From Macrostomum hystrix (Eukaryota > Animalia > Platyhelminthes), in contig CATNEN010000040.1 in assembly GCA_950097015.1 (NCBI GenBank), forward strand, positions 62,001 through 126,000: DNA of 64,000 bases, read 5' to 3'. Below, one piece after another: positions 1-64,000 of this stretch. Position 1 is the first letter of the stretch; every line of letters begins with the position of its first letter. The notes below the pieces were generated by a model. It worked only from the letters and a program-made list of their open reading frames with translations. It ran no database searches and was not told the DNA's origin. A program made the position numbers and the translations under genes.

Positions 1-423
1 AATAACCGAATTTTCCATTGTTTTTTTCGATTCTCTGTTTGATTGATTGGTTCTAGTGTGTATTCACGTACACATATAATGAACAAAAAAGTACGATTAA
101 GTCCAATACTTATTTCTCTAATGCAGTAGCAAATTTTCTAATTTTTTACTAACAAAGCGGTAAAACTTTATTCAACCAATTGATTCCTACTGATTCTAGG
201 CCACTAGGCCATAAGCTATGCGTGATGCTTAGTTCTTTTGTTATTTGAATCTCCGTTTATGATTTCACTTTTGTTTGGCTTTGTGGCCAGTTGAACAAGC
301 TGTTTGCTTGTTTCATTTCTATTTCTTTACCGAACAGATTTTTCTGTTTTGATATTTTATTCTCGATATTTTAGTGTCAAGTTTTTAATTAAAATTAATA
401 GTATGACAGCTCAAGAGCTTAAG

Positions 424-1160
424 AGTGAAAAGGAACAGTGAGGGTGACAAGAAACAGCCGAGAGTGACAAGAAACAGAGGAGTTTGACAAGGAACAGAGG
501 AGTTTGACAAGGAACAGAGGAGAGTGACAAGAAACAGAGGAGAGTGACAAGGAATAGAGGAGAGTGACAAGGAACAGAGGAGAGTGACAAGGAACAGAGG
601 AGAGTGACAAGGAGCAGAGAAGAGTGACAAGGAGCAGAGAAGAGTGACAAGGAGCAGAGAAGAGGCACAAGAAACAGCGGAGAGTGACAAGGAGCAGAGA
701 AGAGTGACAAGGAACAGAGGAGAGTGACAAGAAACAGAGGAGAGTGACAAGGAACAGAGGAGAGTGACAAGGAACAGAGGAGAGTGACAAGGAGCAGAGA
801 AGAGTGACAAGGAGCAGAGAAGAGTGACAAGGAGCAGAGAAGAGGCACAAGGAACAGAGGAGAGTGACAAGAAACAGCGGAGAGTGACAAGGAGCAGAGA
901 AGAGTGACAAGGAGCAGAGAAGAGGCACAAGGAACAGAGGAGAGTGACAAGAAACAGCGGAGAGTGACAAGGAGCAGAGAAGAGTGACAAGGAACAGAGG
1001 AGATTGACAAGAAACAGAGGAGTTTGACAAGAAACAGAGGAGTTTGACAAGAAGCAGGAGAGTGACAAGGAACAGAGGAGAGTGACAAGAAACAGAGGAG
1101 AGTGACAAGGAATAGAGGAGAGTGACAAGGAACAGAGGAGAGTGACAATGAGCAAATGAG
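424..1160. repeat. 20-bp minisatellite (GAGAGTGACAAGGAACAGAG variants)
   Basis: Head-to-tail units seen directly; explains the three overlapping minus-strand low-complexity ORFs. Confidence 0.95.
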
Positions 1161-1644
1161 AGTTTGTTGTTTTGACTTGCAATCAATAAAGAGAGTTCGT
1201 GGGCAAGAAGCTTGTATTTAAATTTATTAACCTAATTTTATACTTTTTATCAATAATTGAATCTGCAGTTTCTCAGTTTTGTTCTGCCTTTTATTAACTT
1301 TGAATGGCTCAAAAAGTTTTTGATCGCTTCATATACACCTGCTGGCTATATGGCTTTTGTACACTCAGAAGAACTTTGATTAGCTGAAATACAACGTTAG
1401 AAATTTATCTAACTGCACTATTTTTTGCTTTGTGTTTTCTCTCCACTTATTCGTTGGTCGATGATGTCAGAATTTTTACACGAAATTACACGACTCGTGA
1501 GCTTGGGCTATTTTATTTAACTTAATTAAACGTAGGGAACACATCTGAATTACTTTTTCTATTATATACTATGCAAAGACGACAACCGACTAAGCAAAAT
1601 GATCCGCAAATTTATTGATAAGTAACAGTAAAGTGTAATCAGGA

Positions 1645-2108
1645 GCATTAAAGAGTGATCAGGAACAGCAGGGAGTGATCAGGAACAGCAGGGAGTGATC
1701 AGGAACAGCAGGGAGTGATTAGAAACACAAAGGAGTGATCAGGAACAGTAAGGGGTGATTAGAAACACAAAGGAGTGATCAGGAACAGTAAGGGGTGATT
1801 AGAAACACAAAGGAGTGATCAGGAACAGTAAGGAGTGATTAGAAACACAAAGGAGTGATCAGGAACAGTAAGGAGTGATTAGAAACGCAAAGGAGTGATC
1901 AGACACAGTAAGGAGTGATTAGAAACACAAAGGAGTGATCAGGAACAGTAAGGGGTGATTAGAAACACAAAGGAGTGATCAGGAACAGTAAGGAGTGATT
2001 AGAAACACAAAGGAGTGATCAGGAACAGTAAGGAGTGATTAGAAACACAGGAGTGATCAGGAACAGTAAGGAGTGATTAGAAACACAAAGGAGTGATCAG
2101 GAACAGTA
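1645..2108. repeat. 20/40-bp minisatellite (GGAGTGATCAGGAACAGTAA / GGAGTGATTAGAAACACAAA alternating)
   Basis: Alternating two-unit array; the unit resembles the 424-1160 array (GAGTGA..AGGAACAG). Confidence 0.95.
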
Positions 2109-2881
2109 AATATAAAAACCGGGTATTTATGACTTAGTAGAGTCTATCTCTAATTTAGTAGAGCTATCTCACATATGACGAGCGCAGTACCTTACAAGGA
2201 CCATTGTGGCTTCTTTTAATTGAAATTGTCGAGTATAGTAAATAGACTGAGTTCTCATCTTATTCCCATCTACCACAGTGTTAATTATAGCTGCTCTCTG
2301 TGAGCGCAGAGCTCGAGTTTATATTTTCTTTTACCCCTCTAAGGTTTCCATGACAATTCTGCTTAATTTTACTCCAATTTGAGAATGTGTCTCCCTCAAC
2401 TCATTATATATAGATTGTTTAGTGGCTAAGAAAGAGAAAGTGAGAAAGTGTTGGTCACTCCCCTGTGTAATCATTTGAGAACTGCTTGTATATAAACCAG
2501 CCCTTGTCTTGATTTTCTGACTCCCAATTTTGACTGAGCTGGTGTGTGTGTGTGATTAGGTCCTGTCGCCCTGATCTTGCTCCCATCGCAATTTCCTCTA
2601 GCCAACGGACTGCATCGATCCAGTTATAACCAGGTAATGCTTTGGAGCACGCCTGCTCACTGCTTTCATATTGTTTTGATAAGCATGCGGTGTGGAAGTT
2701 GACTTGCAATCTTGATAGTTTTTGGGAGAGTTAATAAAATAATAATATTTACTTTAATTAAAAAGGAAATTCGCCGGAAAAAAATTTGGTGCAGTGACTT
2801 CATGTTAGTGAAAACCTTTCATTTTACTATTCTTTTTTTGTCGACTAAATATGCCAAACTTCTTAGACTTCACCGTTATCT

Positions 2882-3325
2882 CTGAACTGGCACACCTGAA
2901 GCTCGTCCTTCTTTGTCCCTGAAGTGGCACACCTGAAGCCTGAAGCTCATCTTCTTTGTCCCTGAACTGGCACACCTGAAACCTGAAGCTCGTCCTTCTT
3001 TGTCCCTGAACTGGCACACCTGAAACCTGAAGCTCGTCCTTCTTTGTCCCTGAACTGGCACACCTGAAACCTGAAGCTCGTCCTTCTTTGTCCCTGAAGT
3101 GGCACACCTGAAACCTGAAGCTCGTCCTTCTTTGTCCCTGAAGTGACACACCTGAAACCTGAAGCTCGTCCTTCTTTGTCCCTGAAGTGGCACACCTGAA
3201 ACCTGAAGCTCGTCCTTCTTTGTCCCTGAAGTGGCACACCTGAAACCTGAAGCTCGTCCTTCTTTGTCCCTGAAGTGGCACACCTGAAGCTCGTCCTTCT
3301 TTGTCCCTGAACTGGCATGCCGCCT
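2882..3325. repeat. 44-bp minisatellite (CTGAAACCTGAAGCTCGTCCTTCTTTGTCCCTGAACTGGCACAC)
   Basis: About 10 near-identical head-to-tail units with no spacers. Confidence 0.95.
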
Positions 3326-3405
3326 GAAGCTCCTCTTCCAGGCTTGAAGATATTTGGCATCTATTTAGCTTCTTCCTCACAGGCCTTCTTTTGTCAGGGA
3401 AGAAA

Positions 3406-4705
3406 ATGAGCGATCCTATCCAAGTAGCCGACGGGAAGCCGGTTGACGACAAGTACCTAATGCTGACTAACCCGCGCGAGTACCGCAAGGCCCGGATGAA
3501 GAATATGAAGCTGGACAGCGTGCTGCGCAAGCAGCTGCTGGCCTGGCGCAGCGAGGAGCAACTGGCACTAGGCCAGCTGCGATTCGCCAGCCGCGAGGCC
3601 GAGCAGCAGAAGGAGTCGCTGCGGCAGCAGCTGCTGTTCAGCCGGGCCACCAGTCTGGCCTGCCTGGAGGCGCAAGCCAACGGCGGCGAGTCGCTAAGAG
3701 ACCAGCTGGCTCGCCTGCAGCAGGGGTGAGCCCTGCCGATGATGGGCTTGCATCTGATGTATTTAAGATAGAATTATCTGAGTATCTAGATTAGCATCTA
3801 GTGCAGGGGTAGGCAAACTTATTTGCTGGCGGGCCAAAGGGAGAACCTAAAAGACGACAGCAGGCCGCATTGACTGTATAAATATGAGATAGGGGAGAGA
3901 TGAGACACGGGAGAGATAGACACGGGAGAGATGAGACACGGGAGAGATAAGACACGGGAGAGATGAGACACGGGAGAGATAAGACACGGGAGAGATGAGA
4001 CACGGGAGAGATAAGACACGGGAGAGATGAGACACGGGAGAGATAAGACACGGGAGAGATAAGACACAGGAGAGATAAGACACGGGAGAGATAAGACACG
4101 GGAGAGATGAGACACGGGAGAGATGAGACACGGGAGAGATGAGACAGGAGAGATTAGACACGGGAGAGATGAGACAGGAGAGATTAGACACGGGAGAGAT
4201 GAGACAGGAGAGATTAGACACGAGAGAGATGAAACAGGACACTGTAGATGTCAGAAGGGGCAACGGGCCGGATTTGGGAGCTTCGAGGGCCGCATCTGGC
4301 CCGCGGGCCGGAGTTTGCCGACCCCTGATCTAGTGGGATACAGATTAGCATCTTGTGGGATACAGATTAGCATCTTGTGGGATACAGATTAGCAGCTTGT
4401 GGGATACAGATTAGCATCTAGTGGGATACAGATTAGCATCTAGTGGGATACAGATTAGCATCCAGTGGGATACAGATTAGCATCTTCGCGAGGCCCTCTT
4501 CAACCTCGGCAGCGCGGACATCTACGCGCTGGACTATGCCAAGTCGGTCCGGCGGCCACGCAAAACCGGCCAGCAGCTGCGCCAGGAGGTGGCTCAGCGC
4601 TTGGCCGAGAAGCTGGAGTCGCAGGCCGGCGCCCTGGCTGCCGCAAAACGACGAAGCACGGCCGGCAGCTGGCTGGGTCGGAGAAAACCGAACGAGGAAA
4701 AGTAG
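3406..4705 (+). CDS. Hypothetical coiled-coil protein, about 170 aa; predicted exons 3406-3725 and 4513-4705
   Basis: AAAATG start and strongly GC3-biased codons. Donor GG|GTGAG (phase 2) joins in frame to pyrimidine-rich CAG|C at 4513, giving ...LARLQQG-ADIYALDYAKSVRRPRK...EEK*. AATAAA near 5290. No family recognised. Confidence 0.7.
3804..4327. mobile_element. Non-autonomous hAT (Charlie/Buster-type) MITE in an intron
   Basis: TIRs CAGGGGTAGGCAAACT / AGTTTGCCGACCCCTG (16 bp, 1 mismatch). Perfect 8-bp TSD ATCTAGTG at 3796-3803 and 4328-4335. Subterminal GGCCCGCGGGCC motif typical of this family. Confidence 0.9.
3888..4232. repeat. 16-bp minisatellite (GAGATGAGACACGGGA) inside the hAT MITE
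   Basis: Tandem units seen directly; reverse complement of the unit at 11725-12568. Confidence 0.9.
4328..4485. repeat. 22-bp minisatellite (GATTAGCATCTAGTGGGATACA)
   Basis: About 7 units; a partial unit lies left of the hAT insertion at about 3786-3803. Confidence 0.9.
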
Positions 4706-4810
4706 CTGCGACTGTACACAGCAATGGGTCATGGAGCGACTTAAACATGCTTCTTTATTAACAGTAGAATTTTCGTTCTCCGATGAACTAACGGAGCATA
4801 CGAAATATCT

Positions 4811-5260
4811 GTGACCAGGACAAGCATCATTGCTCTGAATACCTGGTGACCAGGACAAGCATCATTGCTCTGAATACCTGGTGACCAGGACAAGCATCAT
4901 TGCTCTGAATACCTGGTGACCAGGACAAGCATCATTGCTCTGAATACCTGGTGACCAGGACAAGCATCATTGCTCTGAATACCTGGTGACCAGGACAAGC
5001 ATCATTGCTCTGAATACCTGGTGACCAGGACAAGCATCATTGCTCTGAATACCTGGTGACCAGGACAAGCATCATTGCTCTGAATACCTGGTGACCAGGA
5101 CAAGCATCATTGCTCTGAATACCTGGTGACCAGGACAAGCATCATTGCTCTGAATACCTGGTGACCAGGACAAGCATCATTGCTCTGAATACCTGGTGAC
5201 CAGGACAAGCATCATTGCTCTGAATACCTGGTGACCAGGACAAGCATCATTGCTCTGAAT
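4811..5260. repeat. 35-bp minisatellite (GTGACCAGGACAAGCATCATTGCTCTGAATACCTG)
   Basis: About 13 identical contiguous units with no spacers. Confidence 0.95.
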
Positions 5261-5704
5261 AAGCTTCTATGGCGAATCCATGTTGGCTCAATAAAAAAGT
5301 TAATAATACTCGTATCATCAGTAACATCAACAATAATTGTTGACATGGCTACATGATGAGTTTCTGGTTGTTTGACTGTTTCTGGATGTTTTGTGATTCT
5401 GGAAGTTGTTTCATCGGATGGAGCGAAAAACTTTCGATCGTGTTGAATCGTTTAGGCGATTGGTTGAATATTTTTGGAGATGCAGAAAAAACAAGAATGT
5501 GGTTGTTTGAAATACTCCGTGGTCTCTTTTACTGTTAATGACCCAACTGATTGCTAAATAGTTTTAAACGAAAAATATAAATTCAAAATTGTTTTTATTA
5601 CAATAATTTTTACCTCAATTCTTCCGTTCTTTGGTACTTTTTTTCGTATGCTCATACGGGGTTGTTCAAAATAGTTTTCACTAAAAACCTAATAAGTTTT
5701 TGAA

Positions 5705-7135
5705 CCATTTCATCAGTCTCCACCCCATCAGGCTCCATTCCATAAAGTTCCATTCCATCGCTCCATTCCATCACACCATCAGGCTCCATTCCATCACACC
5801 ATCAGGCTGCATTCCATCACTCCATCAGGCTCCATTCCATCAGGCTGCATTCCATCACTCCATCAGGCTCCATTCCATCAGGCTGCATTCCATCACTCCA
5901 TCAGGCTCCATTCCATCAGGCTGCATTCCATCACTCCATCAGGCTCCATTCCATCACTCCATCAGGCTCCACTCCATAAGTCTACATTCCATCACTTCAT
6001 CAGGCTCCACTCCATTAGGCTCCACTCCATAAGGCTCCATTCAATCAGGCTCCATTCCATCACTCCATAAGGCTCCATTCAATCAGGCTCCACTCCATTA
6101 GGCTCCATTCAATCAGGCTCCATTCCATCACTCCATAAGGCTCCATTCAATCAGGCTCCATTCCATCACTCCATCAGGCTCCACTCCATAAGGCTTCATT
6201 CAATCAGGCTCCATTCCATCACTCCATAAGGCTCCACTCCATAAGGCTCGATTCAATCAGGCTCCATTCCATCAGGCTCCATTCCATCACTCCATCAGGC
6301 TCCATTCTGTAAGGCTCCATTCAATCAGGCTCCATTCCATCACTCCATCAGGCTCCACTCCATAAGGCTCCATTCAATCAGGCTCCATTCCATCACTCCA
6401 TCAGTCTCCACTCCATAAGGCTCCATTCAATCAGGCTCCATTCCGTCACTCCATCAGGCTCCATTCAATCAGGCTCCATTCAATCAGGCTCCATTCCATT
6501 AGGCTCCATTCAATCAGGCTCCATTCCATCACTCCATCAGGCTCCACTCCATAAGGCTCCATTCAATCAGGCTCCATTCCATCACTCCATCAGGCTCCAT
6601 TCCATAAGGCTCCACTCCATAAGGCTCCATTCCATCACTCCATCAGGCTCCACTCCATAAGGCTCTATTCAATCAGGCTCCATTCCATCACATCATCAGG
6701 CTCCACTCCATCAGGCTCCATTCCATCACTCCATCAGGCTCCACTCCATAAGGCTCCATTCAATCAGGCTCCATTCCATCACTTCATCAGGCTCCACTCC
6801 ATCAGGCTCCATTCCATAAGGCTCCATTCCATCACTTCATCAAGCTCCACTCCATCAGGCTCCATTCCATCACTCCATCAGTCTCCACTCCATAAGGCTC
6901 CATTCAATCAGGCTCCACTCCATCAGGCTCCATTCCATCACTCCATCAGTCTCCACTCCATAAGGCTCCATTCAATCAGGCTCCACTCCATCACTCCATC
7001 AGTCTCCACTCCATAAGGCTCCATTCAATCAGGCTCCACTCCATCAGGCTCCATTCCATCACTCCATCAGTCTCCACTCCATAAGGCTCCATTCAATCAG
7101 GCTCCACTCCATTAGGCTCCATTCCATCACCCACC
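5705..7135. repeat. Complex CCATT/CCATCAGGCT satellite
   Basis: Mosaic of 5-, 10- and 15-bp subunits (AGGCTCCATTCCATCACTCCATC). Confidence 0.9.
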
Positions 7136-7225
7136 AGTTGTAATACTAAGTGAGAAATTACTGTTGATTTCAGGCGCAGTTTTTCTGTGGAATTCGGATC
7201 TGTAAGTCAATCAATTATTAAATTA

Positions 7226-10200
7226 ATGGCTGGTCCACTGGCGCGTGTGAATCAGCTGCTAAAACTGCTTTGGGGCCTTCTTTGGGCCGCATGGAACTTT
7301 CTAGTCGGGTAAGCTTAGATAGAGAGTGCATACTGTGACTTCTAATCCTACTATCGATTCTACTGATTGATTTTTATCCATAATTATTTCCCAAATAGTC
7401 TGAACGAAAATGATTGGCTGGCGGTGACATCAAACGAAAATCGTCGGCGAGAGCAGCTGTTTAACTCCAGCTTACAGTCGGAGTCACTCAGCCTGCCTTG
7501 GACCATTGAGATGACTCAACTGAATGATGGTACGTGCGATGGTGGGCCGCTGACTGCGCGTCAAAATTTATGAGCACTTTTGATCGGTAGGTTAGGCAGA
7601 TCGGTAGGTTAGGCAGATCGGTAGGTTAGGCAGATCGGTAGGTTAGGCGGATCGGTAGGTTTGGCAGATCGGTAGGTTAGGCAGATCGGTAGGTTAGGCA
7701 GATCGGTAGGTTAGGCAGATCGGTAGGTTAGGCAGATCGGTAGGTTAGGCAGATCGGTAGGTTAGGCAGATCGGTAGGTTAGGCAGATCGGTAGGTTAGG
7801 CAGATCGGTAGGTTAGGCAGATCGGTAGGTTAGGCGGATCGGTAGGTTTGGCAGATCGGTAGGTTAGGCAGATCGGTAGGTTAGGCGGATCGGTAGGTTA
7901 GGCAGATCGGTAGGTTAGGCAGATCGGTAGGTTAGGCAGATCGGTAGGTTAGGCAGATCGGTAGGTTAGGCAGATCGGTAGGTTAGGCGGATCGGTAGGT
8001 TAGGCGGATCGGTAGGTTAGGCAGATCGGTAGGTTAGGCGGATCGGTAGGTTAGGCAGATTGGTAGGTTTGGCAGATCGGTAGGTTAGGCAGATCCAGGG
8101 ACTACTAAAACACTCGGGACGCGAAACGAGCCAAATCATGGTGAAAAAAGTTGGGGGCTCGTTTAAGTCTATGGGCGCCCAATTTTTCATGCATTAAATG
8201 CATTATGATCAGCTGAGCTGCTGAAAAGACTAAGGCCACAGTTCTATTATTTTTGCTTCAAAAGGTATAGAAGGTTCTCTAAAAGGTTGTTAGTAATATT
8301 TACTATGTTTTCTGTTGTCTTTGAGTAGTAAAACACGGCCGTACAGAGTACAATGACATACATTTAAGCACGTGAGAAAAACACGAAGAAAGGGTTTTAA
8401 CGTAGCATGGTGTATATAGCGCGGAATGGAACTGAACATAGCTTATTTGAGGAGGAACTCATATGAGGACCTGCATAGGAAGAACTGGGGTACTAAGGTC
8501 TGCACCTGGCGGTTGAATAGTTAAGGTTCCATTGGATTCAGTTTGCCAATTGTTGCGAATGCACTTCAGAATGTGAACAAAGTCAAAGATCATGTAAAAT
8601 TTCGACACCTGCGCAGGATCCTTCCCAATCCATGGTGGTTCACTTCCATCGTTAAATAAGGCAAAGCATCGGCGATTGGCTGGGTGGTTGTCACAGACCA
8701 GAGCAACGACGCGACCACCGTTTTGATTGATTGTTTTAATGCACTGGCTGACGTTCATTTTCATAAACTCTGCCGTTAAGAGATAGGTTGGAAGTAGCCG
8801 AATAACAAATGGTACTCCTCCAAATAGTGGCTTCACCATTATATCCAGAATCGTGCGAGCTGCCTGGCTTGGGTCGTCAACAGATCGTCCCAGAAGGTGG
8901 CGACAGCGGTAGCGAACTGACGGCTGACGACGTGATGTCGTAGCGCGATTGTTGGAACTGACTAGTGAAAGCCTCAGTTGCTGAATCAAAAACATTATCG
9001 ATGGATCAATCCGGGATTCAAGCTCGGTATTTGCGGCCAAAGTACTCTGCATTTTCTTTACAAATGCTGTTACCTCGTGTTGAACTTTAGAGTCGGAATT
9101 CTTGCAACGCACAATGACAGCATCCAATTGGGACCAATACTTTAGTGTCGGTTGAAATCCCAGCAAGTCTCGAATCAGAACAGGTGTGTGCATAATGAAT
9201 GCGCGAACGGAGAAGTTTGGGGCAATAAAAACTCGAACAGAAAGTTCTCCATCCGCATCTAACGAAAACAGGTAGACTTCTTCGCCAAGGATGGTGGCGA
9301 TCAACGCATGCTGAGTCACAACTTCCACGCTCTTGACAACCACTTTAACTTGCAGTTAAAGACGCTGCACTTTCTCGGCATTTTTCACATTCGCACAAGA
9401 GTTGGGGGCTTGTTCTTTGCCCTCACACTTCTTGAGACTTAAGAGTTGCAGTTGGAATGGTCATAGAACACTGCTTTCAAACGAGCCCCCAACTTTTTTC
9501 ACCATGATTTGGCTCGTTTCGCGTCCCGAGTGTTTTAGTAGTCCTCCCTGGGCAGATCGGTTGGTTTCGTAGATTGGTAGGTTAGGCAGATCGGTAGGTT
9601 AGACAGATCGGTAGGTTTGGCAGATCGGTAGGTTACGCAGATTGGTAGGTTAGTCAGATTGGTAGGTTATGCAGATCGTTCGGTTAAGCAGATCGGTAGG
9701 TTAGGCAGATCGGTAGGTTAGGCGGATCGGTAGGTTAGGCAGATCGGTATGTTAGGCAGATTGGTAGGTTAGGCAGATTGGTAGGTTAGACAGATTGGTA
9801 GGTAAGGCAGATTGGTAGGTTAGGCAGATTGGTATGTTAGGCAGATTGGTAGGTTAGGCAGATTGGTAGGTTAGGCAGATCGGTATGTTAGGCAGATCGC
9901 TAGGTATTTTCGTCATCAATCCGCAGAGGACGCGGTGGAACTCACCTGCGCCTACAACCTGTCGCCAAGCAGTGGCCTCAGCGACATTCAAATCGACCGC
10001 ATCGGCGTCATGCGATCCGTTGGGGTCACCGAGTTCTACACCGGCTGCCTGGAGAGGTGGTCCGACTTTCTGCGGCAGTCGCAGGAGCGCCTTGAGCCTC
10101 TAGACTGGAGGCAAGTGGCTCGGGATGCGGGGACTAGTTGGGAATCGATGCTATTGTGATCATTCTGTTGATTGAATGTGCGTTTCTTCACAGCGAATCC

Positions 10201-10710
10201 ACCGGCAGTTCGGTGGTCGCCCGACTGACCGACGCAACAGCCGGGCAGAGCTTCTCGCCGCAGGCTTACCCGCTAGTGACTTTCGCGTTCGGCTCCTACG
10301 CCTGGAGAGGCCGGACTGACAGCGGCAATTTCCGCTGCTGCCTGGTTGCCGTGATTCACCTGCGAATGTCGCCCGACCAACCGCCCGGACAGATAATGCG
10401 CCGGTTTTTTCTAAACTGGGCATCGGAGCAGGAGCCGCCTGGAGTACAATGGCGGCCGCGGATCATTGAACTGAAGTCCTACTACAGCACCGCTGATGCC
10501 GCTTCTGAGGTCGGCCTGTGCGTTGTCTGCCAGTCGGAGCCGGCCTGTGTCCTCCTGCTGCCCTGTAGGCACGCGTGCGTGTGCGGCGAGTGCGCAGCCA
10601 GACTGCCGTCGGATCTGTGTCCGTTGTGCCGCCGCCTGGCGCACTCCCGACTGGTGCTTCCACCGCAGCCGGGCAGCTCAACTACCGGCTCTGCTGACAC
10701 TGCCGCCTAG
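7226..10710 (+). CDS. CGRRF1: CGRRF1-like RING finger protein (C3HC4); predicted exons 7226-7308, 7399-7529, 9927-10110, 10194-10710
   Basis: Hydrophobic N-terminus (LLKLLWGLLWAAWNFLVG), YPLV...VIH...RII.LK segment and C-terminal CVVCQ...LLPCRHACVC..C....CPLCR RING, matching CGRRF1 organisation as recalled. All four exons join in phase (2,1,2); the third intron is GC-AG. Confidence 0.75.
7581..8095. repeat. 17-bp minisatellite (GGTAGGTTAGGCAGATC), left half
   Basis: Very homogeneous array in CGRRF1 intron 2. Confidence 0.95.
8096..9550 (-). mobile_element. Internally deleted P-superfamily DNA transposon, about 1.45 kb
   Basis: About 70-bp TIRs starting CAGGG(AG)GACTACTAAAACACTCGGGACGCGAAACGAGCC (the left copy lacks 3 bp). 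8-bp TSD GGCAGATC at 8088-8095 and 9551-9558. Contains a truncated transposase ORF. Confidence 0.88.
8459..9343 (-). pseudogene. Truncated P-element/THAP9-type transposase
   Basis: Motifs LVCDNHPANRRCF and FDFVHILKCIRNNW match the P-transposase D...D.pH.lK.iRNn region. The first catalytic DE motif and the C-terminal part are not visible. The ORF starts at GTG, not ATG. Confidence 0.8.
9551..9905. repeat. 17-bp minisatellite, right half (more degenerate)
   Basis: Same unit as 7581-8095 with more substitutions; ends about 20 bp before the acceptor at 9926. Confidence 0.9.
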
Positions 10711-10774
10711 GGCCTCCTCTGTGCAGATTCCTGGAAAAAACTGCTTGAAAACATTGAAACAGCCTAGACTCGTA

Positions 10775-11105
10775 GGATCCTGGAAATATTATAGATTGGA
10801 CCCTAGATAGGAACCTGGAAATACCCTTGACAGGACCCTGGAAATACCCTATATAGTACCCTGGAAGTATCCTAGATAGGACCCTGGAAATACCCTAGAT
10901 AGTACCCTGGAAGTATCCTAGATAGGACCCTGGAAATACCCTAGATAGTACCCTGGAAGTATCCTAGATACAACCCTGGAAATATCCTATATAGTACCCT
11001 GGAAGTATCCTAGATAGGACCCTGGAAATACCCTAGATGGGACCCTGGAAATGCCCTAGATAGCACAGGATATACCTTAGATAGGACCTAGGAAATTCAC
11101 TAGAT
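10775..11105. repeat. 20/40-bp minisatellite (CCCTGGAAATACCCTAGATA variants)
   Basis: Tandem units just downstream of the CGRRF1-like stop codon. Confidence 0.9.
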
Positions 11106-11724
11106 AGAACTGTTTAAAAACGGAGAAACGCTGCACTATATACTATAAGTAGTGATTGCATTTTCTATTTTAATCATCGCTCATCACTTTAAATATAATT
11201 AAACCAAGATTTCTTTCTGTTTTTTTTAAAAAGCATTGCAGTTTTCTTCGCTGGCTACTGCAAATAGCAAGTAGCTCGCAAGAACTCTAAGCATAAGATC
11301 TATCTGTTTTGGCATATACTATTTTACCTGCTCACCTGCTGTCGAAATTATATGTTAAGTGGAGAATAATTGTGTAAAAGTCCGCTTGAGTATGCTCGAA
11401 CTTTACCCTGCAAAAAATACTATCCGAGTCGTTAGTTCGCGTTGCCTATTGGTTATTTCTTGGTGCATAATATACAGGGGGATAAGTATACAGGAGGATT
11501 AGCGAGAGGAGATTAACGAGGGATCTGCGAGAATAAGATAAGCTAATGGTTTGCGTTTAGGGGAGCCTTGAAAAAATCCCCAGGGCAGTCTCAAAGAAAA
11601 TGCCTTTGTTAAATTTCTGCTTAGGTTAAAATTGGTTACTCATGTCAAAAAAGTTACGTGAAATTCCGGTCAAATCCCCTCAAACTGAATCCTGAGATCC
11701 TGAATCCCATCCGGTTACTCTAAC

Positions 11725-12568
11725 CCCTGTCACTCCCCTGTCTCATCTCTCCCCTGTCTCATCTCTCCCATGCCTCATCTCTCCCCTGTCTCATCTCTCC
11801 CCTGTCTCATCTCTTCCGTGTCCCATCTCTCCCGTGACTCATCCCTATCGTGTCCCATCTCTCCCGTGTCCCATCTCTCCCGTGTCCCATCTCTCCCGTG
11901 TCCCATCTCTCCCGTGTCCCATCTCTCCCGTGTCCCATCTCTCCCGTGTCCCATCTCTCCCGTGTCCCATCTCTCCCGTGTCCCATCTCTCCCGTGTCCC
12001 ATCTCTACCGTGTCCCAACTCTCACGTGTCTCATCTCTCCCGTGTCCCAACTCTCACGTGTCTCATCTCTCCCGTGTCTCATCTCTCCCGTGTCTCATCT
12101 CTCCCGTGTCTCATCTCTCCCGTGTCTCATCTCTCCCGTGTCTCATCTCTCCCGTGTCTCATCTCTCCCGTGTCTCATCTCTCCCGTGTCTCATCTCTCC
12201 CGTGTCTCATCTCTCTTCTGTCTCATCTCTCCCTTGTCCCATCTCTCCCGTGTCTCATCTCTCCCCTGTCTCATCTCTCCCCTGTCTCATCTCTTCCCTG
12301 TCTCATCTCTTCCCTGTCTCATCTCTCCCCTGTCTCATTCTCCCCTGTCTCCTCTCTCCCTGGTCTCATCTCTCCCATGTCTCATCTCTCCCCTGTCTCA
12401 TCTCTCCCCTGTCTCCTCTCTCCCTTGTCTCATCTCTCCCATGTCTCATCTCTCCCCTGTCTCATCGCTCTTCTGTCTCATCTTTCCCATGTCTCATCTC
12501 TCCCCTGTCTCATCTCTCCCATGTCTCATCTGTCCCTGTCTCATCTCTTCTCGTATCTCATCTCTCTG
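11725..12568. repeat. 16-bp minisatellite (TCTCATCTCTCCCGTG)
   Basis: Tandem units; source of artefact ORFs 11770-12729 and similar. Confidence 0.95.
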
Positions 12569-13039
12569 AGGAGAAATTCTCTGCAACCTGTCCCAGATCC
12601 TCAAAAGAGAATAAAAATAATGGGGTAAAAAAGCGAACCCAAATAATAAACGGTTTGAGCAGGGAGCCGGAAGAGCAGAAGAAGCGGCCCGCCCGCCTAA
12701 GTCACGGATCGGCTGCGTGGAAATCGTAAAAAAGCTGAAGCCCTCCCGCGAGACTGGCGCGCCGGTTAATAATTAACACGCCTGAGTGGGCGATGCGGCG
12801 CTGTCCAGGCCAGGCCATCACTGCATGGTGAAATCGGCGGGGGCCTGAGTGATGAGTGAGTCCCCCTGCGCCGGCGGATTACTTTCAACGCGCCGCCTAA
12901 ATTTTATGTTTAGTGAATTTTACGCTCTGTGACGCGGCCGAAATTGCCAATCCGGCTGATTGTTTTATTGCCGGCTTTTTCGTGTCTCGCCGTGTCCGGC
13001 TCTCTTTTTCTAATGAGTGCCTGGCCGCTACGGCCGCCT

Positions 13040-14965
13040 GCTGCCTACCTCCCTCTGCCTCACTCTGCCTACCTCACTGCCTACCTCAGTCTGTCTGCCT
13101 CACTGCCTACCTCAGTCTGTCTGCCACACTCTGCCTACCTCACTGCCTATCTCAGTCTGTCTGCCTCACTCTGCCTACCTCAGTCTGTCTACCTCACTGC
13201 CTACCTCAGCCTGTCTGCCTCACTGCCTTCCTCAGTCTGTCTACCTCACTGCCTACCTAAGTCTGTCTGCCTCACTGCCTACCTCAGTCTGTCTACCTCA
13301 CTGCCTACCTCAGCCTGTCTGCCTCACTGCCTACCTCAGTCTGTCTGCCTCACTGCCTTCCTCAGTCTGTCTACCTCACTGCCTACCTCAGTCTACCTTA
13401 CTGCCTACCTCAGCCTGTCTGCCTCACTGCCTACCTCAGCCTGTCTGCCTCACTGCCTACCTCAGTCTACCTCACTGCCTACCTCAGCCTGTCTGCCTCA
13501 CTGCCTACCTAAGTCTGTCTGCCTCACTGCCTACCTCAGTCTGTCTACCTCACTGCCTACCTCAGCCTGTCTGCCTCACTCTGCCTACCTCACTGCCTAC
13601 CTCACTGCCTACCTCAGCCTGTCTGCCTCACTGCCTACCTCAGTCTGTCTGCCTCACTGCCTACCTCAGTCTGTCTGCCTCACTCTGCCTACCTCACTGC
13701 CTACCTCACTGCCTACCTCAGCCTGTCTGCCTCACTGCCTACCTCAGCCTGTCTGCCTCACTGCCTACCTCAGTCTGTCTGCCTCACTGCCTACCTCAGT
13801 CTGTCTGCCTCACTGCCTACCTCAGTCTGTCTACCTCACTGCCTACTTCAGTCTGTCTGCCTCACTGCCTACCTCAGTCTGTCTACCTCACTGCCTACCT
13901 CAGTCTGTCTGCCTCACTGCCTACCTCAGTCTGTCTACCTCACTGCCTACCTCAGTCTGTCTGCCTCACTGCCTACCTCAGTCTGTCTGCCTCACTGCCT
14001 ACTCGTACCTCAGTCTGTCTGCCTCACTCTGCCTACCTTACTGCCTACCTCAGTCTGTCTGCCTCACTCTGCCTACCTTACTGCCTACCTCAGTCTGTCT
14101 GCCTCACTCTGCCTACCTCAGTCTGTCTGCCTCACTCTGCCTACCTTACTGCCTACCTCAGTCTGTCTGCCTCACTCTGCCTACCTCAGTCTGTCTGCCT
14201 CACTCTGCCTACCTTACTGCCTACCTCAGTCTGTCTGCCTCACTCTGCCTACCTCAGTCTGTCTGCCTCACTCTGCCTACCTCACTGCCTACCTCAGTCT
14301 GTCTGCCTCACTCTGCCTACCTTACTGCCTACCTCAGTCTGTCTGCCTCACTCTGCCTACCTCAGTCTGTCTGCCTCACTCTGCCTACCTTACTGCCTAC
14401 CTCAGTCTGTCTGCCTCACTCTGCCTACCTCAGTCTGTCTGCCTCACTCTGCCTACCTCAGTCTGTCTGCCTCACTCTGCCTACCTTACTGCCTACCTCA
14501 GTCTGTCTGCCTCACTGCCTACCTCACTGCCTACCTCAGTCTGTCTACCTCACTGCCTACCTCAGTCTGTCTGCCTCACTCTGCCTACCTTACTGCCTAA
14601 CTCAGTCTGTCTACCTCACTGCCTACCTCAGTCTGTCTGCCTCACTCTGCCTACCTCACTGCCTACCTCACTGCCTACCTCAGTCTGTCTGCCTCACTCT
14701 GCCTACCTCACTGTCTACCTCACTGCCTACCTCAGCCTGTCTGCCTCACTGTCGGCCTCACTCTGCCTATCTCAATCTGCCTATCTCAATCTACCTATCT
14801 CACTCTGCCTATCTCACTCTGCCTATCTCACTCTGCCTATCTCACTCTGCCTATCTCACTCTGCCTATCTCACTCTGCCTATCTCACTCTGCCTATCTCA
14901 CTCTACCTATCTCACTCTGCCTATCTCACTCTGCCTATCTGAATCTGCCTATCTCACTCTGCCTA
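13040..14965. repeat. CTGCCTACCTCAGTCTGT-type compound minisatellite
   Basis: Pyrimidine-rich 12-26-bp subunits; source of artefact ORFs 12929-14992 and 13017-14600. Confidence 0.95.
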
Positions 14966-15228
14966 CCCCAAAATCGCTGCCTAGTTTTCTGAATCCAAAT
15001 GACAGAAAAGAAGCCTGAAGATGATTGCCCACCAGCTCTAGAGAAATCTAAAATATATCCAATAAAACCTGTAACAGCCGTTGCAGCCCGCAAAGAAATA
15101 TAACCGTATAGACAACACCGAGCTTTAGAGGTCAGGACAGCGCCCGCATAAAAGTGCACGATCGCAGCGTTTCGATGACTTGAAACGGCTTCAATAAACA
15201 GACCGATTTGGGGATAAAAGCCCACCCT

Positions 15229-15259
<31 letters not shown>

Positions 15260-15607
15260 GTCCATGGCGAGATTGTGAACAGGGAGGTGGTTGGGAAAGC
15301 GAAAAACGAAGCCAAAAAGCACACTATTGAACGGCAGATGCCCCGGTGGCAATCAATCAGCTCCGGGTAGATAACAGTGTGTGTGTGTCCCGTCCCATTC
15401 CGTCTGTTTATAGATCCAGATGACTAAAATGCATCCTTATGGACAATATGCACTTACATATCATAAAAATAATGGCTTTTCCCATATCGATAAATCTATC
15501 CGCCCAGTGGCGGTAAACATACTTTTCCCGAAATGGGATCCTTACGCCGAATCAGAGGCTGAGGGTGGGCGTCGCGCTGTGTTGTAACGGGTAGAGGTGC
15601 TCTGAGG

Positions 15608-16724
15608 TCACACACACACACACACTCACACACACACTCACACACACTCACACACACACACTCACACACACACCCTCACACACATACTCACACACACTCA
15701 CACACACTCACACACACTCACACTCACACACACACACACTCACACACACACTCACACACACTCACACACACACACTCACACACACACCCTCACACACATA
15801 CTCACAAACACTCACACACACTCACACACACTCACACTCACACACACTCACACACATACTCACACACACTCAAACTCACACACACTCACACTCACACACA
15901 TACTCACACACACACACACTCACACTCACACACACTCACACTCAAACACATACTCACACACACTCACACACACTCACACACATACTCACACACACTCACA
16001 CTCACACACTCACACACTCACACACTCACACACTCACACTCACACACAATCACACTCATACACTCACACACACACACACTCACACACATACTCACACACA
16101 CACACACTCACACTCACACACACTCACACTCACACACATACTCACACACACACACACTCACACACACTCACACTCACACACACTCACACACATACTCACA
16201 CACACTCACACTCACACACACTCACACTCACACACATACTCACACACACACACACTCACACACACTCACACTCACACACACACCCTCACACACATACTCA
16301 CACACACACACACACTCACACTCACACACACTCACACTCACACACATACTCACACACACTCACACACACACACACTCACACTCACACACACTCACACTCA
16401 CACACACACTCACACACACACACTCACACACTCACACACTCACACACTCACACACACACACTCACACACATACTCACACTCACACACACTCACACTCACA
16501 CACTCACACACACACTCACACTCACACACACTCACACTCACACACTCACACACACACACTCACACACTCACACACATACTCACACACACTCACACTCACA
16601 CACTCACACACACTCACACACATACTCACACACACTCACACACACACACTCACACACACTCACACACATACTCACACACACTCATACACTCACACACACA
16701 CACTCACACACTCACACACACACA
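15608..16724. repeat. Interrupted (CA)n/(CACT) microsatellite, about 1.1 kb
   Basis: Seen directly. Confidence 0.97.
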
Positions 16725-17799
16725 CGGGCCAATGCAGTTTAGCCGATGTTGAAGTGTGCGATTTTGACAGCATAGTAAATTTGTGACGCGTGTGAAAAAT
16801 GTAAGCACTTGCTTATTTGTGAGTCAGAAAAAATCGATGCACTTGAGTGAGTAGCAACACTAACCCTGCAATGCTCACCCGGCTTCTAACTCCGAGATGA
16901 GCACTTGCAGACAGTGATGGGACAAGTAAAGACCTGATTGTGATTCAATTATTACAGGATGCTTGCAAACCCGACAGTTATAGAGAACAAAAACGATCAG
17001 CTACAAAACCTGGGTACGATGTAGCCTGTAGTCGTGTACAATCATCCGATATGTATGGAAAACAACATTTTCAATTGAAAGGCTTAGTAGTTAAGATGAC
17101 ACATTGACATTGTTTGAGCCATTGTTTGAGAACAGCCAAATATAGAAGCTTGTAGAACTTCTGTCTCATTTTTTGTGGTTCCAGCGCAGCCCTGAACACC
17201 TGATCTAATTGGCTGTGTAATAATTTTTCTAATCTAAAACCTTTCAAATCCAATATTTCTTTTATGCATCGAAACGCGGGCAAAGTGCATTAATTTAGGT
17301 ACATCGTGCAAGAATATCCGTGAGTTAGGCACAGTCTTAACTTCAATTTAGATGTTGAAATCAACATGGAGACATTGGAAAGAACTTTGAGAGGCCTAAA
17401 AAAGCATGAGAGAGTGAGCGAAGTAGGACTCTCCACTTTTTTAAGGAGAGAAAAATCATCCATTTAAGAATTGAGTTGGGGAAAAATGCATCCGGCCCCA
17501 GAAATGTGGCCACGAGATCCAGAAATCCAGTCCCTGACTGATCCAACTTCCAAACTGGAAAAATCTGCGCTCAGAGCAGCCCGCCAGCAATTCCCAAGCG
17601 AGTGGAAGCAGATATTTTTTTCCTTAAACTCCTCCGCCAGAGAGCCAGTTCGATTTCTCCAGTTGAGTGGAGAACTTAGCTTTCTCTTAAGCCAGAAATA
17701 ATGTTTCTAAACTGCACAAACTGCATGGATCTTGTGACCCAAGGGCAATTTAGAGAAAATTAACTAGCCCATTTTCCTTATTTAAAACATTTGTGTAGC

Positions 17800-19190
17800 A
17801 AAGTCACCCTACTGTCACTTCAGTCACCCTACTGTCACTTCAGTCACTCCACTGTCACTTCAGTCACTCCACTGTCACTTCAGTCACCCTACTGTCACTT
17901 CAGTCACTCCACTGTCACTTCAGTCACCCTACTGTCACTTCAGTCACCCCACTGTCACTTCAGTCACCCCACTGTCACTTCAGTCACCCCACTGTCACTT
18001 CAGTCACCCTACTGCCACTTCAGTCACTCCACAGCCACTTCAGTCACCCTACTGTCACTTCAGTCACTCCACTGTCACTTCAGTCACTCCACTGTCACTT
18101 CAGTCACCCTACTGTCACTTCAGTCACCCTACTGTCACTTCAGTCACTCCACTGTCACTTCAGTCACCCCACTGTCACTTCAGTCACCCCACTGTCACTT
18201 CAGTCACCCCACTGTCACTTCAGTCACCCTACTGTCACTTCAGTCACTCCACAGCCACTTCAGTCACCCTACTGTCACTTCAGTCACTCCACTGTCACTT
18301 CAGTCACTCCACTGTCACTTCAGTCACCCTACTGTCACTTCAGTCACCCCACTGTCACTTCAGTCACTCCACTGTCACTTCAGTCACCCTACTGTCACTT
18401 CAGTCACTCCACTGTCACTTCAGTCACCCCACTGTCACTTCAGTCACCCTACTGTCACTTCAGTCACTCCACTGTCACTTCAGTCAGCCCACTGTCACTT
18501 CAGTCACCCTACTGCCACTTCAGTCACTCCACAGCCACTTCAGTCACCCTACTGTCACTTCAGTCACTCCACTGTCACTTCAGTCACTCCACTGTCACTT
18601 CAGTCACCCTACTGTCACTTCAGTCACTCCACTGTCACTTCAGTCACCCCACTGTCACTTCAGTCACCCTACTGTCACTTCAGTCACTCCACAGCCACTT
18701 CAGTCACCCCACTGTCACTTCAGTCACCCTACTGTCACTTCAGTCACTCCACAGCCACTTCAGTCACCCCACTGTCACTTCAGTCACTCCACTGTCACTT
18801 CAGTCACTCCACAGCCACTTCAGTCACCCCACTGTCACTTCAGTCACCCTACTGTCACTTCAGTCACTCCACTGTCACTTCAGTCACCCTACTGTCACTT
18901 CAGTCACCCCACTGTCACTTCAGTCACCCCACTGTCACTTCAGTCACCCCACTGTCACTTCAGTCACCCTACTGCCACTTCAGTCACTCCACAGCCACTT
19001 CAGTCACCCTACTGTCACTTCAGTCACTCCACTGTCACTTCAGTCACTCCACTGTCACTTCAGTCACCCTACTGTCACTTCAGTCACCCCACTGTCACTT
19101 CAGTCACTCCACAGTCACTTCAGTCACCCTACTGTCACTTCAGTCACCCTACTGTCACTTCAGTCACTCCATTGTCACTCCACTGTCACT
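17800..19190. repeat. 20-bp minisatellite (ACTGTCACTTCAGTCACYCY)
   Basis: About 70 units; source of artefact ORF 17791-19206. Confidence 0.97.
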
Positions 19191-20231
19191 GTTACTTAAA
19201 AACTGACAAAGCATAACGACTATAGAGCTATGAGGATAAGGAAATTCCACGCTATACCATTTCCTGTTCATTTGCCATGCATTGTATTGCTAGGATCATT
19301 TATGCTAGGATATTTCATGTTAATCATGGCATATCACTACTGAGTGCACACATATTGACTGCATTCAGATTTTACTATTCAAATAATGGCTGTCAGGTAA
19401 TACCCCGCCATTGTGTAAGAACTGATTATGCAGCTGAACTTCATTGATTGTGATCAATCGACCCCGGCCGGGAGGACATTGCCGGAACTGCTGTCCAGAC
19501 CTCCCCATCATCAGCTCCAGGTAGTGGACTAGAAATGCGGCTTTGAAAATAGGACCTAATGTATTATGAAGGTTGGCAAGGAATCAGAGGCATAGACATT
19601 GTGGAGATAGGTTGGGTGCTTGGGTACAGGCATCGAGCTTGGAATCTAGAGTCTGGTTAGTCGACTCCCCTTTTTGAAGACAGCCTCAATTTTCCTGTCA
19701 GTGATGGCTGCCTGCTTCCAGATTGCACATTCGGAGCTATTTTTCTGGGAGGCGAGTTTGTTGCTAAAGAGTTATTAAACTAAGCTTTATACTCCTTAGT
19801 TGACCTAATGGCTGAGGAAGAGGGACGGGCGGTCCCGGCTTATCAGTATAATGAGTTAGGGGATGATCCTGGGATCATTTCATCACTGAGAAGGCTGGGG
19901 GGCTTTCGGATTTGCCCCCAGGAGGAGGAGAAGGCGTCGAGTCACTAATCAGGTGACTAGCCTTGGGGAACGGAGGGTAAGCCGCGAATCTATGCTAAGA
20001 GAGATTAAGGACTATGGATTGGGGATTAGCGATTAGAAGGGGAGCTTTTCTCGGCTTCGCTTTGAACTAGAAATTGCGCCTTACGAACTTTTTATGAAAG
20101 TTTTTCTGCCGTACCTCTGACCTGAAAATGGTTAGCTATGAGTTAGCTGCAAAAATCTCAAGCGAGCCCTGTTTGAAAAGGACAAATGTAGCCATAGAAT
20201 GTGAGGGTGTCTTTGCCTATTTGTCTGTAGC

Positions 20232-20875
20232 TAAAGGGTGTCTCAGAGTGGGTTTTGAAGGGTGTCTCAGAGTGGGTATTGAAGGGTGTCTCAGAGTAGG
20301 TCTTGAAGGGTGTCTCAAAATGGGTCTTGAAGGGAGTCTCAGAGTGGGTCTTGAAGGGTGTCTCAGAGTGGGTCTTGAAGGGTGTCTCAGAGTGGGTCTT
20401 GAAGGGTGTCTCAGAGTGGGTATTGAAGGGTGTCTCAAAATGGGTCTTAAAGGGTGTCTCAGTGTGATTCTTGAAGGGTGTCTCAGAGTGGGTCTTGAAG
20501 GGTGTCTCAGAGTGGGTCTTGAAGGGTGTCTCAGAGTGGGTCTTGAAGGGTGTCTCAGAGTGGGTCTTGAAGGGTGTCTCAAAATGGGTCTTAAAGGGTG
20601 TCTCAGTGTGATTCTTGAAGGGTGTCTCAGAGTGGGTCTTGAAGGTTGTCTCAGAGTGGGTCTTGAAGGGTGTCTCAGTGTGATTCTTGAAGGGAGTCTC
20701 AGAGTGGGTCTTGAAGGGAGTCTCAGAGTGGGTCTTAAAGGGTGTCTCAGTGTGATTCTTGAAGGGTGTCTCAGAGTGGGTCTTGAAGGTTGTCTCAGAG
20801 TGGGTCTTGAAGGGTGTCTCAGTGTGATTCTTGAAGGGTGTCTCAGAGTGGGTCTTGAAGGGTGTCTCAGAGTGA
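20232..20875. repeat. 24-bp minisatellite (GAAGGGTGTCTCAGAGTGGGTCTT)
   Basis: About 27 units. Confidence 0.95.
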
Positions 20876-21420
20876 TGAGGCTATTAAAGCTGTGTCGGGG
20901 TGTCTGAACAGCCTTAGCGGCTAATTTCAAGGGAAGCTTTGACCTGATCTACGAGTAAAAGAAGCATCAAATACAGGTATTTAATGAACCTGTTGAGCAG
21001 ATGGCTTGAGATAAGATTTCGTTGACCAAGAACGTGCCGAAAGCCATTTTACCTACCCAAGTGAATTTCACTAATTAGCATCAGTGTATGTAGGCTAGTG
21101 AATGAGTAGCTGTTTCTACAAAAAGGAAGCATGAGCAGCCCGAGTGAGGCATTGTGCTGGGAAAGCTGTGCTATGTAGCTCAATAGACGAAAATCCGAGG
21201 TCCAACCCCTTTTCGCAGCACCTCAATAGCCTTGCAAAACCTGCCAAAAGGATAATCAAGTTTATATGAATTAGGATAAAGTAGGGTTGTGGTTGAAGAA
21301 TATGAAGAAAGTGTTCGGAGATGACGGTGAGATGGCAAATGATAATACGAGTACAAAGTTCACACTAGCCTGGGTTTAGTCCTTCTCTGCTTCCGCAAAG
21401 ACCCCAAACAGACAAAGCAA

Positions 21421-21607
21421 GATGAGAAGGAGAAGGAGGAGAAGGAGGAGGAGAAGGAGGAGGAGAAGGAGGAGGAGAAAGAAGAGGAGGAGGAGGAGGA
21501 GAAAGAAGAGGAGGAGGAGGAGGAGGAGAAAGAAGAGGAGGAGGTGGAGAATGAAGAGGAGGAGAAATAAGAGGAGGAGGAGAAAGAAGAGAAGGAGGAG
21601 GAGGAGA
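21421..21607. repeat. (GAG/AAG)n purine microsatellite
   Basis: Seen directly. Confidence 0.95.
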
Positions 21608-22119
21608 AATGTTTCTAAACTATAAACTTTAGCTCTAAACTCTAGCAGTTTATGCACTCGTAGAAGCAAAAAGTTCGTCATTTTTGGTAGCGACGATGGC
21701 GAGTAAGCTTGGAGGCTTAGGCTTGAGTTCACAAAGTGCAGAGCAGCCTTTTAGGCATCCTGCCCCACCATTCGCCCCATACAGCCCCTCTAATCAGAGT
21801 CGGTCCTATCTAATCAGTTGATAATCTGCCAGCCTACGCAGCATGATCAACGATGAGTAAAATAAAAAAAGAGAAAAATTTCATACGGGAGACTAATTAT
21901 ATCAGACATATTTGATGCAGCCACAGCATAATGTCCATCTCCGATACCCACCACAGGGTACTTAAATAAACCTGAATAAACACTCCACATAGGTTGGGGT
22001 GAGAACGAAGGAAATTACCTCTTGCTTCACTGCTCACACTCATGTCTGCGTAGGACAGAATCGGGGCCATACTCAACACTCTGCGTCAACGCCATGGCCC
22101 CGACATAGGCGGAGCTGGA

Positions 22120-23525
22120 GAGGGAAGAGGAGGACGAAGAGGCGATAAGAGAAGGAGGAGTCAAAGGAGGAGGAAGAGGAGGCAGAAGAAAGATAACAAG
22201 GAGAAACGGAAAAGCTGGAGAAGAAAAAGGAGGAGACGGAGGAGGAGGAGGAGAGGAAGATAAGGAGGAGGGGGGAAGAAGTACTAGAAGGAGGAGAGGG
22301 AGGTGTAGAAAGAGGAGAGGAGGAGTAGGAAGAGGAGGGCGAGGAGTAGGAAGAGGAGTAGGAAGAGGAGGGCGAGGAGTAGGAAGAGGAGGGCGAGGAG
22401 TAGGAAGAGGAGGGCGAGGAGTAGGAAGAGGAGGGCGAGGAGTAAGAAGAGGAGGGCGAGGAGTAGGAAGAGGAGAAGAGGAGTAGGAAGAGGAGTAGGA
22501 AGAGGAGTAGGAAGAGGAGAGTAGGAAGAGGAGGAGTAGGAAGAGGAGGGCGAGGAGTAGGAAGAGGAGTAGGAAGAGGAGGGCGAGGAGTAGAAAGAGG
22601 AGGGCGAGGAGTAGGAAGAGGAGGGCGAGGAGTAGGAAGAGGAGGGCGAGGAGTAGGAAGAGGAGAAGAGGAGTAGGAAGAGTAGAAGAGGAGTAGGAAG
22701 AGGAGTAGGAAGAGGAGGGCGAGGAGTAGAAAGAGGAGGGCGAGGAGTAAGAAGAGGAGGGCGAGGAGTAGGAAGAGGAGGGCGAGGAGTAGGAAGAGGA
22801 GGGCGAGGAGTAGAAAGAGGAGGGCGAGGAGTAGGAAGAGGAGGGCGAGGAGTAGGAAGAGGAGGGCGAGGAGTAGGAAGAGGAGAAGAGGAGTAGGAAG
22901 AGGAGAAGAGGAGTAGGAAGAGGAGTAGGAAGAGGAGGGCGAGGAGTAGAAAGAGGAGGGCGAGGAGTAGGAAGAGGAGGGCGAGGAGTAGGAAGAGGAG
23001 AAGAGGAGTAGAAAGAGGAGGGCGAGGAGTAGGAAGAGGAGGGCGAGGAGTAGGAAGAGGAAGGCGAGGAGTAGGAAGAGGAGAAGAGGAGTAGGAAGAG
23101 GAGAAGAGGAGTAGGAAGAGGAGAAGAGGAGTAGGAAGAGGAGAAGAGGAGTAGGAAGAGGAGAAGAGGAGTAGGAAGAGGAGGGCGAGGAGTAGGAAGA
23201 GGAGAAGAGGAGTAGGAAGAGGAGAAGAGGAGTAGGAAGAGGAGTAGGAAGAGGAGAGTAGGAAGGGGAGAGTAGGAAGAGGAGAGTAGGAAGAGGAGAG
23301 TAGGAAGAGGAGAGTAGGAAGAGGAGTAGAAAGAGGAGAGTAGGAAGAGGAGAGTAGGAAGAGGAGAGGAGGAAGAGGAGAGGAGGAGTAGGAAGAGGAG
23401 AGGAGGAGTAGGAAGAGGAGTAGGAAGAGGAGTAGGAAGAGGAGAGTGGGAAGAGGAGAGGAGGAAGAGGAGAGGAGGAGTAGGAAGAGGAGAGCGAGGA
23501 GTAGGAAGAGGAGAAGAGGGAGAGG
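22120..23525. repeat. Purine-rich GGAGTAGGAAGA(GGAGGGCGA) array
   Basis: About 1.4 kb, almost entirely A/G on the plus strand. Confidence 0.95.
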
Positions 23526-24189
23526 AGAATAATAAAGCGGTAAATAAACAAAGAATTGGAGTTTTGACTGACGATCATCATGAAAATGAAGAAAGTGTTG
23601 ATCCTCGTAATCCTTTTGAAGTGCTGGAAACTACAAAATTCGTTCTCAGTCCCGTTTGGAAGAAAAATAATAGAGAATGGGAATGAAGGATGATCTATGT
23701 GGTGATACCCCGGAGCTCAAGATATATTGTCCAGGCGGCGAGTTGAATCCCGAATCCCACACTCGAGCCAGTCCTTCTCTATCTCCCTGTATCTGCGTGT
23801 TCACTGCTAATAACCCCCTAATCCGTCTCATGCCCGCTTCTAAATCCGTCTCTCACCTCTCATCCGCCTGCAGCTATTTTGCCGGGGATTATTTTTCAGT
23901 TCCTCGGCCGCTTAATCCCCCCCAATTCATTCCTCCCCAAGCCAAGCCAACCAACGGCAGCTAATGCTTCTAATAGACGAACTGATATAAATTACTCAAA
24001 AGTGCACATCGACTCGCACGAAATGGAATCAGAAAGTCTCATTATCGAGCTGCGATTTAGTCTGCTTGCAGAATTTTTTTCAACTGGTTGTTTGCTTGCA
24101 GAAGATTGGCCTAGCTTATTTTGCTAACGGGATATAATTTTACAAAATAATTGTTTAGAGGACATTTCTTTACAGTACAGGATGTACTG

Positions 24190-25290
24190 TTTACAGGACT
24201 GTTTATTTACAGGATGTTTATTTACAGGATGTTTATTTACAGGATGTTTATTTACAGGATGTTTATTTACAGGATGTTTATTTACAGGATGTTTATTTAC
24301 AGGGTGTTTATTTACAGGATGTTTATTTACAGGGTGTTTATTTACAGGATTTTTATTTACAGGATGTTTATTTACAGGATTTTTATTTACAGGGTGTTTA
24401 TTTACAGGGTGTTTATTTACAGGATTTTTATTTACAGGATGTTTATTTACAGGATTTTTATTTACAGGGTGTTTATTTACAGGCTATTTATTTACAGGAT
24501 GTTTATTTACAGGATGTTTATTTACACGATGTTTATTTGCACGATGTTTATTTACGGGATGCTTATTTACAGGATGTTTACTAACAGGATGTTTATGTAC
24601 AGGATGTTTATTTACAGGATGTTTATTTACAGGGTGTTTATTTACAGGATGTTTATTTACAGGATGTTTATTTACAGGATGTTTATTTACAGGGTGTTTA
24701 TTTACAGGATGTTTATTTACAGGGTGTTTATTTACAGGATTTTTATTTACAGGATGTTTATTTACAGGATTTTTATTTACAGGGTGTTTATTTACAGGCT
24801 ATTTATTTACAGGATGTTTATTTACAGGATGTTTATTTACACGATGTTTATTTGCACGATGTTTATTTACGGGATGTTTATTTACAGGATGTTTACTAAC
24901 AGGATGTTTATGTACAGGATGTTTATTTACAGGATGTTTATTTACAGGGTGTTTATTTACAGGATGTTTATTTACAGGATGTTTATTTACAGGATGTTTA
25001 TTTACAGGATGTTTATTTACAGGATGTTTATTTACAGGATGTTTATTTACAGGATGTTTATTTACAGGATGTTTACTAACAGGATGTTTATTTGCAGGAT
25101 GTTTACTTACAGGATGCTTATTTACAGGATGTTTATTTACAGGATGTTTATTTACAGGATGTTTATTTACATGATGTTTATTTACAGGATGTTTATTTAC
25201 AGGATGTTTACTTACAGGATGCTTATTTACAGGATGTTTACTTACAGGATGTTTATTTACAGGATGTTTATTTACAGGATGTTTATTAAC
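24190..25290. repeat. 15-bp minisatellite (AGGATGTTTATTTAC)
   Basis: About 73 units with a 315-bp higher-order duplication. Confidence 0.97.
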
Positions 25291-26309
25291 AGGGTTTTTT
25301 GTATTAAGTATATTAGGTTTTTTTAATTAAATATTTTGCGGTTTATTGTTTCATCATATTTTATTTTTACTAGAAATAGAAAGATGATTACTTAGTTATA
25401 TATGTAAGAATTTCAATTTATTTTATTTGACCAGGATTTGTGTTTGTTTGTTTGCGTTGTCGTTGTTTTGGGAATTGTAAAGTGGGTGCCTATTTACTTA
25501 TGAGATGTTTGATAAGAAAAACTTGGTTTGTCAACGCTTCTATGATTATTGGCATGCAAAATGAGAGTTTATTGCACGCTTATCGACAGCATGTTTTTCA
25601 CCAGGAACCTATTCTCGTGTCCATAAAATCTAGCTTCCTGAGCGCGGCCTGTTGCCGAAGCCCCTAAAAAATCGCTGCACCCGCCGCCTAGTCGCAATGT
25701 CCCTGTGGGAAATCAGTCGCTGCCTTCCGCTTGTCTCTGCCCATCCCACGCGCAAGCAAATGATTGCTACACTCTCTCCTTCTTGGCTTCTCGAGGGACA
25801 TCAAGGCAAGGCTGGAGAAAAGCAAGACAAATACGGGCCGGGCCACGGGATATTTTCGTGACTAATTCCCCTTTCCCCGTCTGCGCATCCCAGTTCCGAA
25901 CCGACTGGGATCCTGGGGGATGCTCAAATCCCACCACGCGAGCACGGCGACTTGCTAATGGAAAATTCCAATTAACGGGGAAATGGCATCAACCGTGTCT
26001 GCGGGATGATGGCAGTCACTATCAGCTGAGCCTATTACTGTTGCGCTTTAGTTAACTGACAACCAGCAATAGTCAGGGAGAGTGTAGCCAACAGGGGTGA
26101 GGTGGAAGCTGCAGTCTTGGGACCAGTACGCACATCTGGTTTCCATTTGCTTGCCAGATTTTGGGAAAAGCATTCCTCGTATAGTTTCACTTCTTCGACC
26201 GAATTTATCGATGAGTGTTGTGCGTGTTCGAGCATTTTAGTTGAATTTAATGCACTCTGTTTTATATTCTTGGCTGGAAGCTGAGGGCCAGAAAACGATG
26301 GCCGCAAGG

Positions 26310-26955
26310 AGGGGAGAGGCTTGGAAGGGAGAGGCTAGGAGGGGAGAGGCTAGGAGGGAAGCGGCTAGGAGGAGAGAGGCTAGGAGGGGAGAGGCTAGGA
26401 GGGGAGAGGCTAGGAGGGGAGAGGCTAGGAGGGTAGAGGCTAGGAGGAGAGAGGCTAGGAGGGGAGAGGCTAGGAGGAGAGAGGCTAGGATGGGAGAGGC
26501 TAGGAGGGTAGAGGCTAGGAGGAGAGAGGCTAGGAGGGGAGAGGCTAGGAGGGGAGAGGCTAGGAGGAGAGAGGCTAGGAGGGGAGAGGCTAGGAGGGGA
26601 GAGGCTAGGAGGAGAGAGGCTAGGAGGGGAGAGGCTAGGAGGGGAGAGGCTAGGAGGGGAGAGGCTAGGAGGGGAGAGGCTAGGAGGGGAGAGGCTAGGA
26701 GGGGAGAGGCTAGGAGGGGAGAAGCTAGGAGGGGAGAGGCTAGGAGGGGAGAGGCTAGGATGGGAGAGGCTAGGAGGGGAGAGGCTAGGAGGGAAGCGGC
26801 TAGGAGGAGAGAGGCTAGGAGGAGAGAGGCTAGGAGGGGAGAGGCTAGGAGGGGAGTCACAAGAGCCAGTCACAAGAGCCAGTCACAAGAGTCAGTCACA
26901 AGAGCCAGTCACAAGAGTCAGTCACAAGAGCCAGTCACAAGACTCAGTCACAAGT
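26310..26955. repeat. 15-bp GGGGAGAGGCTAGGA array followed by a 13-bp AGTCACAAGAGCC array
   Basis: Two abutting arrays; switch at about 26855. Confidence 0.95.
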
Positions 26956-27584
26956 GTCAGAAAGCAGGGCCAAGTTTTCCAGCCAATAAATTCTCCATCC
27001 AAAGGCTCGACTCGCCTGTCTGTCTTCCGCGCGCTGAAAATGTTTCCTACCTTCTTCGCACGGACGGGCGCCCCTCGGCATTGGGAAAACTGGTGGTGGT
27101 GGGGAGCTGGGCCCTGGGAAGAGGAATTCTCCCCCTCGGCGCAGTTGCCACACAGACTCCGCTAGATCTGCTCGGTGGGAGATGGGATGGTAGTGGGGGT
27201 CTGGCGGAATCCGCTGGGGTAAACAGGATGAAGCTGTGTGGTCTGGCTGGCTTTTTGGGATAACAACTAGCGAGTCTCCGGGATCACAGAAAAATCCCAC
27301 CCATACACGAAGAGAGAGATTTTTTACTTCCCTGGCTGCGATGCACCCAGGCAGGTAAAATGCGCGGTGACTTTGATGCCTGCGTTGGGGCATTGGGGCA
27401 GGGGGCTTGACGCATCAGCGCGTGCCACAGGAAGCTGGGCGGCTTGAATTACGAAAAATCTGACTTATTCGATTCGCTTGGCCTACTCTGGGCGCTTTTA
27501 TGGATTCAAGTTTTCCTTTTTTCTGGAAATATTTTCTCCTCTAACTGTACTAGATTCATCGAGATCTGACACTTGAGTTGCCAG

Positions 27585-28288
27585 CGATTCCTGACACTAG
27601 TTCACACCGACTCCTGACACTAGCTAACACCGACTCCTGATACTAGTTCACACCGATTCCTGACACAAGTTCACACCGATTCCTGACACAAGTTCACACA
27701 GACTCCTGACACTAGTTCACACCGACTCCTGACACTAGCTAACACCGACTCCTGACACTAGCTAACACCGACTCCTGACACTAGTTCACACCGATTCCTG
27801 ACACAAGTTCACACCGACTCCTGACACTAGCTAACACAGACTCCTGACACTAGTTCACACCGACTCCTGACACTAGCTAACACCGACTCCTGACACTAGC
27901 TAACACCGACTCCTGACACTAGCTAACACCGACTCCTGACACTAGTTCACACCGATTCCTGACACAAGTTCACACCGACTCCTGACACTAGCTAACACCG
28001 ACTCCTGACACTAGTTCACACCGATTCCTGACACAAGTTCACACCGACTCCTGACACTAGCTAACACCGACTCCTGATACTAGTTCACACCGATTCCTGA
28101 CACTAGTTCACACCGACTCCTGACACTAGCTAACACCGACTCCTGACACTAGTTCACACCGACTCCTGACACTAGCTCACACCGACTCCTGACACTAGCT
28201 CACACCGATTCCTGACACTAGCTCACCCCGATTCCTGACACTAGTTCACACCGATTCCTGACACTAGTTCACACCGACTCCTGACTCT
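27585..28288. repeat. 23-bp minisatellite (CTCCTGACACTAGTTCACACCGA)
   Basis: About 30 units. Confidence 0.95.
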
Positions 28289-29654
28289 TGAGTTCCTCAT
28301 TTACTATCAGGATAAGCTGATCCTAGTTTCGCATTAATTTCTCTTAAAGATGATTACTAATATAATTTAGCTTTGTACTCAAATTAGCTACCTACACAAA
28401 GGCTTCTGAGATGTCAACAAGCCACTGTCCATGTTTCTCAGCAATGCGCTAACAGCTAAGATGGCTGGCGCTGATTCGATTAGCACAAACTCCATACTGC
28501 AGGCAAAAGCTAAGCTAGAGTGCAGAAACAAAAGAGACAAGTCAGGCAGGAGCACCGACCGTCCTGAGTCCGCTCAGACCAGAGTCCCGCATTTCCCCGT
28601 ATAAACTCCATTCAATTACAGTTGGCCTATTCGTATATAGGCTGCCTGGTTACAGAGAGTAATTTCGGCTCTCGGCATGGTGGCTATAGCCAAGCAGACT
28701 GATGGACATTGGGGCCGGGCTGTTGTGTGCTTTGATGCAAGCTGAGGATCACGGACTAAGCCGAGAGGCGCCCTTTCGACGTCGCCTGAATGAGCCGGGC
28801 AGGCGAAATTGGGGAGAATCGGAAAGGGAGGAGGGAAATGAAGACTACATTGGGGATTCTAAGGATAGAATATAATTATTATTTGTGACGGCCATGCACT
28901 GACTGCATTCATCTGATAGGGGGGGGTATAATGAGGGTGACGGAGAGCAAGCAGATTGATAGGCAGATGGTGAGCACAATGTTCAAATAGGGCACAGTTA
29001 AGCAGCAGTGACTCTTTACGAGTACATTATAGGGATAATTACAGTACGGGGGGAAGGTATGCTTGCCGCGAGTCGTGGCCGAGACGGGTTGGGCTCAACT
29101 GCATGAGCTGCAATTAAATTTTTTGCGAGTCACAGCCAGATTAGGCGAAGGGACAGAGAACCGCTGCTGCTGCTGCTGCTGCTGAATAAGAAGAAGACAG
29201 ATAGGCCAATGCATAGTGGGAAGACATGAAGCCGACATGACTAGACGCTGCAGTGAAGAGGGCTCAAACCCCCGGGGATACCCCGTCTCCTCCTCTGAGA
29301 AGACTAACTTTGATGAAAAAAATTGCCCGAGTCTCCTCCAGAAATGGGGCCGCAAAGAAAGAAGCCGGGACGACAGGCAGGGGAGGTGGGCTGCGACCTG
29401 CACGCGACTGCGGGCTCGAGGAGAATGCATTTATTAGTCATAAAAGTCGTGCGCCAAAACCGAGGGGACTCAAAGCCTGTCCTTTTCTGTTGCATTTCGT
29501 TTGTTGGCCAGCCGTCGAATTAAAAACAGAATTATGAATGCCGTCTGGCTTGGATAAGCAATTTTCTTATCCTTCATACACTTCATTTTCTTTTATTGTC
29601 GCTTTTCCTCTCTTGATTACGAGCTAGAAGCCAATGCTGATCGCATGCTTTTCA

Positions 29655-30100
29655 AATCCTATCTTATCCCACCCCATCCTATCATATTCTATCACATCTT
29701 ATCCTATCCTATCCTATTCTATCCTATCCTATTCTATCCTATCCCATTATATCCTATCCTATTATATCCCATCTTATCCTATTCTATCCTATCCTATTCT
29801 ATCCTATCCTATTATATCCCATCTTATCCTATCCTATCCTATCCTATTATATCCAATCCTATTATATCCCATCTTATCCTATCCTATCCTATCCTATCCT
29901 ATATTTTTCTATCCTATCCTATTATATCCTATCCTTTTCTATCCTATCCTATTATATCCTATTCTATTATATCCTATCCTATTATATCCTATCCCATTCT
30001 ATCCTATCCGATTATATCCAATCCTATTCTATCCTGTCCTATTCTATTCTGTCCTATTCTACCCTATCCCATCATATCCCATCTTTTCCTATCCTTTCCT
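29655..30100. repeat. (TATCC)n-type degenerate microsatellite
   Basis: Seen directly. Confidence 0.9.
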
Positions 30101-31179
30101 TTCCTGGCCAACATCTTCTGTCATATTCAGTAATCTATACGTTTTTTCTCACTTTTAGTACATTCCTAAACTTTAATAGGCCACATAGCAGCAGATCGAA
30201 GCACTTTTAGTCGGCCAATTCAATAAGCAGGTAATGCATTTGCCATCAGAGATGGAAACAGAAGTCAAACCCACTCCGAGGCAGCCCAGTGATTTTGCTC
30301 ACCATCAGCGGCAAGAATTCAGTCGAAATGGAGAAACAGAGTAAAAAACACGCAGCGAAATACAAAGGGCCCGCAGCTCGCATCCGATTTTCAGCTGCCA
30401 AGTCGAGCAAAGCCAAGCCCCGGTGGCCTGAAGCAACTGCACTTCACTGAGCAGGAGGTCCTCCCCCCCATGTCCGACACAGCTCCCCTCAGTCCTCTCC
30501 TCCCGCTCTCCTCCTCGAGAGAGCTAAAGGGTTCTTTCAGCTCAGCTTTTTTTGCAGAAAAGAACCAGCGGCGCTCAGAGGGAGGGCCGAGCGAGACGTG
30601 AAAAATTCCATTCTTAGTGAGGCTGCTCCGTCTCTCTCTTCCCCACTCTCAAAGCGCCCAACCCTTCAATGAGGGTGGGGGGGGTGGCGCATTTTTAAAA
30701 GTCCTCAATCTGTAGAGCGCCTCTGCTTCCCCAGTCCCTCTCGCCGTCTGCTCCCCTGCCTGTCCCAATGTCTGCGCGCCAGGGTTTTTGGGACCAGGGC
30801 TGTGGCCGTAATCGCTGCTTCGCGCCTCATTAATTATTAATTAGCGGCTGCCAGCGGCCGCAGGCGGGGCTAGTCCGGGGGTTGTGGCTCATTATGCCAG
30901 CTCACAGGATCCACAGGCGTGCCAGCTCCAGACTGCGCCCGTACTCCTGTGGTTGACCATACAATACTTACAATAATACTAATCCCTATCATACGCCTAA
31001 TTCTTTCCCTACCCTACCCAACTATTTCACCAAAACAAGCATTAAAAATCATTTCAAGTGGGTCGAGACAAATGCCAACATAAGGCACATAAATACAGGT
31101 TAGAGGAGGATCCAATACTATGGTGCGCGCAGCGTTGTTCATCACATCTACTAAAAGCAGAAGGCGGCCTGTCCTGTTT

Positions 31180-32678
31180 TTCATGGACTCCTTCCCCAGT
31201 CCTTCAGTGGACTCCCGAGTCCTTCAGTGGACTCCCCAGTCCTTCAGTAGACTCCCCAGTCCTTCAGTAGACTCCCCAATCCTTCAGTAGACTCCCCAGT
31301 CCTTCAGTAGACTCCCCAGTCCTTCAGTAGACTCCTTCCCCAGTCCTTCAGTAGACTCCTTCCCCAGTCCTTCAGTAGACTCCTTCCCCAGTCCCTTCAG
31401 TAGACTCCTTCCCCAGTCCTTCAGTAGACTCCTTCCCCAGTCCTTCAGTAGACTCCTTCCCCAGTCCCTTCAGTAGACTCCTTCCCCATTCCTTCAGTAG
31501 ACTCCCCAGTCCTTCAGTAGACTCCCCAGTCCTTCAGTAGACTCCCCAGTCCTTCAGTAGACTCCCCAGTCCTTCAGTAGACTCCCCAGTCCTTCAGTAG
31601 ACTCCCCAGTCCTTCAGTATACTCCCCAATCCTTCAGTAGACTCCCCAGTCCTTCAGTAGACTCCCCAGTCCTTCAGTAGACTCCCCAGTCCTTCAGTAG
31701 ACTCCCCAATCCTTCAGTAGACTCCCCAGTCCTTCAGTAGACTCCCCAGTCCTTCAGTAGACTCCCCAATCCTTCAGTAGACTCCCCAGTCCTTCAGTAG
31801 ACTCCCCAGTCCTTCAGTAGACTCCCCAGTCCTTCAGTGGACTCCCCAGTCCTTCAGTAGACTCCCCAGTCCTTCAGTAGACTCCCCAGTCCTTCAGTAG
31901 ACTCCCCAGTCCTTCAGTAGACTCCCCAGTCCTTCAGTATACTCCCCAATCCTTCAGTAGACTCCCCAGTCCTTCAGTAGACTCCCCAGTCCTTCAGTAG
32001 ACTCCCCAATCCTTCAGTAGACTCCCCAGTCCTTCAGTAGACTCCCCAGTCCTTCAGTAGACTCCCCAGTCCTTCAGTAGACTCCCCAGTCCTTCAGTAT
32101 ACTCCCCAATCCTTCAGTAGACTCCCCAGTCCTTCAGTAGACTCCCCAGTCCTTCAGTAGACTCCCCAGTCCTTCAGTAGACTCCCCAGTCCTTCAGTAG
32201 ACTCCCCAGTCCTTCAGTAGACTCCCCAGTCCTTCAGTAGACTCCCCAGTCCTTCAGTAGATTCCCCAGTCCTTCAGTATACTCCCCAATCCTTCAGTAG
32301 ACTCCCCAGTCCTTCAGTAGACTCCCCAGTCCTTCAGTAGACTCCCCAATCCTTCAGTAGACTCCCCAGTCCTTCAGTAGACTCCCCAGTCCTTCAGTAG
32401 ACTCCCCAGTCCTTCAGTAGACTCCCCAGTCCTTCAGTATACTCCCCAATCCTTCAGTAGACTCCCCAGTCCTTCAGTAGACTCCCCAGTCCTTCAGTAG
32501 ACTCCCCAGTCCTTCAGTAGACTCCCCAGTCCTTCAGTAGGACTCCCCAGTCCTTCAGTAGACTCCCCAGTCCTTCAGTAGACTCCCCAGTCCTTCAGTA
32601 GACTCCCCAGTCCTTCAGTAGACTCCCCAATCCTTCAGTAGACTCCCCAGTCCTTCAGTAGACTCCCCAGTCCTTCAG
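31180..32678. repeat. 20-bp minisatellite (ACTCCCCAGTCCTTCAGTAG)
   Basis: About 75 units, highly homogeneous. Confidence 0.97.
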
Positions 32679-33679
32679 CGGGCTAAATTAAAATAACAGT
32701 ATAGTCTAACTCTATAGAAGGTTTGAATGCATAAAAATTTGACAGCGCTTCAACATAATAAAGTTGAAATAATGAAATAAGCTTGTCGCTCATTGCACTA
32801 AGCTCAGATAGACAGGCTGCAACAATTCATTGTGGTTTTATTAATGGTTCATTCGCATTGTTCAGTGACAGATGGGAGTGCATGTAAAATGTAATTAATT
32901 TAGTAGATAGCAATAGACCTGATAGCCATAACAATAGGTTGGGGATATGAAAAATTCAATGTTTTTATCTACTCAAAATTAATATATTCATTCAACATCA
33001 ATCAATAATAAGCCAGACTTTATATACAAAAAAATTCTATTGAATATAATATAATATCTAGATAATACAGTTTCGTAAGCATACACGCAGACTAGTACAT
33101 AATATAATCTACCTAGACACAATCAGAACTGCAAGAGTACTTTTACTAAAGTACAAAATTGTGTACAACAAACAGCAAATAATGTTAGATTTGAAAAAAA
33201 CAACGCAAACATGCTAAAATTGGAATGAATAATGAAATCATATAATAAAACAATAACTGCGATACTGTACGATCGGTTTCGATTTAAAACCGCTAGTAAA
33301 ACACAATAAATCTCACTTACATCTATGGTCGATAAAAACATTTTTGCTGCAAAAAATACAGACAATAAGATTGCGTTGTAGAATCAGAGTAAAATTAATA
33401 TCATAGGATAATGTCATGATCAATCAAATGACTATGGTCATGAATAAATAGATGCTTTAAATCAGTTCGTCTGTAAAATATTCTTTATAAGCCTGTACAT
33501 AAATAAAGTTACTTTTAGATGATTAATTTGGTGTTTCATTATTTGGGCTGAACAGTACAGGACAGACAGACGGGAAACTTTGTGTACAGATGTTACACTT
33601 CACATTGTGATTTTAAGACAAAACATGCAATAAATAAATGACATTAAACTGACTTGATTGATAGCAAATGAATATTTGA

Positions 33680-34085
33680 TTTATTGATCAGATCGATTCT
33701 TAATTCTGATTGATTGATCAGATCGGATCGATTCTTAATTCTGGTTGATTGATCAGATCAGATTAATTCTTATTTCTAATTGATTGATCAGATCGGATCG
33801 ATTCTTAATTCTGATTGATTAATCAGATCGGATCGATTCTTAATTCTGATTGATTGATCAGATCAGATCGATTCTTAATTCTGATTGATTGATCAGATCA
33901 GATCGATTCTTATTTCTAATTGATTGATCAGATCGGATCGATTCTTAATTCTGATTGATTGATCAGATCAGATTGATTTTTATTGCTAATTGATTGATCA
34001 GATCAGATCGGATTGATTCTTAATTCTGATTGAATGATCAGATCAGATCGGATTGATTCTTAATTCTGATTGATCAGATCAGTCC
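33680..34085. repeat. GATC-rich minisatellite of about 33-38 bp (GATTGATCAGATCGGATCGATTCTTAATTCT)
   Basis: Lies between the syntrophin stop (34133) and a minus-strand AATAAA at about 33680-33685. Confidence 0.9.
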
Positions 34086-34132
34086 CTGGTTTCGAACTGG
34101 GCCCGCGCAGAGTCAAAGTGTCGAAGTACTGC

Positions 34133-37100
34133 TTAAGTGAGCAGCAGGCCGTGCCTGTGCAGCTTGGAGCTGAGAATGGTGTGCAGGATGAACACGAACG
34201 GCTTCGGGCAGCCCAGCAGGTCCAACTCGAACTGGCCCTGCTCGCCAAAGTCCAGCCAGGCCAGCCGTTGGCCGTCATCAGCCGAGCGTTGCAGGCTCTC
34301 GTAGGGCAGGCACCAGAGCTGCCGGCCGCTCGCCGCCTCCCGCATGGCGAAGCCGCAGTCGGCGTGCAGCACCAGCCGGCAGTCGTGGCCGGCGTAGCGA
34401 CAGGCGACGGCCACCTCTTGAGCGCTGTCGACAGCCGAATGGGCGGCGTCGATGAGAGTTCGCGACCAAGCGGCCAGATCGGCCTCGGTTTCAACGCGGA
34501 AGACGTGCGCCTCAACGCCGAGCCGGCCGCCAGTGCGAGTGCCGAACAGGAAGTAGGCGGCCTGGCGGGCTGTCGGCACCAGGCGGGTGGCCAGCAGCGG
34601 ATGCTGGTGCAGCGGCGTTGACCAGGCCTCCCGACTGGCCGGGGCGCACTCGTACAGCAGGATGTCCCGGTCTGAGATGGCACAGAAGGCTGGACGCCAG
34701 CCCGGATGACCGGAGTCGTCGTGCACCTGGGGAATGGCGGGTGAGAATGGCTTTCGGGTGAGAATTGCTGTTACTTGGGAGATAATGGGAGACACTATGT
34801 TGAGAATGGCGGTTTCGGGGTGAGAATGACGGTAACTAGGGTGAGAATGACGGTAACTAGGGTGAGAATGACGGTAACTAGGGTGAGAATGACGGTAACT
34901 AGGGTGAGAATGACGGTAACTAGGGTGAGAATGCCGGTTACTAGGGTGAGAATGCCGGTAACTAGGGTGAGAATAGCAGTCCTAGAAGGGCAATAGGAAT
35001 AGTCAGGCTGACAATTAGAGACGTCAAAGGCCTCCTATGAGTCGGTGAAAGGCCTCGTTTCCTGCTGTTAAACCCGATTATTCACACCTGAACAAGCGGC
35101 CCAGTCATTTAAAATCTGCCGTGTAAGTCCTACCCGGGAGTAAGGCAGACAGGGACGCAGCTGTGACTGTGCTTCTGACTCTATTCCGGTAGAAAGTGAA
35201 AGGCAGAGAGCCAGGGTATTGAATCAATAGATGCAATTATTGCATAATAACCCTAGTGTCAGTGGTGAGTGTCAGTGGTGAGTGTCAGTGGGGAGTGTCA
35301 GTGGTGAGTGTCAGTGGGGAGTGTCAGTGGGGAGTGTCAGTGGGGAGTGTCAGTGGGGAGTGTCAGTGGGGAGTGTCAGTGGGGAGTGTCAGTGGGGAGT
35401 GTCAGTGGGGAGTGTCAGTGGTGAGTGTCAGTGGGGAGTGTCAGTGGTGAGTGTCAGTGGGGAGTGTCAGTGGGGAGTGTCAGTGGGGAGTGTCAGTGGT
35501 GAATGTCAGTGGTGAGTGTCAGTGGGGAGTGTCAGAGGGGAGTGTCAGTGGGGAGTGTCAGTGGGGAGTGTCAGTGGGGATTGTCAGTGGGGAGTGTCAA
35601 GCTAATGCAATCGCGGGCCAAAATGCCTTTTCAGACATCACTCACAGCATTTTATTCGCAATCAAAATCTTTAATTAAAACCTATCCATTTATTTCGCTT
35701 CCACCCAGGTGTCGGTCTGTGACACTCAGGTGGGAAGTCACAAAGCTCACTCACCGATCTATCTGAATTATTTCTAATTGAAAAGCTGGCACGCATATGG
35801 TGCATGGCAGTGGCTCTTTATATAAGAAAATTGATTCCTCGACAAGCTTTGGGTGGGATCGTGAGAAAAAAAAAGCTCAATGTACTATTATGGGGAGCTG
35901 AAGCATAGGGTCAAATGACTCCAGAAGGTACATTCATGATATAGAAGCTTTCCTCGAGATGCAAGCAATGGCTGGTGCAAATAACGATGGTCATGACCGA
36001 TTGTAAACTCGTAGGGTTGACTGATAGTAAACTGGGAGTGTGTTATGACCGATAGTAAACTGGGAGTGTGTTATGACCTATAGTAAACTGGGAGGGTGTT
36101 ATGACCGATGGTAAACTGTGATGGTTATGACCGATAGTAAACTGGGATGGCTATGACCGATTGTAAACTGGGATTGGCTATGACCGATGGTAAACTGTGA
36201 TCGTTATGACCGATAGTAAACTGGGATGGCTATGACCGATTGTAAACTGGGATTGGCTATGACCGATGGTAAACTGTGATGGTTATGACCGATAGTAAAC
36301 TGGGATGGCTATGACCGATTGTAAACTGGGATTGGCTATGACCGATGGTAAACTGGGATGGCTATGACCGATTGTAAACTGGGATTGGCTATGACCGATT
36401 GTAAACTGGGATTGGCTATGACCGATTGTAAACTGGGAGGGTGTTATGACCGATAGTAAACTGGGATGGTTATGACCGATAGTAAACTGGGATGGTTATG
36501 ACCGATAGTAAACTGGGATTGGCTATGACCGATAGTAAACTGTGATTGTTATGACCGATTGAAAACTGGGATGGTTATGACCGATTGTAAACTGAAATTA
36601 TTCAAGTGAACAATGGCCAATGACTGACTGACCTGCTCAGCCAGCCAGCCCATCCTCTTGACCTCCTGGCTGGCGGGCAGCACCCGGTTGAGCTCAGCCA
36701 GGCAGGCCGCGGTCAGTAGGTCGATCTGGGCGTGCAGCGCGGCGAACCAGACGCTTGCCCGCTCGGGTGAAGGACAGCGCAGCAGGCAGGAGCGCTTGCA
36801 GCAGGGGCTGTGCAGCTCCAGGCAGCAGCGGCCGGGGTCTGGAAGGCTGAGGCCGCGGCACAGGTAGCTCAGCCGCAGCGGGACGCATCGGCGCTCGCCA
36901 CCACCTGAGGCGGCCGCGGTTCCCGGCGGTGCAGTGGCGGCCGCGGCGGCGACTGCTGCCGATGATGCAGCCGTTGATGCCGGCTGAGCCTGTTGGCAAG
37001 AGCAGAAAATCAACCAGAGAATAGCAGATTAAGCCCAAAGAATGTCGCGAAATTTGGATATTTTAGAACCCACATTGTGGATTTAGAATCCAAGTCATTC

Positions 37101-39064
37101 AGAATCTGGGATCGCTTTTGAGGATCTCAGAGAACTCGATCCCACTTTTGAGGATCTCGGAGAACTCGATCCCACTTTTGAGGATCACAGAGAACTCTAT
37201 CCCACTTTTGAGGATCTCGGAGAACTCGATCCCACTTTTGAGGATCTCAGAGAACTCGATCCCACTTTTGAGGATCTCAGAGAACTCGATCCCACTTTAA
37301 TCAGCCACAGAGACTGAGCAGTAAGCACTCACGCCGGAGGCCAGGGGCACAGACTCGGCCGGGCCGCCCCAGCCGACCTCGGCCAGGGTGGCGGCTGTGG
37401 GCTTTCGAAAATACGGCGTCACCTCGCGCAGAAATTTGACTTCCAGTTCGACAGTTCGGCCGGCCTTTTTTAACGCCTTGACAGCGTCGTCGTGGCTTGC
37501 CTCGCGCAGATCCTCGCCGTTGACAGACAGGATGGCGTCACCGACGTACAGAGCGCCGGAGTTGTCAGCGGCCATTCCGGCGAAGATCTTGCTGATGAGG
37601 ATTGGCATCTTATTCTCGCGGCCGCCTTTGATGCTGATGCCGAGGCCGACATTCTCTTCCTTGACTATGCGGACTAGGCGCTTCTGGGAGGAGGGTGTAT
37701 CGCCAGCAGTCCCTGATGATGGAGTCTGAGCCGATGGGTCTGAATAGGGGGTGGGGGGCAAGACAAAAATGAAAACTGAATAGCTGCTTATAGAATACCA
37801 GGATATAGAAGTGTTTTTCTTTGCTATGTTGAACCATTTTATCTTTATGGGTGCATCACAAAAAGTGTTCGAAATAATGTTATACCTTAGTCGAAGTTAA
37901 TTACTTAAGCCTGGGTAATATGTTATCCAAGGGTGTACTTTATTAAACTTTTAATAAATGGTACTTTTGAGTCCCAGAATTTTTGCATTAGAAAAAAATA
38001 ATTTAATAGTCAGATTCTAGTACAGTTGATTTTTAGTTATATTGCTTAATAACAAACTAATTTTCAGTTTAAAAGAACAATATTTTAATCTGCCTGTCTG
38101 TGTTAGTTACAAGTAAAACCCAAAACAAATTTACTTTATAAAAAAGTCTATTGAATATATTAGTGTAATTTGTTTTCCATTCTCATATTGACAGCAAGGC
38201 CTTAGTTTCTTGGTTTCATCTTTTAAAAATATGATTGTTTATGCATTTATTTTTAAGCACATGAACTAAAAAATGTAAATGTCATATGGTAATTGTAATA
38301 GCTACACTGATAAGTGGAATGGCTTAAAAACTTTTATATAGATAACTAATAAATAGAATGTTATGATTTATAGTTAAAAGCTTTGAAAATAACTTTATTT
38401 GCAGTCACAATACATAAAATGACAAAACTTCACATTATCATACATTTTCTATACCAAAATATTTCATATTCTTATTTCTTATACAAAAGTCAAATACAAA
38501 TAAGTGAAAAATAAAAATATATTTCAATAGTTCCATTTTCATATCACAGAACCTACCTTTGTGAGTATCATTAGCACCATTTGAAGTTGTAACACCATCA
38601 TTATCATCAGAGGGACCATTTGAAGATTTATAGGAATCATCACCTGACCTGTGCTTTCCACTGTCAGATCTTAGTAGATTCTGACCACTCTGGAATGTCT
38701 TTGCAGATCCTCTTAAAGATGACTCCTGAACTAAGCATGGTTGAAAACTTTTAGAAAAACTACTTTCTGCCTTTGAAGCCTCATCAGATGATGCTGCTTT
38801 TGTCAGCTGGCTTTGTTTGGCAGATTGAGACAATTCTGTTCCAGCTCCTTGAACCTGATGACTTTCAGAGCTACAAATGTCGCCATTTTTTGCATTTTGT
38901 GGCACAGCATCAATCTTTGGTAGATTTTCAACAACAGATGAGGCAGGGATAAAAATAATTAAGGAATCCTCAAGTAAAGACACAGTAACCGTAATCCATT
39001 TTTGGCGAACATATATCTCTAAATCTTCTGTTAAAATGCACGTATCCAATGCCATTGTAGACAT
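34133..39064 (-). CDS. SNTB1: Alpha/beta-type syntrophin (split PH1, PDZ, PH2, SU); predicted exons 39064-38557, 37739-37333, 36989-36633, 34726-34133
   Basis: [31 protein letters not shown]...[31 protein letters not shown]2 and SU ([19 protein letters not shown]) are diagnostic. GT-AG junctions join in phase 1,0,0. Orthology among SNTA1/SNTB1/SNTB2 cannot be resolved by eye. Confidence 0.93.
34790..34975. repeat. 21-bp minisatellite (GGTGAGAATGACGGTAACTAG)
   Basis: Syntrophin intron 3; degenerate units run into the acceptor pyrimidine tract. Confidence 0.9.
35255..35600. repeat. 13-bp minisatellite (GAGTGTCAGTGGG)
   Basis: Syntrophin intron 3. Confidence 0.95.
35990..36595. repeat. 26-27-bp minisatellite (ATGACCGATAGTAAACTGGGATGGTT)
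   Basis: Syntrophin intron 3, starting about 40 bp from the donor. Confidence 0.93.
37115..37298. repeat. 30-bp minisatellite (TTTTGAGGATCTCAGAGAACTCGATCCCAC)
   Basis: About 6 units in syntrophin intron 2. Confidence 0.93.
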
Positions 39065-39867
39065 GGAGTTAGCCTGCTCCTGCCTCGAAGAGCATTAGAC
39101 TATCCTAAATAACAGGAAAATTTGGTTTGTGGCAGTAAAAATTGAGTTTTTTATCTAGGTACTTGTTACAATTTTCCACATACAGAGGCTGCTTGGGATC
39201 GCAAATTTTGGCGTGATATAGATAGCTAACATAAAATGGAGTACAGAGTGGAGCTTAGTGCTTGAAAGAAATGAATTCTTGTAACACGGACACTTTAAAA
39301 GTCATTGAAAGCAAATATAATTAAGTAACACTAGTATAACAAGTAGTATCTAAATTAGAGTTCGAAACTCAAAATTATATTTTTTAAGTTCAAAGGAACA
39401 CGAAATTAGTTAAATAATAGATATAAATAACTGAGTAATTTGAACCTCTCTGTTCTTTGTGTGACAAGTCAGTCGTCTAATTGACGAATTGGGGCATATG
39501 AAAATTCACCGAATCTCAGTTCAAATGGTTCAATACGACTAGTGGCAGGCCGGCAAGCAATCTTATTATGCGAGTGCTTATTTTATTATTTTGCCACTAA
39601 AATACTCACTCATAAAGTTTCTTAAAACTCGGTCATAATTATCTTCGAACGATGTCAGATTAATTACATGGGTTAGAATGGTGATCAGGCACATAGTGAA
39701 ATGATTAAATTATTAAATCGTAGGTTTACATTGCTTGCCGTTCTGCCACCAGTCTGTGCCATAGGCAGCTGGCAGAGCGACTACTGAATCATAGGAATGA
39801 TTAAGCATGATTAAGTAGTCCTTGCTTGGCTTGTGCAATATATATTTTTATATCTGGTTGAGCTGGT

Positions 39868-40160
39868 GCCGAATTTGAATGCATTTTGTCGAATTTGAAT
39901 GCATTTTGCCGAACTTGAATGCATTTTGCCGAATTTGAATGCATTTTGCCGAATTTGAATGCATTTTGCCGAATTTGAATGCTGTTTGCCGAACTTGAAT
40001 GCATTTTGCCGAATTTGAATGCATTTTGCCGAATTTGAATGCATTTTGCCGAATTTGAATGCATTTTGCCGAACTTGAATGCTGTTTGCCGAACTTGAAT
40101 GCATTTTGCCGAATTTGAATGCATTTTGCCGAATTTGAATGCAGTTTGCCGAATTTGCTT
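39868..40160. repeat. 20-bp minisatellite (GCCGAATTTGAATGCATTTT)
   Basis: About 15 units. Confidence 0.95.
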
Positions 40161-40892
40161 GCAGTTCACAAGTATAGCCATAGAGTTTGTCCGAATATGA
40201 ATGCAGTTTTATTGAACTTGATTGCAGAAATGACGAATTCGAGTGCAAAAAGGTGTAGTAGTAAGGCTGCAAAATGCTTGATTTTTGCAGCGATCGCGAT
40301 TTTAATCGCAATAGTCTATGGCCATACCTGTAAACTCTATTTTAATTAGCGCAGACATCCAATGTGCACTGCAAGTTCAATTTTCTTCATAAAAATGATA
40401 AAAAATCCAACTGAGTAATGAAGGAGCACCATCTGAATTTCATGACATTGGATTGTACCTTTGTAAATATACAATAGTCGGTCGATAAGCTTACATCCAT
40501 CACGTGAGCCAAAATACTAAAAAGGCCAAACAAAGAATGCCGGAAGCTTTGTGTAAGTGCAGTCCAATTTATATATCAATAAATTTCATTATAAATTTCA
40601 TAGAAACAAATATTTATTTAAATGGTCAACAGCAGATTCTTTCAAAGTGGAATTCTCACTATAGGATTATACTGGAACAATATGCTCTTTTGCTAGACAC
40701 TTAACTCTGTATTGTTTGAGTTCACCCAAGAAGAGCTTTAGATCTGCTTCCAATAAAAAAGTCACAGTTTTTATGTGAAAAACAGTGAAAGTTTCCTAGA
40801 AAAGCAGTTTCGTTTTCAGCTAACACCAGCCACCAAAAATTATTCTAAGAAACGTATACCTAGTTTAGCCCCAAATTTTCATTGATTTTAAA

Positions 40893-41147
40893 ATGAAGCG
40901 CAGAGCATCACAAACCCGCGACCCCCGCCCTATATCTGTAGTGCAACTGGTGATCGCGGTTCTGCCGCTGATTATCCTGGCTGTGATGATGGCCCTGGCC
41001 CTGGTAGCCGTGTACAGTCTGCAAATGATTCTGGTGCACTTCGACTTTGGCATCCAGTCTGATCGACTGGAAACAGCAGATAAGCGAAGGTTTCATCTTA
41101 CCGCCTGCAACGAAGGGCGGGCGCCTCGGCCGGAGTTAGAAGTCTAA
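40893..41147 (+). CDS. Putative small single-pass membrane protein (84 aa)
   Basis: AAAATG start; GC-rich island in AT-rich flanks; G/C-ending codons; basic N-terminus followed by about 30 hydrophobic residues (VVQLVIAVLPLIILAVMMALALVAVYSLQMILVHF). No family recognised. Confidence 0.55.
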   Translation: MKRRASQTRDPRPISVVQLVIAVLPLIILAVMMALALVAVYSLQMILVHFDFGIQSDRLETADKRRFHLTACNEGRAPRPELEV

Positions 41148-41497
41148 CTGGAACGCTAAACTGGTTTGAACCAGTTTTCATTTCCTCCCATATAGGCAAA
41201 TATCCTTATTGGATAAATGACAGTACTTGTAAGAATTGTTTACTCTGCTTTATTATAGTGTATCGGGTTTAGAAAATAGATTCATTTTCATGACTGTTGC
41301 CAGTTGCAAACGCCCATTTAGCTTATGTTTCTGTTTATCCGTTTAAGTTATTTCTTATATTGAATTGACCTATTTGTATTGCCTTTTGCCTAAGTTTTCT
41401 TTACTAATAAAGCGAACACTGCAAGTTGCTGCACTACAAAACACGGTATACTTGACCTTCTTTATCAAAGTCCTTCAACTGACTCAAACTAGATCTG

Positions 41498-42540
41498 TCA
41501 GTCCAGATCCTGAAACAGTCAATCTAGATCCTGAAGCTGTCAATCCAGATCCTGAAACTGTCAATCCAGATCCTGAAACAGTCAATCCAGATCCTGAAAC
41601 TGTCAATCCAGATCCTGAAACAGTCAATCTAGATCCTGAAGCTGTCAATCCAGATCCTGAAACTGTCAATCCAGATCCTGAAGCTGTCAATCCAGATCCT
41701 GAAGCTGTCAATCCAGATCCTGAAGCTGTCAATCCAGATCCTGAAGCTGTCAATCCAGATCCTGAAACTGTCAATCCAGATCCTGAAGCTGTCAATCCAG
41801 ATCCTGAAACTGTCAATCCAGATCCTGAAACTGTCAATCCAGATCCTGAAACTGTCAATCCAGATCCTGAAACTGTCAATCCAGATCCTGAAACTGTCAA
41901 TCCAGATCCTGAAACAGTCAATCTAGATCCTGAAGCTGTCAATCCAGATCCTGAAACAGTCAATCCAGATCCTGAAACTGTCAATCCAGATCCTGAAACA
42001 GTCAATCCAGATCCTGAAGCTGTCAATCCAGATCCTGAAACTGTCAATCCAGATCCTGAAGCTGTCAATCCAGATCCTGAAACAGTCAATCCAGATCCTG
42101 AAGCTGTCAATCCAGATCCTGAAGCTGTCAATCCAGATCCTGAAACTGTCAATCCAGATCCTGAAGCTGTCAATCCAGATCCTGAAACTGTCAATCCAGA
42201 TCCTGAAACTGTCAATCCAGATCCTGAAACTGTCAATCCAGATCCTGAAACTGTCAATCCAGATCCTGAAACAGTCAATCCAGATCCTGAAACAGTCAAT
42301 CCAGATCCTGAAACAGTCAATCCAGATCCTGAAACAGTCAATCCAGATCCTGAAGCTGTCAATCCAGATCCTGAAACAGTCAATCCAGATCCTGAAGCTG
42401 TCAATCCAGATCCTGAAACAGTCAATCCAGATCCTGAAACTGTCAATCCAGATCCTGAAGCTGTCAATCCAGATCCTGAAACAGTCAATCCAGATCCTGG
42501 AACTGTCAATCCAGATCCTGAAACTGTCAATCCAGAACCT
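41498..42540. repeat. 21-bp minisatellite (GTCAATCCAGATCCTGAAACT)
   Basis: About 50 units; source of ORFs 41365-42573 and 41484-42530. Confidence 0.95.
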
Positions 42541-42874
42541 GAGCATACGAGTATGAACTATCGAAAGGGATAAACGTGAGTTCTGTTCCTTAAGTTTCAA
42601 ACTTTTTTAGTTTTGAAGGCATTCATTTAAATAAATTAAGGTGTTATTTCTAAAGCGGAAAAGTCTGACAGAAAACCAAAAAACCGGCTCGTATTTAACA
42701 CTTCGACAGCCAAACTCAATTAACCTTAACTCTTAAGTCAGACTTCGTCAGACTGTACATCTAACTCTTAGCTTTCAATGAATTCAGAAGTCTCCTTTAG
42801 CCAGCCAGCCAGCCAGCCAGGACATGTACATTCATTCTCAGTGAATGTACATCCGCCCACCCGCAAACGGCGGC

Positions 42875-42886
42875 AGCCAATCAGAG
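42875..42886 (+). promoter_or_regulatory. CCAAT (NF-Y-like) box upstream of nucleoplasmin paralog A
   Basis: AGCCAATCAGAG, with a GC box (CCGCCC) at about 42853; the same 12-mer lies upstream of paralog B. Confidence 0.5.
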
Positions 42887-43037
42887 TGGTAGGGCTGTGG
42901 GTTCACTGTGCATCTAAAAACAAAGCTATTGATTACTGGAAGCCAATGCCTTTAAAGCTCATTAAAAAATTGCTGTAATAATATTTCAGATATGTTGTTT
43001 CACCCAAATTTAACAATCTAATAATTGACCCACTGAC

Positions 43038-44446
43038 ATGTCATCAGCACAGGAGCTATTTTACAATCAGCAGCAGGTGTCCTTTCACTTCTGGAACTGT
43101 CAGCTGACCGAAGCCAGCCCGCGGTATCGATGGCAGCCCGAGAACTCGCCGAGCAGTGCAGTGGAAAGCTTGGAGCTCGCGTCAAAGCGTCGCCAAGGAA
43201 ACCGGAAAAGCGACTCGGAAGCGAATGAAAATGGCGAAGAAAAATCTGAGAAAGGTGCGGCTAAGGTGGATGGGAAAAGCGACAATCCGAATGGCGAGAG
43301 CTTAGAAGGCCAAAAAATGAACGGTGAGAATGCGAACGGCAAAGACGCTAATGGCGATGATCTGAATGGCGAAGGTTACGAGACCTCGGAGAACTGCGAG
43401 GCGACGCCCGACGCCGACTACATGCAGCACGTGCTGAAGGTGAACGCCTGCATTCTGGGGCCGAAGGCGGCTGGCGTCCACCTTATCGCAGTGCGCACCA
43501 GGTGCTATAGACAGGAGGAGCCAGACAGCTGTCCCATTGTGTGCATCGACCCGGACAGTCAGCGGACGGTGGCGCTGGGCTACGAGTTTGTGCTCGACAG
43601 CCAGAATGAGGTCGTCACCTTCGAGCTGGTGGAGGGCAGCGGCCCCGTCTGGCTCACCGGACTGCACCAGGTGAGGTCCGGTGTTCGAATCCCCGGTGTT
43701 TGAATCCCCGATGCTGTAATCCCCGATGCTGTAATCCCCGATGCTGTAATCCCCGATGCTCTAATCCCCGATGCTGTAATCCCCGATGCTGTAATCCCCG
43801 ATGCTGTAATCTCTGATGCTGTAATCCCCGATGCTCTGATCCCCGATGCTGTAATCCCCGATGCTCTAATCCCTGATGCTGTAATCCCCGATACTGTAAT
43901 CCCCGATGCTCTGATCCCCCGATGCTATGATCCCCCGATGCTCTGATACCCGATGCTGTAATCCCCGATGCTCTGATCCCCCGATGCTCTGATCCCCGAT
44001 GCTCTAAACCCCATCCCCGGTGTTTATCTTAAAAATAATTCGTCGAAATCATATTCAAAATAATTTAGGTTTACTTGAATGATGCCGACTGGGACAACGA
44101 CGGCGAAGTTGGCGGTGAAGAAACCGACTTGGATGCGGAGATCAGCAGCGACGGTGAAAGCGACGAAAATAGCGTAATCGACGACACATCTCGATTTCGA
44201 CTTGCCGGCGTCAACTTCGACGATGATGAAGTCCTGGACGAGGATTTGAACGATGGCGAGGATCAGGAGGAAGGCGACGGCGAAGGTGTGAACTCGACAT
44301 CGGTAAGGGCGAAGCAAATCGGCAAGCGGTCGCCAATCACCACGGCGCAGCTGCGCAGTCGCAAGCGTCGACGCCTCGCCAGTGTTGAGGAAGACGGAGA
44401 AGCTGACGCGGATGGCAAGCGGGAATGCGAGTCGGCCGATGTCTGA
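43038..44446 (+). CDS. Nucleoplasmin/nucleophosmin-family histone chaperone, paralog A; exons 43038-43670 and 44069-44446
   Basis: Core motifs FHFWNCQL...HVLKV..CILG...VTFELVEGSGPVWLTGLHQ. Phase-0 intron. Exon 2 encodes a long Asp/Glu tract and a basic NLS-like RSRKRRR. Confidence 0.85.
43680..44010. repeat. 15-bp minisatellite (CCCCGATGCTGTAAT) in the paralog A intron
   Basis: Starts about 10 bp after the donor; same family as 46545-46860. Confidence 0.95.
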
Positions 44447-44904
44447 GTTATACAGGCGTGACGCAAGCATAATATTTGGATTATCTACTGGCACTTTCTC
44501 TGAGCAGGTGTGAAAATATTCCTTTCAATACGCGCACAATGAATACTGACTTAATAGTGCAACAAATATATTCGAACTTCGAAATCTTTCTCATTCCGTT
44601 TTCGCGTTAATCAAATCGCTAAATTGTTATTGAACTTGTATGGGCAGCAAAGGAAGGAGCTGTAACACACTAAAAGTGGGGAACGAACCTCGCGCTGGCA
44701 GACCGAGACCGGTTTCTGGCTTGTTTGCCTTCGTCAGTCAGCCATAGCCACACGCCGTCCTCTCCCACCACTCTTTGTGTGCACAGAAGTCTCTTTTAAG
44801 CTTGCCATTTTTATGGCGATATTTTTTAGTGTTATGTGAGAGTTTTGCAGCCAAGTCTTTGCTTTTCTACTGTTGTCAGTAGTCTGAATTGTATCTCTCA
44901 CAGG

Positions 44905-45622
44905 AGGGAAGGAGTGAGAATGAGTGGGTGGGAGAGAGTGAAAATGCGTGGGAGTAAGGTAGTGAAAATGCGAGAGAAGAAGGGAAGGAAGAAAGGAAGT
45001 CAAAATGCGTGGGAATAAGGGAGTAAAAATGCGTGGGAATAAGGGAGTGAAAATGCGAGTGAGGAAGGGAGTCAAAATGCGTGGGAATAAGGGAGTAAAA
45101 ATGCGTGGGAATAAGGGAGTGAAAATGCGAGTGAGGAAGGGAGTGAAAATGCGTGGGAGGAAGGGAGTGAAAATGCGAGTGAGGAAGGGAGTCAAAATGC
45201 GAGTGAGGAAGGGAGTGAAAATGCGAGTGAGGAAGGGAGTGAAAATGCGTGGGAGGAAGGGAGTGAAAATGCGAGTGAGGAAGGGAGTCAAAATGCGAGT
45301 GAGGAAGGGAGTGAAAATGCGAGTGAGGAAGGGAGTGAAAATGCGTGGGAGGAAGGGAGTGAAAATGCGAGTGAGGAAGGGAGTGAAAATGCGTGGGAGG
45401 AAGGGAGTGAAAATGCGAGTGAGGAAGGGAGTGAAAATGCGTGGGAGGAAGGGAGTGAAAATGCGTGGGAGGAAGGTAGTGAAAATGCGAGAGAAGAAGG
45501 GAAGGAAGGAAGGGAGTGAAAATGCGAGTGAGGAAGGGAGTGAAAATGCGTGGGAAGAAGGGAGTGAAAACTACGAGGGAAGAAGGGAGTGAAAATGCGA
45601 GGGAGGAAGGGAGTGAAAATGG
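44905..45622. repeat. 24-bp minisatellite (GAGTGAAAATGCGAGTGAGGAAGG) between the convergent 3' ends
   Basis: About 30 units. Confidence 0.95.
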
Positions 45623-45883
45623 AATCAAAAGAGTCTGGCATTAGCTGATTGTCAGTTTTGGAGTTTGACGAATTTGAGTGTATTTCACTATTTAATTATA
45701 AAGCTGACTGAGAATTCGAAATTTTAACAGCAAAAAGTTCGTTGCGGTAATAAAAATGATTATTTTTTACGGTAAAATTAGAAAGCACGCAAAAAATTTA
45801 GTTGAAATTGTTAGTAGAAAATGATAAAATTAGTTCCATACGAGTAGAAGCACAGTGACCCATAGAGGGATGGTTTTGGTCCA

Positions 45884-47415
45884 TCAGGTTTTTCTCGCAG
45901 CTCGGCCCTTGTTGCCGTTTTTCTTATTCGCTGGAATCGGCTGCCGCTTCTTAGGGGACGCCACCGGTTTCTGCTGGTCTGTCTTGGACGCGCGAGCCAC
46001 CCGCTTGGCAACCGGTCTGGCCACTTCTTCTTCCTCTTCTTCTTCGTCCTCCTCTTCATCTTCTTCCTCTTCGGTCAAGTCGACAGACTCGTCCGCTTCG
46101 TCCTCCTCGTCGATCGAATCAGCGTCGGGCTCGCCATCGTCGGCGTCGCAGACTGCGCTATCGTCAGTGTCATGCATGCGAACCTGAATTGACATTTGGG
46201 ATATCTGAGACTGTGGGATATTCGAGACTGTGGGATATTCGAGACTGTGGGATATTCGAGACTGTGGGATATTCGAGACTGTGGGATATTCGAGACTGTG
46301 GGATATTCGAGACTGTGGGATATTCGAGACTGTGGGATATTCGAGACTGTGGGATATTCGAGACTGTGGGATATTCGAGACTGTGGGATATTCGAGACTG
46401 TGGGATATTCGAGACAGTGGGATATTCGAGACTGTGGGATATTCGAGACTGTGGGATATTCGAGACTGTGGGATATTCGAGACTGTGGGATATTCGAGAC
46501 TGTGGATATTCGAGACTGTGGGATAGCATTGATGATTGGAGCATCGGGGATCAGATCATCGGGGATTAGAGCATCGGGGATTAGAGCATCGGGGATTAGA
46601 GCATCGGGGATTAGAGCATCGGGGATTAGAGCATCGGGGATTAGAGCATCGGGGATTAGAGCATCGGGGATTAGAGCATCGGGGATTAGAGCATCGGGGA
46701 TCAGAGCATCGGGGATTAGAGCATCGGGGATTAGAGCATCGGGGATTACAGCATCGGGGATTACAGCATCGGGGATTACAGCATCGGGGATTACAGCATC
46801 GGGGATTACAGCATCGGGGATTACAGCATCGGGGATTCAAACACCGGGGATTCGAACACCGGACCTCACCTGGTGCAGTCCGGTGAGCCAGACGGGGCCG
46901 CTGCCCTCCACCAGCTCGAAGGTGACGACCTCATTCTGGCTGTCGAGCACAAACTCGTAGCCCAGCGCCACCGTCCGCTGACTGTCCGGGTCGATGCACA
47001 CAATGGGACAGCTGTCTGGCTCCTCCTGTCTATAGCACCTGGTGCGCACTGCGATAAGGTGGACGCCAGCCGCCTTCGGCCCCAGAATGCAGGCGTTCAC
47101 CTTCAGCACGTGCTGCATGTAGTCGGCGTCGGGCGCCGCCTCGCCGTTGTCATTGGCGTCCTCGTCGACCGCGGTGCCGTTCTTGTGCCCGTTGGCTTTC
47201 GAGTCACCGTTGCTCTCGCCATTTTTCTTGTCTTCCTTCTCCTCCGAGTTGCCTTTATCAGCAGTCTGTCGCTTCGGCCGCTCGCCGTTGCGCTGCGCTG
47301 TGGCCGAAGCGGATGCGGTGGCCTCCGGCTCCCAGCGGTAGCTGGCGCTGGCCTCGCTGAGCTGGCAGCTCCAGAAGTGGAAGGACACCTGCTGCTGCTG
47401 GAAGTCGGTTGTCAT
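45884..47415 (-). CDS. Nucleoplasmin/nucleophosmin-family histone chaperone, paralog B; exons 47415-46870 and 46183-45884
   Basis: Same core domain. Donor CAG|GTGAG and acceptor TTCAG|GTT in phase 0. Exon 2 has a poly-E tract followed by KRVAR...SPKKR...KGRAARK. Confidence 0.85.
46195..46522. repeat. 17-bp minisatellite (TATTCGAGACTGTGGGA) in the paralog B intron
   Basis: About 19 units, adjacent to the acceptor. Confidence 0.95.
46545..46860. repeat. 15-bp minisatellite (GCATCGGGGATTASA) in the paralog B intron
   Basis: Reverse complement of the 43680-44010 unit. Confidence 0.95.
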
Positions 47416-47489
47416 GGTTTCGGCTGTGGCGAATTCTCTGAGCTAGGCTGAATTGAGTGGTTGTGCTCTGCAGATAAACTGCCCGACTC

Positions 47490-47590
47490 TATTATATACC
47501 CCCAGTTTTCGTGTGAAGCTGCAGTAATGAAAACTGTGTGACTGCCTCCTGCCCTCCTGCGCTCTGATTGGCTAACGATCCAACCAATGG
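47490..47590 (-). promoter_or_regulatory. TATA box plus CCAAT boxes upstream of paralog B
   Basis: Minus-strand TATATAA at 47498-47492, about 77 bp from the ATG. AGCCAATCAGAG at 47573-47562 and a further CCAAT at about 47584. Confidence 0.55.
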
Positions 47591-47864
47591 CTAAGCTGAA
47601 CACCCCGACATTTCAAATTACACTGTACACTCCAGTTGCGACTGCAGATTGGTCCAGTGCGAGAGTGTGAACAAACGGAATAATAATTCTGCTGTTCATT
47701 TGAGGTGGCACTGTCACATGACTGTACTTATGAGATGCTATTGATGATTTGTATGCTTTTTCACTATTTCATTGTATCGAACATTATATAAATATATGTT
47801 AACTTAAGGTTGACCTAACTTCTTGACAAAGCTATATAGCTAATAAAAAATCCAAAATATTTGT

Positions 47865-47985
47865 ACCACCTGTCCCAGGTGCGTGAAATGAAGCAACATA
47901 ATGACGTGTCTTGCCAAACTATATAAATAGTTCCAGTGGAGTCGGGAATCGAACCCCCGACCTTCGAGACGCTTCAACCGCTAGG
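47865..47985 (-). mobile_element. Degenerate partial copy of the CORE-like SINE
   Basis: Shares TTCCAGTGGAGTCGGGAATCGAACCCCCGACCTTC with 52074-52390; B-box GGTTCGATTCC on the minus strand. Confidence 0.75.
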
Positions 47986-49382
47986 TAAAAAACCCGCACC
48001 CTTACATAATCGCCTAAATTCTCCTCAGAGCATACTTCAATAAAAAACGACTGTATGTACTTTTTATGGAATGTAATGTTTAGGGAATTTACTGTTTTGG
48101 GAATGTGCAATGTTGCGAACAAGCATTTGGCTAGTTGATAAAATGTGAAAGCATAAAGGCTTTCGACACTGCTCAGTTTATGAAACCTGAGTTTAAGTTT
48201 AAGAAATAGCACGACTGCTACCTTTTCCACATTAAAAAAGCGCGAATTTTGAACTGCCAATGAGGCTCAGCCTTGGGCTTTTGACGAGAGGCTGCGGGCG
48301 ATAAGAGAAGCACACATAAACAGGATTAACAGGAGCAGACTCAACCAATTCCAATTAGCTCTCAGTGCTAACCTGAACCTATAAACTGGGTCGGAGAGAT
48401 CAGTCAATCGTAACTGAGACCAGTATCTTGGGTGGCGAATGGGAGAAAAGATAAGTTCAACAGAATTATTTCAGGAGTAAAAGTAGAAAATTAGAAAGAA
48501 AGATTTTCTGCAAAGTAGAAAATAAATTTGAAAGTCCCGTTTGAAATCTGAATTACAACATTAATCATTTCATTGGCCCTATGAAGTTAAGTAAGCATCG
48601 AGCACAACACAGCTTCAAAACTACATTCAAAGAGATATGGTGCATGCTCTGTAAGTTGTTGGCTAGATTGTCGAGCCTTGGCCGAAGGTAAATAAGCTCT
48701 GTAAAAATAACGATTAAACGTAAGAATATTTTACAACATTTTTTCGACTACTAGTTTTGTTTTATCTTTCAACGTTTACGCTCAAATTTAAAACTAGTTT
48801 TAAACACCTGATTAAATTATTGATCACACTCTGAGCTACCAATCTTGAACGATAGCTCATTGGGCTTCTTGAACTCTAATCCTATGAAATACTTCGGCTT
48901 TTCCAATTGACCTCAAACTTCATTTACTTACTATCTGTTGTAGCTAACCTGTATTTTTTATGTAAATGTGAAGTACTTTTTTATTTTAATTTTTTAATCG
49001 AGTGTCATTTTTATGTTCTGTATCAGTACAGATAGAGTAATCTAGATTGATTGTAATTGTTTAACATGTTTAAATATTTAGAGTTTAGTATATGGCTGGG
49101 TGAATGCACAAAAAAGACATTGTCATTGAGTCATTGACAAAGGGTAAACATGAATATGCCAATACAAGTGGCAATCTACTACTAGTTTGTACTTTCTAGC
49201 ATAGGTCTAACATTAAAATATTTTAAGATGAAGTTGACCTTTCTCAGGGTCAGGTGGCTGTGCAATTGACTTTCATTACAGCTTTTGGCACCCTACATAT
49301 CAGACATTAACATAGGACATGCCCCTGAGGCTGTCAAGCATTGTCCAGTTAACAAACTTCTTACCCAGACTGTGTATGGCTG

Positions 49383-49852
49383 GGTCCCAGGTCATTTCGG
49401 TGTCAAGACATTTCGGTGACAGTCATTTCGGTGACAATTGGTCAGTTCGGTGACAACTATTTTTGCACCTAAATATGCTAAGAAAACAGCCTTCCACGAT
49501 CCAGAAGCTGCTTAAAGCCTGCACTCGCCTTGTCAATCCAAAACTTGAAAAATGATAATTATACACATTTAATTAGGAATTAATAACTATTGAAACTATT
49601 GACTACTCATTAAATAATTTAATAATTTAACTCATTTAAAGAAAAACCCAGACTTAATCAGAGCGATGCAGCTTCTTATTAATACTTATAGCATTATTTA
49701 ATTAATACTTTATAAGTGCATATAGTAAAAATCAAAGGCTGTTTTTTAGCATATTTAGGTGCAAAAATAGTTGCCACCAATCTGACCAATTGTGTCACTG
49801 AAATGACTTGAGTTGTCACCGAAATGTCTTGTCACCAAAATGACCTGGGACC
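49383..49852. mobile_element. MITE with TIRs of about 110 bp, superfamily unassigned
   Basis: Ends GGTCCCAGGTCATTT... / ...AAATGACCTGGGACC. Perfect 8-bp TSD TATGGCTG at 49375-49382 and 49853-49860. TTTCGGTGAC motif repeated in the TIRs; AT-rich core. Confidence 0.9.
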
Positions 49853-52073
49853 TATGGCTGCATGATCTGGACATCAACCAAAGGCCCTTGCAAATTGTAC
49901 TAGATGTGGCCAGCCAGCACATGGTCACTATGCTGTCAAATCTTATCAACACTAACTGCTGGTCCTTGGTCAGCCTAACCATCAATTTTAGTTGGCACTA
50001 AGGGTCCAGGTTGGCCAGTTAGACATGGTTTAATTAGGCTAAAGTTAACCAGTTTCTAGTTAGGCTAAAAAGCAAAGTAAAATGTGTAATAATTTTCTAA
50101 TGTTGCAAACTATGAGATTGCCATGATAGTATTAAGCATTTGCATGTCTAGATCCATGGCAATTCATTTTATAAATAGCCCATAATAAACTTCTTTCATA
50201 TGTAAAAAAAAATTAAGTGCTTTTTTAGAAAGTCATGTTACATGTATTCAGTTGATTTAGGCCTAATGTAAAAATTGTGAGGGGACAAAACTTTAAGGTT
50301 AGGGCATCAATTTATGATTCCACTAAACAAATTGTATTTTATCAAGACACTTAGCTTTACATTGCTTCAGTTCACTTAGCTGTTTAACTTGGGTACTAGC
50401 ATTAGCTAGGATAAATAAGGGTGAGTGTGGTATCTCCCCAAGTCCATAGACTGAAAAGCCTTATATAGCATCTAGATATGCCCTGCAATAGCTTGGCTAT
50501 ACTGTCAGGGCATATATTGGCCTAGTTAAAAATATTTCAAAATTTAAGTTCAATAAAAAAGTAGCTCAAAGTTACTGATTAGTACAAAATTGAATGTACA
50601 CTTATGGCTTAAACAAGTGTCCATTTGATACAGATGTATACATATACAAGATATTTGTATTCATATTCAATCAAGTGTGAAGCTTAAGCTTGAATTTTAT
50701 ATTCTCTCAAAAACAATAAGACTCCTTGATTCACTTATTATAACAATGTCCAAAACAGGTTTAAATTTAGAAAGACAGTTTCTAGTATATTTAGATATAT
50801 TTTTACTTATCTTACAGTTGCAACTAATACAAATAAACTATATTCACAAAAATTAGCTAGTACCTAACTGTTGCTTAAAAGCCTAGCACTTCTTATATAT
50901 TATTTGTAAATAATTTTATATCTGCTTTGTCAATTTAATTGCAAAGCAATATTAAACAATTCTTATTTAGTTTTTTATCTGATAAAAATGAAATATAGCT
51001 ATAGTTTTATTTGTGATACAATTTATCATAAAAATTGTAATAGATAAAGTGTAAAAATGACTGCAATTAATAGGGTCCTAGAATATTGTCATCCTCTCAA
51101 TTCACAATCCATTCATATTTTCTAACATTTTCATCTTACATTTAAGGAAAAAGTAAGATGCCATTTTACTTTTAAGGTGTATTTCACATAGATTATATAG
51201 ATGTGAACTAATATTGATGACAATTAATACAAATACTCAAAAGCTTGCTTGAATAAAACTGATATATGAGAGTTTCCTCTAATATGGGAAATGGCTATGG
51301 GAATTTGGGATACAGAGCTTTTTGGACAAGAGCCACACAAGCAACTTGGTTATGAAAACTTCTGTTTCCCATACCTAGTTTCTGTATCTCGAGTTCTCAG
51401 ATATTGTTCGCACTGAAGTGAGTAAACAAACAGTATAGAGACAGCGAAAGCAAAAAGAAAAGATAGTATTAGATATAGAAAGAAACAAGAACTCTATAAA
51501 AACTCAAGCCACTAATGACTTTAAGGCTACATGCATGTTTATATTGATATGTAAATGGCTATGACAAGATGTAGAGCCTAATGAGGGCTAATGACAAACA
51601 GGATATGTGAAGACACTTCAGACTGCCTACAATGGGAACTCTTAATTCCTTGGTATTTGAAACTCAAGTTCTTTAGAAATTTCAATGCCACATGAAAATT
51701 GTGGGGTAGGTTTTTCTATAGTCTGTTGACTGTTGATGGTGTAAAGATAGACATGATGTCACCAGATTAATAACAAAGGACTTCTTTGGACTGCCTACAA
51801 TAGAAATGCTTGATCCCTGCTGTGGCATTCAGGACTCAAACTATCAAGATTTCAATGAAATGTGCATGTTGTGGGGTGGTGGGGTGGTATGGAGGGGGTT
51901 TCACCCCAAGCCTATTGAGTCCCAGGAAAGGCTTGACTTTGTATTGTCTGCATTCTCCTTGGCTTCACAATTCTAGTTACTCCATTGGTCCTTTGGCTTC
52001 CACTTTCTATATATATTGAAAGAAAGATGATACAATGGTTACAGGAAGTTACAAGATTTTTTTGTTATAGATA

Positions 52074-52390
52074 ATAATAATTAATAATAATAATAATAAT
52101 TAATTACACCTGCCCTAATTGGATCAGATGTGCAGCCAACAGCACAGCTAGCTAATGCGCGGAGCATCTGAAGGCTTGTACGGCTGTTCAGTCCATGGAC
52201 TAGGGGGACGCCACACCCACCTTCAATCATCCCAGCTGAATGCTGGTACCCATCTAACAGCTGGGTGAACTGAAGCAATGCAGAGTTAAGTGTCTTGCTA
52301 AAGGATGCAAATTGTTCCAGTGGAGTCGGGAATCAAACCCCCGACCTTCTTGTTGTGAGTCCGAAACTCTAACCACTAGGCTACAACCTC
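52074..52390 (-). mobile_element. tRNA-derived SINE with a CORE-like domain and (TTA)n tail
   Basis: A-box TAGCCTAGTGG and B-box-like GGTTTGATTCC. The segment ACAGCTGGGTGAACTGAAGC..GTTAAGTGTCTTGCTAAAGG resembles the MIR CORE as recalled. 12-bp TSD TTGTTATAGATA at 52062-52073 and 52391-52402. Confidence 0.85.
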
Positions 52391-53463
52391 TTGTTATAGA
52401 TACATATACAGATAGGCTACAGGAAAAAATTGATTATGGTGGAACTCTAATATAGACTTGTCATTTTTTAACCTAACTGACAACTCTTATATAGTAATTA
52501 TATAAAGGCATTCTACCTTTTAATCTGAGCCTAAATAAAGAAACATAATATCCAGCAAAGTAAGAATTATGCTTTGGAACTATATTTTTATGATTAAAAA
52601 TTCATCAAAAAATTGATAAATAGTAAATAAATTGAGGTAATTATCAACATACTCGTTTTTTAGTGCCAATTAATTTTGTCCACTATGGATATTGTCAAGG
52701 CTTGTGTAATTCTTTTATTTCACAACAAATGTAAAGTAATGGTAGGCAATCAAAAGTAAAAGTAAAGAATCATAGCTTCACTAATATTTGTTTAATTTAA
52801 GATCATATTTTTCATTGATTAGCAAGCTTATTATTACATTTTAAACTAACAGAAATATATATTTGTCAAAATGACTATATAAGTATAGTTACTTAGTAAT
52901 TGTTTAGTAATCAAACTTGACAATCATATCAACATTAGTTCTATTTAAGATCATAATTTACTTTGATTAGCTATAGCATCCTTGTTTGCTATGTCTATAG
53001 CCACTGTAATGAGCTGAGCTGTACTGAAAAGAAAGTCCTTAAATAGAAAGTTATGTATAAGGCATATTTTTTCTGCATGCTGTGTATATACTAAATTTTT
53101 GTTCCTTGGATGTGATAATCAAGTCTATTTTTATGCCACCTCTATTCAAACACCTTCTGCAAAAACTGCTCTTTATAACAAAGAAAAAGGCAATTAATTG
53201 ATTAAGCATTTAGATTAAGATTTAAACATGCATTGTTTTATTGAATACACTTCATAGCTAACTTTGAAGGCTTATAATTTATTTAGCTCTTATCTTCTGT
53301 GCATAGTTAAAATTAAAGCAAAAAATGAATATAGCAAACTTTATTAAACATAAAAGTACGAGTATATCGAATCGTATGCTTCACTTATTTCAGACTATGA
53401 GTTAAATTATCACAACATCAAGTCAGTACATCACAATTGCTTTCATCACGGCCTGTGTTAGCT

Positions 53464-56400
53464 ATGGCACAACACAAGCAAGCCTTCTCTGGTAGCACTG
53501 TCTATGCGGAACAGTTCAAGTGAGTTATCTAGTGTGCTTTGTCTGTACTGAAATTCCTCTGGATGATGGATCTGTCTGTACTGCTTATCTAAACTTTACA
53601 GCGAGACCACCCTAGTTGACAACCTGCTGATTCTGTTTAACGATGTGGTCTCCACATCGGCTGCCGCCGCACGCGGCTCCACCTCGGCCTCGTTGACGGC
53701 TTCATCTGGTCAAGCTCAGTTATCGGCATTCTCTAACGTCGGCAGCTCCTCCTCGGAAGACTGTCAGCTGCATCAGCATCACCTGAACCAGCAGCTGCAG
53801 CAGAACAATCACCACGGCGTAGGCGGACTCCAGCAGCATCAGCTCCGGCATCGCCAGCAGATCTATGAGCAGGTCCGATGGGCAAAGTTTGATCAGCTGA
53901 CGGCCAGCGATCTGGTTGCTGGAGATCAACCCGCCGCCTACTATGACGAGGCGTCTATGCCCCTGCTGCTGCTTCTGGGATTGGACCAGGTGATTCACAT
54001 CGATGTCTGGAAGAAGGCTTTGGGGCTTAGCTTCCAATTTACGCCTTGAGGACTAACCTCCAAGGCACAGTGAGAGTGTGCACCGTCTGACGATGAGAGA
54101 AAGTCAGGGCAGATGTACACACCTGTGTGAGCGTGTGCCTGCATACAATATCTGTGTGATTATGTGCTCAGGAGTCAGCGGAATGGGCAGAATTGCACCC
54201 CCATCGCTGGCTGTGGGTCTGTCTTTCCGCCGAAACCCCATTTTGCTCCGATAATTACAATCGCAGGTTTTTTAAAACCCCCACTTGAGAGTCTTAGGTC
54301 TCCCAGAAGTTTTATTAACGATCGTTATGATTTAGATTCTGTTTTAACGGACTTAACCCGTCACCATTGCACACTTGCCAGGGCTTGCAAGCTTGGCTGC
54401 TTCGACCAGGCGGCGACGCCCAATTAGTCATGCGCCTGGGCCATTGTGCTGCCCGCATCGCCTGCTTGCTGCCCAGCCCGCGCGGCAGCCAGGACACAGC
54501 CTCTGACAGGTACAGAAATCAGCGACCCTTGCTGGCCGTGTGCTGGGCTAGGCCAGGCTCGGACAATGCCGCCGCATTTCTATCGTTGCGCAATCACGAA
54601 CCGGTGCGCGAGCCAATCAGCGAAGCAGCCGAACCGCTAGACCAGATTGTGGCTAGCAGGCGACGCATTGTCTTAGCTCACGGCGGTGTTGAACCGCGCG
54701 TCCTGGTACTCGGAGCTCATGACTTGGCTAAGCTAGCCGTGCTTTCCGGCCTCTGCTCTCCCATTGGCTGCTCTCCGATACCACTGGCCCTTGCCGATCG
54801 CTGGTTGGCCTACGCTGATAGGTCCTTGCGAGTGCAGCGTCGGTCAGTCTGTCAGCAAGCTTGCGACGCGTTGGAGGCTCCACCGATGACGTCCGTGCTG
54901 CGCTCGGTGACGGCGTTTTTTAGCGGCGGCAGCGGCATAGCGGGAGGAGGAAGCGGCGCCGGAGGCGGCAGTGGGTCTGGCGGCAGCGGCGGAGGCGGAT
55001 CAGGCGGCGGTAAAGGAAGCAAACAGGCGGGCATTGTTACTGTGCTGGATTTGGGCAGGCTAAGCAGTGGAGCTATGGTCAGGTGAGTCACGTGACGGGC
55101 CGATGGGATAAAATGTCCCTGTTTGAATCGCCTTTCAACTAGATTCCTTTTTTCTAGTAGCTCCTATATTTCTAGTAGCTCCTATATTTCTAATAGCTCC
55201 TATATTTCTATTAGCTCCTATATTTCTAGTAGCTTCTATTAGCTCCTATATTTCTAGCAGCCTCTATTAGCTCCTATATTTCTAGCAGCCTCTATTAGCT
55301 CCTATATTTCTAGCAGCCTCTATTAGCTCCTATATTTCTAGCAGCCTATATTAGCTCCTATATTTCTAGTAGCTTTTATTTGCTCCTATATTTCTAGTAG
55401 CTTTTATTTGCTCCTATATTTCTAGTAGCTTCTATTAGCTCCTATATTTCTAGTAGCTTTTATTAGCTCCTATATTTCTAGTAGCTTTTATTAGCTCCTA
55501 TATTTCTAGTAGCTTTTATTAGCTCCTATATTTCTAGTAGCTTTTATTAGCTCCTATATTTCTAGTAGCTTTTATTAGCTCCTATATTTCTAGTAGCTTT
55601 TATTAGCTCCTATATTTCTAGTAGCTTCTATTAGCTCCTATATTTCTAGTAGCTTTTATTAGCTCCTATATTTCTAGTAGCTTCTATTAGCTCCTATATT
55701 TCTAGCAGCTCCTATATTTCTAGCAGCTCCTATATTTCTAGCAGCCTCTATTAGCTCCTATATTTCTAGCAGCTCCTATATTTCTAGCAGCTCCTATATT
55801 TCTAGCAGCCTCTATTAGCTCCTATATTTCTAGCAGCTCCTATATTTCTAGCAGCCTCTATTAGCTCCTATATTTCTAGCAGCTCCTATATTTCTAGCAG
55901 CCTCTATTAGCTCCTATATTTCTAGCAGCCTCTATTAGCTCCTATATTTCTAGCAGCCTCTATTAGCTCCTATATTTCTACACATTTTCGAGATTCAAGC
56001 CTATAGTAATTTAAAGGCTAATGTTGCCCCTGACTGTATAGTTCACGCAATGCACAATGTAACTTATCGGCAGAGATCCGCACGAGTCGAGCGTCACCGC
56101 CGCGGCCATGGTGGCCCATTTCGCTGCGCACGCCAGCCCACTGGCCTGGCTGGCCTGGGATCCGGCAGGCGGACTGCTGCTCACAGCCGACTCGACCGCT
56201 CGCTATTTTCACATCTTTCGCCTATTGGCTCATCCGCTGAGCTGTGCGGCAACCTCAGTGCAGCTGCTCTACAGGCTGTACAGAGGCGAGACTCCGGCTA
56301 GCGTGCAGGATGCGGCGTTTGCGCGCGACTCTCGCTGGGTTGCCGTTTCGACCAATCACGGCACTACTCACGTGTTTCCTATTTGTCCTTATGGCGGCCC

Positions 56401-58450
56401 CGCTAATTGGCGCACTCACGGCGGACCGCAGGTGAGGATATCTGGGGATCATCGGACTAATATAGATTTGTTAAAGAATTAAGAGAGTTGGGTAATGACC
56501 TGAAGGATCAGGAAGAGAGTAGGGTAGTGACCTGAAGGATCAGGGAGGGTGAGTAGGGTAGTGCCCTGAATAATCAGGGAGAGAGAGAGACTGGGGTAAT
56601 GTCCTGAAGAATCAGGGAGAGAGAGTAGGGTAGTGACCTGAAGGATCAGGGAGAGAGAGTAGGGTTGTGGCCTGAAGGATCAGGGAGGGTGAGTAGGGTA
56701 GTGCCCTGAATAATCAGGGAGAGAGAGAGACTGGGGTAATGTCCTGAAGAATCAGGGAGAGAGAGTAGGGTAGTGACCTGAAGGATCAGGGAGAGAGAGT
56801 AGGGTTGTGGCCTGAAGGATCACGGAGAGAGAGTAGAGTAGTGACCTGAAGGATCAGGGAGAGAGAGTAGAGTAGTGGCCTGAAGGATCAGGGAGAGAGA
56901 GTAGGGTAGTGGCCTGAAGGATCAGGGCGAGAGAGTAGAGTAGTGGCCTGAAGGATCAGGGAGAGAGAGTAGGGTAGTGACCTGAAGGATCAGGGAGAGA
57001 GAGTAGAGTAGTGGCCTGAAGGATCAGGGAGAGAGAGTAGGGTAGTGGCCTGAAGGATCAGGGAGAGTAGGGTAGTGGCCTGAAGGATCAGGTAGAGAGA
57101 GTGGAGTACAGGCCTGAAGGATCAGGGAGAGTAGGGTAGTGGCCTGAAAAGGCATAAATTCGTGGCCTAAAGAAGTAAAAGCTATCCCCCAGCAACGTAA
57201 AGAGGCATTCGGTAGCGGCCAAGATGCCTGGTAGCAAGTTGGGTCATATTGTGTATTTAACTAAGAAGTTGCTGAAGCTCAAATGCTTTCCTCATCGCAA
57301 CAACGCCTCTCAGGTGGTTAACCGAGCCTCCTGTTATCAGAAGACGAGCGGCTTCGAGCCGCAGTCGCAGTCAAAACCCGTAGTACAATCTCCGCTGGCC
57401 CAGGTGAAGCTGCGACCGGCGGCGACATCAAAAGCGGCCGGTTCGTCGTCCTCTTCTTCGTCAATGTCGGCATCGTCCGCCGTTGGGTCAATGGGTTCCA
57501 GCGGAATTAACGGCGTCTGCAAGGCGGCGGTGTTCGCCCCGGCCAGGGCCAACCTGCTAGCCGCTGAGTCAGCGCCGGCAGCCTCTTTATCGTCAGGATC
57601 TCGCGATCCGCCGCCATCCGAGTCTCTGTTTGTCTTCACCGGGCCGGCCTGCTGCAGCGAGCACAGTCTGGATGTTCAGCCTAAGCTGCCGCTGCCGCAG
57701 GGTTTCACAGTTGACCGGGTGCCCCCGGACCAGGCCGTTGAATTGGACTGCCGGCCCGTCGCTCTGTGGCGTCTCGCCGCTCCGCCCGGCTGCCAGCAGG
57801 GCAGTCATCCGGCCCTGCTTCGCGGCGTCGGCCCGCTGGCTGGCTGCATCGATCCGGCCGACTCCCTGCCGGCTGTGGACGCCCGCTCTCGAGAATCTTT
57901 AGCCTCCGACAGCAGCCGCGGCAGCTGCGGTGCCGCGGAGGAGACCTGGCCCAGCCAGGTGGAGATAACCTGCCACCTGGGCCCGGCTAGGCGACTTTGG
58001 ATGGGCCCCCAGTTCGCTTTCCGCACCTATCAGGAACCGGAGGCGGCTGCGGCGTCGGCCGCATCAGCGCCAGCAGCTTCAGCTGCATCATCGGCCTCGC
58101 TAACTGCGACAGCGTCGGCGCCGGCGCCTGTTCGACGTCGGGCTAGCAGTTCTGGCTCCAGCGCCGCCTCTGGCCGGCTGCAGATCGAGGGCGGCTCCTA
58201 CACTGAGCCGGGCCCGTTGATCCAGCGGGCGGCCTTGTTCCACTCGTCCAATCCGTCCTCTTCGCTTGGATCTGACAGCCTGCTGCTGCTTAGCGACGCC
58301 ATTCAGGACTGCCGATCGCCGTCGCCTGTTGCGTCATCGGCTTCCGGCTCCGCCGCCGCGTCCATTGTCACTGCGTCGATTGTCTCCGCCTCCGGTGCGT
58401 CGGCCGTTGTGGGCTTCCGCGACGAAGATTTCCAAGAGTCCTGGGAATAA
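53464..58450 (+). CDS. BCAS3: BCAS3 (WD40 autophagy/microtubule-associated factor); exons 53464-53519, 53602-53989, 54382-55082, 56074-56431, 57314-58450
   Basis: VRWAKF, PLALADRWLAYAD, VAHFAAH...LLLTAD, DSRWVAVSTNHGTTHVFPICPYGG and WPSQVEITCHLGPARRLWMGPQF match BCAS3. All junctions are GT-AG and in phase (2,0,2,0). Confidence 0.93.
54040..54230 (+). mobile_element. Internal fragment of SINE family 2 in BCAS3 intron 2
   Basis: Aligns with about 61200-61355 (CCAAGG..GAGAGTGT..CTGACGATGAGA..GTCAGGGCAGATGTACAC...GGGCAGAATTGC). Confidence 0.85.
55150..55980. repeat. 17/28-bp minisatellite (TAGCTCCTATATTTCTAG...) in BCAS3 intron 3
   Basis: Seen directly. Confidence 0.95.
56485..57150. repeat. 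Minisatellite of about 33 bp (GGAGAGAGAGTAGGGTAGTGRCCTGAAGGATCAG) in BCAS3 intron 4
   Basis: Seen directly; includes an internal duplication of about 140 bp. Confidence 0.93.
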
Positions 58451-58669
58451 TGGACAGCGAAGTTGTAGTTTTTTTACTTCTGCGATTGTTTGCTTTTTGT
58501 ACAATTTTCGTCTTTGTAATTTTTCACCTTCTGTTGGTATTTCGGTATTTCAGTAAAGACATTAGTGGAAACTAGGTAAAAGAAATAAAAGTTGGAGAAC
58601 CTACGAAGGCTTATGAAAAAACCTACATTATGAAATTAAAAAAACTACATTATAAGGCTAAATAAGCTA

Positions 58670-59195
58670 GATAATGAGGCTAAGGAAGCTAGATTGTGAG
58701 GCTAAGGAAGCTAGATTGTGAGGCTAAGGAAGCTAGATTGTGAGGCTAAGGAAGCTAGATTGTGAGGCTAAGGAAGCTAGATTGTGAGGCTAAGGAAGCT
58801 AGATTGTGAGGCTAAGGAAGCTAGATTGTGAGGCTAAGGAAGGTAGATTGTGAGGCTAAGGAAGCTAGAGGCTAAGGAAGCTAGATTGTGAGGCTAAGGA
58901 AGCTAGATTGTGAAGCTAAGGAAGCTAGATTGTGAGGCTAAGGAAGCTAGATTGTGAGGCTAAAAGTAAGCTAGATTGTGAGGCTAAGGAAGCTAGATTG
59001 TGAGGCTAAGAAAGCTAGATTGTGAGGTTAAGGAAGCTAGATTGTGAGGCTAAGGAAGCTAGATTGTGAGGCTAAGGAAGCTAGATTGTGAGGCTAAGGA
59101 AGCTAGATTGTGAGGCTAAGGAAGCTAGATTGTGAGGCTAAGGAAGCTAGATTGTGAGGCTAAAAGTAAGCTAGATTGTGAGGCTAAGGAAGCTA
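58670..59195. repeat. 22-bp minisatellite (GAGGCTAAGGAAGCTAGATTGT)
   Basis: About 24 units downstream of BCAS3. Confidence 0.95.
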
Positions 59196-61071
59196 TAACA
59201 CGAATTTTTATAGCTGCAAGTGTTTCCTTTTATTATGCTTTATTTTACGCGGACATAAACAGCGTGTTACAAATAAATGTTTGCCTTTGAAATATGTTTG
59301 ATATCTGATTTAATCGATGAGTAAGTTTGTGCCGTCTGCTTTTTATGTTTCAAATGCAAACTGTAGCATATTTTGCGATAATATATTAAGTATCTCTTGT
59401 AATTATGCAAGATACTTATTAGTTCTTTAAAGCCTGATGTAACTATATTGTCGATATATACTATTCACAGTATACAAAATTCGTATGTCTCGTCTTGTTA
59501 GGCGAAGCTTGATTTGTTTGACAGTTTTGCAACTTCTATCATTTGTTTTAGGTTAGAATAGGAGTTATAATTGGCATTGAACGATTTGTAACTAGATTCG
59601 TCTTTCAAAGAGTCCTCTATGGCTCACAGTGTTGCTTAATGGTTCTTTATTATATGATTTGTTATTCGTCTAATTTTTCTCATTAATCAAGGAGTTAACT
59701 CTACTCAGCCAGTCCGACTAGAAATTAAGTCAATCAGAATTTTCATTTTTTCTCATCTTCATCAACAAATTTCAAATGTAGGCATAGATTAATGATTATA
59801 TTGTGATAGCCTAAACTATAAAATGTACATAATGTGCCTAAAACAATGATTCATTTAAACTCTTACCACTTTTTAATAAAAATCTATATCTATATTTATG
59901 GATGCGTGTTGCATATTGCTAATAGTAGCATCATCAGTTTCTTTCCAAGTTTTAGAGTCTTTTAAGTTCATGATTAGCGCCCAAGTGATTTACGAAATGC
60001 AATGTGTTGATAGCTTTACATTGCCTTCTGTAAGAATGCAGGACATTTCTGGGTAAACAATTTTGGTAATTGTATTCTTAAAAAATTGCCACTTGCTGTT
60101 GTCTTGTCCATATATAAAAACATTTTTTCTATTGGAATTTTGTAAAACAGTTTCCTTCGTATACTACTTATTTATTAGTAGTGAAATTCATAATTTTAGA
60201 CTTCAGGCACGCACTGTTCAAACATAATCTTAAGCCCAAAGCTTGCTTTGATTCTACATATACTACTTTTAGTAAGTAAGCGATACGCTTTTTATGGTTC
60301 TTTTTTCAATAACTTTGGGCAGAAGGTGCTTGCGAAAGAAAAACTGTTTAATTTGTTTGTTTATTTTGCTCCTTTATAATTATTTTCTACAGTCTATCTT
60401 TGCTGGATTTCCTTACAATGCTGGATTGTGAGTTATTGCAAATCATTCTGGTATTCTGGTTCGCGCGTGTAATTATTGTGTAATCGACTACAACTACAGG
60501 TTAGAGGATTTTTGTGGGCTGTATAATACCATTTACCTGAGTAAATAAAGAATTTTTCATTTCTTCATTAATTGATTTAACTTAGATGTTATAAAAGACT
60601 TCGTTTTTTAATGTTTTTTTCAAGTTCATTATGCTTTCAATTTACCCTCACGCCATTGAAAATTAATTATTTCTTAAATATGTTATTCATTTTATTTCAG
60701 TCGCTTTCACCGGCAACTGCCATTCCGGTCGCCGATGACGTCATCATTTAACTAACAATGGCGACCAATTGAAATCAACTTGTTTGACATTCGTTGTGAT
60801 CGTTTACTATGCCAGGGGGGGTTTTATGTTTTTTGTCATAAATATATATATTTATTGCATTTCTAGATTAGCTCAAAATTCGCATTTCCTTTGTTTTTAA
60901 TTATTTTGTTTCTTTTTTTATAGGGCTTAAAGGACGTTACACTTTTCTGTCCAACTGAAGGAATAGAAGGAAAACATATAATTCTTCTGACTTTTATCCC
61001 AAGTCACGAGATATCCATTCTATTTAATCCTTTCATTTCCAGTCAACATTTCTAACTATAATCCCATCATT

Positions 61072-61415
61072 GGGGGTGGGTGGCAGAGCGGTTAACGCAT
61101 TTGCCTCTCGCACCAAGGTCCCTGAGCTCGATTCCGCGGCGAAGCCACATTTTGGGATGCAGCCCCATAGAGAAAGCTTGGGGGCTTGTCGTGCAACTTA
61201 CGCCATTGAGGGCCAAACTCCAAGGTACATTGAGAGTGTACACTGACTGACGATGAGAAAGTCAGGGCAGATGTACACATCCGTGTGAGCGTGTGCCAGG
61301 TGTGTGCTCAGGAGTCAGCGAAATGGGCAGAATTGCCTCCTCGCTGGCTGCTGGTCCAGTGTCACCAAATGATGTGCCAATGCCCGCAGCCCTCCTGCAA
61401 TTATTACTATTATAT
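61072..61415 (+). mobile_element. tRNA-derived SINE family 2, near full length
   Basis: A-box TGGCAGAGCGG, B-box-like GAGCTCGATTCC, TTA-rich tail; three copies in the window. Confidence 0.85.
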
Positions 61416-63067
61416 TGTAGTTAATCGCCCTCCAACCTAGTCTAACGTGAGAGACCTCTTCTTTGATTGAATATAAAGCTAGCTATTTCTCAAAAGGCCC
61501 TGCTTCTTGTTGGCGGGGCTGCAGCAGAACCGTCTATCGCTGCACATCGGCACTCACTAGCTCACCCAGTTTCCTCTTTTGATTGGCGCGTCAAAGGAAT
61601 TCTGTCTGTGCTCAGGCCGACACAAAGTAACATTATTTTCTTTTCGCTTTAGCCGGCACTGCAACTATTCACAATGCTTCAGCGAAGAACAGACATTTAC
61701 AGGGTGATGGAAATTTTTCGCTTTTGTCCTCCAATCCCCGTTGCTGTCGCATTGCGTCGCGAATCATTTTTGGTGTTATCGACAGGGCCTGTCTGCTTTA
61801 CCAGCGTGTCTTCTTCTCAAAGCATCGACCCTTGCTGCTTCCCTGCGCTTTCAGTTCCACTTTTCTGTTTCCCATTTCTATGCCCGTCACTGCATGGGAC
61901 TCCAGCCATTGGCCCACCTGCCTCATTATTATTGAATTCTTTAATTGGAGCCGTGTAAAGGTTTTGGCCACCTTCTGGCAGGCTAAACGTCTTCGTCTCT
62001 TTCATCCTATTCAACTTTCCACTGTATGGCGCTAACATGAGCTCCCTTTCCTTTCTCCTGTTTTCTTTTTCTAATTCTAAAATAGCCTCTCTCTGTATGT
62101 GTATAATGTGACGCCTTGCGACTCAAGTGTGCTTGTACTTTTATAAGGACTGTCTCCGGGCTATAGAGCTCCGGCTTGATTTGCTTCTGTTTCTCTGATA
62201 ATCAGCATTCTCTCCACCTTGGTTTGCTCCCCACTGCTTCTGCTGGACTCTCGGATTTCACGCTTAATTTGCACTATTTTAATTTGTACAGCGGTGCTTA
62301 CTAAGCAAGTCTCCCCCGTTGCCCGCCGCTGCCAAAGTCACTTGAGACTTAAGACATTTTCTGAATGTAGTAGTTGTGGAAATTCACTATTTTCACTCAC
62401 TCATTCTCCCGTGCCAAAGCCCTTCATTCCTATGCGATCTTCCCCGATAAAAACAGTACTATAAGGTCGTTTCTAATGCCACTCTAGCGTCGTTAGCGAC
62501 TCTGCATCGACCCTGCGAGCATAGAACGGCTTCCAATGCCGAGGTTATCGTTTAATCTGGTTCACCTGTTTGGCTGGTGTCTTAAATCCTATTTCGTTGT
62601 CTCGTATTCCATCTTTAAACTTTATTACCACTCTTATTATGCAAATTTAGTTTTGTTTGTATTTATTGGGAACTTATTTCCTACTCGAATACTCGGTTTT
62701 ACTTCCTGTTCCTCACACTTCTCTAGCTCTTTGTTCCACTCCAATCTTTTTTGTAATCAAGCCAGTTTCCTAACGCTTTGTTGCATATAATTACGATAGA
62801 ATTTATTCTGTGGACCAACAGTCTCTCTAGTTGGTTGGCCCACCAATAAGTATCATCTTACTGTTTTTACGAATTTCGACTCAAAACTGGCTTTCATCCT
62901 ATAAATCGGGGTCTATTGTGTCTAGGTCCGAAGAATGAGTGAAAAGTTACCATCAGTTGATTTAAAAATATGGTGTGGAGATCCAGTCCACGGACTGAAT
63001 GAAGCTGAACACAGCCTTTATTAGCCGCGCACAATAGCTGCAGTTGTGCCACTACCTGTTCATCTAT

Positions 63068-63355
63068 GATTTATTATTATTCTTTGCAGGAGGGCTGCGG
63101 GCAATGGCACATCATTTGGTGACACTAGACCCGCAGCCAGCGAGGAGGCAATTCTGCCCAATTCGCTAACTCCTGAGCACACACGCACTCAGATACCGTA
63201 CACAGGCACACGCTCACACAGGTGTGTACATCTGCCCTGAATTTCTCATCGTCAGGCAGTGTACACTCTCACTGTGCCTTGGAGGTTGGCCCCCAAGGGC
63301 GTAAATTGCACGACAAGCCAACAAGCCTTCTATCCACGGCTGCGCCCCAAATAAA
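63068..63355 (-). mobile_element. SINE family 2 copy, 5'-truncated and inverted
   Basis: Reverse complement aligns with about 61150-61410; (AAT)n tail. Confidence 0.85.
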
Positions 63356-64000
63356 TGTGAAAAAAAAAATCGGGATTTTAGCTTGGGGCGAGTATGTGTA
63401 AAAAGCGTCTTTACTCTTTACCTGGGGAGAAAAGTTCAGCGAGGAGATTGGTTGCGTAAATTTTTAGTGGGCTCAACCAGGTGGGCTGTGTGTGTGTGTG
63501 CGTGTGTGTGTCTGCACGTGTACACGGCGAGAGGGCGAAGCGAGTAAAAGGCGCCGCCGACCAGTTGGACCCAGGCACGCCGCGTGTTTGTGTTCAATAA
63601 TGCATGCTTCCCCTTCCCCCAGCTCCATCTACCCAGCTTCCACTCTTTGCACCTATATTCCCATCGTTGTTGGCCCCTATGGGCTCCCAGTCCTGCACAA
63701 TGAGCAGAAACTTACTTATTAAAAAATCTAACACACGTGGGGCTCAGCGTATCGAATCCAATATTGAACGGTTGAATGGTCCAACCAATTCCAGGTGCTC
63801 ATACATTCCTGTCCCCTCGCCGGCCTCCCTATTGCAAATCCCTCTGCTAATATCCGTTCATCCCTGTTTTCGCATGACTGGTCGGATATGTGGGTGGCTA
63901 TTTAGGAAACGGACGTTGTCCCTTGTGCATTTCAAAGCGATTTTAAAAGACAGTAAGCCAATTTTGTACATGCTCTGGTTCTGTAACATCAGGTTTATAG

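What the first reader, a model, noticed from the sequence alone, without database searches (positions are those of the whole stretch)
43038..47415. Convergent nucleoplasmin paralogs share a 100% identical tract of about 350 bp inside otherwise diverged genes
Seen: A 43405 to about 43760 is the exact reverse complement of B 47135 to about 46780 by manual alignment. The tract covers the C-terminal half of the core domain, the splice donor and the first intron repeat units. The N-terminal strand region differs at many synonymous sites (e.g. TTT/TTC, TGT/TGC, CGA/CGC), and the loops and exon-2 tails are unalignable. Inference: an old inverted duplication is being homogenised by local gene conversion. 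Established: nucleoplasmin cores form pentamers. Homogenising the core while the acidic and basic tails diverge could therefore keep two chaperone subunits able to co-assemble as hetero-oligomers with different histone or cargo tails.
Basis: partly seen in the sequence, partly recalled or inferred. Interest (0 to 1): 0.75.

Follow-up and report, generated by a model that had tools for sequence, protein, structure and literature searches.

The report
Gene conversion between flatworm nucleoplasmin paralogs
Two old, tail-to-tail copies of a flatworm histone-chaperone (nucleoplasmin) gene share a letter-perfect 356-base patch because one copy was recently pasted over the other; this is a clean but ordinary case of gene conversion, a process that other notes of this scan report many times in the same genome.

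Summary
Window 43405-43760 is the perfect reverse complement of 47135-46780, 356 nt.

Both genes are intact two-exon nucleoplasmin-family genes: Pfam PF03066 E 5e-12 and 2e-12, and a predicted eight-strand core that matches the NO38, NLP and nucleoplasmin cores. The genome is the published Macrostomum hystrix assembly.

The tract covers strands 3-8 of the core, the splice donor and the first units of a 15-bp intronic minisatellite. That minisatellite occurs nowhere else in the genome.

- **Age contrast:** in the 24 alignable N-terminal codons, 9 of about 13 synonymous sites differ (dS about 1.8). In the core, 0 of about 61 differ (Fisher 6e-9).
- **Orthology:** gene B matches its M. lignano counterpart in loop and tail, while A's tail matches nothing. 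Yet A and B have identical cores that differ from the M. lignano core at 9 of 87 residues.
- **Reading:** an old inverted duplication with a recent local gene conversion. Codon composition suggests B was the donor.
- **Untested:** the hetero-pentamer idea. It is also unnecessary, because diverged nucleoplasmin paralogs already co-assemble.

The scan has found the same mosaic pattern on other DNA of this genome. It is a new member of a known kind and of low interest.

The parts
43038..43670 (+). Gene A exon 1, 211 codons. It holds strands 1-2 (FHFWNCQL...YRWQPE), a disordered insertion loop of about 87 residues rich in N, G, E and K, then strands 3-8 of the nucleoplasmin core, ending in GSGPVWLTGLHQ.
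   Evidence: Translation. Pfam PF03066 E 5.4e-12, 46.6 bits against a cut-off of 25.8. AF2 strands at 17-23, 29-32, 130-140, 145-156, 163-170, 177-187, 191-201 and 204-210, with the loop 39-125 below pLDDT 50.
43671..44068 (+). Gene A intron (GT...AG, phase 0), almost filled by a 15-bp minisatellite at 43688-44012 (21.5 copies, 88% matches).
   Evidence: Sequence, TRF, unit-by-unit listing.
44069..44448 (+). Gene A exon 2, 125 codons plus TGA. An acidic tail followed by a bipartite-NLS-like KR...RKRRR motif. It has no relative in this genome or in public proteins.
   Evidence: Translation. Only a self-match in the own genome. 0 hits among 1.84 billion representatives. No match to B's tail or to P0001.
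46870..47415 (-). Gene B exon 1, 182 codons. Same plan as A, with a shorter loop.
   Evidence: Translation. Pfam PF03066 E 1.6e-12. 66% identical to M. lignano P0001 over 179 residues, loop included.
46184..46869 (-). Gene B intron (GT...AG, phase 0). It holds the same 15-bp minisatellite next to exon 1 (46534-46852, 21.3 copies, 96% matches), then a different 17-bp minisatellite (46197-46525, 19.4 copies).
   Evidence: Sequence, TRF, unit listing.
45884..46183 (-). Gene B exon 2, 99 codons plus TGA. A poly-E/D acidic tract and a basic KR...KKR tail, orthologous to the tail of M. lignano P0001.
   Evidence: Translation. 75% identity over 53 residues to P0001. The junction HQ|VRMHD matches HQVRVHD in P0001.
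43405..43760 (+). Exact conversion tract, copy in gene A. It covers 264 coding bases (PDADY...GLHQ) plus 2 bases of the preceding codon, the splice donor and 90 intron bases.
   Evidence: 356-nt exact run. 0 differences at about 61 synonymous sites.
46780..47135 (-). Exact conversion tract, copy in gene B. B is the probable donor.
   Evidence: GC3 of the tract is 0.85, against 0.83 in B's own 5' part and 0.59 in A's 5' part.
43761..44007 (+). Older or faster-mutating part of the shared block: the remaining 15-bp repeat units. They are collinear with B 46779-46536 and about 93% identical up to 43919.
   Evidence: Both arrays have about 22 units, and both carry the CTGAT variant unit at position 11.
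43068..43142 (+). Unconverted homologous N-terminal segment (strands 1-2). It pairs with B 47397-47323 at 81% identity.
   Evidence: blastn. Nei-Gojobori pS 0.68, dS about 1.8, dN 0.09.
44907..45621 (.). A 24-bp minisatellite in the 1.4-kb spacer between the two stop codons.
   Evidence: TRF.

Best explanation
A and B are two functional nucleoplasmin-family histone-chaperone genes of the flatworm Macrostomum hystrix. They arose by an old inverted duplication and sit tail to tail, 1.4 kb apart.

Recently, a stretch of at least 356 bp was copied non-reciprocally from one gene onto the other. It ran from codon 123 of A through the end of exon 1 into the intronic minisatellite. This is interlocus gene conversion, that is, homologous repair using the inverted paralog on the same DNA molecule as template. 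It erased all accumulated differences, silent and intronic ones included.

Gene B is the likelier donor. The shared 15-bp minisatellite was probably carried across by this or an earlier, longer conversion (block of about 620 bp at 96%). The array may itself be the break-prone site that starts the repair.

The tract ends 5' just inside alignable sequence, next to an indel-ridden disordered loop, and 3' inside the repeat array.

What is shown and what is inferred:
- Shown: the mosaic of 81%, 100% and 93% identity, and the nucleoplasmin fold.
- Inferred: the mechanism, the direction, the role of the minisatellite, and that both genes are expressed.
For: - Exact 356-nt inverted identity inside a 619-nt block at 96%.
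- Synonymous sites: 9 of about 13 differ in the N-terminal 24 codons (dS about 1.8, dN 0.09), against 0 of about 61 in the core. Fisher P 6e-9; run-length P about 5e-10.
- The tract crosses the exon-intron border, so selection on the protein cannot explain it.
- Segment incongruence at protein level. In strands 1-2, A-B differ at 5/24, as far apart as B and M. lignano (5/24). In the core, A-B differ at 0/88 while both differ from M. lignano at 9/87. B's loop and tail align to M. lignano P0001; A's do not.
- Only these two copies of the tract and of the 15-mer array exist in the 220-Mb genome.
- GC3 of the tract is 0.85. That equals B's flank (0.83, P 0.84) and differs from A's flank (0.59, P 9e-5).
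- Both reading frames are intact, with GT-AG phase-0 introns, acidic tails and basic NLS-like ends.
- Close inverted pairs are classic substrates for conversion: Drosophila Hsp70Aa/Ab and Amy-p/Amy-d (PMC3924832), and the C. elegans hsp16 and hsp70 inverted pairs (PMC3966223).
Against: - The identity therefore rests on one polished assembly built with canu, Arrow and Pilon (PMC10468722), and the locus lies on a small 349-kb contig.
- The age estimate rests on only 24 codons.
- No A-type ortholog was found in M. lignano. 'Older than the species split' is therefore inferred from divergence, not from a tree.
- The GC3 argument for direction could instead reflect GC-biased conversion, since higher GC inside conversion tracts is reported in Drosophila (PMC3924832).
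Confidence: 0.85

Rival explanations
1. Adaptive concerted evolution. The mechanism is still conversion, but it is retained by selection because identical cores let A and B subunits mix in one pentamer that carries two kinds of tails.
For: - The core from strand 3 to strand 8 is identical in protein, while the tails differ completely.
- Hetero-oligomers of nucleoplasmin paralogs exist in flies and humans (PMC6277087, PMC3367197).
Against: - Those known hetero-oligomers form between paralogs whose cores are not identical, so identity is not required.
- Strands 1-2 are not homogenised in A and B: 5 of 24 residues differ. NLP F6, needed for oligomerisation (PMC6277087), lies in this N-terminal part by my own alignment.
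- Silent and intronic identity is a by-product of a recent event and says nothing about selection.
- Other notes of the scan report the same mosaic in many unrelated gene families of this genome (unchecked). That favours a general mutational process.
Confidence: 0.12
2. Assembly or polishing artefact. The two tracts really differ, and read correction or short-read polishing homogenised them, or the inverted join is chimeric.
For: - The assembly was made from noisy PacBio reads with canu, purged of haplotigs and polished with Arrow and Pilon (PMC10468722).
- The locus is on a small, repeat-rich 349-kb contig.
Against: - The whole pair spans 4.4 kb, well within single long reads.
- The flanks of the tract are unique and different, so this is not a fold-back palindrome.
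- Polishing could at most erase a few differences between already near-identical copies. It could not create a 100% island between an 81% flank and unalignable flanks.
- Each gene keeps an intact frame and splice sites.
Confidence: 0.04
3. No conversion. Either a recent whole-gene duplication with very fast divergence of the N-terminus, loop and tail, or extreme purifying selection on the core.
For: - The core is strongly conserved as protein: about 90% identity to M. lignano.
- The loops and tails are low-complexity and prone to indels.
Against: - Synonymous divergence is near saturation only about 260 bp upstream of a tract with none.
- The identity continues 90 bp into the intron.
- B's loop and tail are conserved between species, so these regions are not intrinsically hyper-fast.
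Confidence: 0.02

Closest known systems
Interlocus (ectopic) gene conversion between closely linked inverted paralogs, for example Drosophila Hsp70Aa/Ab and Amy-p/Amy-d (PMC3924832) and the C. elegans hsp16-48 and hsp70-7/-8 inverted pairs (PMC3966223)
   Same: - Adjacent paralogs in opposite orientation, a few kb apart.
- Tracts of identity that include silent sites.
- Higher GC in the tract than in one flank.
- Conversion confined to the part where homology persists.
   Different: - Here the tract is a single short island of 356-620 bp inside otherwise saturated or unalignable genes. It is not whole-gene concerted evolution.
- It straddles an exon-intron border and ends in a minisatellite private to the pair.
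- No population or cross-species DNA evidence is available yet.
Nucleoplasmin/nucleophosmin histone chaperones (Xenopus nucleoplasmin 1K5J, NO38 1XE0/1XB9, Drosophila NLP 1NLQ, human NPM1-3)
   Same: - Pfam PF03066 core and a predicted eight-strand beta-sandwich.
- The GSGPV...G.H signature at the last strands.
- An acidic tail followed by a bipartite-type basic motif.
   Different: - An insertion of about 60-87 residues, disordered and rich in N, G, E and K, between strand 2 and strand 3. From my memory of the family, this is where the short A1 acidic loop sits.
- Sequence identity to solved cores is only about 14-27%.
- Pentamer formation and histone binding are untested.
Hetero-oligomerising nucleoplasmin paralogs: Drosophila NLP/NPH (PMC6277087) and human NPM1/NPM3 (PMC3367197)
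   Same: Two paralogs with a related core and different tails in one genome. Co-assembly is plausible.
   Different: The known cases co-assemble without identical cores and are not reported to be homogenised by conversion. For A and B, co-assembly is only a conjecture.

Membership tests
Nucleoplasmin/nucleophosmin family (PF03066) | Sequence match to the core-domain profile above the curated threshold | tested here: met
   A scores 46.6 bits and B 48.3 bits against a cut-off of 25.8. The profile covers only positions 18-100, because the first strands are separated from the rest by the long loop. The third paralog on C38 scores 26.8 bits.
Nucleoplasmin/nucleophosmin family (PF03066) | Eight-stranded beta-sandwich core fold | tested here: met
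   The AF2 model has 8 strands with pLDDT 76-91 in the strands, although the mean over the whole model is only 61 because of the loop. The top 40 or so Foldseek hits are all NO38, NLP, nucleoplasmin, NPM1 or NPM2 cores, with target-normalised TM 0.58-0.78 and E down to 1e-5. The alignment behind the model held only 4 sequences.
Nucleoplasmin/nucleophosmin family (PF03066) | Disordered C-terminal tail with acidic tract(s) and a basic or bipartite nuclear localisation signal | tested here: met
   Read directly from the translations: A has DDDEVLDEDLNDGEDQEEGDGEG ... KR-x12-RKRRR, and B has EEEEDEEEDEEEEEEE ... KR...KKR. That the motifs act as an NLS is inferred.
Nucleoplasmin/nucleophosmin family (PF03066) | Homo-pentamer (or decamer) assembly and histone binding | not testable with these tools
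   Only monomer prediction is on offer, and there is no biochemistry.
Interlocus gene conversion tract | A run of identity between paralogs longer than independent evolution allows, including silent and non-coding sites | tested here: met
   A 356-nt exact run. Synonymous differences are 0 of 61 sites in the tract against 9 of 13 in the flank (Fisher 6e-9). Run-length P is about 5e-10. 90 intron bases are included.
Interlocus gene conversion tract | Gene-tree incongruence between sub-regions, judged against an ortholog | tested here: inconclusive
   At protein level only. In the core, A equals B and both differ from M. lignano at 9/87. In strands 1-2, A-B (5/24) is as distant as B-M. lignano (5/24). 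B's loop and tail are orthologous to M. lignano while A's are not. The direction of the result fits conversion. However, there is no A ortholog and no orthologous DNA, and the segments are short.
Interlocus gene conversion tract | Confirmation in reads, or polymorphisms shared between the paralogs | not testable with these tools

The most novel reading that the evidence does not exclude
The pair is held in a stable 'identical core, different tails' state by recurrent conversion over a long time. The conversion is seeded by breaks in a minisatellite private to the two introns, and selection keeps it because A and B build mixed pentamers that present two kinds of histone- or cargo-binding tails. 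On this reading the graded identity (100%, then 93%, then 81%) records repeated events rather than a single one. The many similar mosaics noted elsewhere in this genome would then reflect an unusually high rate of interlocus conversion in this flatworm.
Probability: 0.1. Interest if true: 0.5.

Novelty: new member of a known kind. Interest (0 to 1): 0.22.

Why it matters
As a single case it matters little. It adds a flatworm histone-chaperone pair to the long list of linked paralogs that are partly homogenised by gene conversion.

Three practical points follow:
- Anyone dating or building trees of Macrostomum nucleoplasmin genes from the core domain alone would wrongly see a very young duplication.
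- The pair gives a natural 'same core, different tails' system for asking what nucleoplasmin tails and the giant inserted loop do.
- Together with the other mosaics noted by this scan in the same genome (not checked here), it suggests that interlocus conversion is frequent in M. hystrix. A genome-wide survey with reads would be worthwhile.

Tried and rejected
No orthologous DNA, intron or neighbour comparison was possible.
- **Word search with A exon 1:** it returned one relative only, M. lignano P0001, which is B-like. No A-type ortholog appeared.
- **Exhaustive search with A's exon-2 tail:** 0 hits among 1.84 billion representatives. The tail stays an orphan. This does not prove absence, because representatives at 50% identity can hide members.
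- **Own-genome searches:** these found no further copy of the tract, of the 15-mer array or of A's tail. A repeat-family or transposon origin is therefore rejected. A third, distant paralog on C38 (46% different in the core) served as outgroup but resolved nothing in the 24-codon segment.
- **Purifying selection alone:** rejected on silent and intronic identity.
- **Fold-back chimera:** rejected because the sequences flanking the tract are unique and unlike each other.
- **Bacterial promoter/terminator scan**: irrelevant for a eukaryote and ignored.
- **Joined (spliced) proteins:** not searched or folded.
- **Literature search** for nucleoplasmin plus gene conversion: nothing relevant.
Full report
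**What is there**

The window lies at C40:62001-126000 of a 220,453,370-base genome in 42 contigs. The longest contig, C38, has 35,345,953 bases. These three numbers equal those published for the Macrostomum hystrix assembly (PMC10468722, Table 1). The organism is therefore that free-living flatworm.

The assembly was made with canu from PacBio reads, purged of haplotigs, and polished with Arrow and Pilon. C40 itself is only 349,451 bases long. The neighbouring genes are ordinary animal genes: a syntrophin with PDZ and PH domains at 34-38 kb, and a BCAS3-like WD40 exon at 54 kb.

**The two genes**

Gene A lies on the + strand.
- Exon 1 is 43038-43670, 211 codons.
- A GT...AG phase-0 intron runs from 43671 to 44068.
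- Exon 2 is 44069-44448.

Gene B lies on the - strand.
- Exon 1 is 47415-46870, 182 codons.
- The intron runs from 46869 to 46184.
- Exon 2 is 46183-45884.

The genes are convergent, with 1.4 kb between their stop codons.

Both first exons match Pfam PF03066 (nucleoplasmin/nucleophosmin core) well above the curated cut-off, and both weakly match solved nucleoplasmin cores by sequence.

An AlphaFold model of A exon 1 has eight strands and a disordered loop at residues 39-125. Its best structural matches are all cores of Xenopus NO38, Drosophila NLP, nucleoplasmin and human NPM1/NPM2, with target-normalised TM up to 0.78. The first two strands (FHFW.CQL...YRW.PE) are separated from strands 3-8 by an insertion of about 60-87 residues. 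From my memory of the family, the short A1 acidic loop sits at this position.

The second exons encode acidic tails that end in basic, bipartite-NLS-like motifs. B's predicted exon junction (HQ|VRMHD) is matched by the M. lignano protein P0001 (HQVRVHD).

The joined, spliced proteins were not searched or folded.

A third, distant paralog lies on C38 as a single open frame.

**The observation**

Identity by segment:

| Segment (gene A coordinates) | Identity to B | Source |
|---|---|---|
| N-terminal strands, 43068-43142 | 81% | |
| The two loops | no alignment | |
| 16 bases just before the tract, 43389-43404 | 81% | |
| The tract, 43405-43760 | 100% | |
| Repeat units after it, 43761-43919 | 93% | |
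| Rest of the introns, exon 2 | no alignment | |

It also contains the splice donor and 90 intron bases.

**Why this is conversion**

In the 24 aligned N-terminal codons, 9 of about 13 synonymous sites and 5 of about 59 replacement sites differ. This gives pS 0.68, dS about 1.8 and dN 0.09. The duplication is therefore old, and both copies have been under purifying selection.

In the 88 core codons, none of about 61 synonymous sites differs. Fisher's test gives 6e-9, and a run-length argument gives about 5e-10. With roughly 150 effectively neutral sites unchanged, divergence since the event is below about 2%. Identity that continues across the exon border into the intron cannot be due to selection on the protein.

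Comparison with the only public relative points the same way.
- B is clearly the ortholog of M. lignano P0001. Exon 1 is 66% identical with the loop alignable, and the tail is 75% identical over 53 residues.
- A's tail matches neither B nor P0001 nor anything else, in this genome or in 1.84 billion protein representatives.
- In strands 1-2, A and B are as far apart (5/24) as B and M. lignano (5/24).
- In the core, A and B are identical, and both differ from M. lignano at 9 of 87 residues.

This is the sub-region incongruence expected of conversion. It is shown only at protein level and without an A ortholog.

**Direction and the minisatellite**

Third-position GC is 0.85 in the tract, 0.83 in the rest of B's exon 1 and 0.59 in the rest of A's exon 1. 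A against the tract gives P 9e-5; B against the tract gives P 0.84. The tract therefore looks native to B and foreign in A, which suggests copying from B to A. GC-biased conversion is an alternative cause of the same pattern (PMC3924832).

The 15-bp unit AATCCCCGATGCTGT occurs only in these two introns in the whole genome. The two arrays are collinear, each with about 22 units. They start with the same two CCGGTGTT units and carry the same CTGAT variant at unit 11. Beyond unit 6 they differ mainly at one G/C site.

An intron as old as the duplication would be randomised by now. The array must therefore have been carried over by conversion, either in the same event with faster array mutation afterwards, or in an earlier and longer event (619-nt block at 96%). 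That the array also starts the repair is my inference.

**Artefact?**

I could not look at reads. A collapse or fold-back is unlikely for three reasons.
- The pair spans only 4.4 kb.
- The flanks are unique and unlike each other.
- Both frames and all four splice sites are intact.

Polishing could erase a few differences, but it could not create this mosaic.

**The functional idea**

Mixed pentamers are plausible but untested. They do not need identical cores. Drosophila NLP and NPH associate through their core domains (PMC6277087), and that paper also cites an NPM1/NPM3 complex of similar stoichiometry. NLP F6, at the N-terminal end of the core, is needed for oligomerisation there. By my own alignment it falls in the part that is not homogenised in A and B.

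The neutral account is enough: conversion persists where homology persists.

**Context in this scan**

Other notes on the same genome describe the same kind of mosaic in HHAT, cGLR, fibrinogen-lectin, EGFR, NACHT, SLC23, TEP, ZAP-like and HELZ2-like paralogs. I did not check them. They suggest that this process is common in M. hystrix, which lowers the surprise of this single case.

**Verdict**

The gene-conversion reading is supported, with confidence about 0.85. The adaptive hetero-pentamer reading is open and unnecessary. This is a new member of a known kind, with interest about 0.2.

Noticed in passing
window 1-64000: The whole window is packed with minisatellites. About 35 separate arrays with unrelated 12-56-bp units, each 0.3-1.9 kb long, sit in introns and spacers. 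The arrays flanking and inside the nucleoplasmin pair are part of this landscape.
   Followed up: partly
window 3884-4236 and 11733-12566: The same 16-bp minisatellite unit (ATGAGACACGGGAGAG) occurs in two arrays in opposite orientation, 7.5 kb apart and 86-92% complementary. A related 17-bp unit also occurs twice between them, at 7582-8095 and 9551-9905. This may be another inverted duplication that shares private repeats.
   Followed up: no
L008 1153-2094 (-) = G000:C38:23105327-23106268: A third nucleoplasmin-family gene in one open frame of 313 codons. It has extra insertions inside the core (an E/K-rich and a Q-rich loop), a long poly-E/D tail and a poly-Q run. It has no intron at the position used by A and B.
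   Followed up: partly
window 43150-43400 and 47140-47320: Both proteins carry a disordered insertion of 60-87 residues, rich in N, G, E, K and D, between core strands 2 and 3. It contains a basic KR/RPKRQ motif. The insertion is also present and alignable in the M. lignano ortholog of B. Its function is unknown.
   Followed up: no
window 61151-61420 and 63064-63351: An inverted repeat with arms of about 270 bp (86-89%) around 1.6 kb, with no convincing open reading frame inside. It may be a decayed element with terminal inverted repeats.
   Followed up: partly
window 34060-37761 (-): Exons of a syntrophin-like gene (PDZ, split PH, and the C-terminal syntrophin PH domain) with minisatellites in its introns.
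   Followed up: no
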